IMG/VR virus record: IMGVR_UViG_3300011113_000642
Location: 1-64,000 of that record
From: a virus
Length of the DNA: 64,000 nucleotides
Direction: 5' to 3' (one strand)
In this document: piece by piece, positions 1 through 64,000 of the stretch
Position numbering within the stretch: the stretch's first letter is position 1
Layout of the letters: every line of letters starts with the position of its first letter
The notes under the pieces: model-generated
The model's database searches: none
Seen by the model: the letters and a program-made list of their open reading frames with translations, nothing else
Told to the model about the DNA's origin: nothing
Position numbers and translations under genes: made by a program

Positions 1-166
1 GGGATCTTGGTTATGAGAGAAATTATTAGAGGGGGGGGGGTCATGGGGTCCAAACAGTGATTTGGGTCCCATATAGGATTCCGGTTACCGGACGAGCTAG
101 CTCCCCCAGTCCCTCAAATTTTCTTAAATATTCTCAAAATACCTTTAAATTTCTTAAAATATTTGT

Positions 167-202
167 AAAACACTATATGCCATAAAAAATTTCCGGGCAC
201 CC
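167..202. repeat. Partial third copy of the cassette intergenic repeat
   Basis: aaaacactatatgccataaaaaatttccgggcaccc matches the first half of the copies at 289-359 and 982-1050. Confidence 0.7.
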
Positions 203-288
203 AAGCCCTTTAAAACCCCTCTAAATCGTTCTACGATTGGCTATACGGCGTTCTGTCCGGTGTTTTGGGTTCCGACCCCTTTGTGTAG

Positions 289-359
289 AAAACACCACAT
301 ACCATAAAAAAATTTTGGGCCCCCGAAGGAGCCCAAAACGTTTATTCAAAAAATTTTAA
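289..359. repeat. ~70-bp intergenic direct repeat, copy 1 (contains terminator hairpin)
   Basis: Near-identical to 982-1050 (aaaacac..at..ataaaaaattttgggcccccgaaggagcccaaaa.gtttattcaaaaattttaa). Confidence 0.9.
305..338 (-). terminator. Rho-independent terminator with cUUCGg tetraloop
   Basis: Minus strand reads ttttgggctcc-TTCG-ggggcccaaaa followed by a T-tract, downstream of ORF 367-969. Confidence 0.8.
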
Positions 360-366
360 GTTTTGT

Positions 367-969
367 TTAATCGTATGTTTTTATACCACGCTTTGCTCTG
401 CGTAGTCTTGCTTCGGCAGAAGCTACATCATATTCTTGCTGTGTTGCTGGAGCTGTTTTTTTAATTTTTGCCATCTGTTCTGCTTCTAATTCATCCAAAA
501 CGTAACCAACTGGGTCTCTTACAGCTGATGCGGCATCATAAGCAACATCAAGAGCTTTTATTGTTTTATCTTGCATGGATGGAGACATCCCCGACATTGT
601 ACGTTCGGTTCCTTTGCCTAGGGAATCCATTCTTCTTTCCCAAGCTGGGGTTGATGTTATAGCATCTGCTGCAATGTCTCCTGCCATCATTCCAACGGCA
701 GCTGCACCACCTCTGGCTAAGCCGCTTGCTAAACTTCCTGCCCTTGCTCCAATATTGTTTAATGGATTAATTGCTCCGATACCACCTTTTACTATTTGTG
801 TTTGTGCATTAAAGGGAATTGGCACTGCCCGGTCTTTAAGTATATAATCTGATCTTTTTTGCATTTTTTCGAACGTGGCAGCGGATGCTTCAAGCAATTT
901 AGTAAGATTATTTACTTTTTCTTGAAGTTGTTCTGATAAATTTTTGTAGTAATTTGTTAGGTAGTCCAT
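367..969 (-). CDS. Leader-peptide family protein 1, putative internal/ejected head protein
   Basis: N-terminus MDYLTNYYKNLSEQLQEKVNNLTKLLE is shared with two nearby ORFs; Gly/Ala-rich central segment; TATAAATA lies 5 nt upstream. Confidence 0.7.
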   Translation of the reverse strand: MDYLTNYYKNLSEQLQEKVNNLTKLLEASAATFEKMQKRSDYILKDRAVPIPFNAQTQIVKGGIGAINPLNNIGARAGSLASGLARGGAAAVGMMAGDIAADAITSTPAWERRMDSLGKGTERTMSGMSPSMQDKTIKALDVAYDAASAVRDPVGYVLDELEAEQMAKIKKTAPATQQEYDVASAEARLRRAKRGIKTYD

Positions 970-974
970 AAAAT

Positions 975-982
975 TATTTATA
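975..982 (-). promoter_or_regulatory. T4-type late promoter TATAAATA
   Basis: Exact gp55 consensus, 5 nt before the ATG at 969. Confidence 0.75.
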
Positions 983-1050
983 AAACACTATATGCTATAA
1001 AAAATTTTGGGCCCCCGAAGGAGCCCAAAAAGTTTATTCAAAAATTTTAA
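982..1050. repeat. ~70-bp intergenic direct repeat, copy 2
   Basis: Near-identical to 289-359. Confidence 0.9.
998..1030 (-). terminator. Rho-independent terminator with cUUCGg tetraloop
   Basis: Same hairpin as 305-338, downstream of ORF 1057-1650. Confidence 0.8.
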
Positions 1051-1056
1051 ATTATT

Positions 1057-1650
1057 TTATTGGCCTAGTTGTCTTCTTTTTTGAGATGCTGCAACCTCAG
1101 CTGCACTTGCAGTAGTATCGGGATCTGCGCTATCATGTACATTTGGGTTTAGATCTCTGTACCCAGCCATTCTTTGAGCATAATTTCTTTGACGAAGCTT
1201 TTTGCCTGTTCCTGGAACAGATCCACCTTTTATTGGAATATGATAATCTCGTATCACTAAATCTCCTCTGTTAACTTCCAGTGGTGGTCCTTGGTTATGC
1301 ATTGAAGCATAGATTGGATTATTTTCTACAGTTGGACGACCATCATCACTTACTGTCTCCCAGGCAAGCATTTCAACGTCTGAGTCTGAGCCAATGCCTC
1401 TAATTGTTTCCTGACCAGGAAATACAGAGAATGTTTTTTCTTTTCTGGCTCCCTTACCAAGAGGGTTTCCTTTTTTGGTTGTTTCTCTTCCTGAAATAAG
1501 AGGAACACTTTCATTGGTGTAAGGATCTATATCGGTCGGTCTCATATAAAATGTGCGTCGTTCCCTGTACTCCAATAGTTGTTCTAAATGATTAACTTTT
1601 TCTTGAAGTTGCTCGGATAAATTTTTGTAGTAGTTTGTCAGGTAATTCAT
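1057..1650 (-). CDS. Leader-peptide family protein 2, putative internal head protein
   Basis: N-terminus MNYLTNYYKNLSEQLQEKVNHLEQLLE, followed by unrelated cargo; CTAAATA lies 5 nt upstream. Confidence 0.7.
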   Translation of the reverse strand: MNYLTNYYKNLSEQLQEKVNHLEQLLEYRERRTFYMRPTDIDPYTNESVPLISGRETTKKGNPLGKGARKEKTFSVFPGQETIRGIGSDSDVEMLAWETVSDDGRPTVENNPIYASMHNQGPPLEVNRGDLVIRDYHIPIKGGSVPGTGKKLRQRNYAQRMAGYRDLNPNVHDSADPDTTASAAEVAASQKRRQLGQ

Positions 1651-1663
1651 GAAATTATTTAGT

Positions 1664-2041
1664 TTAACGAAGATTTGGATTATGATATTCTAATTTTTTT
1701 GTTTCTTTATTATAATGTCTAATGTCATGACAAGTCGGACAAAGAAATACACCTTTTTTTAATTCTTCTTTTACTTCTTCGGGAGTAGCACATTCTGTTA
1801 GTTGCTTTGTTCTTCCGCGTCTTCCTGGTCTATTTTTTTCTGTTCCAATTTCAGTATGATGAAATTTTAAAAGTCTTGGATAAGCATTCCAACCACAATC
1901 TGTACAACAGGCCGAATCCCGAATAGAATTCACCAATTTTTTAATTGGTTTTTCTTTTTTAGGTTGTTTGCTTGGTTTAGACACTAAAATAATTACGGAG
2001 TTTTCTTTTATTTCTTCACCAAAAATATTATAGTTCACCAT
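1664..2041 (-). CDS. HNH-like Zn-binding endonuclease
   Basis: CxxC (CTDC)...FHH...EELKKGVFLCPTCHDIRH pattern typical of small phage HNH proteins; TTGACT-N16-TATAAT upstream on the minus strand. Confidence 0.6.
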   Translation of the reverse strand: MVNYNIFGEEIKENSVIILVSKPSKQPKKEKPIKKLVNSIRDSACCTDCGWNAYPRLLKFHHTEIGTEKNRPGRRGRTKQLTECATPEEVKEELKKGVFLCPTCHDIRHYNKETKKLEYHNPNLR

Positions 2042-2112
2042 ATTAGCTGTTTATTATATTATCTATATTTTAAAAGTCAACAGTATGGGCTAAATATAAA
2101 AAAGGAAACAGT

Positions 2113-2277
2113 ATGCTAACAAAAATTAAAAATAGTTTGAAGAAGGTTACTAAGTTGGAATGGGTTGTTTTGGCTATTGCTGTCGTTGCTCTATGGGTTG
2201 GTTTAACTCATACCCACGGTCACAAAGGACAACACAAGGCTGAAAAGGCTTCAGAAGCCGTTGTTGAAACTAAGTAA
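2113..2277 (+). CDS. Small membrane protein, 54 aa (absent from ORF track)
   Basis: MLTKIKNSLKKVTKLEWVVLAIAVVALWVGLTHTHGHKGQHK...; AAGGA SD and CTAAATA upstream; one hydrophobic helix. Confidence 0.65.
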   Translation: MLTKIKNSLKKVTKLEWVVLAIAVVALWVGLTHTHGHKGQHKAEKASEAVVETK

Positions 2278-2291
2278 ATAACACTTTAGCG

Positions 2292-2330
2292 AAAAAAATT
2301 GGGAGCCCTGTTTGGGGCTCCCTTTTTATT
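2292..2330. terminator. Bidirectional terminator
   Basis: gggagccc-tgtttg-gggctccc flanked by A and T tracts, between convergent genes. Confidence 0.75.
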
Positions 2331-2349
2331 TTAATACATAATAATTTTT

Positions 2350-2739
2350 TCAGTAAGTTGCGTTTGAGCTATGTGGTGCAATTTGGGACATTGCTTGTCT
2401 GGTAGCTTTATATACTTCTGGATTTTCTACACCAAGTTGCATTTCAATTTCTTCAATATTTGCTCCAAGTTCTCTAGCTGATTGTGCAGCTTCTTCACCT
2501 TTTGATGCAAATATTCCAGCTTTAGCCGGATTAGTTTTAAGCAATTGTTGGGATCTTAAATTTGCACGACCAGCCAATTCTTGTTTTAATTTTTGTCTTG
2601 CACCTTGGCGGATTGCTTCTTGTTTTAATTTAGTAGGATCTCCAGATTTCATTGCAGCCTTAAGGCCAGCTTCAAGTAAATTTACTTTTTCTTGAAGTTG
2701 CTCGCAGAGATTTTTGTAATAGTTTGTTAGATAATTCAT
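2350..2739 (-). CDS. Leader-peptide family protein 3 (start reassigned to 2739)
   Basis: MNYLTNYYKNLCEQLQEKVNLLE begins at the ATG at 2739, 5 nt after TATAAATA; helical Ala/Gln/Lys-rich cargo. Confidence 0.7.
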   Translation of the reverse strand: MNYLTNYYKNLCEQLQEKVNLLEAGLKAAMKSGDPTKLKQEAIRQGARQKLKQELAGRANLRSQQLLKTNPAKAGIFASKGEEAAQSARELGANIEEIEMQLGVENPEVYKATRQAMSQIAPHSSNATY

Positions 2740-2744
2740 AAAAT

Positions 2745-2756
2745 TATTTATAAATA
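2745..2756. promoter_or_regulatory. Palindromic bidirectional late promoter TATTTATAAATA
   Basis: Gives TATAAATA on both strands, each 5 nt from an ATG (2739 minus, 2762 plus). Confidence 0.75.
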
Positions 2757-2761
2757 TTTGC

Positions 2762-2968
2762 ATGTTTAATAGAAATAATGGTATGTCTTTAGAAGACACT
2801 ATACGGGCTGTTCAAAAAAAATATAAAAATCGCCCAAGTCCCCTCGCCTATATGCAAGAAAATGTTGGATTTGCCCCAACGCAAGTTCCACAGTATATGA
2901 GGCAATCTACAAATTTAAGAGATAATCTTTTAAATGGCTTTATTCCATCTAAAGATACCTTTAGGTAA
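2762..2968 (+). CDS. Hypothetical protein
   Basis: 68-aa ORF directly after a late promoter. Confidence 0.55.
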   Translation: MFNRNNGMSLEDTIRAVQKKYKNRPSPLAYMQENVGFAPTQVPQYMRQSTNLRDNLLNGFIPSKDTFR

Positions 2969-3047
2969 TTGGTTCTTAAAGGTTACTATAGATACTCTTT
3001 TAAGGTTTGTTTAAAGTTACTTTAGATAACCTTAAGTTACCTATAAG
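2949..3047. repeat. Degenerate ~10-11-bp tandem repeats (CTWWAGWTAC-like)
   Basis: ctaaagatac, ctttaggtaa, cttaaaggttac, ctatagatac, ctttaaggtt, ttaaagttac, ctttagataac, cttaagttac, ctataag. Confidence 0.6.
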
Positions 3048-3103
3048 AATTTAATTTTCTGTAAGTATATCACAGTACTTTTGTCGGTCAAATAAATACT
3101 TAT

Positions 3104-3349
3104 ATGATTACTGAAAAGTCTACATTTCAAGAGACTCATTTTATTTTGATTCCTGATAAAAAATTAAACAAAAAAATTATTTCGGAGCTGATTGAAAAAA
3201 TTTTGCAAAAACAAAAAGAACCATTTGCAAAAATTTATGTAACAGTCCACCCAATGTTTTATCAGCCATTAATGGTGGCATTAAAAACTAAAAAAATTGA
3301 TGTAAAGGGATTATTTTCAGATAAAACTTCATTTGTAATTCATTTGTAA
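3104..3349 (+). CDS. Hypothetical protein
   Basis: 81-aa ORF; ATAAATA lies 5 nt upstream. Confidence 0.6.
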   Translation: MITEKSTFQETHFILIPDKKLNKKIISELIEKILQKQKEPFAKIYVTVHPMFYQPLMVALKTKKIDVKGLFSDKTSFVIHL

Positions 3350-3350
3350 C

Positions 3351-3923
3351 ATGGCCAAAGAAAACGAAAAAACTTTCCAAGAACGATTATTCGGAGAACT
3401 TAATGCTCCTGGAAGTTTGTCAAATTCCAAAGAATATCGAGATTATAGAAGTTCGTTAATTCAAAAAGCAACATATGATACATTACAAAAAGAAGATTTA
3501 ATGTATCAAAAATTTATTGCACAAACATATGGTTCATATGATAATTTTTTACAACAAAATAACCTTTTACAAGATATAAATGTTTTTGATCCTACAGTTG
3601 ATTATAATATTGATGTTACAATAATTACCGAGGAAGCTTTTTTTAAAACTGATCATATATCTTCTCAAGAAGTAATTTTAGAAAATTTATCTGGTTTATG
3701 CACGGTTTGGTTTACTAAAAGAAATGGAACTGTAAGAAGATTAAGTTGTACACTAGAACGAAAATATTTACCAACCAAAGATTATAATACAAGATCAAAC
3801 TTTTTTTCACCAATGGCAGGAGACAGAGTTGGTGTTTGGGATGTTAATGAGGGTGGTTGGAAATCTTTTTATATGAGTTCTGTTATTAAATTTGTGCGTG
3901 ACGATACATCTGGTATTGAATAA
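3351..3923 (+). CDS. Protein with C-terminal WYL_2/DUF2693 (SH3-like) domain
   Basis: VWFTKRNGTVRRLSCTL...VGVWDVNEGGWKSF motif common in T4-like phages. Confidence 0.7.
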   Translation: MAKENEKTFQERLFGELNAPGSLSNSKEYRDYRSSLIQKATYDTLQKEDLMYQKFIAQTYGSYDNFLQQNNLLQDINVFDPTVDYNIDVTIITEEAFFKTDHISSQEVILENLSGLCTVWFTKRNGTVRRLSCTLERKYLPTKDYNTRSNFFSPMAGDRVGVWDVNEGGWKSFYMSSVIKFVRDDTSGIE

Positions 3924-3934
3924 ATACTAATGAC

Positions 3935-4111
3935 ATGGAAGGTGATTCAAAAAAGATCAGTCACCTTTACGCCATACTCTTTAGAGAAGCGAAACTTATA
4001 CTTTCAAATTATGAAAAGTATTTACAAGACAAGTTAACATCAAAAGAACTTGCTCAAAAAATGTTAAGTTTGCGTGATGCAATACAACGCATCGAAGAAG
4101 CAAACAAATAA
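3935..4111 (+). CDS. Hypothetical protein, 58 aa (absent from ORF track)
   Basis: MEGDSKKISHLYAILFREAK...EEANK; fills the gap between genes; ATAAATA upstream. Confidence 0.55.
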   Translation: MEGDSKKISHLYAILFREAKLILSNYEKYLQDKLTSKELAQKMLSLRDAIQRIEEANK

Positions 4112-4112
4112 C

Positions 4113-4140
4113 TTGACAATCAGGAATTAAACGCTAAAAT
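4113..4140 (+). promoter_or_regulatory. Sigma70-like promoter
   Basis: TTGACA...TAAAAT, 8 nt before the guaC ATG. Confidence 0.65.
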
Positions 4141-4148
4141 GTATATCC

Positions 4149-5183
4149 ATGATTGTCAATTACGAACCAAAATTTGATTATTGTGATGTTCTTATTGTTC
4201 CTAAAATAAGTGAAGTAAAATCAAGAAAAGATGTTTCATTAGAAGTATCTACCAAGTTTAAATGTGGTAGAGAATGGTCTGGCGTTCCTATTATGGCTGC
4301 AAATATGACCACCATCGGAACACACACCATGGCTTTGGCGCTATCTGAATATAAAATGGTAACTTGCCTCAAAAAGGGCGGAGATTATTATACGCATTTT
4401 GCAACTAGTTATCCTGATAAAGAAAAATACGTTTCTTTAAGTTTAGGATTGGATGCAGAAAGCAAATTGTTTGTTGATGCGGCATCTATAAATGATCCGA
4501 CATTTATATGTTTAGATGTGGCAAATGGTTATATGAAAGAGTTTCATCATTTTACAAAGAAAGTGAGAGATAAATGGCCAACTTCAATTTTGATTGCAGG
4601 GAATGTTGTAACCCCAGAGGGGGTAGAGGCGTTGTCACTAGCTGGCGCAGACCTCGTAAAAGTGGGAATAGGATCGGGATCGATGTGCCTGACGAGGCGA
4701 GTAGCCGGGGTGGGGTATCCCCAACTCTCCGCAGTACTAGAGTGTGCTCCAATAGCCGAAGCATTAGGTATTGGGATCGTCTCTGATGGAGGTATAATCC
4801 ATCCGGGTGATTTTGCAAAAGCATATATCGCAGGATCTGCATTTGTTATGGCAGGTGGAATGTTTTCTGGTCACGATGAATGTGGTGGAGAACTCAAACA
4901 TGGTGAGCATGGTGAAATGAAAATGATCCATTATGGAATGAGCAGCAAAACTGCAAATGAAAAATATAATGGTGGTCTTTCAGATTATCGTGCATCGGAA
5001 GGAAGAACAGTAGAAGTTTCTTACAAAGGACCGGTTAAAAATACAATTCAAGATATTTTTGGTGGATTGCGTTCTGCTTGTTCATATGTTGGTGCTTTTA
5101 ACTTGCCAGAACTCTATTCTCATGGTACACTAATTAAAGTCAATCGCACTATTAACAACATTTTTGAACACAACGAAATATGA
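4149..5183 (+). CDS. guaC: GMP reductase
   Basis: IMPDH/GMPR motifs: DVANGY, AGNVVT, KVGIGSGSMCLTR, SDGG, YGMSS, YRASEGRTV; no CBS domains. Confidence 0.9.
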   Translation: MIVNYEPKFDYCDVLIVPKISEVKSRKDVSLEVSTKFKCGREWSGVPIMAANMTTIGTHTMALALSEYKMVTCLKKGGDYYTHFATSYPDKEKYVSLSLGLDAESKLFVDAASINDPTFICLDVANGYMKEFHHFTKKVRDKWPTSILIAGNVVTPEGVEALSLAGADLVKVGIGSGSMCLTRRVAGVGYPQLSAVLECAPIAEALGIGIVSDGGIIHPGDFAKAYIAGSAFVMAGGMFSGHDECGGELKHGEHGEMKMIHYGMSSKTANEKYNGGLSDYRASEGRTVEVSYKGPVKNTIQDIFGGLRSACSYVGAFNLPELYSHGTLIKVNRTINNIFEHNEI

Positions 5184-5740
5184 ATATTTTTGTACTTGCC
5201 GAAGATGCCGTTGAGTCCGCTCGCATGATGTGTGATAAACACGTTATTAAAATGATATTGGAAAGTTGTCAGTTGCTTTCAACTGCGCACCACGTTCTTG
5301 ATGGTGACGAATTGCTAGTAAATTCTGGCAAACGTAAATATAAAACATATATTTGTACAAAGAAAAATATTTGCAAAGCAACTATGATTAATCATCCGTG
5401 TACAATTTGGACCCGGGAAACAAGAGAAAATTATATTTGGCTTTGGCGACACACCTATGCTTTGTGTGGACAATATACAGAACGTTATGGTAAAGTTCAT
5501 GCATTGCAATATATGCTTGAAAATGAACTATACGATCCTCCGGCTAATATTTCAAAAGGTAAGCTGACTCCATTTGCACAAGCAATGCCGGATCAATACA
5601 AAGATGCCAATGCCGTTGTTGCGTACCGTAAGTATTATATTAACGAGAAGGTGCGTTTTGCAAAATGGAAGAACTCACAGGTCCCAGAGTGGTTTGTGGC
5701 AAAAAACCCAGAGATTGTTGACGAGCCGCTTCCTTTTTAA
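5180..5740 (+). CDS. Pyrimidine-dimer DNA glycosylase-like (DenV-related) protein
   Basis: MNIFVL...CDKHVIKMILESCQLLSTAH...NHPCTIW...QAMPDQYK..AYRKYY pattern. Confidence 0.75.
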   Translation: MNIFVLAEDAVESARMMCDKHVIKMILESCQLLSTAHHVLDGDELLVNSGKRKYKTYICTKKNICKATMINHPCTIWTRETRENYIWLWRHTYALCGQYTERYGKVHALQYMLENELYDPPANISKGKLTPFAQAMPDQYKDANAVVAYRKYYINEKVRFAKWKNSQVPEWFVAKNPEIVDEPLPF

Positions 5741-6266
5741 GGGCGTTTGCTAAAGCATCATATCTTTTATGTATTCCAGTTTTTTGTTTAACTGATTCGT
5801 TATATTCTTTAGACTTAACATATTCATTACCAGCTTCTTCATATTTTCCTTGATTTAATAAAGATATAGCTTTTGGTGATTGTGGTAACATTCCTCTAAA
5901 ATATTCTGAAACTAATTCTCCTTGTAGTTCTGAAGAATATGTTTCTAATTTTGGAACTATTTTTTTTACTTTTGGTACTCTAACACTTACATCACGTTTT
6001 AAAAGTTTGTCAGCCTGTTCTGGTGTAAGTTTTGCTTTACCAGTTAAAACATCCGGGCTAATATTTAATTCAGCAAATATTTTTGGCGATTCTTTTGTAA
6101 CTAGATGGCCGTGGCCTATAGTATCAAATCCTTTGCTGTCTTTATAAACACTTAATATTTTTTCTTCGTTGCCAGCAGACTCGTATTCTTTAATTATTTT
6201 GCAGATACCATTAATATCGCATTGGACTTGATTTTGTTCGTTTAAAAAAAATTTGAATGATTTCAT
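5640..6266 (-). CDS. T4-lysozyme-family muramidase with a capsid-targeting-like N-terminus (start reassigned to 6266)
   Basis: E...YKDSKGFDTIGHGHL gives the E-D-T catalytic pattern; begins MKSFKFFLNE. Confidence 0.75.
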   Translation of the reverse strand: MKSFKFFLNEQNQVQCDINGICKIIKEYESAGNEEKILSVYKDSKGFDTIGHGHLVTKESPKIFAELNISPDVLTGKAKLTPEQADKLLKRDVSVRVPKVKKIVPKLETYSSELQGELVSEYFRGMLPQSPKAISLLNQGKYEEAGNEYVKSKEYNESVKQKTGIHKRYDALANALKKEAARQQSLGFLPQTTLGPVSSSILQNAPSR

Positions 6267-6332
6267 AGTATTGATGCTTGCTATTATTAAAAAAGTGAGT
6301 ATAATGTATTTAACCATTTAAAAGGAATCACA

Positions 6333-6638
6333 ATGAACGTAAAAGTATTTAGACTAAACTCGGGCGAAGAAGTTCTTTCACGATTTGAAGAGCAAACTGA
6401 TACTTGGCTACTAAAAGACCCCGCAATTTTGGTTCCCGTTGGTCAGGGACAGATTGGTTTGATGCCTTGGTTGATGTATACCAAAGCATCAAATGGCATT
6501 TCTATTCCTAAAACATTTGTTGCTTTTACTGTTGAGCCTCTTGATGAACTAAAGTCTCAGTATGATGCTAGCCTCAATAAGGGCCTTGTCACGCCCTCCA
6601 AGACGGTGGAAACGCCGAGACTGAAGCTGACGACGTAA
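6333..6638 (+). CDS. Conserved T4-like phage small protein (Sm-like, xxGEE family)
   Basis: VKVFRLNSGEEVLS...LMPW; AAGGA SD; TTGCTA...TATAAT upstream. Confidence 0.6.
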   Translation: MNVKVFRLNSGEEVLSRFEEQTDTWLLKDPAILVPVGQGQIGLMPWLMYTKASNGISIPKTFVAFTVEPLDELKSQYDASLNKGLVTPSKTVETPRLKLTT

Positions 6639-6639
6639 T

Positions 6640-7014
6640 ATGAATATAGACCATGTGATTGCAAATTATGTTCCTATTGCCAAGCCTCTTTCGATGGCAA
6701 TGGAAAGACAAAAAAAGCATATTTCATTGGTTTTGTATAAGCGTAAAATTGTAGCTGTTGGGCAGAATATATTTAAAACTCACCCACATACTTTTAAATT
6801 GGGTTATCGTTGTGCAGATATGCATTCTGAATTGGATGCTTATCGTAAAATACCCAAGTCTTTGCGTGGTGAAAAACTTATTTTGTTGAATTTTAGATTT
6901 AACAGATTTGGTCAATTTAGAAATTCTAAACCGTGCCCAGTTTGCGAAAAGTGGTGTGGTGAACTATTTCATAAAATATATTACACTAATGATGATGGGG
7001 TTCATATTCTATAA
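6640..7014 (+). CDS. Zn-dependent cytidine/dCMP deaminase-like protein
   Basis: HSE...SKPCPVC deaminase motif. Confidence 0.75.
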   Translation: MNIDHVIANYVPIAKPLSMAMERQKKHISLVLYKRKIVAVGQNIFKTHPHTFKLGYRCADMHSELDAYRKIPKSLRGEKLILLNFRFNRFGQFRNSKPCPVCEKWCGELFHKIYYTNDDGVHIL

Positions 7015-7024
7015 ATAGTTTAAC

Positions 7025-7399
7025 ATGGATATAACTATGAACTGCATTCAAAAATTAATGAATTTTCAAAATGAACTTCGTCTTCACCATTGGGGTACAA
7101 ATTCATATGCTGCTCACAAAGCCATAGGAAAAGCATATGAAGGATTAGATGGTATTTTGGATACCTTTGTAGAAACATATATTGGTGTTTACGGAAAAAA
7201 CAATTTAAAAACTATTAATTCTTTAGAACTTAACGGGCCATTTAAAGTTGGTATTAATACCGTTTTAGATTCACTTGAAGATTATTTAAAAAATGAAATT
7301 ACAAAAGAAATTAAACCAGATCAAACAGCCTTGTTAAATATAAAGGATGAGATGCTTGGTTTGGTTCAACAAACAAAGTATCTCCTCACATTAACGTAA
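7025..7399 (+). CDS. Ferritin/Dps-like four-helix protein
   Basis: HHWGTNSYAAHKA...D.FVETYIG...LLNIKDEM...KYLLTL. Confidence 0.7.
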   Translation: MDITMNCIQKLMNFQNELRLHHWGTNSYAAHKAIGKAYEGLDGILDTFVETYIGVYGKNNLKTINSLELNGPFKVGINTVLDSLEDYLKNEITKEIKPDQTALLNIKDEMLGLVQQTKYLLTLT

Positions 7400-7409
7400 G
7401 GAGTTACAA

Positions 7410-7775
7410 ATGAAAATCCCTGAGCTAGTTTACGAAATTCGCAACTTGGCTCGCAAAGAAGAAGATCCCCTCAAAAAGGATCTTTTTTATCAATGCGCCA
7501 AGTCATTAGAAATTCTTGGAAATATTGCCAAAATTGCTGATCTTGCCGTTGCAGAACATAACTCGGCTGAAACACCGGCAATAAATGAAGATGAAACAAT
7601 TAAATGGAATATTGATGATGTAACTTTAAAAATGTTAGATGAGCACATTGATGCTCTTGTACATTATGGTTTTATGAATAAAGATGATAGATGGCCTTAT
7701 GGAGACCAACCATTTACCAAATTTGTTTCAAAATATTTAAAATCTCAAATTGTAAATGATTCAAGTATGGAATAA
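7410..7775 (+). CDS. Hypothetical protein
   Basis: 121-aa ORF with AAGGAG SD. Confidence 0.65.
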   Translation: MKIPELVYEIRNLARKEEDPLKKDLFYQCAKSLEILGNIAKIADLAVAEHNSAETPAINEDETIKWNIDDVTLKMLDEHIDALVHYGFMNKDDRWPYGDQPFTKFVSKYLKSQIVNDSSME

Positions 7776-8341
7776 ATTTTAGGAGGTATACTTTTATGAC
7801 TGCATACCTCCATACTTGATGGCATTACTTTAAGAACTATAGGACTTCTATATGGACTTTTTTTGTAGGAACAAAACTTTCTAGTTTTTTCCATCATAAA
7901 GTGACTATAGATGTAACAGTGAGCGCGTTTAGCGTAAAGTTTTTTATCTATTTTAAGATTAAACTTTTTAATAACTTTGACTGCTCGTTTTTCACAATCT
8001 CGCTCCATGGCACGAATAAGAAAAAATGCTCTTTTAATTTTTTCTGGTGAATAATTTTGACCACGAAACCAATCGTCTATAATATATCCAGCCAAGTCAG
8101 ATTTTTTATAAATTTTTGACTTGTTGATGCACTGTAAAAAATGACAATATTCGTGAACCAAAGTTTCTAAAAAATTATGACAATTTTTAGCAATTTTAAT
8201 AATTTTACGACTTTCGTCAAAAAAACCTTCGCATCGGTAACCGCCGACGTTTACCAATTTGCCACGGCCAATAATAAGTTTCATGCCGTATTGTGCCAGA
8301 TGATTTTTCACATGACTGACAAACTGACGATTCCTGCTCAT
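7745..8341 (-). CDS. HExxH zinc metallopeptidase-like protein (ImmA/IrrE-like)
   Basis: LVHEYCH plus downstream E (MERDCE); GAGGAGG SD and CTAAATA upstream. Confidence 0.6.
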   Translation of the reverse strand: MSRNRQFVSHVKNHLAQYGMKLIIGRGKLVNVGGYRCEGFFDESRKIIKIAKNCHNFLETLVHEYCHFLQCINKSKIYKKSDLAGYIIDDWFRGQNYSPEKIKRAFFLIRAMERDCEKRAVKVIKKFNLKIDKKLYAKRAHCYIYSHFMMEKTRKFCSYKKSPYRSPIVLKVMPSSMEVCSHKSIPPKIYSILESFTI

Positions 8342-8375
8342 GGGACCTCCTCAGTCGATATTATTTAGGGAATTC

Positions 8376-8404
8376 CTTGACAGTCAAGTATTAGAGTGTA
8401 TAAT
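8376..8404 (+). promoter_or_regulatory. Sigma70 consensus promoter with palindrome over the -35 box
   Basis: TTGACA...TATAAT; CTTGAC-A-GTCAAG is a perfect inverted repeat. Confidence 0.7.
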
Positions 8405-8434
8405 AAAATACTTCTTATAAGAAAGGAAATTTTT

Positions 8435-8665
8435 ATGGAAATTACTAATGTTGACCGTCCGACCAAGATTCAGAGAGTTTTTGATTACATGCGTTCTGGG
8501 GCACCAATGACTGCTGGAGAAGCACGTAAGCGTTTCCGCGTGCAAAATATGCGTGCAACTATGCATGATCTTCGCGAGGCATTTGATCGTTTTGATCTAA
8601 ATTACACAATTTCCCGAACCACCCGGAATGGTCGTTCATATTATAAAATTGTTCGTAGTCGTTAA
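8435..8665 (+). CDS. Small winged-HTH-like DNA-binding protein (start reassigned to 8435)
   Basis: TKIQRVFDYMRSGAPMTAGEARKRFRVQNMRATMHDLR...YYK; AAGGA SD. Confidence 0.6.
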   Translation: MEITNVDRPTKIQRVFDYMRSGAPMTAGEARKRFRVQNMRATMHDLREAFDRFDLNYTISRTTRNGRSYYKIVRSR

Positions 8666-8690
8666 ATTTAAGTAATAATTTAAGTAAAAT

Positions 8691-8719
8691 AAAAACCCAC
8701 CATTTTTGGTGGGTTTTTA
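8691..8719 (+). terminator. Rho-independent terminator
   Basis: aaaaacccacca-tttt-tggtgggttttt. Confidence 0.8.
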
Positions 8720-8782
8720 TTTGCTATTATAAATATATTGCGTTATATTGTAATGCAAATTTTTACTTTAGTGAGCTAATAC

Positions 8783-11700
8783 ATGTCTAAAAATAATTGC
8801 TGCTGTGGTGGTGGTCCTGGCCCCGGATTAACTTTTGACACATTTTGCTGTAATCCATTATTATTTACTGACTTTATTACTCTTTATGGTGATAGTATGG
8901 CACAACATGCCGAAGTTAGTCCAGGAGATTGGATTGCTTTAAAACAAACACGCGAAATTCCATCAACTACAGAAGCCAACTGTGCATTTAAAAGCACGGG
9001 TTCTTGCAACTGTTGTTGTGATTGTGCTACATCGGCAGCACTTGGAAAAAATGTTGATAAAGAAACAGGCAATAATACATCATTAAATGCAAATAATTTA
9101 TTTGATAAAAATAATAAAGATGGTGTAATTATTAAAAATGGTAAACCAAAACCACAAAATAAAAAAAGAGTTGATAATGGTTTCTTTTTTTCTGGAACTA
9201 AATTAAATTTAAGTCGTCAAAAAGAAACCAATCCATCAATAATTAAAAAAACAAATTTAAATGGAACTGTTTCATATAATTATAATTTTAGTTTTACAAA
9301 AAATATTGCAACCGATCCAACCAATAAAGCGCAAAATATTAGTTCAGGAGAAAATGTTACTTTAGTTTTTGGTGAAGAAAAGGTTGAAGGTAATTACGTT
9401 TTAGGTGATGAAGTAGATATTTCTAAGCCAATAGTATTTACAGATCAATTTCAAGAAAACACCACTCCTGCATTTTCCACAGATTCTGATCAGGGTGGAG
9501 TTCCACCATTTGGTGAGGTTGAAAGAAATGATTGGGAAAATGAAATTCCTTGCGTGTGGAAATGCAATACACTTTTTTGTTGTGAAGATGCAACAACTTG
9601 TCCGCGTACTCCTTGTGAAGATTGCTGTTGTAGGCACAGAGAAGTAATTGGAGTTAGAGGATATCAACCAGCATATTTTGCTTACAAATATAGTGGATGC
9701 CATTTTACTTGGTATCCCAGAGAAATGTTATTTGGAAAAGATCCATATGTACCACAATGTATGAATAATGAAGTTCAAACTTTGGGAATATATTGTCCGC
9801 CATATGATGCAAATGACTTTTCTATAAAAAAGGTAACAACTTCATGTGGTGTAATGAGCATGTCAGCTCCGTGGCAAGGAACAGTAAGTAGACGTGATGT
9901 AGATATTCCATTTTGGTGTTCCGAAGCCAATCCTCCTGCACTACAAACAAGAATAACAACGGTACCAGGAACAATAAATCACTGGGCATGTCACTGTGCA
10001 ACAGTTCCCCATATTCATGGAGGTATGGTAGATTCTCTTACAAATACAATTAATGTAAGCCAGAGACCAGGACAACTAGGATATGTTTCTCAATTTAGAC
10101 CATTTTATCCTCCAATGGAAGCATCAGATCTTGGATGTTGTTGGTGTTCTTCTGTAAATCCACCTTCTCCAGCTGGAATTCAATTTCCTGTTCCAGAATG
10201 GATGGGAACAAAAGCAGGATGTAATACTTATTATCCATTTACAAATGGAATAGGCAAAGTTCCTAATTTTACAAATCCATGTGCTCCAGGTTTTGCTTGT
10301 CATTATTTTCATGGAATAAATCCAAATTATTTAACAGGAAACCCTGGTTACACGACCGAATGTTTTAGAAATGGAATATCACCATATTTACAAAAAGTGG
10401 CAAAAACTAGATTTAAAGCAGCATATGAAATATTTTTGCATGGAGATGGAGCTTTTAATGATTTTGGGCCAAATTACGTATTAAGTGAAATAAAAGTAAA
10501 TATGTTGTTGAGAGATTATGAAATTGCATTTAGAGAAGTTCCAAATGCAAAAACTTCTCTCAGAGATCAGTGTTTAGGATTTGTACAATTAGAACATCAT
10601 TTTGAATGTTGTGCTTTTAGATCAGATGTTGGGATAGCAACAAAAAATCCAGGAATTTTAATAAATAATTGTAACATAAGAATACCTCCCTTTGAAAGTG
10701 AAGGATATGCTGGTCACTTTACACCAGCTTCTGGACCTACTTGTTTTACGGCTGCACCAACTTCCGGTAAAGTAAGAGCAAAATATACCCCATATCATTA
10801 TAGCGCTTGTATGTGGCAAATAAAAAGAGGAATTCCACGAAGAGTAATGTACGCTGGTTCAGGGATTCCAATTTTTAAATTTGATTTGGTAAACATGGAA
10901 AATTGGACTTTAAAAAATCCAAATAGAGTATTAGATTTACCAGCATTTACTGTAGAAAGATTTATAGAACATTATTATCGTTATTATTTTGGATTAATTA
11001 GTTTTAATGGTGGTGGGTGTGGTGCAAATGGCCAGCCCCCCGAACCGATTGAATGGTCTTATGGTCACTACATAAACTCATATGAGTATGTTACCGGCTG
11101 GTTAGAAAAAATGGTTGAAGCCGGAATTTTAAGAATTAAAGACCATGCAATTGATATTGCTAAAGAAGTAAATCAACTTGTTGGAAGTGCATATTATGAT
11201 TCAAGTGGAGTTTTAGTTATTAGTCCTGAAGCTGCTAAAGAATGTGGTGGTGTTAATGGATTTTTTGATCTTCTTAACTTTTTTGAAGTCAGTCCCGGAG
11301 ATATATCCGTAACACCTAAAAAAGTTAAAGAAAAGCTATTTAATACCGCCGGAGCATATAGTTATGATGGACCCGGAACAGAAACCGGATCTAACGCAAC
11401 TTTTATGCGTGCATTTTTACCAAGAAGAGCTCGTTTACCCATCGGTCCTTTAAATTCTAAAGTAGAAGCTTGGGGGTGCAATGGAAATAGCCCTACAACG
11501 CAAATTGAAGGCTGTACAACATGTTTTGGTTTATCTATAGATGGAGTTTCATGCTGCTTACCTGAAATAAACTGTCCTTCATATGTTATTGACAGCATTA
11601 ATGTCCCACCATTATTAAATACCACAGAAGGAAATTTTAGTGATATACAGCCAAATAAAGTTATTTGTGGTTTGGCTGGAACTTTTGTAATTGACAGAAT

Positions 11701-14700
11701 AGGAAAATTAGCTATTTTTGGTGGAATTCCTGTCGGAGGAGATATGACATCATGTCCATCAACAATAAGAACTGGTTATCCCGGCAATCCTTCGGCTGAA
11801 TTTGATTTAAATTGTAGTTATGATATGCATCCAAATTCTATTGTAAATATTCCATGGTATTTAAATATTTTTTCTGCTTTTGATTTAGATCCAACTAGCT
11901 CTAATTTTGGTCAAATGTTAAGTTATGGAGAAATACCAGATGGAAAGGTTTTAGATATAGTTTTTAATCCTAATTTTGCTGTAGCTCTTTGTGAATTTGA
12001 TAAAGATGGTATAGGAAATGTGTGTTTAGATACTGGACTGCCAGGAGAGGTATCTTCATCCTGGAAACCTACTTGGGAATGGAATGAATGGTCTGTAGCA
12101 TATCAAACAACAAATACAAATGGAAGTAATGTATCTTTAAGATATAATCCATCACAATCAAGTTGGGATTCTCTTTGTATAACAAATGAACCCTGGGGAA
12201 CAGCTCCTGGAGATATTATAGATGATGGTAATGGCAATGAGGGTGATCCAAATAATACTCAAGTTAGTGTATCAGCTGATAATCCTGGAGCAAGAAGTAG
12301 CTACAGCAATTCACCAAAATATACATCATATAGATTAAAATCATGGGGTAGCAAAGGAAAAGATTATGGTACTTTTAGTTTAAGTAAAGAAGATTCTGTT
12401 GTATTTAATTATGGTAGCAAATATAATCAACCATCTTGGGCATGTCCAGATGAAGGCGAAATTGAAACTCAGATTAATGTGACAAGACAGTGTTCTTGTG
12501 GTGAATTTAATTCTGAGAATGGATTTGAAAATGGGTATCGTGGATATGATCCAACAATTAATCCAGAAAATTTAAGATATCCTGGAACAAATACTTGGTT
12601 TATATGGAATAAAATTGCGGGTGGTTTAAAACACTTTGCCGCACTTGATGATTTTGGTGGAGTTTTTATTACAGCATTGAGTGATAATGAGGATGGTCAG
12701 TCTGCAAAAGGAAAGCCGCTTCCATATTTTGATATAGAACGACAAGAATCTTGGCCGCAACAAGGTTATTCTGATCCAAAAACATATGCTCCTGATTATA
12801 ATGGATTTGAATCTAGATTTAATTATTTTAATCACATTCCAAGACCTGGTTTTATAAACAAAGAAGATTGGACACAGGATTTATATAATTCTTTAACTTC
12901 TAGATTTTCTCCATGGTTAAATTGTAATGGCGCATGTGCTGTTTCTGTAACAACGGGGCCAGCTGCTGGGCCAAATAACACACAAATAAACCCGTGTAAT
13001 GTTTTTAATTTTGCTTCTAAAATAGATAACGTAGCAGCAGATAGCCCTAAAATAGACCAATGTTATGATAATACTGATTTGGTTGGCGGTAATGTTCAAT
13101 TTTCTCCATGTGTGCAACCCATCAAACTACGTGACGGCACTACTTGTACATTTCCAGATCCAGCAAGCGGTAATCCAAATATTCAAAATAGATTGTTTGA
13201 TTTAAGTACACATTTTATGGGATCTTTCTGCCAAAGAGGTGTACAAGATGACAATTTTAATGCAAATACAGAAAGCAGTTATAATTGCAAACCAGCATAT
13301 GTAATTTTACAACAAGATTTTAATAATTTTCAACCAAGGTATGTAGATTTGGCGGCAGGTGCATTTAATACTATGCTGCTGACAAATGAAAACAGAATTG
13401 AATTATATGGCAAGTATTATCAAATTGATGAAAATGGAAATAAAATTGGTCCAAAAATAAAAATTACAAATCAAGATGGATCTGTTTCTGAAGTTATAAA
13501 AGGAATAACTTGTTATGTACCCAATTCTGTTTTGCAAAAACAAGGAATTTGGGGTATTACTTATGGTTGTCCAACTTATTGCCGAGGAATTACGTTTGAT
13601 GTAAATGGCAGTGAATTTGCAAATACTAGAGGAATAACGCACAACCCAATTATTTCAGCATCTTATAAAGAACCATCTCAAAATGATATATTTCAAATAA
13701 TTAAAAGCTCAGCAGATTATAGCCTAGCTATAACTAAAGATAATAAAATATTTGTTTGGGGAGATGCTAGTATGGTTCCCGGTGCTTATTTTAAAGATAC
13801 TTACATCCCGGGTTTAACTGCTGAAGCAGAATTATCATTAGCAAATATAGATACGGCTTATGCCTCGGTATTAAATACCATTCCAAGTGAAAGAATAAAA
13901 ATAACTAATGTTGCTGTTGGAATTCATTCTTTTTATATTAGTTATCAAATTTTAACAACTAATATTGGTCTCCCACTTCATAGAAACTGTGTTTATAGCA
14001 GATATGGTAGAAGTGATTTTGGCGCAGAATTGCCTTCAAATTTACAAAATAAAAAATTAATTTCAATTTCTGCCGGCAATGGTTTTGCTGTGGCTATAAC
14101 TTCAGATGGTGAAGGACCAAAAACATGGAATTCTAGTCATTTTGCTCCAGAAACAATAAAATACCAATATAAAAATTTTGATAGTCTTCCTTTATACTTT
14201 AGAAGAGATGCATACTTTCACGCTATTCCAGGAAACTGGGATTATTCAAAATGGATATGGGGAGATACTTGTTGTTTTGCAATTCATGATCCCGATCACC
14301 CGTGTTTAAAAGAAGATCGGTGTTCAGCTTTAGCTTATAGTATTTATAGAGATTTTGCAGGCAATCCCTTAAGCAGTACTATTCCAGATAATGACCCGAG
14401 AAGATTTAATGTAAGGAAATCTTATAGTGGTCATCCAGAGCATCTTTTTGCAAGATCAGATATGAGAAGAATAAGTTCACAAACAATTGGTAATATAGGG
14501 CTGGCTTATGACGACAATAACACATTAGCAAATTGTAATGCTGAAAGTGTTGATGGGGCCCGACCAGCATTTGGAACTGGTGCTCTAATTGGAGAGCTTA
14601 ATGATGATTTTAATTTTTGTTTTCAAAGTACTGGTCCGGGATGGGGTAGTTTTGTACCAAATTCACCACTTTCAAAAATAAGAACAAAAAAACCATCAAG

Positions 14701-16255
14701 ATTTGGTAGCTGTATAAATGATGCTTGTTCCGATAGACCAAGTTCAAAAAATAGAGGAGTGTGTAGTGATTTTTGGGGTGCATATCTGTGTTCCACAACA
14801 CAACCATCAATACAAAGTTCATTTTCAGCAACTAAAGATATATTTCAACAAAAAGTTATTTCTTGGGGAGATAATCCAATTGGAAATAATGTATGCCGTT
14901 CCTTTTTAGGATATACTGTAGATTATTTTAAATATTCACAAAGAAATTTTTATTTAGGATATGATTCAGAAAAAGATACTTGGGAAATATACAATAATCC
15001 AGATATTTTTAAAAATACATTAATAAATAAACCAATCATGACGGATACTTGCTGTGAAGCAAATCCAGATCCAGATAACTGTCCATCTTCAAATCCAGCT
15101 GCCTGGTTATGTCCAGGAGCTACTACATTTACAGATCCAACAAATTGTGGTTGGGGTGGAGGAATTACACAAGGAACAGCCGGATGCACTTCGTGGCCTT
15201 CTTTAGCTGGATATCCTATGGTTGGTCCAAATTATACTAGATATGATACTAATGTAATTCCACCACATTATCCTAGAGATTCACAAATATTATATGCTTT
15301 GTTGATGAGTGATGGTGCTGTGAGTGGTGGCAATCCTTGTAGCATAAATCCATGTTATTCTCTCGCAAATAGAGAGTTAGTTGTTGGAAGATTTGCTGGA
15401 CCTGGTGGATTTGCATTTAATGTTGAACTTATAAATTGTAATAATACCATTAACACGGATAATTATACTTATAAACCGGTTGCACTAATATCAGAAACAC
15501 CATTTACTTTACTTAAAGGAGTTCAGTCAAGTATTAGTACAACTATACCACCAGAAAATGATCCAGATTATAAAAGCATAGGATTCAGAAAAGTATTAGA
15601 TGATCCAAATTATACAAATATTAATTTGGGAGATTTTATAAACAAACTACCACAAGAACACTTTTTTAGATTTGGAAATTATGGCCTTCCCGGAACTGCT
15701 GGTAAAGTTATAGCAGATAATCATGGTTTAGTTGCAGGAAATATGGTAATTTTTAAAAATTATAGAGATCGTGGTTATACTGGTGAGGGCGGTGTAATAC
15801 GAGAGGTTAGAATTAAATTAAATCCAGCTAATCAAAATAATAATGAAAATTTTCTTCAATTAGAAAAAGAATATTTTGTTTCTAATAGAAATTTATTTGA
15901 AAATTCTTTTTCAATAACGGAAACAATAGAAGATGCATTATCTGGAAATAACATAATTCCATTTTGGGTAGCAACTAATTATGGTGGTACTACTGCAGAC
16001 TCTTATGAAGTAAATACTAAATGGTATCCAATGTTTGATGAAATTCCTAGCAATTATCATGGAATTGCCGGAACAAGTTTGGCTGACACAGGCTGTTTTA
16101 TTGGTGGAACTGAAGATTGTTACGAATTAGATAGTAATGGAGTGGCACCAATAGATGGACAACATGTGATATTATTAACTAGTCCAATGGGAGTGGGTAC
16201 AATAGTTGGAATGCTTTGGTTATGTATACTTCAAGATTGCTGTGGTGCCGAATAA
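8783..16255 (+). CDS. Giant Cys-rich protein with RCC1/BLIP-II-like blades, putative receptor-binding/virion appendage
   Basis: 2490 aa; many CC/CCC clusters; repeats such as KIAGGLKHFAAL, LAAGAFNTMLL, SSADYSLAITKDNKIFVWG, ISAGNGFAVAI; TATAAATA upstream. Confidence 0.6.
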   Translation: MSKNNCCCGGGPGPGLTFDTFCCNPLLFTDFITLYGDSMAQHAEVSPGDWIALKQTREIPSTTEANCAFKSTGSCNCCCDCATSAALGKNVDKETGNNTSLNANNLFDKNNKDGVIIKNGKPKPQNKKRVDNGFFFSGTKLNLSRQKETNPSIIKKTNLNGTVSYNYNFSFTKNIATDPTNKAQNISSGENVTLVFGEEKVEGNYVLGDEVDISKPIVFTDQFQENTTPAFSTDSDQGGVPPFGEVERNDWENEIPCVWKCNTLFCCEDATTCPRTPCEDCCCRHREVIGVRGYQPAYFAYKYSGCHFTWYPREMLFGKDPYVPQCMNNEVQTLGIYCPPYDANDFSIKKVTTSCGVMSMSAPWQGTVSRRDVDIPFWCSEANPPALQTRITTVPGTINHWACHCATVPHIHGGMVDSLTNTINVSQRPGQLGYVSQFRPFYPPMEASDLGCCWCSSVNPPSPAGIQFPVPEWMGTKAGCNTYYPFTNGIGKVPNFTNPCAPGFACHYFHGINPNYLTGNPGYTTECFRNGISPYLQKVAKTRFKAAYEIFLHGDGAFNDFGPNYVLSEIKVNMLLRDYEIAFREVPNAKTSLRDQCLGFVQLEHHFECCAFRSDVGIATKNPGILINNCNIRIPPFESEGYAGHFTPASGPTCFTAAPTSGKVRAKYTPYHYSACMWQIKRGIPRRVMYAGSGIPIFKFDLVNMENWTLKNPNRVLDLPAFTVERFIEHYYRYYFGLISFNGGGCGANGQPPEPIEWSYGHYINSYEYVTGWLEKMVEAGILRIKDHAIDIAKEVNQLVGSAYYDSSGVLVISPEAAKECGGVNGFFDLLNFFEVSPGDISVTPKKVKEKLFNTAGAYSYDGPGTETGSNATFMRAFLPRRARLPIGPLNSKVEAWGCNGNSPTTQIEGCTTCFGLSIDGVSCCLPEINCPSYVIDSINVPPLLNTTEGNFSDIQPNKVICGLAGTFVIDRIGKLAIFGGIPVGGDMTSCPSTIRTGYPGNPSAEFDLNCSYDMHPNSIVNIPWYLNIFSAFDLDPTSSNFGQMLSYGEIPDGKVLDIVFNPNFAVALCEFDKDGIGNVCLDTGLPGEVSSSWKPTWEWNEWSVAYQTTNTNGSNVSLRYNPSQSSWDSLCITNEPWGTAPGDIIDDGNGNEGDPNNTQVSVSADNPGARSSYSNSPKYTSYRLKSWGSKGKDYGTFSLSKEDSVVFNYGSKYNQPSWACPDEGEIETQINVTRQCSCGEFNSENGFENGYRGYDPTINPENLRYPGTNTWFIWNKIAGGLKHFAALDDFGGVFITALSDNEDGQSAKGKPLPYFDIERQESWPQQGYSDPKTYAPDYNGFESRFNYFNHIPRPGFINKEDWTQDLYNSLTSRFSPWLNCNGACAVSVTTGPAAGPNNTQINPCNVFNFASKIDNVAADSPKIDQCYDNTDLVGGNVQFSPCVQPIKLRDGTTCTFPDPASGNPNIQNRLFDLSTHFMGSFCQRGVQDDNFNANTESSYNCKPAYVILQQDFNNFQPRYVDLAAGAFNTMLLTNENRIELYGKYYQIDENGNKIGPKIKITNQDGSVSEVIKGITCYVPNSVLQKQGIWGITYGCPTYCRGITFDVNGSEFANTRGITHNPIISASYKEPSQNDIFQIIKSSADYSLAITKDNKIFVWGDASMVPGAYFKDTYIPGLTAEAELSLANIDTAYASVLNTIPSERIKITNVAVGIHSFYISYQILTTNIGLPLHRNCVYSRYGRSDFGAELPSNLQNKKLISISAGNGFAVAITSDGEGPKTWNSSHFAPETIKYQYKNFDSLPLYFRRDAYFHAIPGNWDYSKWIWGDTCCFAIHDPDHPCLKEDRCSALAYSIYRDFAGNPLSSTIPDNDPRRFNVRKSYSGHPEHLFARSDMRRISSQTIGNIGLAYDDNNTLANCNAESVDGARPAFGTGALIGELNDDFNFCFQSTGPGWGSFVPNSPLSKIRTKKPSRFGSCINDACSDRPSSKNRGVCSDFWGAYLCSTTQPSIQSSFSATKDIFQQKVISWGDNPIGNNVCRSFLGYTVDYFKYSQRNFYLGYDSEKDTWEIYNNPDIFKNTLINKPIMTDTCCEANPDPDNCPSSNPAAWLCPGATTFTDPTNCGWGGGITQGTAGCTSWPSLAGYPMVGPNYTRYDTNVIPPHYPRDSQILYALLMSDGAVSGGNPCSINPCYSLANRELVVGRFAGPGGFAFNVELINCNNTINTDNYTYKPVALISETPFTLLKGVQSSISTTIPPENDPDYKSIGFRKVLDDPNYTNINLGDFINKLPQEHFFRFGNYGLPGTAGKVIADNHGLVAGNMVIFKNYRDRGYTGEGGVIREVRIKLNPANQNNNENFLQLEKEYFVSNRNLFENSFSITETIEDALSGNNIIPFWVATNYGGTTADSYEVNTKWYPMFDEIPSNYHGIAGTSLADTGCFIGGTEDCYELDSNGVAPIDGQHVILLTSPMGVGTIVGMLWLCILQDCCGAE

Positions 16256-16277
16256 TCTCAATTAAAGGAAAATATAT

Positions 16278-16922
16278 ATGTCAAAAAATTTATTTAACAT
16301 TAGTAGCACACCCGTAATAACTTTTAATACTGCAAATGATAGTCAGGGGGGAATGCAAATTCCTTTAGATGATTATGGAAATATTCTTTCAAAAAATTAT
16401 AATTTAGAAAAAGGATTTTATAATAAACCAATACAAATAAATATATCTAAATTATTTTATATAAAAAAAATTAATATTGGTTTAGGAGATATAATTGATT
16501 TTTTTACTAGAAAACTTTATATTAAAGATTTAATTGTTTATTTAACAGACGGAAATTGTGGTTGTGAAGCAAGAAGAATAAAATTTAATAAATGGTTTAA
16601 AATTCCATTTATTAAATTTGGATTTAGAACTCTATATGCTAAAGATTTAATGGAAATTCAAAGTAAAAAAAATAAAAAAGGTAGTAAAGAAAATAAATTA
16701 AATTCATCTACTTTTATTGACAAAAATACAAATAAAATTATTTCTGAAAAAGATGTAATTATTGGTGATTCTAATGCTTCTTCTGATATTGCATATGTAA
16801 ATTATGTTAAAGAAAATAAAAAAAATATAGAGACAACAAATCCAACGCCCAACGTAACACGGAATCCTCCAGTAAATCCATCAAGAATTTCTGGTGGCTG
16901 TGGTTGTAGAAATAAAAAATAA
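16278..16922 (+). CDS. Hypothetical protein with CGC motifs
   Basis: GLGDII...GNCGCEARR..FN and C-terminal GGCGCRNKK; AAGGA SD. Confidence 0.6.
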   Translation: MSKNLFNISSTPVITFNTANDSQGGMQIPLDDYGNILSKNYNLEKGFYNKPIQINISKLFYIKKINIGLGDIIDFFTRKLYIKDLIVYLTDGNCGCEARRIKFNKWFKIPFIKFGFRTLYAKDLMEIQSKKNKKGSKENKLNSSTFIDKNTNKIISEKDVIIGDSNASSDIAYVNYVKENKKNIETTNPTPNVTRNPPVNPSRISGGCGCRNKK

Positions 16923-16971
16923 TACTTGACTAATATGTTTTATAAATTATATTTATTTTATAGGAGATTAT

Positions 16972-17295
16972 ATGAAAACTGGTTTATTTAAGTTTAAATA
17001 TGGCGAAGAAATTGTAAGTGATTATGAAGATCGCGGTGAATATTATTATATTGCCAATTCCGGTGGAATTTTTCAAAATGAAGATGGTGGATTTCAATTA
17101 AGCATTTGGATCCCCTATTCTTCTATTAGAAAAGGATTTATGATTCCTAAAAGTGAAGTATGGTTTGTAGCACCACTCCATCCAGAAATGGAAGAGTATT
17201 ATTCTAAATGGAAAGCAGCATTTGAAAAAACTATTGAAGTTCCATTACCAGAAAAACAAAATAAACAAAATAAACAAAACTTACAACACAATTAA
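16972..17295 (+). CDS. Sm-like xxGEE family protein (probable paralog of 6333-6638)
   Basis: LFKFKYGEEIVS...WIPYS; AGGAG SD. Confidence 0.55.
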   Translation: MKTGLFKFKYGEEIVSDYEDRGEYYYIANSGGIFQNEDGGFQLSIWIPYSSIRKGFMIPKSEVWFVAPLHPEMEEYYSKWKAAFEKTIEVPLPEKQNKQNKQNLQHN

Positions 17296-17321
17296 AAAAT
17301 ATTATTCCTAAATATTTTTAA

Positions 17322-17603
17322 ATGTTTAGGGGCAAATATCAAAAAATTGGAACAAATGGTGTCGCCGTTTATTATGGAAATGGCGACACTATTATTTTTG
17401 AAGGAAATTTATATAAAAATGTAACACCTACTATTAATTCTCCTTTTGCAGAACCAAGTAGTTGGGAATATTTGGGTGTTTATAATCTTTATAGCAGAGA
17501 AAAACCACCAATAAATCCTAAAATTGGACAGTTATGGGAATCTAATGGCAAAGTCTATACTTATTACTATGACGGTAATAATTTTAGTTGGATTCAATTT
17601 TAA
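17322..17603 (+). CDS. Small putative virion/carbohydrate-binding protein
   Basis: YGNGD.IIFEGNLYK...SWE; P.NPKIGQLW...WIQF; CTAAATA upstream. Confidence 0.5.
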   Translation: MFRGKYQKIGTNGVAVYYGNGDTIIFEGNLYKNVTPTINSPFAEPSSWEYLGVYNLYSREKPPINPKIGQLWESNGKVYTYYYDGNNFSWIQF

Positions 17604-18911
17604 TTATATTTGAATTTGTAAAATTAAAGATGTATTTTGTGTAAATTTTAAATAAATTGTTGATGGTGAAGATGGCTCTTTAAGATATATAAACGATGCC
17701 CCATCAAATCCGGGTAATCCAGTTAAATAATAATAGTTATTTAAACGATTTGTACAGTTTGCATCTAAAAAGGGCTCTATTGTTGTATTAAACAAAGATG
17801 TATCTGATAAATCTAGTTTTAATACAGTTCCATATGGATTTGTGCCTGATACAGTATAATTTGCTGTATTTGTTGCAACACCATCCACAAATATTGATAA
17901 AACTTCTCGATAAACTTCTTCATTTGTAGCGGGATTTATAGTATTTGTAATAAAACTGACAGCCCATTTTATAAAAGAGTAATAATTATAAGAAAGCGAT
18001 AAACCATTATATGATAATGGGTTTAAAACATTTTCTAAACTACTAGTTTTTACTATACCATACCAATCATAAAAATAAGTATCGTCATTTACATTACGAC
18101 AATATTTTTGTCTTAAATTTTGATTTTGAAATACCGATAAAACTGTTCCATTTGAATCTATTTTTTTTGTAATACCATTTAAATTTGTTGGTGCAGATAA
18201 TGTATTTAAATCTGGAACACCACGCATATAAATGTTTACTGTTGTTGGAATAAAATATCTTTTTTCTGTTTGTATTGTGTTCGATGAGTTTATATAAATT
18301 ATTTCAGAGCCATCATTAAGTTTAATTGCAGTGTCTACTAAATAACGAGTATTATTTGTTAAACCTGGAGTTGTTTCCAAATATTCTTCATAACCATAAT
18401 TATTACCATATATTCCTAAAAAATTTATATTATTTGGATCATCTCTATTTACTTTTGATATAAAATATTGAGCAGTATTTCCCTTTATTGCTGAATAGTT
18501 TAAAGCACTAGTAAAATTTTTACTTTCATAAAGTCCATCTGTTAGTGATGGTGAATATGTAACTCCTCCTAAATTAATATAATGGTTGCTTATTCCAGTG
18601 GAACCATAATAAGTATAAATTCCACTAAAACTGTATTGTGCTCCAGTTTCTTCTACATAATATGTTCCACCAGATACGTTAAATGTATTTCCACTACTCA
18701 AAATACCAAAAAAACGTTTTATAAATTTTAAATCAGCACCATTTGTTGTAGAAGAATAATCAAAGTAAAAACTTGAACCACTTTTATATATCGCTGGCGC
18801 AGAACTCATTAAACCTTTTGTTAAACATGGATCTGCAGTCGATCCCACATATTCTGAAATATTTGTTATAGTAGATTTTACTAAACTTAAAAATTTATTT
18901 GTTGAAGACAT
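17604..18911 (-). CDS. Putative virion structural protein (Ser/Thr/Gly/Tyr-rich)
   Basis: 435 aa with beta-rich composition; follows 18915-19916 in the same late unit. Confidence 0.5.
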   Translation of the reverse strand: MSSTNKFLSLVKSTITNISEYVGSTADPCLTKGLMSSAPAIYKSGSSFYFDYSSTTNGADLKFIKRFFGILSSGNTFNVSGGTYYVEETGAQYSFSGIYTYYGSTGISNHYINLGGVTYSPSLTDGLYESKNFTSALNYSAIKGNTAQYFISKVNRDDPNNINFLGIYGNNYGYEEYLETTPGLTNNTRYLVDTAIKLNDGSEIIYINSSNTIQTEKRYFIPTTVNIYMRGVPDLNTLSAPTNLNGITKKIDSNGTVLSVFQNQNLRQKYCRNVNDDTYFYDWYGIVKTSSLENVLNPLSYNGLSLSYNYYSFIKWAVSFITNTINPATNEEVYREVLSIFVDGVATNTANYTVSGTNPYGTVLKLDLSDTSLFNTTIEPFLDANCTNRLNNYYYLTGLPGFDGASFIYLKEPSSPSTIYLKFTQNTSLILQIQI

Positions 18912-18914
18912 ATA

Positions 18915-19916
18915 TTAAGATGCAAAATAACTTAGTGTTTGTGTTCCACTTCTAGCCATTGCGTAAACAATATTAATATTTCCTACATTAAAGAAAATAT
19001 TTTCTCCTGGTTCTAATTGATAACCATAGCTTGCTCCAATAGTAGAAGAACCAAGATAAATTATATCAGTATTAGTTCCCAAAGATTTAAAATTAATTCC
19101 ACCCGCACACGTAAATCCACTAGCACCACCTATTTGTGATGGTGAAGTTGTTATAGACGATAATCCTGAATAAGATGAAGTTGGACGAACTAAACCAAAT
19201 ACCGAAAGAGCTGTATAAATGGCTTGTAGAGTGACACCCAATGCATCAATGTCTGCCGAAATATTTGTCATACCATTTAAAATATTAGTATCATAAATGT
19301 ACACTGTATTTCCAACAGTTGTAGATACTGCTCTACCACCGCTCATACCCTGAATAATCAAACCATTGCCAGCCGAATCATTAGTTACACCAACGGTTGG
19401 ATTAATACTTACAGTAAAGGTGGCTCCAGCTATGTAAGTATAAAGTGGATTGCTAGAAATACCTATGGCAGAGCCACTTGAATTTACAAGATTTACAAAA
19501 GCCCACGTACTTCCACTGGGACCAAAAATTGAAACAGAATCTCTTGTTCTAGAAAGTGGAATACCTCCAGTAACTTCAACATAGCAGTTTGCAGGAGTTT
19601 GTACAAAGACTGGAGATGCGCTTATGCCGGTTACGCTTACGGTTCCAGATACTGGTACTGCTTGGCCACCAACCATACCCTGAACAGTAAATACACCAGT
19701 AAACCCAGAAATTGTTGCTGTGATGCCCCCAGCAAAGGATACTGGTAATGGGTTGCCAGAAGTTACTGGGCCAAATGCACCGGTAGCACCAAAGCCAACT
19801 TTATAGTATTGAATATAGGTGGTTAGGCCGCTGGAAGCAAGAACTGGATCTGCACCAATGGCAAATGTCGCACCGCTGTTAATTACTACATAATCGCTAC
19901 CGTAATCTGGATACAT
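18915..19916 (-). CDS. Putative virion structural protein (Gly/Thr-rich)
   Basis: 333 aa; NPLPVS-type repeats; CTAAATA and AAGGA upstream. Confidence 0.55.
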   Translation of the reverse strand: MYPDYGSDYVVINSGATFAIGADPVLASSGLTTYIQYYKVGFGATGAFGPVTSGNPLPVSFAGGITATISGFTGVFTVQGMVGGQAVPVSGTVSVTGISASPVFVQTPANCYVEVTGGIPLSRTRDSVSIFGPSGSTWAFVNLVNSSGSAIGISSNPLYTYIAGATFTVSINPTVGVTNDSAGNGLIIQGMSGGRAVSTTVGNTVYIYDTNILNGMTNISADIDALGVTLQAIYTALSVFGLVRPTSSYSGLSSITTSPSQIGGASGFTCAGGINFKSLGTNTDIIYLGSSTIGASYGYQLEPGENIFFNVGNINIVYAMARSGTQTLSYFAS

Positions 19917-20002
19917 GTGGTTTTATCCTTAAATCGTTGATCATCAATATTTAGACTCTTTTATTTATTGAATTCTTAAAACTAGGTGGTATACTTAAAA
20001 TC

Positions 20003-20236
20003 ATGTATATTGACGAAACCGCTAAACAACAATTTTCAAATAAAGTTTTAGAGCGGGTAAAGGCGACCAAATTATCCTTTATGGATTGTGTTTTAGAAAT
20101 TACTGAAGAAATGGGTTTAGACCCAAGTGCTTCTGGTAAACTTTTAACAAAACCTATTGTTGAAAAAATTCAGCAAGAGGCAAAAGATTTACATTTACTT
20201 AAAAAATCTAAAACTAAGCAATTACCTCTTGACTGA
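20003..20236 (+). CDS. gp33: Late transcription coactivator
   Basis: FS..VLE....LSFMDCVL...KLLTKPIVEKIQQEA..LHLL; adjacent to gp32. Confidence 0.8.
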   Translation: MYIDETAKQQFSNKVLERVKATKLSFMDCVLEITEEMGLDPSASGKLLTKPIVEKIQQEAKDLHLLKKSKTKQLPLD

Positions 20237-20301
20237 CTAAAACTATACTATATACTGTAGATACAGTTTAGGCCAAGGTAGATCCTTGGGGAAAGAATAT
20301 T

Positions 20302-21159
20302 ATGCCAAATTTTTCAGATTTTAAAAAGAAGAGTAAAAACTCAGTCGCATCTCTAACCGAACGCCTTGATAAGCTTTCTTCTAAGGAAAGTTATAAGGAT
20401 GAAAGAATGTGGAAGCCTGGAATTGATAAAGCTGGTAACGGATATGCCGTTATTCGTTTTCTTCCAGAAATTGATGGTGAGGACAGCCCCTTTGTTTCCA
20501 TCTACAGCCACACATTCAAAGGCAAGGCTGGATATTTTTGGGAAAATTGCCCAACCACCATTGGAGAAAAGTGCCCCGTTTGTGCAGCTAATACAGAACT
20601 CTGGAACAGTGGAATTGAAGATGACAAAAATATTGCCCGCCAGCGTAAGCGCAAATTGAGTTATATTTCAAATATTTTGGTAATTGAAGATCCATCAAAT
20701 CCAGAAAATAAAGGAAAGGTTTTTCTTTATCAGTATGGCACCAAGATTTTTCAAAAAATTCAAGGACTTGCTCATCCAGAGTTTCAAGATGAAGTTGCAG
20801 TAGACCCATTTAACTTTTGGACTGGCGCAGATTTTAAGATTAAAATTCGCAATGTTGGCGGTTATGTAAACTATGATCGCAGCGAATTTGCTTCTCCGGC
20901 ACCACTATTTGGTGGTGATGATAAAAAGCTAGAGGAGCTTTGGAAAAAACAATATCCATTGAAGCCTTTTATTGATAAGAGTCAGTTTAAGAGTTTTGAT
21001 GAGCTAAACGCCAGATTTAAAAAGTCTGTTGGCGATGATATTCGTGCTCAGTTTACAGAAAACAAGAGCATTGAAGATGATGTAGAGGAGTCTGTGGTTA
21101 GTGAAGATGTAGAGGAAAAAGATCCTCTAAAATACTTCTCCGAAATGGAGAATGATTGA
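20302..21159 (+). CDS. gp32: Single-stranded DNA-binding protein
   Basis: DKAGNGYAVIRFLP, CPTTIGEKCPVC, DPFNFWTGADFKIKIR, NYDRSEF, acidic tail. Confidence 0.95.
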   Translation: MPNFSDFKKKSKNSVASLTERLDKLSSKESYKDERMWKPGIDKAGNGYAVIRFLPEIDGEDSPFVSIYSHTFKGKAGYFWENCPTTIGEKCPVCAANTELWNSGIEDDKNIARQRKRKLSYISNILVIEDPSNPENKGKVFLYQYGTKIFQKIQGLAHPEFQDEVAVDPFNFWTGADFKIKIRNVGGYVNYDRSEFASPAPLFGGDDKKLEELWKKQYPLKPFIDKSQFKSFDELNARFKKSVGDDIRAQFTENKSIEDDVEESVVSEDVEEKDPLKYFSEMEND

Positions 21160-21185
21160 AAAAAGCCCCGAAAGGGGCTTTTTTT
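21159..21185. terminator. Bidirectional terminator
   Basis: aaaaaagcccc-gaaa-ggggctttttt between convergent genes. Confidence 0.85.
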
Positions 21186-21660
21186 ATTGCCAAACGGGAA
21201 AATTAGAAAAACGATCCATGCGCTCTTCAAAAATTAAATTTGTTGGATCAGTCGTTGGCTTTTCTTCAAATTTATTTTGAGCTTTGGGATATGGAATCCA
21301 CCTATCCCCACTCAAATTCATATTAGAATTAAATCCTTGTTCTATTTCTTCCACTTTTTTGCTTAATTGGTTATAGCTAGATTCTGCATCAAATTTAACA
21401 GTTAATCCTGCAGCAACATTTGATGTTTCTGCCATGGGTGCAGAAGTATTTTCTAATTTTGTTGGTTCCAATAAAACTGATTTTGGAAGCTCAACAGTTG
21501 GTTGTAATTGTTCTGATAAAGAAAGAGACTCGGGAAGGGCAAAAAATGTTGCTATGGTTTCTGTTTCTTGAATGGCAATATCAGATGGCTTAGTCGTTAA
21601 ATTTGTTGAAAGTAATTGTTGTTCTGCTTCAATGTCGATTTGAAATTGATTTTCGTTCAT
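21184..21660 (-). CDS. Hypothetical protein at the end of the tail-assembly operon
   Basis: 158 aa; ATG overlaps the TGA of the gp51-like frame. Confidence 0.6.
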   Translation of the reverse strand: MNENQFQIDIEAEQQLLSTNLTTKPSDIAIQETETIATFFALPESLSLSEQLQPTVELPKSVLLEPTKLENTSAPMAETSNVAAGLTVKFDAESSYNQLSKKVEEIEQGFNSNMNLSGDRWIPYPKAQNKFEEKPTTDPTNLIFEERMDRFSNFPVWQ

Positions 21661-21872
21661 AGTCCTAGCGCTCCTTTCATATTATATTGTGAGGCCATCG
21701 ATTCATTTTGTTTTTGTTCTTGGTAGTCGGCCAATATTTTAACATAAATTTCTCGTTCCCACCATATCATTTCTTCCAAATCCATTAAACTCCAGTTAAA
21801 GTTATTTACTAAGGTAAAGTTTGTTGTAAAATAATCTCTTAAATCAAAAAACTTTACCGATAAGTAAAAAAA
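21657..21872 (-). CDS. gp51: gp51-like baseplate hub assembly chaperone, probably expressed by -1 frameshift from gp26
   Basis: Frame reads FFYLSVKFFDLRDYFTTNFTLVNNFNWSLMDLEEMIWWEREIYVKIL..., resembling gp51 (YY.TNF.L...SL..E.M..WERE.Y); no ATG precedes the conserved part. Confidence 0.75.
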   Translation of the reverse strand, partial: FFYLSVKFFDLRDYFTTNFTLVNNFNWSLMDLEEMIWWEREIYVKILADYQEQKQNESMASQYNMKGALGL

Positions 21873-22516
21873 CTTAAAAAACCAGATACCTCCTTATCAC
21901 CCGATTGGGTCTTTAATACTATATAAAGCTCGGGTTGATGTTTTAAAAATTCCTCCAACTTAGGAAGTATATTCATTGGCAAATTATCCAATAGAGTTTT
22001 TACCTCATCGGTTACAAATTTGTTAACATAAAATATTTCACCATTTGTGACAACCTTTTTAATACTAGATTTGATTAAATCAATAGATTCAAGGGTTTCT
22101 AATTTAAGTAAATCTTTAATTATTGGAGTTTCAACGACTATACTGATTTCTGGTGATATATAAATGCTTTCGGATTTTATGTTATTTCTATAACCAATAT
22201 CAGGAATAAAGACCGAAATGCGTTCATTATTAAAAATTAAGTTTAACTTTTCATCAACGCTTTTAGATCGTATTTGTAAAAATAAAAATTCAGCATCGGC
22301 CAAACAAAGATCCAAAACATTTATACCAATTGTGTTTGCTTTTAATAAGTCAACCATTGCACTTAAAGCTAATTTTTTATTATCTTCTTGTAAGATGATT
22401 GAAATATTTTTAGCATCTTTTACTTTAAAGGGTTGAAATTTTACAACCTTTTTAGCAAAAGGAAGTGTTGCTTCGTATGTTGGTAGTGCCTTCTGTAAAG
22501 ATTCAATCAAATTCAT
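21854..22516 (-). CDS. gp26: Baseplate hub assembly protein
   Basis: PTYE.TLP...V.FQPFKVKD.K, DAEFLFLQIRSKSVDE, C-terminal GFLSFF. Confidence 0.8.
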   Translation of the reverse strand: MNLIESLQKALPTYEATLPFAKKVVKFQPFKVKDAKNISIILQEDNKKLALSAMVDLLKANTIGINVLDLCLADAEFLFLQIRSKSVDEKLNLIFNNERISVFIPDIGYRNNIKSESIYISPEISIVVETPIIKDLLKLETLESIDLIKSSIKKVVTNGEIFYVNKFVTDEVKTLLDNLPMNILPKLEEFLKHQPELYIVLKTQSGDKEVSGFLSFFTYR

Positions 22517-22518
22517 AC

Positions 22519-23088
22519 TCAAAATCCTCTATTAAAATTAAAATCTCTGAATAATATCAAAACAGAGTATATGTTATACTCATTATTTTTTAACATTGAC
22601 ATTTCAATTGGCAATGTTTCAACTGGATAAATTTCAAAAAATGTAAAAGTTGCATTTGGTTCGCCATTTAAATCAAGTAAAGAAAGTTTCATTTGAGTAT
22701 TGGATATAAGCTCATCATAAAAACCTACTTGAAATGCTTGTTGCAAATTTCCTCTTTGTCTTCCACCAGAATACAGTGCATTAAACCATCGATCAAAAAA
22801 TGTGGTAATAAAATGATCATTTGTTATAGGAAATGACATTAAAATACCTTGAGGAAACTTTTGAGACCTAGGAACGGTTCTACCGGCCCCATAGCCTGCC
22901 AAGCTATCAGCAATACCATCGATGGCCCTAGAACCGATTGTAACACTAATGGGGTGGATCTCAGTGTTCTCGGGTGCTTGAATTACAGCTGGTAGGTTTG
23001 TAAAAGATAATGAAAATCTATTGGATCGTTGTAATCCATTGTGACGATCAAAAAAGTCTTTTATAAATGTTATTGAATTGTTAGCCAT
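22519..23088 (-). CDS. Tail tube-fold protein (gp54/gp19-like tube initiator)
   Basis: GLQRSNRF...FFDRW...FYDE...FFEIYP...V...FRDF. Confidence 0.65.
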   Translation of the reverse strand: MANNSITFIKDFFDRHNGLQRSNRFSLSFTNLPAVIQAPENTEIHPISVTIGSRAIDGIADSLAGYGAGRTVPRSQKFPQGILMSFPITNDHFITTFFDRWFNALYSGGRQRGNLQQAFQVGFYDELISNTQMKLSLLDLNGEPNATFTFFEIYPVETLPIEMSMLKNNEYNIYSVLILFRDFNFNRGF

Positions 23089-23500
23089 TTGCAAATAACT
23101 CTTTTTCTGTCAAAATTTGAAAAGTAATTTTGTGTTTGTCACAATATTGTTTTGCGGCATTCCATTTTGCGTTATTAATAATCCAAGTTACTTTTTCTTT
23201 TTTTGAAGCGTTTTCTTTTAGCAAAGTTTGTTTTTTTGGTTTAACTTCAACCATCCAAGTTTGCTCTCCATTTGTTCCGTTAAATTGAATTAAAAAATCT
23301 GGATAATAATTGTGAACTTTTTTATCAATTGGATTTGTGTAAGGGATAGCAATTTCTTCGGAAGACCACTTAAGTACATTTGGATGGTCATCGCAAAATT
23401 TACAAACATTTCTTTCCCACAAAGATCTGCATACAATTTTTGATGCATCTCCTGCATACTTTTTAGGATTTTTGGGGTTAAATATAGTGCGATAGGCCAT
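23081..23500 (-). CDS. gp4: Head completion nuclease
   Basis: PKNPKKYAGD...RSLWER...WSSEEIAIPY...YYPDF...EVKPKKQ...NAKWNAA. Confidence 0.9.
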   Translation of the reverse strand: MAYRTIFNPKNPKKYAGDASKIVCRSLWERNVCKFCDDHPNVLKWSSEEIAIPYTNPIDKKVHNYYPDFLIQFNGTNGEQTWMVEVKPKKQTLLKENASKKEKVTWIINNAKWNAAKQYCDKHKITFQILTEKELFANG

Positions 23501-23535
23501 CCCAATATTTAGATAAATTCTCTAAATATTCATAT

Positions 23536-24342
23536 ATGGCAACAGTTTTCTATTATCCTTCAGGAATACGGGCCGCAGAACAGCCACTTTGGTTGTCTTT
23601 TTATTCTGCTCCCTATTCATTAATAAATGATGAAAGAGGTAGAGCTGGTGTAATCAATCGCCATCAACTCCGCATTGATTTACCAATGCCAAGAGAACCG
23701 GGTTACTTGGTCTCTCACGAATTTGGTGAAAGCAATAACAATCCAGTTGGTCCAATGTTAACCGCAGCTGGAATTGCTAATGCCGGTGGTGGTGCTGGCG
23801 GAGCTATCAATGTTTTAAAACGTAAACTCCAACCTGCCACATATTATTGGGAACGTATGTTTGCTACCACCACTTACCGTCGATTCAGCAATATTGCAGA
23901 AGCTACGATGGTTTCAGAAGGAAGAAAAAAATACTTTTTTCAATACTTGTTTGTTCCTAAAAATAACGAAGAATCGGTTCAAGTTGAACAAATTGTTGGG
24001 TCGTTTAGAAAAGCATCTTATCCAGCGGTTGCAAGTGGTTTACCAGAAAGATCTTATCCACAAAATTTGTGGGCAATGGTTGTTTGGCCAGGAAACGCAA
24101 CGGCCTTCGGTGGAGCACAAAACTTAACTGCCAATTGGTTGGGCGAACCTTTGGTGTGTGTTTTAGAAACAGTTAAAGTTCAAAAAAATGATGAAACCGA
24201 TCCTGTAATTCGTCTTTTGCCAAATGGTGCACCATCACTAACTATGTTAGGTTTAGTATTCTCTGAATTTGAAACCGGAACATACGACCCACCATCCAAT
24301 CAAATATTGTCCAAATCAGAGATTTCATCCAAATACTTTTAA
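23536..24342 (+). CDS. gp48: Baseplate tail-tube cap (gp48-like)
   Basis: R.YFFQYLFVPKNNEES..V..I...F...YP; CVLE.V.V; L.FSE; divergent from gp4 as in T4-like phages. Confidence 0.6.
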   Translation: MATVFYYPSGIRAAEQPLWLSFYSAPYSLINDERGRAGVINRHQLRIDLPMPREPGYLVSHEFGESNNNPVGPMLTAAGIANAGGGAGGAINVLKRKLQPATYYWERMFATTTYRRFSNIAEATMVSEGRKKYFFQYLFVPKNNEESVQVEQIVGSFRKASYPAVASGLPERSYPQNLWAMVVWPGNATAFGGAQNLTANWLGEPLVCVLETVKVQKNDETDPVIRLLPNGAPSLTMLGLVFSEFETGTYDPPSNQILSKSEISSKYF

Positions 24343-24356
24343 CAGCAGCTTAACCA

Positions 24357-25199
24357 ATGAAATTTTTTAGTAATTTACCAAAAATAACATTTTCTTCAAG
24401 TATAGGTAATTTTACTATATCTAATTTTTTTACTTATTTAAATGTTGAAAATATTTTTTTAGATGTATCAGATATTGTTATTGACAATAAAAATACTTTA
24501 GTGGAAGCTGGTTATAATACATACACCGATCCAAATACAATTTGGTCTTTTTTAGCTGCTAATGATACTATAAATCCTTTTGATTTATTAGCTGAAAATA
24601 CTGTTTTATTTGAAGAAGAAAATCAACAAAAAATTAACTTTCTTTTGTTCCCAACACAGGGTGCCACAACAGGGGGCACCGCATTTCCTATTGGAAGTAT
24701 TGTCGTTCCCTATGTTGGAAACACTGGAGGAACGGCTGCATATGGATCTACTGGCAATTTTGATTTAAATGGTCCATTTACCAGAATACAAAATACTTTG
24801 TTTTATGATGGTAATATGACCTCTGGAAAACAGTTTGGTGGAACCGGGGCATTTATTACTACGGGAACAACATATGACCAAGTTGTTGTTTTTAATCAAA
24901 ACTCTGATGGTTCTTATTCTTGGGGTGGAGTATTTTATACATCAAATAAAAAGGCTGCACCAGATGTAGTAGTTTATATTGAAGACGTTGAAGAAGGAAA
25001 AACTATTGTAAAGCAACAAAATTCTTCTAATATTACCGTTGATGAATTATTGGATACCGGCCCCACTTTGCTTTTTCAAAGTGCAGAAACTGTTACTGCA
25101 AAACAATTTGTTGATAATACTTCAAAGACTATTAAAGCCTATCCTACGAATACCTTGGGAACTCTGCGTTCCTCATTTATAACAGCTAAGTATAATTGA
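24357..25199 (+). CDS. gp53: Baseplate wedge subunit (gp53-like)
   Basis: MKFFSNLPKI...Y.DP...W..L.AN...NPF; synteny. Confidence 0.65.
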   Translation: MKFFSNLPKITFSSSIGNFTISNFFTYLNVENIFLDVSDIVIDNKNTLVEAGYNTYTDPNTIWSFLAANDTINPFDLLAENTVLFEEENQQKINFLLFPTQGATTGGTAFPIGSIVVPYVGNTGGTAAYGSTGNFDLNGPFTRIQNTLFYDGNMTSGKQFGGTGAFITTGTTYDQVVVFNQNSDGSYSWGGVFYTSNKKAAPDVVVYIEDVEEGKTIVKQQNSSNITVDELLDTGPTLLFQSAETVTAKQFVDNTSKTIKAYPTNTLGTLRSSFITAKYN

Positions 25200-25200
25200 T

Positions 25201-27198
25201 ATGCCGAATATTGATAATAGATTTAATCCAGCTTATTCCACCATTCAAAAAATTCGTTTAAAGTCTTCAGTACTGGGTGAAGATACGGTATTGATTATAA
25301 ATGAATTAAATACGGAAAATAATAAAGTTTGTAGATTTGAACGTATTGAAATGGTAGAAAATATCAATGATTTGTGCCCAAGCGGTGTAATTTTGGTTTC
25401 CGATTTAGCTGATGTTGTTTCTTATATTGCAAATAATAAACTTGACACGATAGAAATTGATTTGTTTGATGGTGGAGCAAATAAAACTTGGTTATTTGAT
25501 ATAACAAGCATATCATATTCTAACAACGCAGTTAGTGTTGGCGATGATACGTTGGTATCTATTCATTTTACAAATAAATGGTATAAAAAATTATCAACAG
25601 AATCTTTAAATAATCTTCTTGGCTTTTATTCTCCTCAAGTTTTTAAGGTTAATGAATTTATAGATGAAGTAAAAACAAACGTTTTTGGTGTTACTAATTT
25701 GGATGATTATACTGGTTATAGCGACACGGCCTCAAATTATTTTTTGTATAAACCATTCAATCCTTATGAGGAAGGTGAAGAGCACGTTTCTGATGATACA
25801 TTTCAAATTCTTAATTATGTTGCGGCAAATGCAGTTGATGGAGATGGAGATCCTAATTTTTTCTTTTGGACGGGATTGGATGGAATTGTAAACTTCAAAT
25901 CATTTAAACGTTACTTTGATAAAGAGCCTTCATTTGATACAATAGATGATGATTTTAGACGAATTGGTGTATTTGAAGGAGATTCGGTCATTCAAGCATT
26001 GTCTGATGGAAAATTTTATAGAAAAGCATATTTTTTAGCAACCAATCCGGGTTTGCAATGGATTTCAAAAAATTATTACTATATTCGTAAAACTCCAAAA
26101 TATTTGGATGAACTTATCGGTTATTCTGGTGGTTCTGTTGTTAAACTAACTGGAACAATTGCCGAAAATCAAGCTATTAAAAATTTAGGTTTTCATTTTC
26201 AAGATGAAGGACAAAAATATAATATTGATGTAATTTCAATTAATGGAAGAGATGGTTTGACTGGCGCACCCAAAGGCGGTCAAGCCTTGGTACCACAAAA
26301 TTGGGGCTACTATGAAAGATACCATCCAGCCAACCACAAATCTCAAACAACTTTATTAAGTAATCAGATTGGCGTGGACGCAAATTATAAACAAATGGTG
26401 TTGATGGGTTTAAGTGGTTTTATGCCATTTTCCGATAGTCCCGATATGTGGAAAAACATGTTTGATTTAACACCCATACACCCAAACTATCCAAATGAAA
26501 GTGAAGCAGAGGGTCAAATAGTTGGTAATAATACAAATCTTCAAAAAGTAATACGAGTTAGACGCAAAACATTTGATAATGTTGGAACTGTGGGTGCTTC
26601 TGCCGATAATTTAGAGTTGATTAGAAATATAGAACTTCAAAACTTTGTTTTATACTCTTTATGCTGTATGGGTAAAAAAGAAGATTGTTTCTTTGCAGCC
26701 TTGACTAGATATGAAGAAGATAATTCTATAACCCAAGATCAAACAACAGCCAACATTCCAAAAAAATATCGATATAAATGGAATAAACTACAATTTGGGG
26801 GAGCTACCGGAGCATCTGGTTATTGTGCGTGTGGCAATAGTGGTGCTTCTGGTACTACTGGTGCACACATTGTAGAAAATTGGTGTCTCGATCCGTATAT
26901 CAGATCTGGTGAAACGCAAGACAGCAGTTGGGCCATTAATCTAAATGAACGTGGTTTAACTGCTTCACAATCATTACAGTATTTACCTCCCGGGTGGCTT
27001 CCAGTATCGACAACTTCAAGTTTTTATTATAGACCAATTGGTGCAAAGCAAAGTCCACCCGCAAAAGGATTGTCTGGAGAAAACATTTATCATATTGTAA
27101 GAATGTGCCGTGAACGAGTAGATGCAAATAATCTTGTAACATATTTTTGGGCAGAAAATGTCCTTGATGGAACTTGCTCTCAGGTGCAGGGGGGTTAA
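25201..27198 (+). CDS. Baseplate hub-like protein, N-terminal part
   Basis: IEMVENI....SGVILVSD and FFFW...NFKS motifs; position after gp53. Confidence 0.5.
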   Translation: MPNIDNRFNPAYSTIQKIRLKSSVLGEDTVLIINELNTENNKVCRFERIEMVENINDLCPSGVILVSDLADVVSYIANNKLDTIEIDLFDGGANKTWLFDITSISYSNNAVSVGDDTLVSIHFTNKWYKKLSTESLNNLLGFYSPQVFKVNEFIDEVKTNVFGVTNLDDYTGYSDTASNYFLYKPFNPYEEGEEHVSDDTFQILNYVAANAVDGDGDPNFFFWTGLDGIVNFKSFKRYFDKEPSFDTIDDDFRRIGVFEGDSVIQALSDGKFYRKAYFLATNPGLQWISKNYYYIRKTPKYLDELIGYSGGSVVKLTGTIAENQAIKNLGFHFQDEGQKYNIDVISINGRDGLTGAPKGGQALVPQNWGYYERYHPANHKSQTTLLSNQIGVDANYKQMVLMGLSGFMPFSDSPDMWKNMFDLTPIHPNYPNESEAEGQIVGNNTNLQKVIRVRRKTFDNVGTVGASADNLELIRNIELQNFVLYSLCCMGKKEDCFFAALTRYEEDNSITQDQTTANIPKKYRYKWNKLQFGGATGASGYCACGNSGASGTTGAHIVENWCLDPYIRSGETQDSSWAINLNERGLTASQSLQYLPPGWLPVSTTSSFYYRPIGAKQSPPAKGLSGENIYHIVRMCRERVDANNLVTYFWAENVLDGTCSQVQGG

Positions 27199-27201
27199 TA
27201 T

Positions 27202-27966
27202 ATGGCTAGTAAAACAAATCAAATTGTTATTCACGGGTCAAATGACTCATATGACGCAATAACTCCCATAAGCAGTCGCCCAATATATGAATGTGCAAAT
27301 GCCAAAATTACTAGAGGAGTAACATCAGCGCCGGCTAGCATAGAAGCATGTTTAGCGTCTTTTCCAGAAGTTAAAAAAATAGCTGATGCAATCGGATTTA
27401 CAGCCTCCAATATTTGGTATGGTAATACAGCTTGCCCCGAAGGTATTTCGGGTGGAACTGGCCCATTTAATTTATTATTGGATACCAATTCTTTAGAATG
27501 TCAAAATATTGTAAAAGATCTTGGAACAGAATGGATGGGGTGTCTTTGGGGAACACCAAATGCAACTTATAGTTGTATTTGCCCAGAAGTAAAAAGCAAA
27601 TATGAAGCCTATATTAAACTTCGCTTAAATGTGGCTTCCTTTTGGGCGACTCCCGTAGAAACTCCTGTAAAACGAGCAGAGTTTTTAGATGCGTTAAAAT
27701 ATTCTTCTAAAATTACAGCAACAATTGCTGGTGATTTTTCTCTAAAATTGGGGCAGTTAATCTATATTAAATTGACTGCAATGAATAAAACGGGCGTAGC
27801 AGAAACCGAATCATATATGACTGGTTATTATTATATTGTTGGTTTAAAACATGTAATAACCAATTCTGGAACACATGAAACTGCAGTGGCTTTATCAAAT
27901 ATTGCTCTGGTAGATTCGACACCAATAAATCCTACAGATCCAGAATCTAGATATCCATATTATTAA
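27202..27966 (+). CDS. Baseplate hub-like protein, C-terminal part
   Basis: ITATIAGDFSLKLGQLIYI...TGYYYIVGLKHVI...HET, typical of gp27/gp44-type hub C-termini. Confidence 0.55.
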   Translation: MASKTNQIVIHGSNDSYDAITPISSRPIYECANAKITRGVTSAPASIEACLASFPEVKKIADAIGFTASNIWYGNTACPEGISGGTGPFNLLLDTNSLECQNIVKDLGTEWMGCLWGTPNATYSCICPEVKSKYEAYIKLRLNVASFWATPVETPVKRAEFLDALKYSSKITATIAGDFSLKLGQLIYIKLTAMNKTGVAETESYMTGYYYIVGLKHVITNSGTHETAVALSNIALVDSTPINPTDPESRYPYY

Positions 27967-27979
27967 TCTAAATATTTTT

Positions 27980-28360
27980 ATGAGTAAAAAAGACTTTTCA
28001 ATATTATTTGAAAAAGTTGCCACCACATCTGGTACAAAAGATATAGCCTTGGTCAAAGGTTATAATGCGTATGCCCAATATATTGAAAATATTCTTAAAA
28101 CTCAAAAAGGTGAAATTATTTCAAATATGAGTCTCGGGTCTGATTACTATAATTACATTTTTGAAGGAACCGCCAACCGAGGAGCAATTGAAAGCTCTCT
28201 GGCGGCTTATATTTCTTCTGCAATCAAAAATATTTTTAATGTCCGCGTAACATTAAAAGTAGCTACCGAATCTTATTTTGAATTTTTAATCAACTATGAT
28301 ATTTCTGATGGGATTAATAAAATTTCAAATGCCAGCACTTTTATTGAAGTAGAGCTATAA
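27980..28360 (+). CDS. gp25: Baseplate wedge subunit
   Basis: IENILKTQKGE...GSD..YIFE; size and synteny. Confidence 0.75.
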   Translation: MSKKDFSILFEKVATTSGTKDIALVKGYNAYAQYIENILKTQKGEIISNMSLGSDYYNYIFEGTANRGAIESSLAAYISSAIKNIFNVRVTLKVATESYFEFLINYDISDGINKISNASTFIEVEL

Positions 28361-29439
28361 TGACATATCAACTTTCTAATTTAAACGTGGCCTCTTTAGA
28401 TTTTGATGATATTAAAACATCATTGATTTCTTTTTTACGTTCACAACCAGATTTAGCAGATATTGATTTTGACAACGATGCTAGCGCAGCAAACTTGCTT
28501 ATTAATATTTTAGCTACAGCAACGGCGTATAATGGGGTTTATGCACAATTTGGTTTTGTAAATTCTTTTGCAACAACAACCACACTTTTAAATAGCCTTT
28601 TGGGCATAGCTGCAAACAATTCTATTTTACTAGCACCTGTTCAGAGTGCCACTTCAACACGAACAATTACAGCTAGTGGGGCCACATTAGAGCCCTATAC
28701 AACGTTTAGAGCCATCAACCCATCGGGGGCTCAAACTTACTTTTATAATGTTGAACAAGTTCCAAATAATACAAGTAAGTCTATTACATTATATGCTGGT
28801 TCAAATGCTGTTAGCTACACAAATTATGATTACACAACCCAGTCTTGCCAGCTTCCATATAATGTTGATCCGAGAACAATTACTTTTTATGAAAATGTGT
28901 CTGGTACAACATTGGTAAATCAGTGGACAAGAGTAGATAAAGGTACCACTTCGACCACTAATAATAATAAAACATTTACTGTAATTAACGGGCCGCAGGG
29001 TTACATTGTAACAAACAACTTTTTAACCTCACAGACTATTGCGACCTCCAGCACAGTTCTTATTCAAGCTGTGACTTCCAATGGCACTCTTGGAAATGAG
29101 GCTACAATAAGCCCAGCAACAAATACAATTTTTGCAACAAGCGAATCTCCGTTTGGTGGATATAATTTGATTTCGGTAACACAAGCCCGATATAAACTTT
29201 TATTTAATGCAACTGGTCAAGATCGTTGTGTAACAATAAACGATTATGTAAATGCAATTTTAAGTTCTGGTATTAGTGGAACCAGTGATATAACAAAAAT
29301 TATAGTGCAAGCAGACTGCTGTATTCCAGGAAAAGTAAAAATATATGTTGATGGTTTGTCCAGCGCGGGACAAGCGCAATTGTTACTATACTTACAACCA
29401 AAAATTATAGTTGGCACTAATTTATCTTACGAACAATGA
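28360..29439 (+). CDS. gp6: Baseplate wedge subunit, shortened
   Basis: LDFDDIK.SL..FL..Q...DFD..S...LINILA and QDRCVTINDY motifs; only 359 aa. Confidence 0.75.
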   Translation: MTYQLSNLNVASLDFDDIKTSLISFLRSQPDLADIDFDNDASAANLLINILATATAYNGVYAQFGFVNSFATTTTLLNSLLGIAANNSILLAPVQSATSTRTITASGATLEPYTTFRAINPSGAQTYFYNVEQVPNNTSKSITLYAGSNAVSYTNYDYTTQSCQLPYNVDPRTITFYENVSGTTLVNQWTRVDKGTTSTTNNNKTFTVINGPQGYIVTNNFLTSQTIATSSTVLIQAVTSNGTLGNEATISPATNTIFATSESPFGGYNLISVTQARYKLLFNATGQDRCVTINDYVNAILSSGISGTSDITKIIVQADCCIPGKVKIYVDGLSSAGQAQLLLYLQPKIIVGTNLSYEQ

Positions 29440-30071
29440 TCACAGTATTCAACAATCAAAAAATTTCACTAGAAACCAAGATTAATTTATTGGTTGCGCG
29501 TGCTGCGGAATTAGCTGGCAGCGAATTTGAAAATCTTAATACAACCAAGTGGTTGGGTGATAATTTAACAGTTGAGTCTTTGTTTCAAGAATGGATAATT
29601 AAAGAATATAAAGCCAACACATCTAATGTAACTATTGTTCCAATTATTAAAAACTATTTAAGATGGCTTTTTAGTTTAGAATATGGCTATGGTGCCCAAT
29701 TAAATTGGGAAAATATTCGTGTTCCTTTGTTTATGAACTCTTTGTTTTTGGAAGCTTTAGCCGATTTTTATTTTCCAAATGCAAACTTTTCTCAAGAACC
29801 ATTAAAGTCTAAACTTCCAAATATTAGAAAGTTTGCCACCAAAGTAGATGATAATTATTTTAATGTAAAAGGGACCCCACAAGCCATTAAATACGTTATA
29901 TGTGCCTTATTGGGATTTAATGTGACGGATGTATATGTTATTACAACTACATATGCAAATTTTCAAATTAGTGTTGCAAGCGCCCAGTTAAATAATTTAA
30001 AAACTTTTGATTCTTTCTTAAAAACTTATGTATATCCTGCCGGGTCTGTTGTAAATTATACAACTTTTTAA
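29436..30071 (+). CDS. Baseplate wedge protein (gp7 N-terminal-like), short
   Basis: YF..KGTPQAIKY and YPAG motifs; follows gp6. Confidence 0.5.
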   Translation: MITVFNNQKISLETKINLLVARAAELAGSEFENLNTTKWLGDNLTVESLFQEWIIKEYKANTSNVTIVPIIKNYLRWLFSLEYGYGAQLNWENIRVPLFMNSLFLEALADFYFPNANFSQEPLKSKLPNIRKFATKVDDNYFNVKGTPQAIKYVICALLGFNVTDVYVITTTYANFQISVASAQLNNLKTFDSFLKTYVYPAGSVVNYTTF

Positions 30072-30073
30072 TT

Positions 30074-30526
30074 ATGATTAGTAAAATGATTATGTATGCT
30101 GCCTCCCTCGCATCCCGGGGGATTGGTAACAAGAAAACAGATATACCAACAAAGCAACTTAGAGTTTTATCTTGTTTTGGTGGTGTCTCAATTGAAAGTG
30201 CTTGTCCATTTTTAGCAAAATCTCAGCAGGATTCTACCAGACATTTTTGTACTAAATGTGGTTGTGGAGATAAACAAAGTACTTGGCTTATCCAAGAAGG
30301 AGACGAATATTCCAAGCTGGATTATCCCGTATTAAATTGTCCAATGAAAATGCCGGGATTTAGCAATTATGACCCAAATTTTTATACACAAGAAACTAAA
30401 GCAAGAAAACAGCAAATTGAAAATTTGAATCCAGAACAACTTTCAGTGATCCAAGTCACCATAGGTGCCAGTGAAACTAAAGAAAAGTTGATGGAAGAAA
30501 TAAATAAGGTTATTGAAAATACATAA
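30074..30526 (+). CDS. Cys-rich putative Zn-binding protein
   Basis: R..SC...CPFL...FCTKCGCGD...CP. Confidence 0.55.
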   Translation: MISKMIMYAASLASRGIGNKKTDIPTKQLRVLSCFGGVSIESACPFLAKSQQDSTRHFCTKCGCGDKQSTWLIQEGDEYSKLDYPVLNCPMKMPGFSNYDPNFYTQETKARKQQIENLNPEQLSVIQVTIGASETKEKLMEEINKVIENT

Positions 30527-30534
30527 ATATTTTC

Positions 30535-31368
30535 ATGGCCACACTAACCTCACGCCAACAATTTATAGATTATACGTTTAGAAAACTGGGAGCCCCGGTT
30601 GTCCAAATTAACGTAGACCCCGAACAAGCCGAAGATCGTTTAGACGAGTCTTTGGAATATATGCATGAACGTCACTTTGATTTTAATGAAAGAGCACAAT
30701 TTGTTGTTCCAATTACTCAAAACATATTAAACAACAAATATTTTGATGTGTCCACTTTTGGATATGCCGTTGGAGCGCAAGGCGTTACTTCAGCTTCTAC
30801 TGGTTTAACTGCATACTGGCCAGCTGCCGCTGACATACGCACAATTACAAAAGTGTATCGTCCCAGCGATCAGGCTGGAGATTATATGTTTGATTTGCGT
30901 TATCAAATGACCTTATTTGATTTCTTTGGTCTGTATTTTAATCAAGGTGGCTTGTCTCAAGGACCCATGGCATCTTATATGGAAGCCATGCAATACATTT
31001 CGTTGATTAACGATGTATTTAATTATCCTTGCTCTTATACCTATACTAAATCTACAAATCGCTTATTTTTAGAACTTGAAACAAGTAAACTACAACTGGG
31101 AAATTATTTAATGGTTGAAGCTTATGTTCAAGTTAATCCGGATTATTATACAAGAGTTTGGGGAGACCGTATTTTTCAAAGACATTATGCAGCAGTATTA
31201 AAGAAGCAATGGGCACAAAATCTTCTTAAATTTTCTGGAATGCCTTTACCCGGTGGAGCACAGCTAAACGCCCCAGCAATGATGCAAGAGGCGGCACGGG
31301 AATTAGAAGCCATAGAAATATTATTAACCAAGACACAAGAACTTCCACCAGATCCGCTAATAGGCTAA
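30535..31368 (+). CDS. gp13: Neck protein
   Basis: RKLGAPVVQINV...DRLDESL; KKQWAQNLLKF.GMPLPGG. Confidence 0.9.
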   Translation: MATLTSRQQFIDYTFRKLGAPVVQINVDPEQAEDRLDESLEYMHERHFDFNERAQFVVPITQNILNNKYFDVSTFGYAVGAQGVTSASTGLTAYWPAAADIRTITKVYRPSDQAGDYMFDLRYQMTLFDFFGLYFNQGGLSQGPMASYMEAMQYISLINDVFNYPCSYTYTKSTNRLFLELETSKLQLGNYLMVEAYVQVNPDYYTRVWGDRIFQRHYAAVLKKQWAQNLLKFSGMPLPGGAQLNAPAMMQEAARELEAIEILLTKTQELPPDPLIG

Positions 31369-31369
31369 A

Positions 31370-32047
31370 ATGGCTACAAACCCTTATATTAACTTAACTT
31401 CTTATGGTCCAGAACAAAAACTGATCGAAGATATTACAGTTGAATTGATTCAAGGAGTTGGCCAAGATTGTTATTATGTTCCAAGAAAGTATTTTAATAT
31501 AGACAAAATATTTGGAGAAGATCCAGCATCTTCTTTTGAAAAAGCCTATCAGGTTGAAATGTATATTCAATCATATAAAGGATTTGAAGGTACTGATGTA
31601 ATTACACAATTTGGTTTAGAAATTAAAGACAAAATATCTTTGCTTCTTGCACGAAGAAGATTTAAGGAAGAAGTTACCGATTTAGATAGCACAATAATAA
31701 GACCCAGAGAAGGTGATTTAATTTACTTTCCCCTTTCAAAGTCTTTATTTGAGATTAACTTTGTTGAACACGAAAATCCAATGTATCCACTTGGAAAATT
31801 GTATTCGTATCAAATAACTGCAGAACTTTTCACCTACAGTTACGAAACAATTGCAACAAACAATACGGCAATCAATTCTCCTTACACAAGCACAACAGCA
31901 GGTCTTTCTGGGTCTACTATCATTCCATTGGCCAACAATCTTGGTACTACTTATGGAATTAATGATGTGTTACATACTGAAGGTAATTCTTATGGCTTTG
32001 ATCCCAATGACCCCTTTAATGAAGGAGGATGCTCTGGGGGAGCATAA
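31370..32047 (+). CDS. gp14: Neck protein
   Basis: YVPR...GED..S.F; FGLEIKD; RPREGDLIYFP...FEINFVEHE. Confidence 0.9.
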   Translation: MATNPYINLTSYGPEQKLIEDITVELIQGVGQDCYYVPRKYFNIDKIFGEDPASSFEKAYQVEMYIQSYKGFEGTDVITQFGLEIKDKISLLLARRRFKEEVTDLDSTIIRPREGDLIYFPLSKSLFEINFVEHENPMYPLGKLYSYQITAELFTYSYETIATNNTAINSPYTSTTAGLSGSTIIPLANNLGTTYGINDVLHTEGNSYGFDPNDPFNEGGCSGGA

Positions 32048-32052
32048 CAATT

Positions 32053-32712
32053 ATGTTTGGTTATTTTTACAATCAAAATTTACGTAAATTGGTGGTAGCC
32101 TTTGGTTCTCTATTTTCTAATATAGAGATTGCTCACAAAGATCCCAATACTGGAACAAATAAAAATATTCGGGTTCCAATTCACTATTCTCCCCAAGAAA
32201 AGTTTATTCAAAGACTTTTGCAGCCTTCTTCTATTACTACAGGAACTAGAGTTGAAATACAAGTTCCAATTATTAGCTTCAATATAAACAATATTATTGT
32301 TGATAATGGGAGAAAGTTTAATCGATTTGCAAGAAACGATAGCGTAGGTGCCGGCTGTCCAGATGGTTCTGCAATAGAATCACAAATTCCGGTAAACGTT
32401 TCATTTAATTTATTTGTCTATACAAGGCACACAGACGATATGTTACAAATTGTGGAACAAATTATGCCATACTTTGTTCCAGATCACACCATCACAATGG
32501 ATTTAAACTCTGTACAGCAAAATGTAAATATTCCAATTATATTGGTTAATAATAATTTATCTGAAAGATATGATGGAGACTTTTCAAGTCGTAGATTAAA
32601 TATTGCGTCGTTTCAATTTTTGGCTAAGTCTTGGATTTTTGGAAAAGTACAAAGCGCAACAGGAATTACAGGCTTTGTAAGTGGAGCAACAACAGGCATT
32701 GTTTTTGACTAA
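32053..32712 (+). CDS. gp15: Tail sheath stabilizer/terminator
   Basis: MFGYFYN..LRK.VVAFG.LF; VPI.Y.P.EKF; QIVEQIMPYF. Confidence 0.9.
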   Translation: MFGYFYNQNLRKLVVAFGSLFSNIEIAHKDPNTGTNKNIRVPIHYSPQEKFIQRLLQPSSITTGTRVEIQVPIISFNINNIIVDNGRKFNRFARNDSVGAGCPDGSAIESQIPVNVSFNLFVYTRHTDDMLQIVEQIMPYFVPDHTITMDLNSVQQNVNIPIILVNNNLSERYDGDFSSRRLNIASFQFLAKSWIFGKVQSATGITGFVSGATTGIVFD

Positions 32713-32714
32713 TT

Positions 32715-33164
32715 ATGAGTATTAATAAAAATTTAAGCAAACTCTTTAATGTTGGTGAGTTAAAAAACGAACCAACAAATAAAAATCTTGTTGGTGGTAC
32801 TTTTGATTCAGAATCCTTTCAAAAAGATTATGAATTAGTAAGATCCAATTTAAAAGACTTAATAGGAAATGGAAACACAGCATTAGAATCTGCTTTAAAA
32901 GTAGCTACTGAATCCGATAGCCCAAGGGCTTATGAAGTTGTGGCTATTCTTTTAAAGACAATGGCCGATTTAAACAATAATGTTCTGGATGTTCATAAAA
33001 AAGCAAAAGATACAACGGCGGCACCAGCTACAAAAATCACACAAACAAACAATTCAGTATTTGTGGGATCAACCAAAGATTTACAAAATCTTTTAAATAA
33101 AGAAAGAAGCACCGAAAAAATTATCGATGCAGAGGTTGTGAATGATGAACCAAAACAAAAATAA
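32715..33164 (+). CDS. gp16: Terminase small subunit
   Basis: DYE..R.NL; ESDSPRAYEV; NNSVFVGSTKDLQ. Confidence 0.9.
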   Translation: MSINKNLSKLFNVGELKNEPTNKNLVGGTFDSESFQKDYELVRSNLKDLIGNGNTALESALKVATESDSPRAYEVVAILLKTMADLNNNVLDVHKKAKDTTAAPATKITQTNNSVFVGSTKDLQNLLNKERSTEKIIDAEVVNDEPKQK

Positions 33165-34800
33165 TCAGGGTTATCGGAATAATCCTAAACTTAAGCCCCC
33201 CGGCGTAGAGTTACAATATTCAAAAGAAGAGTTGAACGAGTACATTAAGTGTGCCAAGGATCCTGTTTATTTTTGTAGTAAATATGTAAAGGTAAAAACT
33301 CTTGATAAAGGTGTTATGCCATTTAAATTGTATGATTATCAAGAAACATTTGTTCGTAAAATTCATGAAAATAGATTTGTAATTTCTAAATGGCCCAGGC
33401 AATCGGGTAAATCTACCTCCGTAATTGGTTATATTTGTCATTATGTTACATTTAATCAAAGCGTAAATGTCGCCATTCTCGCAAATAAATTAAAAACCGC
33501 AAAGGATGAGTTGTTTGCAAAATTACAATTAGCTTATGAAAACTTACCACAATTTTTACAGCAGGGTGTTGTAGAGTGGAATAAAACAAGTTTTAAGCTA
33601 GAAAATGGTTCAAGAGTTGTCTGCGATGCAACATCTTCGTCTGCTATTCGTGGTGGTTCTTATAACCTTTTGCTATTGGATGAATATGCCTTCTTGCCAT
33701 CTCATATAGCAGAAGAATTTTATTCGTCAACTTATCCCACCATTTCTGCTGGTACTACGACAAAACTTATTATTGTATCTACGCCAAATGGCATGAATCA
33801 CTTTCATAAACTTTGGGTGGACGCAAATCGTCCTGCGGGCCACAAACTTAAAAATAAATTCGTCCCCGTGGAAGTAAGTTGGCGTGACGTACCAATTACA
33901 CCAGGCGGTCCAAAACGAAATGATGAATGGGCAGCAGAACAAATCGCCAATACTAGCCCCGAACAATTTGAACAGGAATATGGTTGTAGTTTTTTGGGAT
34001 CTTCAAATACATTAATTTCATCAACTAAATTAAATGTTTTGGCCCCAGAAGAACCAATTAGCGAAAATTCTGATGGTTACAGAGTTTATGAAACTCCACA
34101 AAAAGAAAAAACTTACTTTTTGCAGGCAGATGTATCTCGGGGGCAAGGGTCAGATTATTCGGCATTTACTATTATAGAAGCAAATAGTACTCCGTATAAA
34201 GTAGTAGCCACTTACAGAAATAATACAATTAGCCCTTTTAATTTTCCAACAGTAATATTAAATGCTGCCAAATCTTATAATAATGCCTATGTATTAATTG
34301 AAACAAATGATTTGGGTGGTCAAGTGTCAAACATTTTGCATGCAGACTTGGAATATGAAAATGTTCTTATGACAAAAGTTTTGGGTAGAAAGGGTCAAAT
34401 TTTATCTCAAGGGTTTGGTGGTATAGGAAAAAATGAAATGGGTATACGCACTACTGCCCAAACTAAAAAAATTGGTTGTGCCATTTTAAAAAGACTAATA
34501 GAAGAAGACAAAATTCTTTTAAATGATGAGCGTATAATTGCCGAGTTAATGGCTTTCGTTTCTAGATCTAATACATATAAGGCAGAAGAAGGACAAACAG
34601 ACGATTTGGTTATGAGTTTGGTGTTTTTTGCATGGTTAACGAGACAAGATTATTTTGCAGATCTTTTAGAGCAAGCAAAGTTTAATTATGAGGAAGCAAT
34701 GAAGCCGGAAGATGATAATATTTTGTTTATTCCTAACCAAAAAAATGATGATGATGAAAATGAATTTGTTCAGGGTGGTGTTGTTTGGTATCCCACATAA
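33142..34800 (+). CDS. gp17: Terminase large subunit
   Basis: PRQSGKST Walker A, LLLLDEYAF Walker B, VSTPNG, DVSRGQGSDYS, DDLVM. Confidence 0.95.
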   Translation: MMNQNKNNQGYRNNPKLKPPGVELQYSKEELNEYIKCAKDPVYFCSKYVKVKTLDKGVMPFKLYDYQETFVRKIHENRFVISKWPRQSGKSTSVIGYICHYVTFNQSVNVAILANKLKTAKDELFAKLQLAYENLPQFLQQGVVEWNKTSFKLENGSRVVCDATSSSAIRGGSYNLLLLDEYAFLPSHIAEEFYSSTYPTISAGTTTKLIIVSTPNGMNHFHKLWVDANRPAGHKLKNKFVPVEVSWRDVPITPGGPKRNDEWAAEQIANTSPEQFEQEYGCSFLGSSNTLISSTKLNVLAPEEPISENSDGYRVYETPQKEKTYFLQADVSRGQGSDYSAFTIIEANSTPYKVVATYRNNTISPFNFPTVILNAAKSYNNAYVLIETNDLGGQVSNILHADLEYENVLMTKVLGRKGQILSQGFGGIGKNEMGIRTTAQTKKIGCAILKRLIEEDKILLNDERIIAELMAFVSRSNTYKAEEGQTDDLVMSLVFFAWLTRQDYFADLLEQAKFNYEEAMKPEDDNILFIPNQKNDDDENEFVQGGVVWYPT

Positions 34801-34835
34801 ATTACTAAATATTTAAACGGTAGAGGAATACTTAA

Positions 34836-36146
34836 ATGGCCAACGACAAACTTAGCTCTTTTAATAGTAGCAATCAATTTTTTGTAGAAACCGCAATCAA
34901 TCCTTTAATCTGCGGTGTTCTAATGGGCAACACCTACAATGCAGGTTTTACTTTTAATGGAGTTTGTGGTCCCACTATGGATCCGGGTGGTATTTTTGGT
35001 TGGCTAATTTATAGCAGAACATCCAGAACCAATCCAGTTGGAACTACCGCAGATTCTTACATTACATATACAAATTCCCAAGATTTGGTTTATGATTTAA
35101 ATCAGTTGAGTGGGATAACAAATGCTCTATTGACCGGTTCTTCTGGTGGAAATACTCACGCATTTTTTACAAATAGAGGGACAGATCCGGCAAATTCAAT
35201 TACAAATATCGGAACATTGAATAACGGTATTGATTTCTTATTTGCTCTTAATTATTTGGCATACGGTGGTAATTTAGTTATTGCACCAAAAACACAAGGG
35301 CTGGATCAATATATTGCCGACAGTGATACTTATTTTGATGCAGTTGTTGCAAGAGAAGCTGGTGCCTCATTATGCCAATGGTTGGAAACACAACCCTATA
35401 CAATGGGAATTTTTCCAAGTATAGCAGTGGACGGTGTCACCGGACTTGGTATTACGATGGCAAATTACGCTTCGCTGTTCAGCAGTTCATCTTTGGTAAC
35501 AGGAACAACCGTTGCAAATAGAATTTTTAATGTTCGTGGCATAAAAACTGTTGCAGATCTAGACACAACAACCCTATATCCAAACAGCCGTTTGACTTAT
35601 GACTTGCCCGCATCAGTAGATGTAGCCGGTTTCTTTAACAGATCAAAAAATCAAAATAAGTTATATTTAACCGTGGCTGGTTTAGATTTATCTACCATTT
35701 TAAATGGAAAAATTTCAAACGGCTCTATTGATTGGTCCAACGCCATTAAAACAACACTAAGAACCAATAGGGTAAATTTCTTTGTAAATTATACTCAAAA
35801 CAATTTCTTAGGATCTGATTTAACTGGTGCAACTGCAAATGCAACAATTTTATCAGAAAATAGAATCGGCCCGGCAAATCTTAAAGTTGCTTTAAATAAA
35901 CTCTTAAATGATATTGGTTTGAAGTATTTGTACAAAATTAATAATGCTCAAACAAGAGCACAAATTACCGCAGAAATTCAAACTGGTTTAGATCCATTTG
36001 CTCCATTCATCGATACTACCAAGACACAAATTGTTTGCAACAATTCCAACAATACTGATAATGGTAGCTCTTTGACTATGCAAGTAGTAATTCAACCAAT
36101 CCTTTCAATTGAATCCTTCGGAGTCACTGTAACACTCACACAATAA
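34836..36146 (+). CDS. gp18: Tail sheath protein, shortened/divergent
   Basis: A.NYLAYGG.L; AG..R; L..NRVN; N...TR; IVCN.SNN; position between gp17 and gp19; 436 aa. Confidence 0.7.
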   Translation: MANDKLSSFNSSNQFFVETAINPLICGVLMGNTYNAGFTFNGVCGPTMDPGGIFGWLIYSRTSRTNPVGTTADSYITYTNSQDLVYDLNQLSGITNALLTGSSGGNTHAFFTNRGTDPANSITNIGTLNNGIDFLFALNYLAYGGNLVIAPKTQGLDQYIADSDTYFDAVVAREAGASLCQWLETQPYTMGIFPSIAVDGVTGLGITMANYASLFSSSSLVTGTTVANRIFNVRGIKTVADLDTTTLYPNSRLTYDLPASVDVAGFFNRSKNQNKLYLTVAGLDLSTILNGKISNGSIDWSNAIKTTLRTNRVNFFVNYTQNNFLGSDLTGATANATILSENRIGPANLKVALNKLLNDIGLKYLYKINNAQTRAQITAEIQTGLDPFAPFIDTTKTQIVCNNSNNTDNGSSLTMQVVIQPILSIESFGVTVTLTQ

Positions 36147-36694
36147 TGGCAAGCAACAATTCCATAATCAATTTTAAAACTGGTTTTAATGGCGGTACTC
36201 GCGCCAATAGATTTCGCGTTTATCCAACATGGCCAAATTTAGGTTCATTGGTCCCAGAACAAGAAGAGGCATCTTTTAAAATTGTTTCAGCTTCATTGCC
36301 GGCAACTCAGATTAATACCATAGTCGTGCCATACCGAGGTCGCCAAATTACATTTCCCGGTGACAGAATGTATAGTACCTGGGCAATTGGAATATATGAC
36401 GATGGAAACACCAAAACTCTTTGGAAAGGACTACATAAGTGGGCCGAAGAGATGGATGGTCACCTTACACACACCGTGGCTAATAATGATTATAGCTATA
36501 AAACATGGCAGACAACTTGGAGAGTCGAACAATTGAATCCAAACGGCGGTGTTTTAAAAACAATTTTTCTTGAAAAGTGTTGGCCATCTGTTATTGGTGA
36601 AATTAATCTAAACATGGCCGAAGTTGGATTTGTTGGCTTTAGTGCTACTTTAACCTTTGATTTTCTTAGAATTAAAGACAATTATAATTCATAA
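36146..36694 (+). CDS. gp19: Tail tube protein, copy 1
   Basis: GGTRANRF; ASLPA; VPYRGR..FPGDR.Y..W; WPS.IGEI.L. Confidence 0.85.
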   Translation: MASNNSIINFKTGFNGGTRANRFRVYPTWPNLGSLVPEQEEASFKIVSASLPATQINTIVVPYRGRQITFPGDRMYSTWAIGIYDDGNTKTLWKGLHKWAEEMDGHLTHTVANNDYSYKTWQTTWRVEQLNPNGGVLKTIFLEKCWPSVIGEINLNMAEVGFVGFSATLTFDFLRIKDNYNS

Positions 36695-36705
36695 TAAGGA
36701 AAATT

Positions 36706-37230
36706 ATGCTTATAAATTTTAAAGAAAACTTCAATGGTGGTACAAGATCAAATAGATTTCGTATAACTGGTAATTTTCCTTTTGGTGGCCAATTTACAGA
36801 TTATCATGTTAGGGCTACAACAATTCCCACAGTTTCTACTAAAAATTTAAGTTACGATTATTTTGGAAGAAAGTATTATTATCCGGGTGAAAAAGAATAC
36901 GGAACTTGGTCTTTTCAATCATGGGATGATATTGATGATAATAATATGTGGGGAAAATTGCAGCGCTGGCAGGATAGAATAAACAATCACGATACAAATA
37001 AAACAACAGATCTAAAAACTCAAAATGTTTATAAAGCCTACGATTGGTTTGTTGATCATCTAGATTTAAATGATAGAAGAGAGCCATTAAAAAGATTTAT
37101 TCTTCATGGTTGCTGGCCAGCAGCAATTCAGCCAGTTACTTTAAATATGGGCAGTCCAAACGTGTTAAATAGTTTTAACGTTATTATTGTTTTTGATTAT
37201 CTTGAAATTTTAGGTGTGACCAGAAGGTGA
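36706..37230 (+). CDS. gp19: Tail tube protein, copy 2
   Basis: GGTRSNRF; YFGRK...PGEKEYGTW; GCWP..I..V.L. Confidence 0.75.
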   Translation: MLINFKENFNGGTRSNRFRITGNFPFGGQFTDYHVRATTIPTVSTKNLSYDYFGRKYYYPGEKEYGTWSFQSWDDIDDNNMWGKLQRWQDRINNHDTNKTTDLKTQNVYKAYDWFVDHLDLNDRREPLKRFILHGCWPAAIQPVTLNMGSPNVLNSFNVIIVFDYLEILGVTRR

Positions 37231-38795
37231 AAAAAATGGAAGTAGATATTTTTGGATTTCAATTTGGAAAAAAACCTGCTACAAAAGTAGAAAAAGAATC
37301 GCAGTCAATTCAATCATTTACCGCTCCAGAAGTATATGACGGAACTGTAACTGTTGAAGCTGGTGGGTTTTTTGGTACGGTATTAGATTATGCAACAACA
37401 ATGCGCGATGAACAGCAATCGGTCATCCAATACCGAAATATGTCTGTTTATCCAGAATTGGATAATGCCATTGATGAAATTGTAAACGCCGCTATTGTTC
37501 CCGGAACAGACGGAAAGCCAGTAAAACTTGATCTTTCAAATTGTCCAGTTTCAGACAATATAAAAAATAAAATTTATAAAGAATTTGAAACAGTTTTACA
37601 TTTATTAGATTTTAATCATAAATCGTATGAAGTTTTTCGTAGATGGTACATAGATTCAAAAATTTATTATAACATCATAATAGACAAAGAACTTCCTATG
37701 GAAGGTATTCAGGAAATTATTCCAATTGATCCTTTAAAGATTAAAAAAGTTCGTAAACTTAAAAAAGAAATGGATAAAGGTACAAATGGTACCCCAGTCC
37801 AATTAGTTAAAGATATTGAAGAATTTTACGTTTATACAAATACCGATAAAGAATCATATATTATGACCGGTCCACAAGGATTGCATTTATCCTTGGACAG
37901 CGTAGTATACGTTCCTTCCGGTTTAATTGATTTGAATACCAAGAGAGTATTGGGTTACTTACACAAAGCAATTCGCCCATTGAATATGTTACGACAAATG
38001 GAAGATGCTTTGTTGGTTTACCGTATTGCCCGTGCTCCAGAGCGCCGTGTATTTTATGTCGATGTTGGACAACTTCCAAAACAAAAAGCAGAACAATACA
38101 TGAGAGACATGATGAGTCGTTTCCGCACAAGACTCATCTATAATCAAGATACCGGTGAAATCAGAGATGAACGGAAGTTTATGTCTGTATTGGAAGATTA
38201 CTGGTTGCCTCGCCGCGAAGGATCTCGGGGCACCGAAATCAGCACGCTTCCTGGTGCACAATCACTTTCACAAATTGAAGATGCCGAATACTTTAAGAAG
38301 AAACTATACGGTTCACTTAACGTTCCACTTAGCCGCCTAACACCGGAAAGCACCGGATTTAATATGGGTCGCTCAAGTGAAATTACTAGAGAAGAAATTA
38401 AGTTTTACAAATTTATTGAGCGTTTAAGATTCCAGTTTTCAAAACTTTTTATGGATACTTTAAGAGTTCAACTTCTTTTAAAGGGAGTTATGACAGATGA
38501 AGACTGGAGACAATTAAAGTCTGATATTAAGTTTGTCTTTAATACCGACAATTATTTTTGGGATTTAAAGGAAGCAGAAATTTTAGCAGAACGGTTAAAA
38601 ATGCTTTCGTTTGTTGAACCTTATATTGGTAAATACTTCTCTACCGAATATGTAAAGAAAAATATTTTGAAATATTTACCAGAAGAATTGGTTGAACTTG
38701 AAAAACAAATGGCAACCGACAGACAACGAATTGCACAGGAACAAGCAGCAATGGCAGCACAACAAGCTGCGCAGGCAGGAACTGTAGAGGGATAA
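37227..38795 (+). CDS. gp20: Portal protein (start possibly 37236)
   Basis: YLHKAIRPLNMLR.MEDA...YRIARAPERRVFYVDVG; EDYWLPRREG. Confidence 0.95.
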   Translation: MKKMEVDIFGFQFGKKPATKVEKESQSIQSFTAPEVYDGTVTVEAGGFFGTVLDYATTMRDEQQSVIQYRNMSVYPELDNAIDEIVNAAIVPGTDGKPVKLDLSNCPVSDNIKNKIYKEFETVLHLLDFNHKSYEVFRRWYIDSKIYYNIIIDKELPMEGIQEIIPIDPLKIKKVRKLKKEMDKGTNGTPVQLVKDIEEFYVYTNTDKESYIMTGPQGLHLSLDSVVYVPSGLIDLNTKRVLGYLHKAIRPLNMLRQMEDALLVYRIARAPERRVFYVDVGQLPKQKAEQYMRDMMSRFRTRLIYNQDTGEIRDERKFMSVLEDYWLPRREGSRGTEISTLPGAQSLSQIEDAEYFKKKLYGSLNVPLSRLTPESTGFNMGRSSEITREEIKFYKFIERLRFQFSKLFMDTLRVQLLLKGVMTDEDWRQLKSDIKFVFNTDNYFWDLKEAEILAERLKMLSFVEPYIGKYFSTEYVKKNILKYLPEELVELEKQMATDRQRIAQEQAAMAAQQAAQAGTVEG

Positions 38796-38796
38796 A

Positions 38797-39210
38797 ATGC
38801 AAAATACCACACATTTATTGCTAAAGCATGGATTAAAATACTTGGTTTTAGAAAACCAAGATTTATTTAAGCAAAATATTACACAAGCCTTAGCAATAAA
38901 ATTGCATGAAAGTTTTGGTGAAATTAAAAAAGATGTTTGCCAAAATTTGCTTCTTTCTACGGAAAATACCGAAGCTTCTGAAGATTTAAATGAATTTGTA
39001 AGTTTTATTGAAAAATTTACTCCAGGAACTTATAAATTTAAAAATGGTTCTAGTATAAATATTTCTGAATCTGATGTGAAATACTTAAAGTGTCTTTTTG
39101 AAAATCTAAGCCCCAAAAATAGAAGTAAAATGGTTTCAGAAATTTTAAATGATGGAGCAGCATTCAAACAACACGTAATGTTTTCACAGAAAGTAAAAAA
39201 CCTATTATGA
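38797..39210 (+). CDS. Putative prohead core protein
   Basis: Lies between gp20 and gp21; helical N-terminus. Confidence 0.5.
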   Translation: MQNTTHLLLKHGLKYLVLENQDLFKQNITQALAIKLHESFGEIKKDVCQNLLLSTENTEASEDLNEFVSFIEKFTPGTYKFKNGSSINISESDVKYLKCLFENLSPKNRSKMVSEILNDGAAFKQHVMFSQKVKNLL

Positions 39211-39371
39211 AAAATAACATCCGCCAAATGATCAAAAATGTAATTGAAGAAAATGCCGTAACCTTTAAGGAGCAAACTGGCAAAGTTCTTTATACTAAAG
39301 TTGGTCAAAAACTACAAGAACAATATAAGGCCGTAGCCAAACAAGTTTTTTCTAAGAAAGAACAAGAATGA
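39207..39371 (+). CDS. Small prohead core protein (gp67-like, absent from ORF track)
   Basis: MKNNIRQMIKNVIEENAVTFKEQ...LQEQYKAVAKQVF; overlaps both neighbours via ATGA junctions. Confidence 0.6.
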   Translation: MKNNIRQMIKNVIEENAVTFKEQTGKVLYTKVGQKLQEQYKAVAKQVFSKKEQE

Positions 39372-40015
39372 AACTAATCACTGAACTTACTGAAGATATT
39401 AAGTACGTTAAAGAAAATGTTGGTAACGGTGAAAAGACCTACTTCATTGAGGGTGTTTTTATGCAATCAGGTGTAAAAAACCGCAATGGTCGTGTTTATC
39501 CACAAGGTACTCTTTTAAAAGAATGCAACAGATACATTAATGAATATGTTAACAAAGGTCGTGCTCTCGGTGAATTGAATCACCCAACTGGGCCAACCGT
39601 AAATCTGGATCGTGTATCTCACATTGTAAAAGAACTTCATGAAGATGGCCATAATGTTTATGGTAAAGCCAAAGTTCTTGACACCCCAATGGGTAGAATT
39701 GTTAAAAATCTTATTGAAGAGGGTGCTCAACTAGGCGTATCAACCCGTGGTATGGGTTCATTAAAATCGAAGGGTGGATATCAAGAAGTTCAAGAAGATT
39801 TTATGTTGGCTGCAATTGATATTGTTGCCGATCCTTCTGCACCAAATGCATTTGTAAATGGTATTATGGAAGGTCGTGAATGGATGTTTATCGATGGTAT
39901 TTGGCAAGAAAGACAAGCAGCCGAAGCCAAAAAATTAATCCGCGAATCTTCCAAAAAAGACTTAAATAAAAATATTGTAAAGGTTTTCCAAGATTACTTT
40001 AAGAAACTAGGATGA
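39368..40015 (+). CDS. gp21: Prohead protease
   Basis: MKLITE; NRNGRVYP; ALGELNHP; GVSTRGMGS; DIVADPSAP. Confidence 0.95.
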   Translation: MKLITELTEDIKYVKENVGNGEKTYFIEGVFMQSGVKNRNGRVYPQGTLLKECNRYINEYVNKGRALGELNHPTGPTVNLDRVSHIVKELHEDGHNVYGKAKVLDTPMGRIVKNLIEEGAQLGVSTRGMGSLKSKGGYQEVQEDFMLAAIDIVADPSAPNAFVNGIMEGREWMFIDGIWQERQAAEAKKLIRESSKKDLNKNIVKVFQDYFKKLG

Positions 40016-40722
40016 GTAATATTCTTCCACAACATGCCACCAAATATTTGGTAGAGTCTTTAAATAAAAGAACTACTCAAAATATTAAATTGGAACTAGC
40101 TGAGGCGTTGGGTGCAACTAAAACCCCCAAAGCAGCAACAGGCAATAGAAGTTCTGAAAGTTCTAGTGGTGGGTATGGCGTAGGTGTTGGAGAACAAGAA
40201 ACCGATACTTCTAAAAATTTTACAAACGTTTTATTTGGTTCTAAGGAAAAAGCAGTAGATCCATTAGTTGGTGCTGGATTGGCTTATGGTATTGGAAAAA
40301 CAGCAACAATTGGAGCCGATATTTTAGATAAATTCGGAGTACAGTGGTTGGGTGACGTAGCACTTAAGGGGGCTGGTGTAAAACTTCCTAGCGGAAAGGG
40401 GCCTATTGGCGATATTGGTAGGGCTTTAGCCGGCAAAGCTTTGGTGGGTATTCCGGGTGCTGTTTCAAGTTTATTGCGGCAAGTTGGTGATATTAGTGGT
40501 GCTGGTTGGGCAGAAGCTCAATTGGGAAATATTGGCCGAAGTGAAATGCAATTAGCCGCACAGGGGGCCGGATCACCGTGGACTCCCTTTGTTTTACCTG
40601 GTCAAGCTAAAGGTAAACAGCAGGGGTATGACCCAAATAAAGAAGCTGACGAAGCGATGGCAGCTGCCGAAAGAGCAGAAAAAATTAAACGATATAGAAG
40701 GCGCGGATATAATATTCCATAA
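40012..40722 (+). CDS. Gly-rich hypothetical protein inserted between gp21 and gp22
   Basis: 236 aa; Gly/Ala hydrophobic segments and a basic C-terminus. Confidence 0.65.
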   Translation: MSNILPQHATKYLVESLNKRTTQNIKLELAEALGATKTPKAATGNRSSESSSGGYGVGVGEQETDTSKNFTNVLFGSKEKAVDPLVGAGLAYGIGKTATIGADILDKFGVQWLGDVALKGAGVKLPSGKGPIGDIGRALAGKALVGIPGAVSSLLRQVGDISGAGWAEAQLGNIGRSEMQLAAQGAGSPWTPFVLPGQAKGKQQGYDPNKEADEAMAAAERAEKIKRYRRRGYNIP

Positions 40723-40762
40723 TTTTGTAAACTTATAAATAATTAACAAGGATTCCTTTCAC

Positions 40763-41794
40763 ATGAAAAATAGAAAAAATACCCAAATTAACGAAGAACA
40801 AGTTGCCATGACCGGATACCCAATGTCCGCTGGCGGCTCTGATAGAGATATGTCTGGTCGTGGCTCAATGATTCCACAACCAGTAGTTACTGGCACTCCA
40901 GTCACAATGACTCCTCAAATTCCAACCACCATGGCCAAAAAAACAATGGCTCCAGTTGCAGCACCAGTTGCAACTTCAAAGGAATCAGAGGAAAATGAGG
41001 AGGCCGAGGAAATAGAAAACGAGTCTGAGTCCGAAGAAACCGAAGAGGCCATCGAAACTAACGAAGAGTTGAACGCCCAATTCCGCGATTCTTTGATTTC
41101 TCTTCTTGGTGAAGACGTTGATCCATCCGTTGTCACCAAACTTGAAGCTGTTTTTGAAGCTGCTGTAACAGATCGTGTTGAGCGCACTGTTGCTCAAATT
41201 GTTGAAAGTGTAGATGGCAACGTTAAAACTTATCTTGATGAAGTCACCGAATCTCTAGTAGAAAAGGTTGATGATTATCTTGATTATGTTGTTGAAGAAT
41301 GGATGACCGAAAATGCAGTAGCTGTTGAGCAAGGTATCAAGACTCAAATTGCTGAAAACTTTATCAGTGGTCTAAAAAATCTCTTTGAAAATCACTACAT
41401 TGATGTTCCAGCAGAGAAGTACAATGTTCTTGATGAACTCTATGCACAAAATCGTGAACTAGAGACCAAACTAAATGAATCCGTCAAGAATAACATGAAT
41501 CTTAAGAAGGAAATTTCACTAACTGAATGCGCAGGCATATTTGTTGCTGAAACCCGCGATCTCGCTGATACTCAAGTAGCTAAACTTCAAGGTTTAATGG
41601 AAAACGTTTCCTTTGAAACCCCCGAAGAATATCGCGAAAAGCTCGTTGCTATTCGTGAAAATTACTTAACTCGCCCACGCCCAGCTGCCAAGGTAGCTGA
41701 GCCAGAACAAACTTTTGCTCCAGTAAAGCAAGTCCCCTCAACTCTTGTTGAGAGCTATGTTGGTGCACTAGGTAGACTTAATAAAAAAGTCTAA
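40763..41794 (+). CDS. gp22: Prohead core scaffold protein
   Basis: VFEAAV; VDDYLDYVVEEWM.EN..A.E.GIK..IAE.F..GLK.LF..HYI. Confidence 0.92.
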   Translation: MKNRKNTQINEEQVAMTGYPMSAGGSDRDMSGRGSMIPQPVVTGTPVTMTPQIPTTMAKKTMAPVAAPVATSKESEENEEAEEIENESESEETEEAIETNEELNAQFRDSLISLLGEDVDPSVVTKLEAVFEAAVTDRVERTVAQIVESVDGNVKTYLDEVTESLVEKVDDYLDYVVEEWMTENAVAVEQGIKTQIAENFISGLKNLFENHYIDVPAEKYNVLDELYAQNRELETKLNESVKNNMNLKKEISLTECAGIFVAETRDLADTQVAKLQGLMENVSFETPEEYREKLVAIRENYLTRPRPAAKVAEPEQTFAPVKQVPSTLVESYVGALGRLNKKV

Positions 41795-41843
41795 TTTTAA
41801 ATTTTACTAAATAATTTCAACTCACTAGGAGATAATAACTACA

Positions 41844-43253
41844 ATGCAATTTCAAGAAAACACACCATATGATATTCTCACCGAGAAGTGGGACCCTGTC
41901 ATTAATCACGAAGCTCTTCCCAAGATTCAAGACGATTACCGCAAGAAGGTAACCGCCGTTCTCTTGGAGAACCAAGAACAAGCTCTTCGCCAACAACACC
42001 TCATTGAGGATATGGGTGGCAATGCTAATCTTGGTGGTCCAGCAACTTCTACTGGATACAATAACGGTCAAGTTTCTGGTTACGACCCAGTTCTAATCAG
42101 CTTGATTCGTCGTTCTATGCCAAACCTAATGGCATATGATATCTGCGGCGTTCAACCAATGACCGCCCCAACCGGCCTTATCTTTGCTATGCGTGCCAAC
42201 TACCAATACGGTGGTACAGGCTACACCTATGGCAATGCTGGTTATGTCGAAGCCATGTTCCAAGAGCCACAACCATCTTACGGTGGTTCTGGTTGGACTC
42301 TAAACGCAACCTTTGCTGCTTCTAAAGGTCTTTCCGCTGGTTGGAACTATGCTTCCGGTGTAACTTCAACCGCTGCACAACTTGCTGCTCTTCGTGGTAT
42401 TCTAACCGCTGATGGTGAAGGTATCGGTAAGAGTGGTAATTATGCTAACTGGAATCAAATGGCCTTCTCAATCGACCGTGTTGCTGTCCAAGCTCGTACA
42501 CGCGCTCTAAGCAGCAACTATACTGTCGAATTGGCTCAAGACCTCAAGGCTGTTCACGGTCTCGATGCTGAAGCCGAACTCGCAAATCTTCTCAGCACCG
42601 AAATTCTTGCTGAAATTAATCGCGAGATCGTCAAGACCATCTACTACGTTGCTAAGACAGGTACTCAACAACCTGATATTCAACAAAGGGGTGTTTACGA
42701 TCTTGATATTGATTCTGATGGTCGTTGGTCTGCTGAACGCTTCCGTGGTCTCAGTTTCCAAATTGAGCGCGAATGCAATCAAATTGCCAAGGAAACCCGT
42801 CGTGGTAAGGGTAACTTCATTATCTGCGATAGCGATACCGCAGCTGCCCTCGCCATGTCTGGCTTCATGAGCCTCAGCCCAGCAATTGCTCCTCAACTAA
42901 ACGTTGATGATACTCAAAGCACATTTGCTGGTATTTTGAGTGGTAAGATCCGCGTCTACATCGATCCATATAGCCCAGCAGGATTTAACTTCTTCGTTAC
43001 TGGCTATAAGGGCGAATCGCCATATGACGCTGGTCTCTTCTACTGCCCATACGTTCCTCTCCAAATGGTTCGTGCAGTAGATCCAAATACTTTCCAACCA
43101 CGTATTGCCTTCAAGACCCGTTATGGTGTAGTTGCTAACCCATTCGTTATCAACACCACCACCGGCCAACCAGATGGTGAAACTCTCACCGCCGGCTTGA
43201 ACCACTATTACCGCTTAACTAGCGTTACCAACCTCCACGGTAACACTATCTAA
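41844..43253 (+). CDS. gp23: Major capsid protein
   Basis: DPVLISLIRRSMPNL.AYDICGVQPM..PTGLIFAMR; ELAQDLKAVHGLDAE.EL; YCPYVPLQM. Confidence 0.97.
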   Translation: MQFQENTPYDILTEKWDPVINHEALPKIQDDYRKKVTAVLLENQEQALRQQHLIEDMGGNANLGGPATSTGYNNGQVSGYDPVLISLIRRSMPNLMAYDICGVQPMTAPTGLIFAMRANYQYGGTGYTYGNAGYVEAMFQEPQPSYGGSGWTLNATFAASKGLSAGWNYASGVTSTAAQLAALRGILTADGEGIGKSGNYANWNQMAFSIDRVAVQARTRALSSNYTVELAQDLKAVHGLDAEAELANLLSTEILAEINREIVKTIYYVAKTGTQQPDIQQRGVYDLDIDSDGRWSAERFRGLSFQIERECNQIAKETRRGKGNFIICDSDTAAALAMSGFMSLSPAIAPQLNVDDTQSTFAGILSGKIRVYIDPYSPAGFNFFVTGYKGESPYDAGLFYCPYVPLQMVRAVDPNTFQPRIAFKTRYGVVANPFVINTTTGQPDGETLTAGLNHYYRLTSVTNLHGNTI

Positions 43254-43283
43254 TAGGTAACTAGAAGAAAGTAAGTAATAACG

Positions 43284-43318
43284 AAGACCTCCCCAGAAAT
43301 GGGGAGGTCTTTCTTTTT
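43284..43318 (+). terminator. Terminator after gp23
   Basis: aagacctcccc-agaaat-ggggaggtctt followed by a T-tract. Confidence 0.85.
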
Positions 43319-43332
43319 GGATAAATAATAGT

Positions 43333-43851
43333 ATGAGTTGTATTCAAAACATCAACCCACTTTATAACAGTTATTTTACATTAATTTTTGGAAGAGGTAC
43401 AGATCAATTTGAACTGACTTGCCAAAAAGCAAACTTACCTGGATGCACTGTACCAGATACAGCACAACCAACAATTTTTGGTACAACTGTACCAATTCCA
43501 ACAATGCAGTTTAACTATGAAACTTTAAATGTAGAATTTATTGTTGATTCGGAATTAGAAAATTGGAAAAGTTTATATTCTTGGATGAGAAATATGGCAA
43601 ATATTGAAACAGATGAAGAATATAATTTAACTTATCAAAGCTGGCACCACGAAGCAACTTTAACAATTTTTGATCCGGCCACCAAATGTTCAAATTTAGT
43701 AGTTACCTTTAAATACATTATTCCAACAAATTTGAGTGGTTTAATTTTTCAAAGTGATAGCGCAGATGCAATTTTACAAAAAGCTACCTGCCGTTTTAAA
43801 TTTTCCTATTATACACTTTCTCCAGACGCTCCCAATAAATTAAAATCTTAA
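43333..43851 (+). CDS. gp3: Tail tube terminator/completion protein
   Basis: CQKANLPG; L.V.FIVD..LENW..LY.W; P..LSGL.F. Confidence 0.8.
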   Translation: MSCIQNINPLYNSYFTLIFGRGTDQFELTCQKANLPGCTVPDTAQPTIFGTTVPIPTMQFNYETLNVEFIVDSELENWKSLYSWMRNMANIETDEEYNLTYQSWHHEATLTIFDPATKCSNLVVTFKYIIPTNLSGLIFQSDSADAILQKATCRFKFSYYTLSPDAPNKLKS

Positions 43852-44525
43852 ATATAATCTTCTGGGTTATCTGACCAGCTTTCAGCTGAATTGGGGTTTC
43901 CCTCTGGATTAAATGGTATTTCATTCGTTGTAGGTTTAACTCTGCTGCGTTTTTTCTTCTTGGGTGGGGTCTTGGGCTGTTCTTGAAGTGGTTCGCTTAT
44001 AGAGGATTCTGGCAATAATGGAGGTAATTCTTCAGAATTTTCCTCCTCTAACATTTCTTCAAATGCCCCCTCTGCCTCAAAAGTTTCAATTAAATCATTT
44101 ACAAAATTTACAAAATCTTCATTATTAAAAAGTTCATTTAATAATTGCAAGCCATGTTCTGGATTTAAAAATTCATCCCCATTTCCATTTGTTATTATGG
44201 AAGAAGGATCAGTTTTCATAGTAATAAAAAACATATCATACATTTTTTTTAGTTCCCCTATGGGGGAAGCAATGTACATAATACTATTTCTGTTTATTGT
44301 AATTTCAAAATTTTCAACATTAACAGCGTAATTAGTCAGTTTTACAAGTTCAACAATATTTCCATTTTCATCTTTACTGTAACCATTTTCAATTTTTGCT
44401 GGTAAGGTTAAAACTATTTTATCAACGGTTGCATCACGAATTATTCCTAATAACTCGTCACCATTAATAAGCTTTACGACTCTTACAATCCCATCGAAAT
44501 GAGATGCGGGTACTAGGTCAGACAT
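43848..44525 (-). CDS. Sm-like xxG(D/E)E family protein with acidic C-terminus
   Basis: VVKLINGDELLG; follows uvsW; AGGAGG SD. Confidence 0.55.
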   Translation of the reverse strand: MSDLVPASHFDGIVRVVKLINGDELLGIIRDATVDKIVLTLPAKIENGYSKDENGNIVELVKLTNYAVNVENFEITINRNSIMYIASPIGELKKMYDMFFITMKTDPSSIITNGNGDEFLNPEHGLQLLNELFNNEDFVNFVNDLIETFEAEGAFEEMLEEENSEELPPLLPESSISEPLQEQPKTPPKKKKRSRVKPTTNEIPFNPEGNPNSAESWSDNPEDYI

Positions 44526-44540
44526 AGCAGCCCTCCTAAT

Positions 44541-46049
44541 TTATTTATCTTTAGGGTGATCTGCAATACCTATAGAAATAATTTTATGATCAAACTTTTC
44601 TCTTGTGTATATTTTTACACGCTCTTCAAAATGTTTGAGTACATGATTTTTATGCGACTTCCAAGATAAGTCGTCAACAATATCATATACTTTGAGAGAT
44701 TTTTTTCTATCAGATACTCTTAAACCTCTACCGATGCTCTGTAGCAATCTAATTACAGATTTAGTAGGAGAGGCAAAGATGATATTATCAAGATTAACAA
44801 TGTTGATACCAGCACTAGTAGTGCCATAGCTAGCCACAAGGATGGCGTCTTTTTCTTTATCAATGACTCTGCGGATATATTCTCTTGCTTCTGCGTCTGT
44901 TTTGCCTGATATGAAATAAACTTTTCTATCGCCTGCAGCTGCTTCAATGAGAGACGCGAGGGGTCTTCCATGGATCTCGACATAGTTGAAGAGAATAAGG
45001 GTGTTACCTTTGGTTCGGAGGGCAAGTTCTTTGATAAATTGGTTTCTTTGCTCATGGGTTACCACCCATTTTATTTCATCTGCATAACGCTGTTTTTTGA
45101 CTAGTTGTTTTTCTTCGTCCTTATATTTAAGGATTATACAATCTACATCAAGCTTTGCAAGCAATCCCTTATTCATTAAGTTTTTGGTTTGAATAAACTG
45201 AATTGCTGGACCAAGAATACCTTCAATACTAAGTCTGTGCGCTTGAGTTTGTTGAAGGGTTCCAGTTGTTCCTATTCTAAACCAAGCTTTAGAAAGTTTT
45301 TGACCAATAAAGTTTATAGATTCTGCTTTTGCTTGGTGGCATTCGTCAAAAAATATCGCATCAAATTGATCAAACCAAACTTTCGGTAATTTATAAATTG
45401 ATTGCCAAGTAGATATTACTATCTGTTTATTTGTATCTTTTTCTTGGCCAGCCGATATTTTGTGAATGTATTTTTTACATGACCAGGATTTGTCTTGACT
45501 GGAATAATCAAAAAAATCGGCCTCCATCTGATTGACGAGGCCAACGGTCGGAACTAGAATTAAAATTTTGCGGTCTGTATTTAAAACCTTTTGCAGATAT
45601 CGAACCAATACGTATATAATAAGACTTTTGCCTGAGCCAGTCGGTGATATTATTACTGATCGATGATTGTTCAATGCATGCAAGATAGCCTGTTGCTGGT
45701 GAGCATGCATACGTACAGCCTGCTTGCGGACGGAGACCTTCAGTGATTCGTAAAAATGAGCAAGTTGTTCCTCGGTAGCACATAGAGGATTTTTACTCTC
45801 TTTAATATTTAGTGAGTATCCACGATCTTTGGAAAACTTTTCAAGGTAAGTTTTTAAACCTCTTGGTAGGGTGGAAGACAAAATATCATATAACCGTATT
45901 TTACCATCCCATAACCTACGTTTAAACATAGGCATATACTGAGCCCCCGGAACCATAAATGAAAAATAGTCCCGCAGTTCTTGTTTTAGTCCTTTTTCTG
46001 TCTTTACATAATAACGGACTTCATCAATAGATTCAACATCAATATCCAC
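44541..46049 (-). CDS. uvsW: DNA/RNA helicase
   Basis: WDGKIRL; SPTGSGKS; DECH; GTTGT; LQSIGRGLR. Confidence 0.93.
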   Translation of the reverse strand: MDIDVESIDEVRYYVKTEKGLKQELRDYFSFMVPGAQYMPMFKRRLWDGKIRLYDILSSTLPRGLKTYLEKFSKDRGYSLNIKESKNPLCATEEQLAHFYESLKVSVRKQAVRMHAHQQQAILHALNNHRSVIISPTGSGKSLIIYVLVRYLQKVLNTDRKILILVPTVGLVNQMEADFFDYSSQDKSWSCKKYIHKISAGQEKDTNKQIVISTWQSIYKLPKVWFDQFDAIFFDECHQAKAESINFIGQKLSKAWFRIGTTGTLQQTQAHRLSIEGILGPAIQFIQTKNLMNKGLLAKLDVDCIILKYKDEEKQLVKKQRYADEIKWVVTHEQRNQFIKELALRTKGNTLILFNYVEIHGRPLASLIEAAAGDRKVYFISGKTDAEAREYIRRVIDKEKDAILVASYGTTSAGINIVNLDNIIFASPTKSVIRLLQSIGRGLRVSDRKKSLKVYDIVDDLSWKSHKNHVLKHFEERVKIYTREKFDHKIISIGIADHPKDK

Positions 46050-46056
46050 ATAATAT

Positions 46057-46494
46057 TTAGACGATACCGTTCATCATTTTTTGCCAGTCAATTGCTGACT
46101 TGATGGTAAAATTCCTATTATTCAAAGCTTTTAAAAATTCTTCAACCATTTTAACTTTAACTTCTAGTACAGCAATTTTAGATTTCATCTTGATAAGTTT
46201 TTCATCACCTTCGATAAACTTTTCAACATCTGTTTTTAAAATATCAAGATCAAATGGCTCTTCGTTCCACGCCTCAAGTTCTTCTTTGGATGCCTTACCA
46301 GTTAAAATTTTCCATTTACGTAATTTTTGAATTGCATAATCATTTTGATTTTTAGTCAAAAGCAATTTAAAATCTGACAATAAATTGAGGTACTTTCCAT
46401 GAATCTGTGGTATCTTTAAAGCTTCGTTTCCAAGTTCTGTAGAATCCACTTGAGAGTCTTTAGTTATATTGTTTTTTAGATCTTCTAAATCCAT
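46057..46494 (-). CDS. uvsY: Recombination mediator
   Basis: L..EALKIP.IH.KYL; FDL.ILK.D; RNFTIKSAIDW. Confidence 0.88.
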   Translation of the reverse strand: MDLEDLKNNITKDSQVDSTELGNEALKIPQIHGKYLNLLSDFKLLLTKNQNDYAIQKLRKWKILTGKASKEELEAWNEEPFDLDILKTDVEKFIEGDEKLIKMKSKIAVLEVKVKMVEEFLKALNNRNFTIKSAIDWQKMMNGIV

Positions 46495-46500
46495 ATTACC

Positions 46501-46565
46501 AGTGTACTTTGAAGGTAAATAAAGTCAACTAAATATCTTGACTATCTTATTCAATGTATTATATT
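46501..46565. promoter_or_regulatory. Divergent promoter junction: sigma70-like on both strands flanking a late CTAAATA
   Basis: AGTCAA(46523-28)-CTAAATA-TC-TTGACT(46538-43); minus strand gives TTGACT-N16-TACACT for uvsY. Confidence 0.6.
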
Positions 46566-46579
46566 ATTTGTGAGGTTAT

Positions 46580-47215
46580 ATGATTATAGATCTTCGCGAA
46601 ATACCAGTAGTCTGGATTAATTTAGATTCTGCAACAGAAAATGCTAAAGTTATGCAGGATCGTTTAAATCAACGTGGATTTAAAAATACTTACAGAAAAT
46701 CTGCTAGAATTATTGTTGCTCCACCCGGAACAATTCCAAGCAATGCTCATTATGTTGGTTGTGCACAATCACATATTGATATTTTAGATGATTCAAATTA
46801 TGGTACGCCTCTTTTAATTTTAGAAGATGATGCTGAATTTTCTGAAGCATTTAATCCTATAATTAATATTCCAGATAATGCAGATGGTATTTATTTAGGA
46901 GTTTCTACTGGAAATAGAGGATACAAAACAAAAAGATATAATCAAGATTACTTAAGAATTGGTGGTATTTTGGCCACACACGCAATTTTATATGTAAAAC
47001 CAGATTTTAAAACTATAATGTCACAGGCCGCTAAACATTGCATATACGATTTACAACAACCATGGGATGTAGGTGCAGCTTCTGTGCAGTTTCATACTAA
47101 AGTTTATACTCCAAATAAGCCTTATTTTTATCAAGCAGATTCTCGACAATCTGCAAATAAATGGCAATTTTTTACTGATCAAGAATTGGAAGATAGAAAT
47201 TCGGAATATTTATGA
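46580..47215 (+). CDS. Glycosyltransferase, GT25-like
   Basis: WINL; GCAQSH; LILEDDA. Confidence 0.7.
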   Translation: MIIDLREIPVVWINLDSATENAKVMQDRLNQRGFKNTYRKSARIIVAPPGTIPSNAHYVGCAQSHIDILDDSNYGTPLLILEDDAEFSEAFNPIINIPDNADGIYLGVSTGNRGYKTKRYNQDYLRIGGILATHAILYVKPDFKTIMSQAAKHCIYDLQQPWDVGAASVQFHTKVYTPNKPYFYQADSRQSANKWQFFTDQELEDRNSEYL

Positions 47216-48000
47216 TTACATTTAAATCTTTAGGCAATTATGGTAGATTTGGAAATCAAATGTTTCAATACGCTACGCTTTTTGCAATAGCCAAAAAAAG
47301 AAAATATCAATTTGGTGTACCGTATAAAAATCGCCACCAAAACGATTACACGGATTTTTGTTTACCAGATTGTTTTCCAAATTTAACAGCAAAAAATTCA
47401 TCTGACGCAAATATTAAATTTGTAGCACAACAATTTATTTTTGAATACAATCCGGGTATTTTTGGTATTCTAGACGACACCGATATACGTGGTTATTTTC
47501 AAAGTGAAAAATATTTTGTTGATTACCGTGAACAACTTTTAAAAGAATATGAATTTAGTAAGCAAATAAAAGATAAAGCTTTAGATATAAGGTCACTGAC
47601 ACAAAAACAAGCTATATCGATTCACATTCGTTTGGGTGATTATGTCAACCAACAACAAAATCATCCTGTTTGTTCGATTGATTATTACGCTGAAGCATTG
47701 GAACAACTTCCAGATGACTTGCTGATTTATGTTTTTAGTGATGAAAATAAAAAAGCCGAACAAATTTTTAAATCATTGAATAAAAAAATAGTGTTCACAG
47801 AATCATCGGACAAATATGTTGATATGTGTACTATGGCATTATGTGATTATCATATCATAGCTAATAGTTCTTTTAGCTGGTGGGGGGCATGGTTGTCTAA
47901 TTCCAAGAAAGTAATAGCCCCATCTAAATGGTTTGGTAATGCTGAACACATGCCAAAGAATTGGTCAGATGTTTATTGTGAAGGATGGGTTGTAATATGA
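47212..48000 (+). CDS. Alpha-1,2-fucosyltransferase-like, GT11
   Basis: GRFGNQMFQYA; GYFQSEKYF; HIRLGDY; IANSSFSWWGAWL. Confidence 0.88.
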   Translation: MITFKSLGNYGRFGNQMFQYATLFAIAKKRKYQFGVPYKNRHQNDYTDFCLPDCFPNLTAKNSSDANIKFVAQQFIFEYNPGIFGILDDTDIRGYFQSEKYFVDYREQLLKEYEFSKQIKDKALDIRSLTQKQAISIHIRLGDYVNQQQNHPVCSIDYYAEALEQLPDDLLIYVFSDENKKAEQIFKSLNKKIVFTESSDKYVDMCTMALCDYHIIANSSFSWWGAWLSNSKKVIAPSKWFGNAEHMPKNWSDVYCEGWVVI

Positions 48001-48836
48001 ATACAGAAAATGTTACAGCCATAATTCCAATAAGAATTGATTCACCAGAACGATTAAAAAATATTAATACAACAATTTCCTTTTTATTAAAATTTTATAA
48101 CTGTAAAATTATAGTAAAAGAAGTTGATGCAAATCAAAAAGTTTTTTTAAAAAATAATCCAAGACTTACTTACATTTTTGAACAAACAAATGATTTATCT
48201 TATTTTCACAGAACCAAAATATTAAATGATATGTTATTTCTTGTTGAAACAAAATACACAATCAATTATGATTGTGATATATTGATTCCACAAGAAAATA
48301 TGTACAAAACATTAAAAATGTTAGAAGAGGGATATGATTTTGTTTTTCCTTATGCAAAAGGAACTTTTTTAACATATTGGAATTTTAATGATCAGCAAAT
48401 AGAAAAAATTTTATCTGACACCGATACATCTTGGTTGTCTTATTTGTTAAAAAAATACCCCATATCAACGATTCATCCAGGCTTAGAAGTATTTAAAAAA
48501 TTAAATTTAGGCAAAATAATTACAGCTGGGGGAATTCAATTTATTAAAACAGATTCATATAAAAAAGCATTTGGAGAAAACGAATCTTTTATAGATTGGG
48601 GTCCAGAAGATCAGGAAAGGTTATATAGATTTTTTATTTTAGGATATAAGATAGGCTGGATTGATTTTAACTGTGTAATTCATATGAATCACCCAAAATC
48701 AGCAGCGACTGACGCCAATAATATGTACAATCAAAAAAACCACGAATTGTGGGATTACATTACAAGTACATTTAAAACTAAAGAACAGTTAACAGATTAT
48801 TTAAAATTGTTACCTTATACAAATAGGTTTTTATGA
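47997..48836 (+). CDS. Glycosyltransferase, GT2/GT7-C-terminal-like
   Basis: DCD motif; ENE.F.DWGPEDQE. Confidence 0.7.
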   Translation: MNTENVTAIIPIRIDSPERLKNINTTISFLLKFYNCKIIVKEVDANQKVFLKNNPRLTYIFEQTNDLSYFHRTKILNDMLFLVETKYTINYDCDILIPQENMYKTLKMLEEGYDFVFPYAKGTFLTYWNFNDQQIEKILSDTDTSWLSYLLKKYPISTIHPGLEVFKKLNLGKIITAGGIQFIKTDSYKKAFGENESFIDWGPEDQERLYRFFILGYKIGWIDFNCVIHMNHPKSAATDANNMYNQKNHELWDYITSTFKTKEQLTDYLKLLPYTNRFL

Positions 48837-49765
48837 AAAACACAAAGTATAAAATTATTTTTTGGGGTTATCCACTACACACCGACACATTAAGTTATGT
48901 GTGGCATGCTCTGAAGAGAGCATTTGAATATCTTGGTTATGAATGTTATTGGTTTGATGACAATACATGTCCAGATAACTTTAATTATGAAAACTGTGTG
49001 TTTGTTACTGAAGGTAAGGCATGCAATAAGATGCCTATCCTAAAGGACAATACTTATATTGTGCATTATCTACATCAACCAGAACGGTTTCTCGGTAATG
49101 TCAATAGATTGATAGACATGAGGTATATGATAGATCGCCATTTTGGTGATCCGTTGTATACATGGGAATTTGATAAAAACAATTGCATTAAATTAGATGA
49201 CGGGATTTATTATGATAATAATGCAGTACCTTATGAAAAAATTTACATAGCTTGGGCTACAAATTTATTACCACATGAAATAAATTTTGAAAATCGTTTT
49301 ATCGAAAGAAAACCAGTTTTTAATTTTATAGGATCCATAAGCCCGAGCCATCAATGGGGGCAGCATGATCAAATTCAAGAATTTATGGATGAATGTAGTA
49401 AAAACAACATTGTTTGTAACCATTACAATCCTTGGGTCAACCCACAAACGGAAGAAAATTTAATAAAATTAACACAGGAGTCTATTATTGCTCCAGACTT
49501 TCGTGGTCCAAAACATTTAGAAATAGGTCTTATGCCTTGTAGGTTATTTAAAAACATATCCTATGGCCAATTAGGATTAACAAATTCGCCAAGAGCACAT
49601 TATTATTTAGAAGAGACCACCGTTTTTTCTAACTCACCGTCTGAAATATTTTATTTAGGGATGAATAATAAGACCAACTATGATTTGATAAAAAAACAAA
49701 TGGAGTTAGTCAAAGCAAAACATACTTACATAAATAGAATACGTGGGCTGATTAAATTATTATAA
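48833..49765 (+). CDS. Putative glycosyltransferase (YkvP/CgeB-like)
   Basis: FIGS; CRLFKNISYG; C-terminal HTYINRI. Confidence 0.55.
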   Translation: MKNTKYKIIFWGYPLHTDTLSYVWHALKRAFEYLGYECYWFDDNTCPDNFNYENCVFVTEGKACNKMPILKDNTYIVHYLHQPERFLGNVNRLIDMRYMIDRHFGDPLYTWEFDKNNCIKLDDGIYYDNNAVPYEKIYIAWATNLLPHEINFENRFIERKPVFNFIGSISPSHQWGQHDQIQEFMDECSKNNIVCNHYNPWVNPQTEENLIKLTQESIIAPDFRGPKHLEIGLMPCRLFKNISYGQLGLTNSPRAHYYLEETTVFSNSPSEIFYLGMNNKTNYDLIKKQMELVKAKHTYINRIRGLIKLL

Positions 49766-49781
49766 CAAAGTGAGTATTTAA

Positions 49782-50390
49782 ATGTTTTATAGTGATGCAA
49801 AACAAGATGAATTTATAGCTAGATTATTAAATTTTTCTAAAAAAGGTTTTTATGTTGATATTGGAAGCTGTGGTGCGATAGAATCGAACAATACTTATTT
49901 TTTTGAAAGTTTAATGTGGAATGGAATATGCATAGAACTTGAAGCTAGGTATAACCATACTTATTCCGCTCGTAATTGCAAATATCTAAATGCAGACGCA
50001 TTGAAGATAAATTATAAAAAATTATTTGAAGAAGTATCTGCTCCAGACAATATTGATTATTTGTCTTTAGACATTGACACACAGAGTGTTAATGTTTTAA
50101 AATTGTTACCCTTTGACACTTACATTTTTAAAATTATAACAATCGAACACGATGCATATCTATATGGTGACATCTATAAGTCAGAACAAACTAATATTTT
50201 GGCTTCTTTTGGATATATAAAACTGTTTGAAAATGTTTTTGTCCAACAAGTTGGTTTTAATAAATTAAATTGCCCCTTTGAAGACTGGTGGGTTCATCCT
50301 AGTTTTTTTGATTTAAACAAGTTAACTAATTTAAAATCCTGCAACGTATATCCATCCGAAATAATAGAAAAGTTAAAAAACTATGATTAA
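49782..50390 (+). CDS. FkbM-family methyltransferase
   Basis: YVDIGS...NNTY.FE..W.GICIE; IDYLSLDID; FEDWWVHP. Confidence 0.75.
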   Translation: MFYSDAKQDEFIARLLNFSKKGFYVDIGSCGAIESNNTYFFESLMWNGICIELEARYNHTYSARNCKYLNADALKINYKKLFEEVSAPDNIDYLSLDIDTQSVNVLKLLPFDTYIFKIITIEHDAYLYGDIYKSEQTNILASFGYIKLFENVFVQQVGFNKLNCPFEDWWVHPSFFDLNKLTNLKSCNVYPSEIIEKLKNYD

Positions 50391-51012
50391 AAAATTTTTT
50401 GCTGAACACAATTTTGACGAATATATCAGAAATAAATTTTTTTCAGATTATTCAAAACCCGGGACAATAGTTGAAGTTGGCGCAGCTACTCCGGATTTTA
50501 TTTCAATGTCCAGACATTTTAAATTAAATAACTGGCGGACAATCGTTGTGGAACCAAATCCCCATTTTGTTGAACTACACAAGCAATTAAATAATGAAAT
50601 ATATCCTTATGCTTGTTCATTTGAAAATAAAGATGATGTAGATTTTACATTAGTTCACGTCAATAATGGTCAAATTACAAATCATTCATTTTCTTCTTTT
50701 TATATAAAAGAAGAATATATTGCAAAAAATCACAACTGGCCCACTACATTACCAAAAACTACAATCAAAGTTAAACAGCGAACTTTAGATTTTATTTTAC
50801 AAGAAGCAAACGTTAATGAAATTGACTTGCTTGTGGTTGATGTAGAGGGTTGGGAAATTGAAGTAATAAAAGGATTAACAAGAATAAAACCAAAACTTAT
50901 AATATTGGAAAATATATTTAATAATATGGATTATAGAAGATATATGGTCTCCATTGGTTATAGTTTTTTAGAACATCGTTACAACGATGATGTATACACC
51001 TTAGTATCTTAA
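50383..51012 (+). CDS. FkbM-family methyltransferase
   Basis: VEVGA; VEPNP; IDLLVVDVEGWE. Confidence 0.78.
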   Translation: MIKKFFAEHNFDEYIRNKFFSDYSKPGTIVEVGAATPDFISMSRHFKLNNWRTIVVEPNPHFVELHKQLNNEIYPYACSFENKDDVDFTLVHVNNGQITNHSFSSFYIKEEYIAKNHNWPTTLPKTTIKVKQRTLDFILQEANVNEIDLLVVDVEGWEIEVIKGLTRIKPKLIILENIFNNMDYRRYMVSIGYSFLEHRYNDDVYTLVS

Positions 51013-51014
51013 AT

Positions 51015-51929
51015 ATGAATAATTCATTAGTTATTGTGACGGGAATTTTAGGTCAAGATGGTCATTACTTAAATCATATTCTTTTAGAAAAAGGATTTGA
51101 CATTATTGGTATTGACAAAGTTAAAAATCAAACACATAAAAATAAAAATTATAATTTATTATTTGAGAATCTTACAAATTTAAATGTAGTAAACAATATT
51201 GTAAAAAAGTATAAACCTTATGCGGTTTTTAATTTAGCAGGATTTTCAAATGTTTTTGACCCGTGGGCAGACCATGATACTGTAGTAGAATCAACGAGCA
51301 GAATTCCAGAAAATTTTATTAGTGCAATACGCCATCACTCCCCAGAAACAAGATTTTGTCAGGCATCATCTTGTTTAGTATTCGGAAATACTGACACGAT
51401 AGTTCAAACAGAAAAAACCGCAAGAGCCCCATCATATCTTTATGGTGTATGTAAAAATTACATAGATACCCTAATACAAGAATCTAGAAAAGATTTAGGA
51501 CTTCATTTTACTTCGGCTATATTTTATAATCACGAATCACCGTATAGAGGTGATCAATTTTTTACAAAAAAAATAATAAATTTTGCAAAAACTTACAATA
51601 AACAAAATATATTACAATTAAAAAATTTAAATGTTCAAAAAGATATTGGTTTTGCGGGCGAGTATATGGAAGCTATGTTTAAAATAGCAACATCGTCAAA
51701 ACCTGATGACTATATTGTTTCCACAAATAAACTTGTAGATTTAAATTTTATTATTGATAAAATTTGTCAGCTATCTGGTCACAATCTTTGGGACAATATT
51801 ACCGTAGATGATCGACATGGTAATAACAAAATATTATGTGGCGACAATTCTAAAATTAAAACAGAACTAAACTGGTCACCGAAATATGACTGGGAATCGA
51901 CAATAGAATTAATTTGGAACAATATATAA
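51015..51929 (+). CDS. GDP-mannose 4,6-dehydratase-like SDR (divergent)
   Basis: TGILGQDG.YL; NLAG.S.V; QASS; YGVCK; YNHESP.R. Confidence 0.75.
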   Translation: MNNSLVIVTGILGQDGHYLNHILLEKGFDIIGIDKVKNQTHKNKNYNLLFENLTNLNVVNNIVKKYKPYAVFNLAGFSNVFDPWADHDTVVESTSRIPENFISAIRHHSPETRFCQASSCLVFGNTDTIVQTEKTARAPSYLYGVCKNYIDTLIQESRKDLGLHFTSAIFYNHESPYRGDQFFTKKIINFAKTYNKQNILQLKNLNVQKDIGFAGEYMEAMFKIATSSKPDDYIVSTNKLVDLNFIIDKICQLSGHNLWDNITVDDRHGNNKILCGDNSKIKTELNWSPKYDWESTIELIWNNI

Positions 51930-51976
51930 TTTGTTTTTGATAAAATACGTGGTATAATTTAAACTTAAGGAAAAAT

Positions 51977-53206
51977 ATGAATAAAGAATTTAATTTACTC
52001 AGTCTTGATAGTCTTTATGTATCTGATTTTTTAAATGACAACGAAAAGCCGAGAGGTGGAAAATACTCATTAGACATTGTGCTAGATACCACAATTAATG
52101 CACCACGTTTAAAAACAGTGGCACCATCGGGTGTAATGTATGGCAAGTATTGGTATCGTTCTGGTATCAATTCATCAATGAAAACCGAACTACAAAATAT
52201 CGTAGAAACGATTAAATCACGATTTAAACTTGTAGAAAATGACATTTGGTTGGATATTGCGTGCAATGACGGCACGCTTCTTTCTTTTGTCCCAAAGACT
52301 TGCATTCGTGTTGGTATCGATCCAGCTGACAATTCTTATGTCCAAGAATCAAAGCAATTTGCCAATGCAATTGTTCAAGATTATTTTTCTTTAAATGCTT
52401 GGCAAAAAACTCCTTTTGCAAAGCAAAAGGCAAAAGTCATCACTTCTATCGCGGTTTTTTATGATTTAGATGACCCAATGTCATTTGTAAATGACATAAA
52501 AAACGTCTTAGCAAAAGATGGTTTGTGGGTGTTACAACTAAGTTATACCCCACTTATGTTAAAGCAACTTGCTTTTGACAATATTTGCCATGAACACGTT
52601 TACTATTATTCAGTAGAAAATTTAAAAATTTTGTTTGAAAAATGTGGAATGAAAATAGTAGACGTTGAATTAAATGATGTCAACGGAGGTTCATTTCGTG
52701 TCTTTGTTATGAACAAGGAAGGAAATAAATCAAAGTACGGGACAGCTCCTCTAAGAGACGTTGCTTCATATAGAATTGATTCACTTCTTCAATACGAAAA
52801 AACTTTAAATCTTTCTTCTATTAAAACATGGAATGATTTTAAACAAAAAATCGATAATTTAAAAGATGAAGTAGTATCCTTTATCAAGGAAGCCAAAAAA
52901 AATGGCAAAACTGTTTGGGGATATGGCGCTTCTACCAAAGGAAACACATTATTGCAGTATTTTGGTTTAGATCATACTATGATTGATGCCATAGCCGAAA
53001 GAAGTCCCTATAAGTGGGGATTGAAGACCGTAGGAACAGGAATTCCAATCAAATCTGAGGCAGATATGCGTCAAGCACACCCAGATTATCTACTTGTACT
53101 ACCGTGGCACTTTATATCTGAATTTATTGAAAGAGAAAAAGACTACTTGGGCAAAGGTGGAAAGTTTATTGTTCCATGCCCTTCATTTAAAGTTATTGGA
53201 CTATAA
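51977..53206 (+). CDS. NDP-hexose C-methyltransferase
   Basis: YWYRSG; DIACNDGTLL; FDNICHEH; GYGASTKGNTLLQ; LPWHF; extended -10 TGGTATAAT upstream. Confidence 0.85.
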   Translation: MNKEFNLLSLDSLYVSDFLNDNEKPRGGKYSLDIVLDTTINAPRLKTVAPSGVMYGKYWYRSGINSSMKTELQNIVETIKSRFKLVENDIWLDIACNDGTLLSFVPKTCIRVGIDPADNSYVQESKQFANAIVQDYFSLNAWQKTPFAKQKAKVITSIAVFYDLDDPMSFVNDIKNVLAKDGLWVLQLSYTPLMLKQLAFDNICHEHVYYYSVENLKILFEKCGMKIVDVELNDVNGGSFRVFVMNKEGNKSKYGTAPLRDVASYRIDSLLQYEKTLNLSSIKTWNDFKQKIDNLKDEVVSFIKEAKKNGKTVWGYGASTKGNTLLQYFGLDHTMIDAIAERSPYKWGLKTVGTGIPIKSEADMRQAHPDYLLVLPWHFISEFIEREKDYLGKGGKFIVPCPSFKVIGL

Positions 53207-53208
53207 TT

Positions 53209-54198
53209 ATGACACAAAAAATTGCTTTAATTGCTGGTGTAAACGGACAAGACGGTTCCTATTTGAGCAAATTGCTTCTTGATAAGGGATATAGGGTTAT
53301 CGGTTTGAAGAGAAGAACAAGCTCAATAACAACAGATCGCATAGATGATATTATTTCTAATCCAAATTTTGTATTAAGATACTATGATCTTTTGGATGCG
53401 GCTTCTGCTTATAGTTTAATCTCTGAGTACAAACCAGATGAAGTATATAATCTAGCAGCACAGTCTCACGTAAAAGTATCTTATGAGTTACCTCACTATA
53501 CAGTGGATACTATTGTGACTGGTACTTTAAACCTTTTAGAGGCTATCAAATTACTAAAACCAAATACAAAATTTTATCAGGCATCTTCCTCCGAAATGTT
53601 TGGAGACAACCCAGTTATTCCTGACAAGGGATATAATGAAGATTCACAGTTGATACCAGTATCGCCTTATGCAGCAGCTAAGGTGTGTGCCCATCATCTT
53701 GTTCAAATTTATAGAAAATCATATAATTTACATGCATCATGTGGAATTCTTTTTAATCATGAATCACCTTATAGGGGTGAAACATTTGTAACTAAAAAAA
53801 TTACCATGGCTGCCGCCAAGATAAAGCTAGGAATGCAAAAAAAACTTTATCTAGGAAATCTCTATAGCAAAAGAGATTGGGGGTTTACTGGTGACTACGT
53901 AAAAGCAATGTGGCTAATGCTACAGCAAGAAATTCCAGACGATTATGTTATAGCCTCTGGGACAACCCACACGATTGAAGAATTTTTAGTTCAAGTTTTT
54001 GATTATGCCGAGTTGGGCGATTATAAACAGTTTGTAGAAATTGATTTAAAATTATTTAGACCTTCGGAAGTGCCCTACCTATTGGGCGATTCAACAAAGG
54101 CTAAAACCAAATTAAACTGGAACACCGATACGAATATGATTAAACTTGCACATATGATGTATGACTTTGATTATAAAAGTTTTAGTCTTAAACAATGA
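53209..54198 (+). CDS. gmd: GDP-mannose 4,6-dehydratase
   Basis: GQDGSYL; YNLAAQSHVKVS; QASSSEMFG; GILFNHESP.RGETFVT; RDWG. Confidence 0.92.
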   Translation: MTQKIALIAGVNGQDGSYLSKLLLDKGYRVIGLKRRTSSITTDRIDDIISNPNFVLRYYDLLDAASAYSLISEYKPDEVYNLAAQSHVKVSYELPHYTVDTIVTGTLNLLEAIKLLKPNTKFYQASSSEMFGDNPVIPDKGYNEDSQLIPVSPYAAAKVCAHHLVQIYRKSYNLHASCGILFNHESPYRGETFVTKKITMAAAKIKLGMQKKLYLGNLYSKRDWGFTGDYVKAMWLMLQQEIPDDYVIASGTTHTIEEFLVQVFDYAELGDYKQFVEIDLKLFRPSEVPYLLGDSTKAKTKLNWNTDTNMIKLAHMMYDFDYKSFSLKQ

Positions 54199-55157
54199 AA
54201 ATTGCACTTATTGGCCCCGGAATAATGGAAATACCTCCCCCTAAATGGGGAGCTGTAGAAATGGTTATATGGGATAACTACAATATTTTAATGGAAGCTG
54301 GGTATCAAGTAGACATTATAAATACACCAAACCATCAAGCCATTGTAGATACGGTAAATAGAAATAACTATGATGTAATTCATTTACATTATGATGTTTT
54401 TTCTTATTTGATACCGTATTTTAAAGCTAAAGTAAAAATTTTGTCAAGCCATTATCCTTTTATAGAAAAAAAGGAGCAATACCCCGCAGATGGTTATGAT
54501 AAAATCGTAAATCATATTATCAACAATAAAGATTTTTATATTTTTGCTTCGTCACAAAAAGACATAAACACATTTGTTTCGTATGGTGCAAATGAAGAAA
54601 AAACTTTTTTGTGTCGTTTAGGTGTAAAGCATGATTCTTATGATTACAATTTTAATGCTTTATATGATAAAACTCTTTGTTTTTCTCAGATTGTAGATAG
54701 AAAAAGACAGTTTAAAATTCAAGATATAAATGGTATTGATTTTGTTGGGCGATTAGATGATTCAAAATTTGTAAATAAAAAAACTTATTTGGGTGAATTC
54801 GACAGAACCATTTTAAACAAAGAAATAACCAAATATACAAATTTTATTTTGTTAAGTAAAACAGAAAATACAACGCCTTTAGTTGTGAAAGAAGCGCTAA
54901 TATGTGGACTTGGTTTAGTAGTTACTGAACCAGTTGCATACGAGCTCGATTTATCCAAACCATTTATCTCAATAATACCAGAAGATAAAATTGATGATAA
55001 ACAATATATTGCAAATACTGTAAATCAAAATAAAAACATCTCTATGAACATGAGAGATGAGATAAGAAATTATGGTATTACAAAGTTTGACATAAAAAAT
55101 ATTTTATTAAATGAATATATTCCAAAAATAAAAAAGTTAATGGAGACAGCTAAATGA
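54195..55157 (+). CDS. Glycosyltransferase, GT4-like
   Basis: IPP.KWGAVE; E..PLVVKEAL.CGL. Confidence 0.75.
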   Translation: MKIALIGPGIMEIPPPKWGAVEMVIWDNYNILMEAGYQVDIINTPNHQAIVDTVNRNNYDVIHLHYDVFSYLIPYFKAKVKILSSHYPFIEKKEQYPADGYDKIVNHIINNKDFYIFASSQKDINTFVSYGANEEKTFLCRLGVKHDSYDYNFNALYDKTLCFSQIVDRKRQFKIQDINGIDFVGRLDDSKFVNKKTYLGEFDRTILNKEITKYTNFILLSKTENTTPLVVKEALICGLGLVVTEPVAYELDLSKPFISIIPEDKIDDKQYIANTVNQNKNISMNMRDEIRNYGITKFDIKNILLNEYIPKIKKLMETAK

Positions 55158-55954
55158 AATGCAAATATACATTTTTTTATGTAGTTGGGGGAAAAGATTT
55201 ATATTATGAACAACTTCAAACATCAATAAAAAGTTTGCAAAGAATTAATTCACCATTTAAAATTAAAATTTTAGATATTGGTAAAAAACTCAAGTCAGAA
55301 AACAACATGGAAGTTATACACACCGATGTCGATATAAAAGATAAACACGTGTTTTGGCAATACAAATATAACATATGCCAAACATTAGATACTGACCATG
55401 GTATCTATCTTGATTGTGATACTGTTGTGTGTTATAATATGTTGGAAAATTTATTCAACAAAATAGGTTCTTCTTTTGGAGCAATTCCACATTTTTATGT
55501 TAAAAATTTTGAAAACTATTTAAATATTTTTAATACAACAAAAACAAAAGAGTATTGCGAGCAACACAACCTATCTAAGGAACATGTCTTTAATACTGCT
55601 GGTGTTTTTTTATTTTCAAATAATAAAGCCTGCAAAAATATTTTAAAAGAAACGTTTGATTTGCACAACACAGTTTATTCTGAAAAAACATCATACCAAG
55701 AAGGTTTATATGATGAAACCTTTTTGTCTACAGTTTTAAAAAATTACCACTATACCAAATTGAATGGATCTGCAAACCATTGTTCTGCCAATCTGATGCC
55801 TATTGAAATTCAAAATAATATATTGGTTGGAAAAAATCCATTTGATGATAATTACGAGCCAATTTTTGTTTTACACGGTTCTTCTAAAAGACAAAAAGAG
55901 GCTCAAGATTTTACTGGAAATATAAAAGAAAAAATTATAGAGTTTTGGAGTTAA
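55154..55954 (+). CDS. Glycosyltransferase, GT-A fold (GT8-like)
   Basis: YLDCDT; FNTAGVFLF; DETFL. Confidence 0.6.
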   Translation: MKCKYTFFYVVGGKDLYYEQLQTSIKSLQRINSPFKIKILDIGKKLKSENNMEVIHTDVDIKDKHVFWQYKYNICQTLDTDHGIYLDCDTVVCYNMLENLFNKIGSSFGAIPHFYVKNFENYLNIFNTTKTKEYCEQHNLSKEHVFNTAGVFLFSNNKACKNILKETFDLHNTVYSEKTSYQEGLYDETFLSTVLKNYHYTKLNGSANHCSANLMPIEIQNNILVGKNPFDDNYEPIFVLHGSSKRQKEAQDFTGNIKEKIIEFWS

Positions 55955-55955
55955 T

Positions 55956-56924
55956 ATGAAAATTGCAATTGTTGGTCCTGGCTTAATGGAAATACCCCCT
56001 AAAAATTGGGGGGCGGTAGAATCATTAATATGGGATTATTATGAATATTTAAAACAAAAAAATGTTTTGGTAGATATCATAAATCATCCAAACATGAATG
56101 AAGTCGCCAATCATCTCAATAATACAGAATATGATTTCATTCATGTTCAATATGACGATCATGCTGGACCTTTAAGCCATCTATTAAAAAAGCCTTTTTG
56201 TACAACAATGCATTATGGTTATATAAAAGAACACTATCCAACCTATGGAGGTTGGAAACCAATTTTTGATGGTATTTTAAAAAGTCCGGGAATTTTTTCT
56301 TTATCACCAGAAATTACTAAATTAGTAAAAAGCTCTGGCTATTCTAGTTTTATTAGAACGTTGCGTAATGGAGCTAGAACTAAAGATTTTGCGTTTAAAC
56401 ACGAAGGAACAAAGAGCGCAGTCTGCCTTGGAAAAATTGAAAACAGAAAACAACAAAGTTTTTTAGCAAGTAGATGTAAAAATAAATGTAACATAGATTT
56501 TGTGGGACCGATTGTAGACTCTTCCTTTAAAGAAAACAATACCTGCAAATATGGTGGTGTATGGAGCAAGCCAGATCTGTATCAAAAGATGACAGATTAT
56601 AAATGTTTGGTTTTACTCAGTGATGGTGAAGCTGCACCTCTGGTTGTACCCGAAGCCCTTTCAGCTGGTTTAAGCATAGTTGTTTCGAAAACAGCAGCAG
56701 CTAATTTAGACACCTCCCTCCCCTTTATACATGTTATCGATAACCCGAAGCAAGAAAACATTGAACATATTATAAATGAAACTATAGAAAACAACTCTAA
56801 ATATAGAAAACAAATAAGGCAGTATGCACTTGATGTTTTTGATTGGAATGTAGTGTGTAACGATTATATCAAATATGTGAAAGAATTTATAAATGAAACT
56901 AGCCTTTGCCACAATAGCAACTAA
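55956..56924 (+). CDS. Glycosyltransferase, GT4-like (paralog of 54195-55157)
   Basis: MKIAIVGPG.MEIPP.NWGAVE; EAAPLVVPEALSAGL. Confidence 0.78.
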   Translation: MKIAIVGPGLMEIPPKNWGAVESLIWDYYEYLKQKNVLVDIINHPNMNEVANHLNNTEYDFIHVQYDDHAGPLSHLLKKPFCTTMHYGYIKEHYPTYGGWKPIFDGILKSPGIFSLSPEITKLVKSSGYSSFIRTLRNGARTKDFAFKHEGTKSAVCLGKIENRKQQSFLASRCKNKCNIDFVGPIVDSSFKENNTCKYGGVWSKPDLYQKMTDYKCLVLLSDGEAAPLVVPEALSAGLSIVVSKTAAANLDTSLPFIHVIDNPKQENIEHIINETIENNSKYRKQIRQYALDVFDWNVVCNDYIKYVKEFINETSLCHNSN

Positions 56925-57603
56925 CAAGTACGCAGCGTATGCAAAAAATTTAATTGAAACAATAGATCGGTATGCGTTTACAGGATCTAATGTTGAAGTT
57001 TGTGTAGTTATTTATACAAACAATGAAAAAAATTTTTTAAATTATACGCCAACAAACATAAAAATAAAAACGGTAAATATAACACATGTTCCGTTTCCTT
57101 TGATTTCTTTATTAAGGTATCACTACTACACCTCCGATGATTCTTTAAAAAATTATGATTATGTTTATCACATTGATTGTGATATGTTGTTGCAAGACAA
57201 TGTTGGTGAAGAAATTGTTGGAGATCGAGTTTGTGTGGAACACCCGGGTTTTTTCCAACAATTTAATAATTTAAATTTTCCATATGATAGAAATCCTGTT
57301 GCAAATGCCTATGTTAAAATGGGTTTAGGTACAAAGTATTATCAAAATTGTTTGCAGGGTGGTTCTGTTAATGAATTTTTTAACATGAGCGTAGAACTGC
57401 GAAATCGAATAGAAGAAGATTTAAGAAAAAACTATATTGCGCTGTGGCACGATGAGAGTTATATGAATAAGTATATGGTGGACAATCCTCCAACCTTAAT
57501 TTTGCCAACAACATATGCTCAACCACAAGGCTGGCCATCATACGGGCCAACTAAAATTTTACATGTAGACAAAAATCATTTAGAGGTTAGAAAAACAAAA
57601 TGA
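56893..57603 (+). CDS. Glycosyltransferase family 6 (ABO-transferase-like)
   Basis: IATNKY; DCDM; HPGF; GG...F; WHDESYMNKY. Confidence 0.85.
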   Translation: MKLAFATIATNKYAAYAKNLIETIDRYAFTGSNVEVCVVIYTNNEKNFLNYTPTNIKIKTVNITHVPFPLISLLRYHYYTSDDSLKNYDYVYHIDCDMLLQDNVGEEIVGDRVCVEHPGFFQQFNNLNFPYDRNPVANAYVKMGLGTKYYQNCLQGGSVNEFFNMSVELRNRIEEDLRKNYIALWHDESYMNKYMVDNPPTLILPTTYAQPQGWPSYGPTKILHVDKNHLEVRKTK

Positions 57604-58496
57604 ATTATTTAATAACAGGTGGTGCCGGATTTATTGGATCAAATTTGGTCAATAAGTTGGTTGATGATGGACACATCGTGTCTGTCATAGACAATCTTTC
57701 TTCTGACGCACACGACTCATTTTATTTCAATAACAGTGCATCATATTATCTTTACGATGTAAATGATCATGTAATGTGTTCTGATGTCTTTAACAGACAT
57801 AATCCCGATTACGTCCTTCATCTCGCAGCTGAAGCAAGAATACAAAACTGTGTTGAAGACCCCACAAAGGCATACGAAACAAATCTAATTGGAACATTAA
57901 ATATTTTGTCTTTGTGTAAAAAATATAATGTTAAAAGACTTGTTTTGTCTACAACATCGGCAATATATGGATTAAAAAATACGGGCCCTTTAAACGAGGA
58001 TATGCCCCCAGATTGTTTAAATGCATACTCACTGAGTAAGTACAATGCCGAACAAGCATGTAAACTTTATAGTTCTATGTATGGAGTAGATACTGTTGGA
58101 TTGCGATATTTTAATGTCTATGGTCCAAACCAACCAAAAAAAGGACCTTATGCTCCAGTAATAGGGGTATTTACCAGACAAAAAAAAGCGAATCAAAACC
58201 TAACGGTTGTAGGTGATGGTGAACAAACTAGAGATTATGTCCACGTGTCTGATGTAGTCAAAGCTAATTTGTTGGCCGCAACACATAAAAAAAATTTATT
58301 TGGTGAAATTTTTAACGTTGGAACTGGTAAAAATTATTCTGTAAATTGGATTGCATCAAAAATAGAGCCAAATTCAACCAAAATTACTCGCATACCACCA
58401 AGACAGGGCGAAGCGCGGGATACAATAGCAAATACCTCCAAGATTGAAAATATTTTAGGCTGGAAAGCAGATATCTCATTAGAAAACTGCATTTAA
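57600..58496 (+). CDS. NAD-dependent nucleotide-sugar epimerase/dehydratase
   Basis: TGGAGFIGS; Y..SK; RYFNVYGP; GDGEQTRDYVHV. Confidence 0.88.
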   Translation: MNYLITGGAGFIGSNLVNKLVDDGHIVSVIDNLSSDAHDSFYFNNSASYYLYDVNDHVMCSDVFNRHNPDYVLHLAAEARIQNCVEDPTKAYETNLIGTLNILSLCKKYNVKRLVLSTTSAIYGLKNTGPLNEDMPPDCLNAYSLSKYNAEQACKLYSSMYGVDTVGLRYFNVYGPNQPKKGPYAPVIGVFTRQKKANQNLTVVGDGEQTRDYVHVSDVVKANLLAATHKKNLFGEIFNVGTGKNYSVNWIASKIEPNSTKITRIPPRQGEARDTIANTSKIENILGWKADISLENCI

Positions 58497-58501
58497 GCTA
58501 C

Positions 58502-58530
58502 TTGACAATATCTTTTTATTAGATTATAAT
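58502..58530 (+). promoter_or_regulatory. Sigma70 consensus promoter for gp55
   Basis: TTGACA-N17-TATAAT, 6 nt before the GTG start. Confidence 0.75.
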
Positions 58531-58536
58531 AGCATT

Positions 58537-59112
58537 GTGAAAAAACCAAAGAAAAAGAAAAAGCCATCTGATGCAGATTATGTAAGTAATCAAGAGCTTT
58601 ATGATGCTTTAGTAGAATATCGTAAAAAATGTGACGAAGCTGAAAATGCTGGGCGCAAACAACCAAAGTTACCAGATTTTATAGGCGAATGCATTTTAAA
58701 AATAGCAAGCAGGCTTTCATATAGACCCAACTTTGCCAATTATCCCTATAGAGAAGAAATGGTGTCAGATGCCGTTTTAAATTGCATAACATATATTGAT
58801 AACTTTGATCCCAGCAAGTCTACAAGCCCATTTGGGTACTTAACGCAGATTTGCTGGTTTTCTTTTGTACGTATAATAAACAGAGAAAAGAAAGAAAAGT
58901 ATACACAATATAGATTTGCAGAACAGCAAAATGATAAAGACTTTCATAATTGGTTTAATGAAACATATGCGGGCATTGATACAGGTAGACGAGATTTTTT
59001 TGGTTTAACAGATTCAGATATGGAAAGATTTGATACTCTGTTTAGCCCAAAGCCTAAAATTAAAGGCAAAAAGAAAAAGAAGAAAACTCGCAAAGACGTA
59101 TTAGATATATGA
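58537..59112 (+). CDS. gp55: Late-transcription sigma factor
   Basis: YVSN; IGECILKIA..LS.RPNF.NY.YREEM.SDA; NFDP.KS..PF.Y.TQI. Confidence 0.93.
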   Translation: MKKPKKKKKPSDADYVSNQELYDALVEYRKKCDEAENAGRKQPKLPDFIGECILKIASRLSYRPNFANYPYREEMVSDAVLNCITYIDNFDPSKSTSPFGYLTQICWFSFVRIINREKKEKYTQYRFAEQQNDKDFHNWFNETYAGIDTGRRDFFGLTDSDMERFDTLFSPKPKIKGKKKKKKTRKDVLDI

Positions 59113-60155
59113 AAGCAGTAATTTTAAACGATACCCACTTTGGGTATAAAGCCGATTCTCCAATTGTATTGGAATATTTTTTATCGTTTTTTGAAGATCA
59201 GTTATTTCCATACTTACAAAAAAACGATATCAAAACTATATTTCATTTAGGAGATATTTTTGATCGTAGAAAATACATAAACTTTAAAACTCTTTCCCAA
59301 GTACGTAAGAGATTTTTTGAGCCATTGCGAGATATGAATATTAAGTGTATTGCTATTTGTGGAAATCACGATACATATTACAAAAACAATAATAAGGTAA
59401 ACTCATTAGATGAATTGGTCTCACAATACTCTAATTGGGAAATTTATTCAGAACCCACAGAAATCAAATTAAAAGACTGCTGTGTTGCTCTCGTTCCTTG
59501 GATTAATCCAGAAAATGAAGAAACCACGGCAAAATTTATATCAGAAACAACTTGCTCTTTACTTTTGGGGCATTTAGAATTATACGGCTTTCAAAGTATT
59601 AGAGGAATATTTGTGGAGCAGGGATATGAACCAAAACACTTTGATAAATTTGAATATGTTCTTACTGGGCATTATCACATCAAGTCTAGTCGCGATAATA
59701 TACATTACCTGGGAACGCAGTATGAGATGGCTTTCTCGGATGTCGAGGAAGAGAAGGGATTTCATGTATTCGACTTCAGTGAACGTACATTATCGTTTGT
59801 TACAAATACAAAAAAGCTTTTCTACACGTTTGATTATAACGAAGACGACCCGCAATCCTTGGATTATACAGCATTTAAAGACTGTTATGTTAAAATATTT
59901 GTCAAGAAGCGTACTAAGGCTGCAGCTTTTGAAAAGTACCTTGACAAATTTTATGAAGCGGGAGTGGCAGAGTTGGCAGTAACAGAAGAAGTAAATACAA
60001 ATCCAGAACTAATCGCAGTCGATGTGCATAAAGATACACTTCAACTTTTACATGAAGAGTTGAGTCTAATTGAGGACAAGTCAATTAACAAAAATAAACT
60101 TGCCAAGATAGTGGATGAAGCGTATAATATGGCATTATCCAAGGATGAAGAGTGA
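59109..60155 (+). CDS. gp47: Recombination endonuclease subunit (Mre11/SbcD-like)
   Basis: DTHFG; LGDIFDRRK; GNHD; GHLE; GHYH. Confidence 0.93.
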   Translation: MKAVILNDTHFGYKADSPIVLEYFLSFFEDQLFPYLQKNDIKTIFHLGDIFDRRKYINFKTLSQVRKRFFEPLRDMNIKCIAICGNHDTYYKNNNKVNSLDELVSQYSNWEIYSEPTEIKLKDCCVALVPWINPENEETTAKFISETTCSLLLGHLELYGFQSIRGIFVEQGYEPKHFDKFEYVLTGHYHIKSSRDNIHYLGTQYEMAFSDVEEEKGFHVFDFSERTLSFVTNTKKLFYTFDYNEDDPQSLDYTAFKDCYVKIFVKKRTKAAAFEKYLDKFYEAGVAELAVTEEVNTNPELIAVDVHKDTLQLLHEELSLIEDKSINKNKLAKIVDEAYNMALSKDEE

Positions 60156-61873
60156 TTGAATTTTTATCTGTTCGTTTTAAAAACTTTGGTTCATTCGGGG
60201 CTAACTTTTCTGAAATTAATTTAAATAGCCGTAATACCACATTAGTGACTGGTACAAATGGCCACGGAAAGTCCTTTGCTTTATTGGACTCTTTGTGCTT
60301 TGGATTGTTTGGAAAGCCCTTTAGGCCCATTAACATACCTCAATTAGTAAATACTGTAAATGGTAAGAACTGTGTCGTTGAAATAGAGTTTAATAAGGGT
60401 AATAGTCATTATTTAATTCGTCGTGGTTTATCCCCAAAAATTTTTGAAATTTATAAGGATAAAGAACTTATAGATCAAAATGCCAAATCCAAAGATTATC
60501 AAGAAATGTTTGAAGAACAAATTCTTGGATTTGATTATTCTGCATTCAAACAAGTAGTCATTCTTGGTAAGTCTAACTTTATACCTTTCATGCAGCTAAC
60601 GCCTGCAGAGCGCAGAAAGATTATTGAAGGTTTACTGGAATTAGATATTCTTGCTGATATGAATGTCTATGTTAGAGGACAACTAGGTTCTTTAAAAGTT
60701 TCTATTGCAGAGCATGACAGTTTACTTAAAATTGCACATGAAAAAATAAAGTCTCAAAAAGAATTTATTGATCAGGTAAAAACAAGTAATGCTGATGATA
60801 TTAAACTTTTAGAAGATAGAATTAAAGAATATCGCGACCAAATAAAAGAAGACACCAAACAAAAAACCATTTTACTAAGTAAGCATACCGCTTTACAAGA
60901 TACTGCAAAAAGTATTAAGAAAAAAATTGACGCTTTAAAAGATGTTCCTGGTATGTTATTAAAAGCAGAAACACTTAAAGAAACAATCTTAGATGAGATT
61001 AAAACTTTAGAGCAAAATGCTATATGCAAGTGCTGTGGCCAATCTTTACCAGAAGAACAAAGAAAAAAACATATAGCAGAAAAAAGAGAAAAAGCAGAAA
61101 ACTGCTTTGAGGCTTTAAAGGTTGCTACAAGAAAAACTAAAGAACTGGATGAATTAAACAAATCTTATAATGAACTTTTGCCAGAAATAGAAACTTTGGC
61201 AAATGATATAAATGGTTACAGTTATAGAATTGGCAATAGTGAATCCAATATAAAAGTTTTGGAAAAAGATAAAAAGGATAAAGAAGCAGCAAACAACCTG
61301 ACTAATTTACTAGTCAGTTTGAAAGATTCCGAGGATAAAAAGAATGAACTTGCACAAAAATTGGAAGGCTATATTCAAGAACAAATTCATCATGATGTTG
61401 TATATGATATTCTCAAAGATAGTGGACTTAAGAGCAGGATTATTAAACACTATGTTCCCATCATCAATGGACTCGTCAACAAGTTCCTCGGAAAACTTAA
61501 TCTCTATGTTGACTTCACCATCGATGAGGAGTTCAAGGAAACAATCAAGTCACGATACAGAGATGCATTCTCATATTCCTCTTTCTCTGAGGGAGAGAAA
61601 CAACGCATCGACCTTGCCATACTGTTAACTTGGCGAGAAATTGCAAAGATGAAAAACAGTTTAAACTGCAATCTTTTAATTTTTGATGAAATTTTAGATT
61701 CATCTTTGGATGCTGCTGGTACAGAGGCTTTCTTAAAAATTCTTAATAAAATGAAAAATAAGTGTTCTATTTTCATCATTAGCCACAAAGCAGATCAACT
61801 TATTGATAAATTTGATCAATCATTGCAGTTTGAAAAGAAAAATAATTTTTCTAAGATTAAAACACAGATATAA
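60152..61873 (+). CDS. gp46: Recombination ATPase (Rad50/SbcC-like)
   Basis: GTNGHGKS; CKCCGQ hook; FSEGEK; IFDEILD; ISH. Confidence 0.93.
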   Translation: MIEFLSVRFKNFGSFGANFSEINLNSRNTTLVTGTNGHGKSFALLDSLCFGLFGKPFRPINIPQLVNTVNGKNCVVEIEFNKGNSHYLIRRGLSPKIFEIYKDKELIDQNAKSKDYQEMFEEQILGFDYSAFKQVVILGKSNFIPFMQLTPAERRKIIEGLLELDILADMNVYVRGQLGSLKVSIAEHDSLLKIAHEKIKSQKEFIDQVKTSNADDIKLLEDRIKEYRDQIKEDTKQKTILLSKHTALQDTAKSIKKKIDALKDVPGMLLKAETLKETILDEIKTLEQNAICKCCGQSLPEEQRKKHIAEKREKAENCFEALKVATRKTKELDELNKSYNELLPEIETLANDINGYSYRIGNSESNIKVLEKDKKDKEAANNLTNLLVSLKDSEDKKNELAQKLEGYIQEQIHHDVVYDILKDSGLKSRIIKHYVPIINGLVNKFLGKLNLYVDFTIDEEFKETIKSRYRDAFSYSSFSEGEKQRIDLAILLTWREIAKMKNSLNCNLLIFDEILDSSLDAAGTEAFLKILNKMKNKCSIFIISHKADQLIDKFDQSLQFEKKNNFSKIKTQI

Positions 61874-61913
61874 ATATATTGGACAAACAGTTTTTTGGAG
61901 ATATAATAGCAAC

Positions 61914-62066
61914 ATGAATAATGAGAGTTTTGAGAAGTTTACCAATCGCCGTAAGAACAAGCAATCTAACTTCGGAAAAAAGCAACAGAATAGAAATAAG
62001 CGTGGTAACAGACACGCACAAAAGCAGCAACTAAACGACTCTGTATATCGTAAAGATTTTGATTAA
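61914..62066 (+). CDS. Small basic protein (start reassigned to 61914)
   Basis: MNNESFEKFTNRRKNKQ...; TATAAT lies 6 nt before the ATG. Confidence 0.55.
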   Translation: MNNESFEKFTNRRKNKQSNFGKKQQNRNKRGNRHAQKQQLNDSVYRKDFD

Positions 62067-62083
62067 TTTATATAAGGATTTAT

Positions 62084-62755
62084 ATGACAACTGTGACTAA
62101 AATGCGTTTATCTAAAGAAACCTATACCATTCTTAAAAATTTTGCTTCTATTAATTCGAATATTTATATTCGTCCGGGAAATACTCTCAAGACAATGTCT
62201 TTGGGAAAGAATATGTTTGTTCAAGCCAAAGTTGCAGAAGAATTTGATGTTGATGTGCTTATTTGGGATCTAAATCAGTTTCTAGGAATTGTAAGCATGT
62301 TTGGCAACCCGGACCTAGAGTTCCATGATAAGTATGTAATTATATCTAATGGCCGTTCTAGTGTTACATACTATTACGCAGAGGAGTCAACACTTACTTA
62401 TCCATCAAAAGATGTAAAACTTCCTCCAGTAACTACAAGTTTTGATCTTGATGAACACGATTTAGCAGAAATACTAAAAGCCTCTAGTATTCTTCAGGTT
62501 AACAAGCTTAGGATTGTTTGCGGTGATGGTGTAATTAAGGTAGTTGTTGATGATGATTCAAAGGCTATTAAAAATAATTTTGAAATTGTTATCTCTGAAA
62601 ACTACAGTGGTGGAGAGTTTGATGGAGTTATTGATGTTTCTGAGATCAAGTTTATTCCAGGATCATATGCGGTTCATCTAACAGACTCATATATCTCTAA
62701 GTTTACACACAAGTCTCTAGATCTTTCATATTATTTGGCTATTAAAAAGGACTGA
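62084..62755 (+). CDS. gp45: Sliding clamp
   Basis: LS.ET..ILKNFASIN; I.DL.QFL; PG.Y.V. Confidence 0.9.
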   Translation: MTTVTKMRLSKETYTILKNFASINSNIYIRPGNTLKTMSLGKNMFVQAKVAEEFDVDVLIWDLNQFLGIVSMFGNPDLEFHDKYVIISNGRSSVTYYYAEESTLTYPSKDVKLPPVTTSFDLDEHDLAEILKASSILQVNKLRIVCGDGVIKVVVDDDSKAIKNNFEIVISENYSGGEFDGVIDVSEIKFIPGSYAVHLTDSYISKFTHKSLDLSYYLAIKKD

Positions 62756-62757
62756 TT

Positions 62758-63702
62758 GTGTCTGATATAAATAACCTTCTTTGGGTAGAAAAATATCGCC
62801 CAAAGACTCTATCTGATTGCATTCTACCTATTGACCTTAATACTGTTTTGAATGGTATGGTTAAAGAAGGTAGTATACCAAATATGATGCTTTATGGTAA
62901 AGCTGGTACGGGCAAAACTACAGTTGCACGTGCAATTGCGCATGATATTGATGCAGATAGCATTATAATTAACTGCTCAGAAGAAAACGGAATTGACACA
63001 CTAAGAACAAAAATTCGTAGTTATTGTTCTACCGTTTCTCTTAATGGTGGTCTTAAGGTTGTAATACTTGATGAGTTTGATTATGCTAATGCGCAGTCAA
63101 TACAGCCAGCATTGCGCGGAGCAATAGAAGAGTTTGCTAAAAATTGCAGATTTATCATGACCTGCAATTATAAAAGTCGTATTATTGACCCCCTGCACTC
63201 TCGGTGTACGGGTCTTGATTTTACAATTCCTAGTTCAGAAAAAGCTCAAATTGCTACAAATATTCTTAAGCGTATTGAGCATATCTTAACTGCAGAAAAC
63301 ATTCCTTATGAAAAGCCTGTACTCGTAAACCTTATTAAAAAACACTTTCCTGATATTCGTAGAATTATCAATGAACTTCAGAGATATGCTGCCTCTGGTA
63401 GGATTGATGTTGGAATTCTTGCGCAAGGAAGCACAGAGTCTTATAAAGAACTTATTGGCTACATGAAGCAAAAAGACTTTGCTGCTTGCAGAAAATGGGT
63501 TGTTCAAAATTTAGATTTAAACACGGCTGACTTTTTTAAGAGGCTTTATAATGAGCTCTACACGGCTTTAAAGCACAATTCTATTCCGCAGGCAATTCTC
63601 ATCATTGCAAACTACCAATATAAGTCAGCATTTGCAGCAGACCAAGAAATTAATACTATGGCATTAATTGTTGAAATTATGATGGAATGTGAGTTTAACT
63701 AA
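62758..63702 (+). CDS. gp44: Clamp loader large subunit
   Basis: LWVEKYRP; GTGKTT; ILDEFD; LHSRC; FPDIRR..NELQRY. Confidence 0.95.
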   Translation: MSDINNLLWVEKYRPKTLSDCILPIDLNTVLNGMVKEGSIPNMMLYGKAGTGKTTVARAIAHDIDADSIIINCSEENGIDTLRTKIRSYCSTVSLNGGLKVVILDEFDYANAQSIQPALRGAIEEFAKNCRFIMTCNYKSRIIDPLHSRCTGLDFTIPSSEKAQIATNILKRIEHILTAENIPYEKPVLVNLIKKHFPDIRRIINELQRYAASGRIDVGILAQGSTESYKELIGYMKQKDFAACRKWVVQNLDLNTADFFKRLYNELYTALKHNSIPQAILIIANYQYKSAFAADQEINTMALIVEIMMECEFN

Positions 63703-64000
63703 TGGAATTGAAGGACTATTTATCCAGCATAAACCACACCAAAACACCTATTATGGATACCGACGAACTTGCTATAAAGTCTTATCCATCGTATGTTGTA
63801 AATAAATGCATGTCTTATTTTTCGGATACTATTTTTTATGCAAATGAAATGAACTGTGCTCCATGGTTAAATTCCAAAAGCCAGTTTGATTTTTATCGAC
63901 TTGGAATCCGCAAAAAGAAGCGATTTTCTCCTTGGCTTCGTAAAGAAACTGAAGAAAATATAAACTTAATAAAACAAGCTTTTGGCTATACAGATCAGAA
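63702..64000 (+). CDS. gp62: Clamp loader small subunit, truncated by the window end
   Basis: MELKDYLSSINHTK...YP.YVVNKC.S.F.DT..YANEMN...QFDF...RKKKRFSPW. Confidence 0.88.
   Translation, partial: MELKDYLSSINHTKTPIMDTDELAIKSYPSYVVNKCMSYFSDTIFYANEMNCAPWLNSKSQFDFYRLGIRKKKRFSPWLRKETEENINLIKQAFGYTDQ

Follow-up and report, generated by a model that had tools for sequence, protein, structure and literature searches.

A widespread N-terminal leader on unrelated late proteins of uncultured T4-like phages as a probable capsid-targeting propeptide

Background

Proteins that a phage injects act ahead of any phage gene expression, and outside the T-even coliphages they are hard to recognise. In T4 the unrelated proteins IPI, IPII, IPIII and Alt have an N-terminal tag in common, the capsid-targeting sequence (CTS), which is removed by gp21 and ends in (L/I)-x-E|Ala. 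The tag reads MKTYQEFIAE|A in IPII and IPIII, and in IPI it is a 19-residue form ending in I-T-E|A. It is alone enough to have a protein packaged, and the injected Ip1-3 inhibit GmrSD restriction enzymes (PMC9026906; PMC3012670; PMC12373910). Each of the three T4 internal proteins inhibits host restriction enzymes specifically (PMC12373910), and the specificity of gp21 is L/I-X-E (PMC9026906).

In phiKZ, 201phi2-1 and SPN3US a protease related to gp21 cleaves many head-internal proteins, cutting behind Glu, and the sites in the propeptides are redundant (PMC9026906). In PeSL cassettes of T4-type phages and in the T-even IP loci, orphan genes are bordered by repeated promoter/stem-loop modules, whose homology allows genes to be inserted, deleted or replaced (Repoila et al. 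1994 via PMC3012670; PMC2839356).

Results and discussion

Three genes with a common start

The window, i.e. the whole stretch of DNA analysed, comprises positions 1 to 64,000 of IMGVR_UViG_3300011113_000642, an uncultured T4-like phage. The leader occurs exactly three times on this contig, in the following genes.

367..969, minus strand: g1, leader-tagged cargo gene, ORF of 200 aa
969-889, minus strand: g1 leader, residues 1-27, predicted cut after L-L-E27|A
1057..1650, minus strand: g2, leader-tagged cargo gene, ORF of 197 aa
1650-1570, minus strand: g2 leader, residues 1-27, predicted cut after L-L-E27|Y
2350..2739, minus strand: g3, leader-tagged cargo gene, 129 aa counted from the ATG at 2739
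2739-2671, minus strand: g3 leader, residues 1-23, predicted cut after L-L-E23|A

All three open with M(D/N)YLTNYYKNL(S/C)EQLQEKVN, LLE ends at residue 27, 27 and 23, respectively, and the sequences then diverge, just as an earlier reading of the sequence alone had described. That reading had named full-length homology of the three as one of the findings that would speak against it; such homology is absent, as BLASTP detected no similarity between any pair beyond the leader (E >= 0.2 throughout). The predicted mature parts are 173 aa with a hydrophobic Gly/Ala-rich middle in g1 (pI 9.3), 170 aa in g2 (pI 9.2) and 106 aa in g3 (pI 9.7), the last with a C-terminal tail ending in PHSSNATY.

The AF2 model of g2 has a helix at 2-30 followed by a beta-rich domain at 33-127. 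That of g3 is a four-helix protein with its first helix at 3-32, so that the leader helix runs on beyond the proposed cut site into the bundle, which counts against the targeting-propeptide reading set out below. Nothing above threshold was found for g1-g3 in Pfam or PHROG, and Foldseek searches of the g2 and g3 models in PDB and BFVD gave non-significant or generic helical-bundle matches only. The ESM Atlas gave low-score leads only, megablast of the locus gave no match, the tRNA search of the window found none, and g1 has no real similarity to the Gly-rich ORF at 40012-40722.

Conservation of the leader at the peptide level

Across codons 1-20 of the three copies nine codons vary, seven of them synonymously only and two with a change of residue (D/N at 2 and S/C at 12), while the 75-nt leader repeat is 84-87% identical. 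The claim that the differences are mostly synonymous is thereby confirmed. Synonymous sites in the leader are saturated (pS 0.7-0.86, with Leu4 encoded by six codons), hence selection acts on the peptide, and pN/pS is 0.24 in codons 11-16 as against 0.81 in codons 23-30. A cause at the DNA level, i.e. recombination or an RNA signal only, was rejected on account of the same saturation.

The leader forms an amphipathic, heptad-patterned helix of about 22 residues, with a hydrophobic moment of 0.41-0.49 that is equalled by at most 0.75% of shuffled sequences. It is not hydrophobic.

Distribution in relatives

The sequence-only reading had proposed an HMM search of related phages, expecting many diverse cargos behind late promoters. 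Our leader profile found 734 cluster representatives (50% identity) among 1.84 billion proteins, with at least 86 cargo groups. Among the best 150 of the 734 matches nearly all are N-terminal and start from residue 1. The family also amounts to 114 clusters at 90% identity and to 68 loci on viral contigs, and related contigs carry 2-8 leader genes each. The leader is common among uncultured T4-like phages, and this distribution together with the 75-nt repeat shows that the shared start is not due to chance. In 50,697 phage records the leader had no tblastn match, and no cultured phage with the leader was found.

The site at the end of the leader and the head genes

Among 300 leader proteins the leader ends in (L/I)-x-E in 294 and in V/M/A-x-E in the remaining six. 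Its length varies, the site being retained at residue 23, 27, 28 or 31. Sequence conservation ends sharply at the terminal Glu, and the following residue (P1') is Ala in 134 of the 294 (46%), against a background of 8.8%. Two or three further L-x-E sites lie in the interior, L11-S-E13 and L15-Q-E17 among them. Since (L/I)xE is fairly frequent in any Leu/Glu-rich helix, its presence in the leader is by itself weak evidence. The genes for the corresponding head proteins were located on the same contig.

39368..40015, plus strand: gp21 prohead protease (Peptidase_S77, E 4e-39), the predicted processing enzyme
40763..41794, plus strand: gp22 scaffold protein, onto which the leader is predicted to dock
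41844..43253, plus strand: gp23 major capsid protein, predicted maturation site L-I-E55|D (L-I-E at 53-55)

The L-I-E55 of gp23 aligns with the T4 gp23 cleavage site L-T-E65|A, and it is confirmed that gp21 is encoded here along with a gp23 that has a matching LIE site. The ORFs at 38797-39371 are gp67/68-like. Of the ten largest leader-bearing contigs, all of which are fragments, six encode gp21.

The cargo parts

BLAST at E 1e-4 sorted the cargos of the 300 leader proteins into 86 clusters, 60 of them singletons, and there are thus at least 86 groups that are independent by BLAST. Ordinary diverged paralogues with a slower-evolving N-terminus are scarcely credible in view of these clusters, of the lack of detectable similarity between g1, g2 and g3 past the leader, of the different predicted folds (g2 beta-rich, g3 four-helix) and of the abrupt end of conservation at the Glu, even though the real families inside cargo classes, such as that of g2, and the mosaic modules that connect some classes are in favour of such descent.

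Cargo sizes range from 50 to 450 aa, with one cargo of 482 aa that contains DUF7178. A word search for leader proteins above 350 aa gave nothing; longer ones do occur, both at the loci and among the profile matches. Twenty long cargos were compared with Pfam and PHROG, and nothing above threshold was found except DUF7178, Ca motifs and one PHROG. The Ca motifs, present in some cargos, are dockerin/EF-hand-like, and the PHROG match is a peptidase/endolysin-like domain in one cargo (PHROG 23178, E 2e-13), as in ejected proteins of other phages. The median pI of the mature parts is 8.1 and 86 of 294 fall below 6, with g1-g3 at 9.2-9.7. Inside the cargo classes there are true families, e.g. that of g2, and mosaic modules connect some of the classes. 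The g1 cargo family has about five members, and all full-length cargo homologues found for g2 bear the leader too.

Precursors of the prochlorosin type have a conserved leader, a hypervariable remainder and several copies per genome, and the genes described here resemble them in all three respects. If they were RiPP-like or secretion-type precursors, the leader would serve a modifying or export enzyme and the rest would be a hypervariable core. We hold this to be very improbable, as the cargos are of 50-450 aa with two of them modelled as folded domains, the junction is (L/I)xE|A and not Gly-Gly, and the leader lacks hydrophobicity. The neighbours of g1-g3 are an HNH nuclease, a small membrane protein, a WYL_2 protein and a dehydrogenase, with no modifying enzyme or exporter among them.

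Avoidance of the protease motif

The mature part of a protein processed in the prohead has to survive gp21, and cleavable sites are therefore expected to be missing from it. In the cargos of the 300 proteins we counted 112 (L/I)xE against 340 expected (0.33x, z -14), and with one representative per cargo cluster the ratio was 0.42x (z -6); the z-scores are inflated by the non-independence of related sequences, and the per-cluster test still holds. For (L/I)xE[ASG] only 7 were seen against 76 expected (0.09x), and 217 of the 300 cargos lack any (L/I)xE site. The control motifs (L/I)xD, (L/I)xQ, (L/I)xK and Ex(L/I) were at 1.3x and (L/I)xD[ASG] at 1.07x. The motif itself was at 1.18x in the other 101 ORFs of this phage, at 2.4x in gp22 and at 3.7x in gp21. 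The signal is family-wide, as g1-g3 alone have 2 (L/I)xE against 2.9 expected and the depletion is invisible there. A depletion so specific to the gp21 motif is to be expected only where the proteins and gp21 occupy one compartment.

This result, the weightiest of the new evidence, bears on the possibility that the leader is an uncleaved helix by which variable proteins are anchored to another virion site, be it the capsid surface, the neck or the tail. Receptor-binding and decoration proteins have conserved N-terminal anchors of that kind. A heptad-patterned amphipathic helix suits bundle formation, some cargos have dockerin/EF-hand-like Ca motifs or a lysin-like domain, many are acidic, and the genes are late. 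An external anchor nevertheless gives no cause for a 3- to 11-fold, Glu-specific avoidance of (L/I)xE, and it leaves unexplained the 46% Ala at P1' exactly where conservation stops; moreover, the leader changes in length while the site is kept. We consider an anchor unlikely.

The leader is in our opinion quite likely a capsid-targeting propeptide that acts like the T4 CTS with a different and longer sequence. The suggestion of a longer packaging tag for interchangeable cargos is supported, being consistent with every computational test that we ran: N-terminal position, peptide-level selection, the T4-type site, the presence of gp21 and gp22, the 86 or more unrelated cargo groups, and motif depletion. 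To call it a new system, as the sequence-only reading did, is an overstatement, since the principle is the known one of the T4 CTS and internal proteins with another tag; what is new is the sequence of the tag, its length and its coiled-coil character.

Proposed course of events

From these data we infer scaffold docking, cleavage, packaging and ejection as follows. Each gene would be an independent late unit, transcribed from a late promoter into a mostly leaderless mRNA and ended by a terminator of its own. The first ~22 residues may form a helix through which the protein attaches to gp22 and its partners in the scaffolding core during prohead assembly, whereby it would become enclosed by the gp23 shell. 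Activated gp21 would then cut after the Glu of the (L/I)-x-E at the leader end, and probably at the two internal sites as well. The mature cargo thus freed would remain in the head with the DNA and be ejected into the host on infection. We suggest that the cargos form a fast-changing mosaic set, probably of counter-defence, take-over or entry factors, and that the repeated terminator-promoter-leader modules might give homology for cargo swapping.

Further, we lean slightly towards a broader reading, in which head-packaged, injected proteins of an uncultured T4-like clade form a very large pool that this leader identifies; the pool would span hundreds of unrelated families and exceed the known T-even internal-protein set more than tenfold. 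The tag would there be a scaffold-mimicking coiled coil with several protease sites, accompanied by a second, C-terminal shared module in some members and by a second N-terminal leader type in some relatives. If this is true, the leader profile and motif avoidance together would list from sequence what such phages inject. The leader is a simple handle on several hundred candidate injected proteins of environmental T4-like phages, and motif avoidance in mature parts is a sequence-only test that could be extended to other phages with Glu-specific head proteases. Once a relative has been brought into culture, the tag might be of use in engineering such phages as well, as a signal that directs packaging.

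Comparison with described systems

As in T4, an N-terminal tag ending in (L/I)-x-E, often followed by Ala, is common to unrelated proteins, a gp21-type protease and a gp22 scaffold are encoded, and the genes lie in few variable loci, are dispensable-looking and change fast. The tags themselves are without sequence similarity, with only the terminal (L/I)xE|A in common, and the leader is two to three times as long (23-31 residues as against 10-19 in T4), heptad-patterned and equipped with the extra internal L-x-E. It is found with at least 86 unrelated cargo groups in 734 clusters (50%), whereas about ten Ips are reported in T-even phages. Many of the cargos are acidic or modular; the mature parts are not uniformly basic, in contrast to the T4 IPs, with those of g1-g3 on the basic side. 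The missing similarity of the tags, the greater length and the mixed charge weigh against the propeptide reading. A search of the contig's ORFs revealed no T4-like tag. No Pfam/PHROG match links g1-g3 to IPI, IPII, IPIII or Alt, and no fold match links the g2 and g3 models to them.

The phages phiKZ, 201phi2-1 and SPN3US differ in that their site is S/A-x-E, which is not avoided here ([AS]xE in cargos at 1.28x), and in that they have no single common leader sequence. Encapsulins offer an analogy of mechanism only: a short conserved terminal cargo-loading peptide directs diverse cargos into an HK97-fold shell, but the peptide is usually C-terminal and not removed, and the shell is no virion.

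Promoters, terminators and the repeated cassette

312..339, minus strand: intrinsic terminator after g1, GGGCTCC-TTCG-GGGGCCC stem and T run, repeat family D3
975..982, minus strand: T4-type late promoter box TATAAATA, 5 nt before the g1 ATG
1005..1030, minus strand: intrinsic terminator after g2, 91% identical to that of g1
1656..1663, minus strand: late promoter box ACTAAATA, 5 nt before the g2 ATG
2301..2322, no strand assigned: bidirectional terminator between g3 (minus) and a small membrane-protein ORF at 2113-2277 (plus)
2745..2752, minus strand: late promoter box TATAAATA, 5 nt before the g3 ATG
156..327, minus strand: two decayed terminator-tail/promoter modules (156-205 and 278-327) with no gene after them

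The box lies 5 nt before the ATG in all three genes, as had been pointed out, and the transcript of g1 is predicted to start at, or adjoining, the A of the ATG, i.e. to be leaderless. In 44 of 74 leader genes an NTAAATA box stands exactly 5 nt 5' of the ATG (predicted leaderless), in agreement with the late promoters anticipated for them; 17 of the other 30 have a Shine-Dalgarno sequence and a distant promoter. The spacing is no speciality of leader genes, and we rejected it as such because other late genes have the same one; it is the general layout of leaderless late genes here.

With 44 of 74 genes predicted leaderless, the first codons could matter for initiation, and the peptide might then aid expression from leaderless mRNA or, as a further role outside the virion, be an oligomerisation or host-target-binding helix of late intracellular effectors. 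Such roles are decidedly unlikely, as the same peptide is found in genes that have a Shine-Dalgarno sequence and whose promoter is distant, the saturated synonymous sites imply no RNA-level constraint, further leaderless late genes of the phage do without the leader, and the motif avoidance in cargos points to co-residence with gp21.

Terminator, promoter and leader together make up a repeated cassette boundary (84-91% identity). It resembles the PeSLs in part, as a repeated promoter/terminator module, and decayed copies persist here; it differs by its late NTAAATA box, where the cited descriptions give PeSLs early sigma70-type promoters, and by reaching about 65 nt into the coding sequence. 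The decayed modules at 156-205 and 278-327 are probably scars of lost cassettes at the contig end. The ACTAAATA box lies directly downstream of the stop codon of the HNH gene (1666-1664), and near the g3 promoter a divergent box on the plus strand serves the ORF at 2762-2968.

Leader genes on the contig

The window covers the opening 64 kb of an IMG/VR virus contig of 94,854 bp, which has 35% G+C and an estimated completeness of 52%. The phage is a T4-like myovirus whose gp23 shares only about 53% identity with the cyanophage protein and 37% with that of T4; no close relative was found among sequenced isolates. The whole contig has exactly three leader genes (g1, g2 and g3), all starting M(D/N)YLTNYYKNL(S/C)EQLQEKVN.

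Features of the leader genes and head genes
367-969, minus strand: g1, L-L-E at residue 27
1057-1650, minus strand: g2, L-L-E at residue 27
2350-2739, minus strand: g3, L-L-E at residue 23
312-339: intrinsic terminator ending g1
1005-1030: intrinsic terminator ending g2
2301-2322: bidirectional intrinsic terminator ending g3
39368-40015: gp21 prohead protease, Peptidase_S77
40763-41794: gp22 scaffold
41844-43253: gp23 major capsid protein

The sequence-only reading described a common N-terminus running to L-L-E and complete divergence thereafter, and pairwise BLASTP indeed found no similarity among g1, g2 and g3 past the leader (E >= 0.2). Nine of the first twenty codons vary, seven of them synonymously only, in line with the claim that differences in the shared DNA are mostly silent. 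The promoter box noted 5 nt before each ATG was confirmed as (T/C)TAAATA with a 5-nt spacer in all three genes.

Spread of the leader and selection on the peptide

Residues 1-40, used in a word-based search, retrieved 114 clusters of proteins (90% identity). At the DNA level, a degenerate YLTNYYKN pattern matches 68 loci in viral contigs, and many of these have it two or three times. A 33-column profile built from 72 leaders was run against 1.84 billion cluster representatives (50% identity); 734 matched at E <= 0.001, with 184 reaching <= 1e-10. Of the best 150 of these 734, nearly all align from residue 1, and in the few exceptions additional residues precede the leader's Met, perhaps because the start codon was placed too far upstream. 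On five related contigs there are between 2 and 8 leader genes apiece, spread over two or three loci, and gp21 is encoded on six of the ten largest leader-bearing contigs (all fragments, 42-76% complete). None of the cultured phages has the leader. Some relatives have a protein with two tandem copies at its N-terminus (P0115, P0116 and L074:4350-5087, minus strand).

Selection on the peptide, as had been proposed, is borne out by 73 distinct DNA copies of the leader. Synonymous sites are near saturation (pS 0.7-0.86), with six codons in use for Leu4, and pN/pS is 0.24 for codons 11-16 against 0.81 for codons 23-30; codons 3-10, being fixed by the search pattern, were excluded. These values exclude an element that acts purely at the level of DNA or RNA.

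Cargo diversity

When the parts past residue 32 of 300 non-identical proteins are grouped by single-linkage BLAST clustering, a cut-off of E 1e-4 gives 86 clusters, 60 of them singletons, and one of 1e-8 gives 103; the many diverse cargos anticipated among relatives were found. Ordinary paralogy, with homology over the full length, is made very unlikely by this clustering along with the lack of BLASTP similarity among g1-g3. Cargo lengths are 79-476 aa (median 170). Matches to Pfam or PHROG are very rare; one cargo contains a peptidase/endolysin-like domain. In its AF2 structure model g2 has a helix (2-30) that leads into a beta-rich domain (pLDDT about 80), and g3 has four helices (mean pLDDT 87); neither model matches a known fold.

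The cargos are mosaic, with modules reappearing in differing contexts; some leader proteins fuse two cargo types and others duplicate the leader. In P0248, P0250 and P0251 a g2-type cargo is joined to another cargo module, of the P0058 type, found elsewhere alone behind its own leader; such fusions indicate modular, polyprotein-like cargos. The C-terminus of g3 (2350-2379, minus strand) has the tail H-(V/S)-(T/S)-(P/N)-x-x-Y-COOH, which ends 18 of the 300 leader proteins in several cargo classes, as well as one g2-type cargo (P0243), and could be another module or signal that these proteins have in common.

Predicted protease sites and motif avoidance

T4 gp21 cleaves after the Glu of L/I-X-E (PMC9026906). 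Among the T4 internal proteins, IPII and IPIII begin MKTYQEFIAE|A; the form in IPI is 19 residues long and ends I-T-E|A. That gp21 is encoded here and that gp23 has an LIE site were both upheld, the predicted gp23 site L-I-E55 aligning with L-T-E65|A of T4. In 294 of the 300 leader proteins an (L/I)xE ends at residue 21-36 (modes 23, 27, 28 and 31), and the other six have V/M/A-x-E at the site. The first residue after the proposed cut is Ala in 134 of the 294 (background 8.8%) and A/S/G/T in 67%. Two further L-x-E motifs lie within the invariant leader segment, which brings the motif density to 8.2 per 100 aa in the leader, against 0.26 in the cargos.

Occurrence of the gp21 motif and of control motifs
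300 cargos, (L/I)xE: observed 112, expected 340, ratio 0.33 (z -14)
One representative per cluster, (L/I)xE: observed about 40, expected 96, ratio 0.42 (z -6)
300 cargos, (L/I)xE[ASG]: observed 7, expected 76, ratio 0.09
300 cargos, controls (L/I)xD, xQ, xK and Ex(L/I): ratio about 1.3
300 cargos, control (L/I)xD[ASG]: observed 75, expected 70, ratio 1.07
The phage's other 101 ORFs, (L/I)xE: observed 295, expected 251, ratio 1.18
Tail and baseplate ORFs, (L/I)xE: observed 78, expected 70, ratio 1.11
gp22 scaffold, (L/I)xE: observed 13, expected 5.4, ratio 2.4
gp21, (L/I)xE: observed 10, expected 2.7, ratio 3.7

Avoidance of the motif is the decisive computational test. No (L/I)xE site at all occurs in 217 of the 300 cargos, and most residual sites are followed by a bulky residue or Pro; it should be noted that g1-g3 alone (2 sites observed, 2.9 expected) are too few for a test. 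Such Glu-specific avoidance would be expected of proteins that have to survive beside active gp21, i.e. inside the prohead, and no other explanation for it is known to us.

The hydrophobic moment of the leader is 0.41-0.49, a level that no more than 0.75% of shuffles attain, and its hydrophobic residues, at 4, 7/8, 11, 15, 19, 22 and 25/26, follow a heptad pattern. From these two properties we infer that the leader helix may dock onto the helical scaffold. The sequence-only reading, in which the leader would be a packaging tag, longer than and different from that of the T4 internal proteins, that loads cargos into the head, is supported by computation.

In T4 the tag alone is enough for packaging, the internal proteins have only the tag in common, and Ip1-3 are injected and inhibit distinct GmrSD enzymes (PMC9026906, PMC3012670, PMC12373910). 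The principle would be the one already known from T4; the tag itself and the scale of cargo diversity differ. The leader has no sequence similarity to the T4 capsid targeting sequence (CTS), is two to three times as long, and has coiled-coil character and several predicted cleavage sites.

Between gp21 and gp22 lies an ORF of 236 aa (40012-40722, plus strand) with the sites L-V-E and L-A-E|A near its N-terminus, a Gly-rich centre and a basic C-terminal part. PHROG gave no match; the ORF may encode another core or internal protein, with a putative propeptide of its own.

Promoters and organisation of the locus

The layout of box, 5 nt and ATG is found in 44 of 74 leader genes, and a Shine-Dalgarno sequence takes its place in 17 of the remaining 30. 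In the contig 5 nt is the most frequent distance from NTAAATA to ATG, and the layout precedes nine real ORFs, among them structural genes such as that of the tail tube; it is thus a general leaderless late-gene design and not a feature of the leader system. On this evidence leaderless late mRNAs are probably a general feature of the phage. Within the window the layout also occurs at 2762, 3104, 23500 (minus strand), 27980, 30535 and 43333.

Promoter and leader stretch together form a 75-nt repeat (84-87% identity), the terminator module is repeated with 91% identity, and two decayed module copies, at 156-205 and 278-327, have no gene behind them. Apart from their late promoters, these terminator-promoter-leader repeats are similar to PeSL cassettes (PMC2839356). 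The start of the contig (1-330) lies within the variable island, adjoining the decayed terminator/promoter repeats, as does the related contig L079; the island may break assemblies, owing to repeats or strain variation.

An HNH endonuclease gene (1664-2041, minus strand; PHROG 2255, E 9e-15) sits between g3 and g2, its stop codon directly upstream of the g2 late promoter box, and could be a homing element in the island. Two plus-strand ORFs lie amid the leader genes, for a 54-aa single-pass membrane protein (2113-2277) and a 68-aa late protein (2762-2968), and their counterparts adjoin leader genes in relatives (L079:3226-3408, L075:1834-2022).

A second N-terminus in relatives

Neighbouring genes in relatives share a second N-terminus, M..NPF(N/K)D(H/Q)(L/F)N..N.YD..K(Q)I.E, which is absent from the window's contig.

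Genes with the second N-terminus
L079:4095-5064, minus strand
L077:3813-4418, minus strand
L067, about 5168-5974, plus strand

In L077 a degenerate main leader comes directly behind it in the protein, and P0245, P0248 and P0250 have an N-terminal extension of looser likeness to it ahead of the main leader. Yet another N-terminus is found at 3464-4093 of L079, on a cargo that occurs behind the main leader too.
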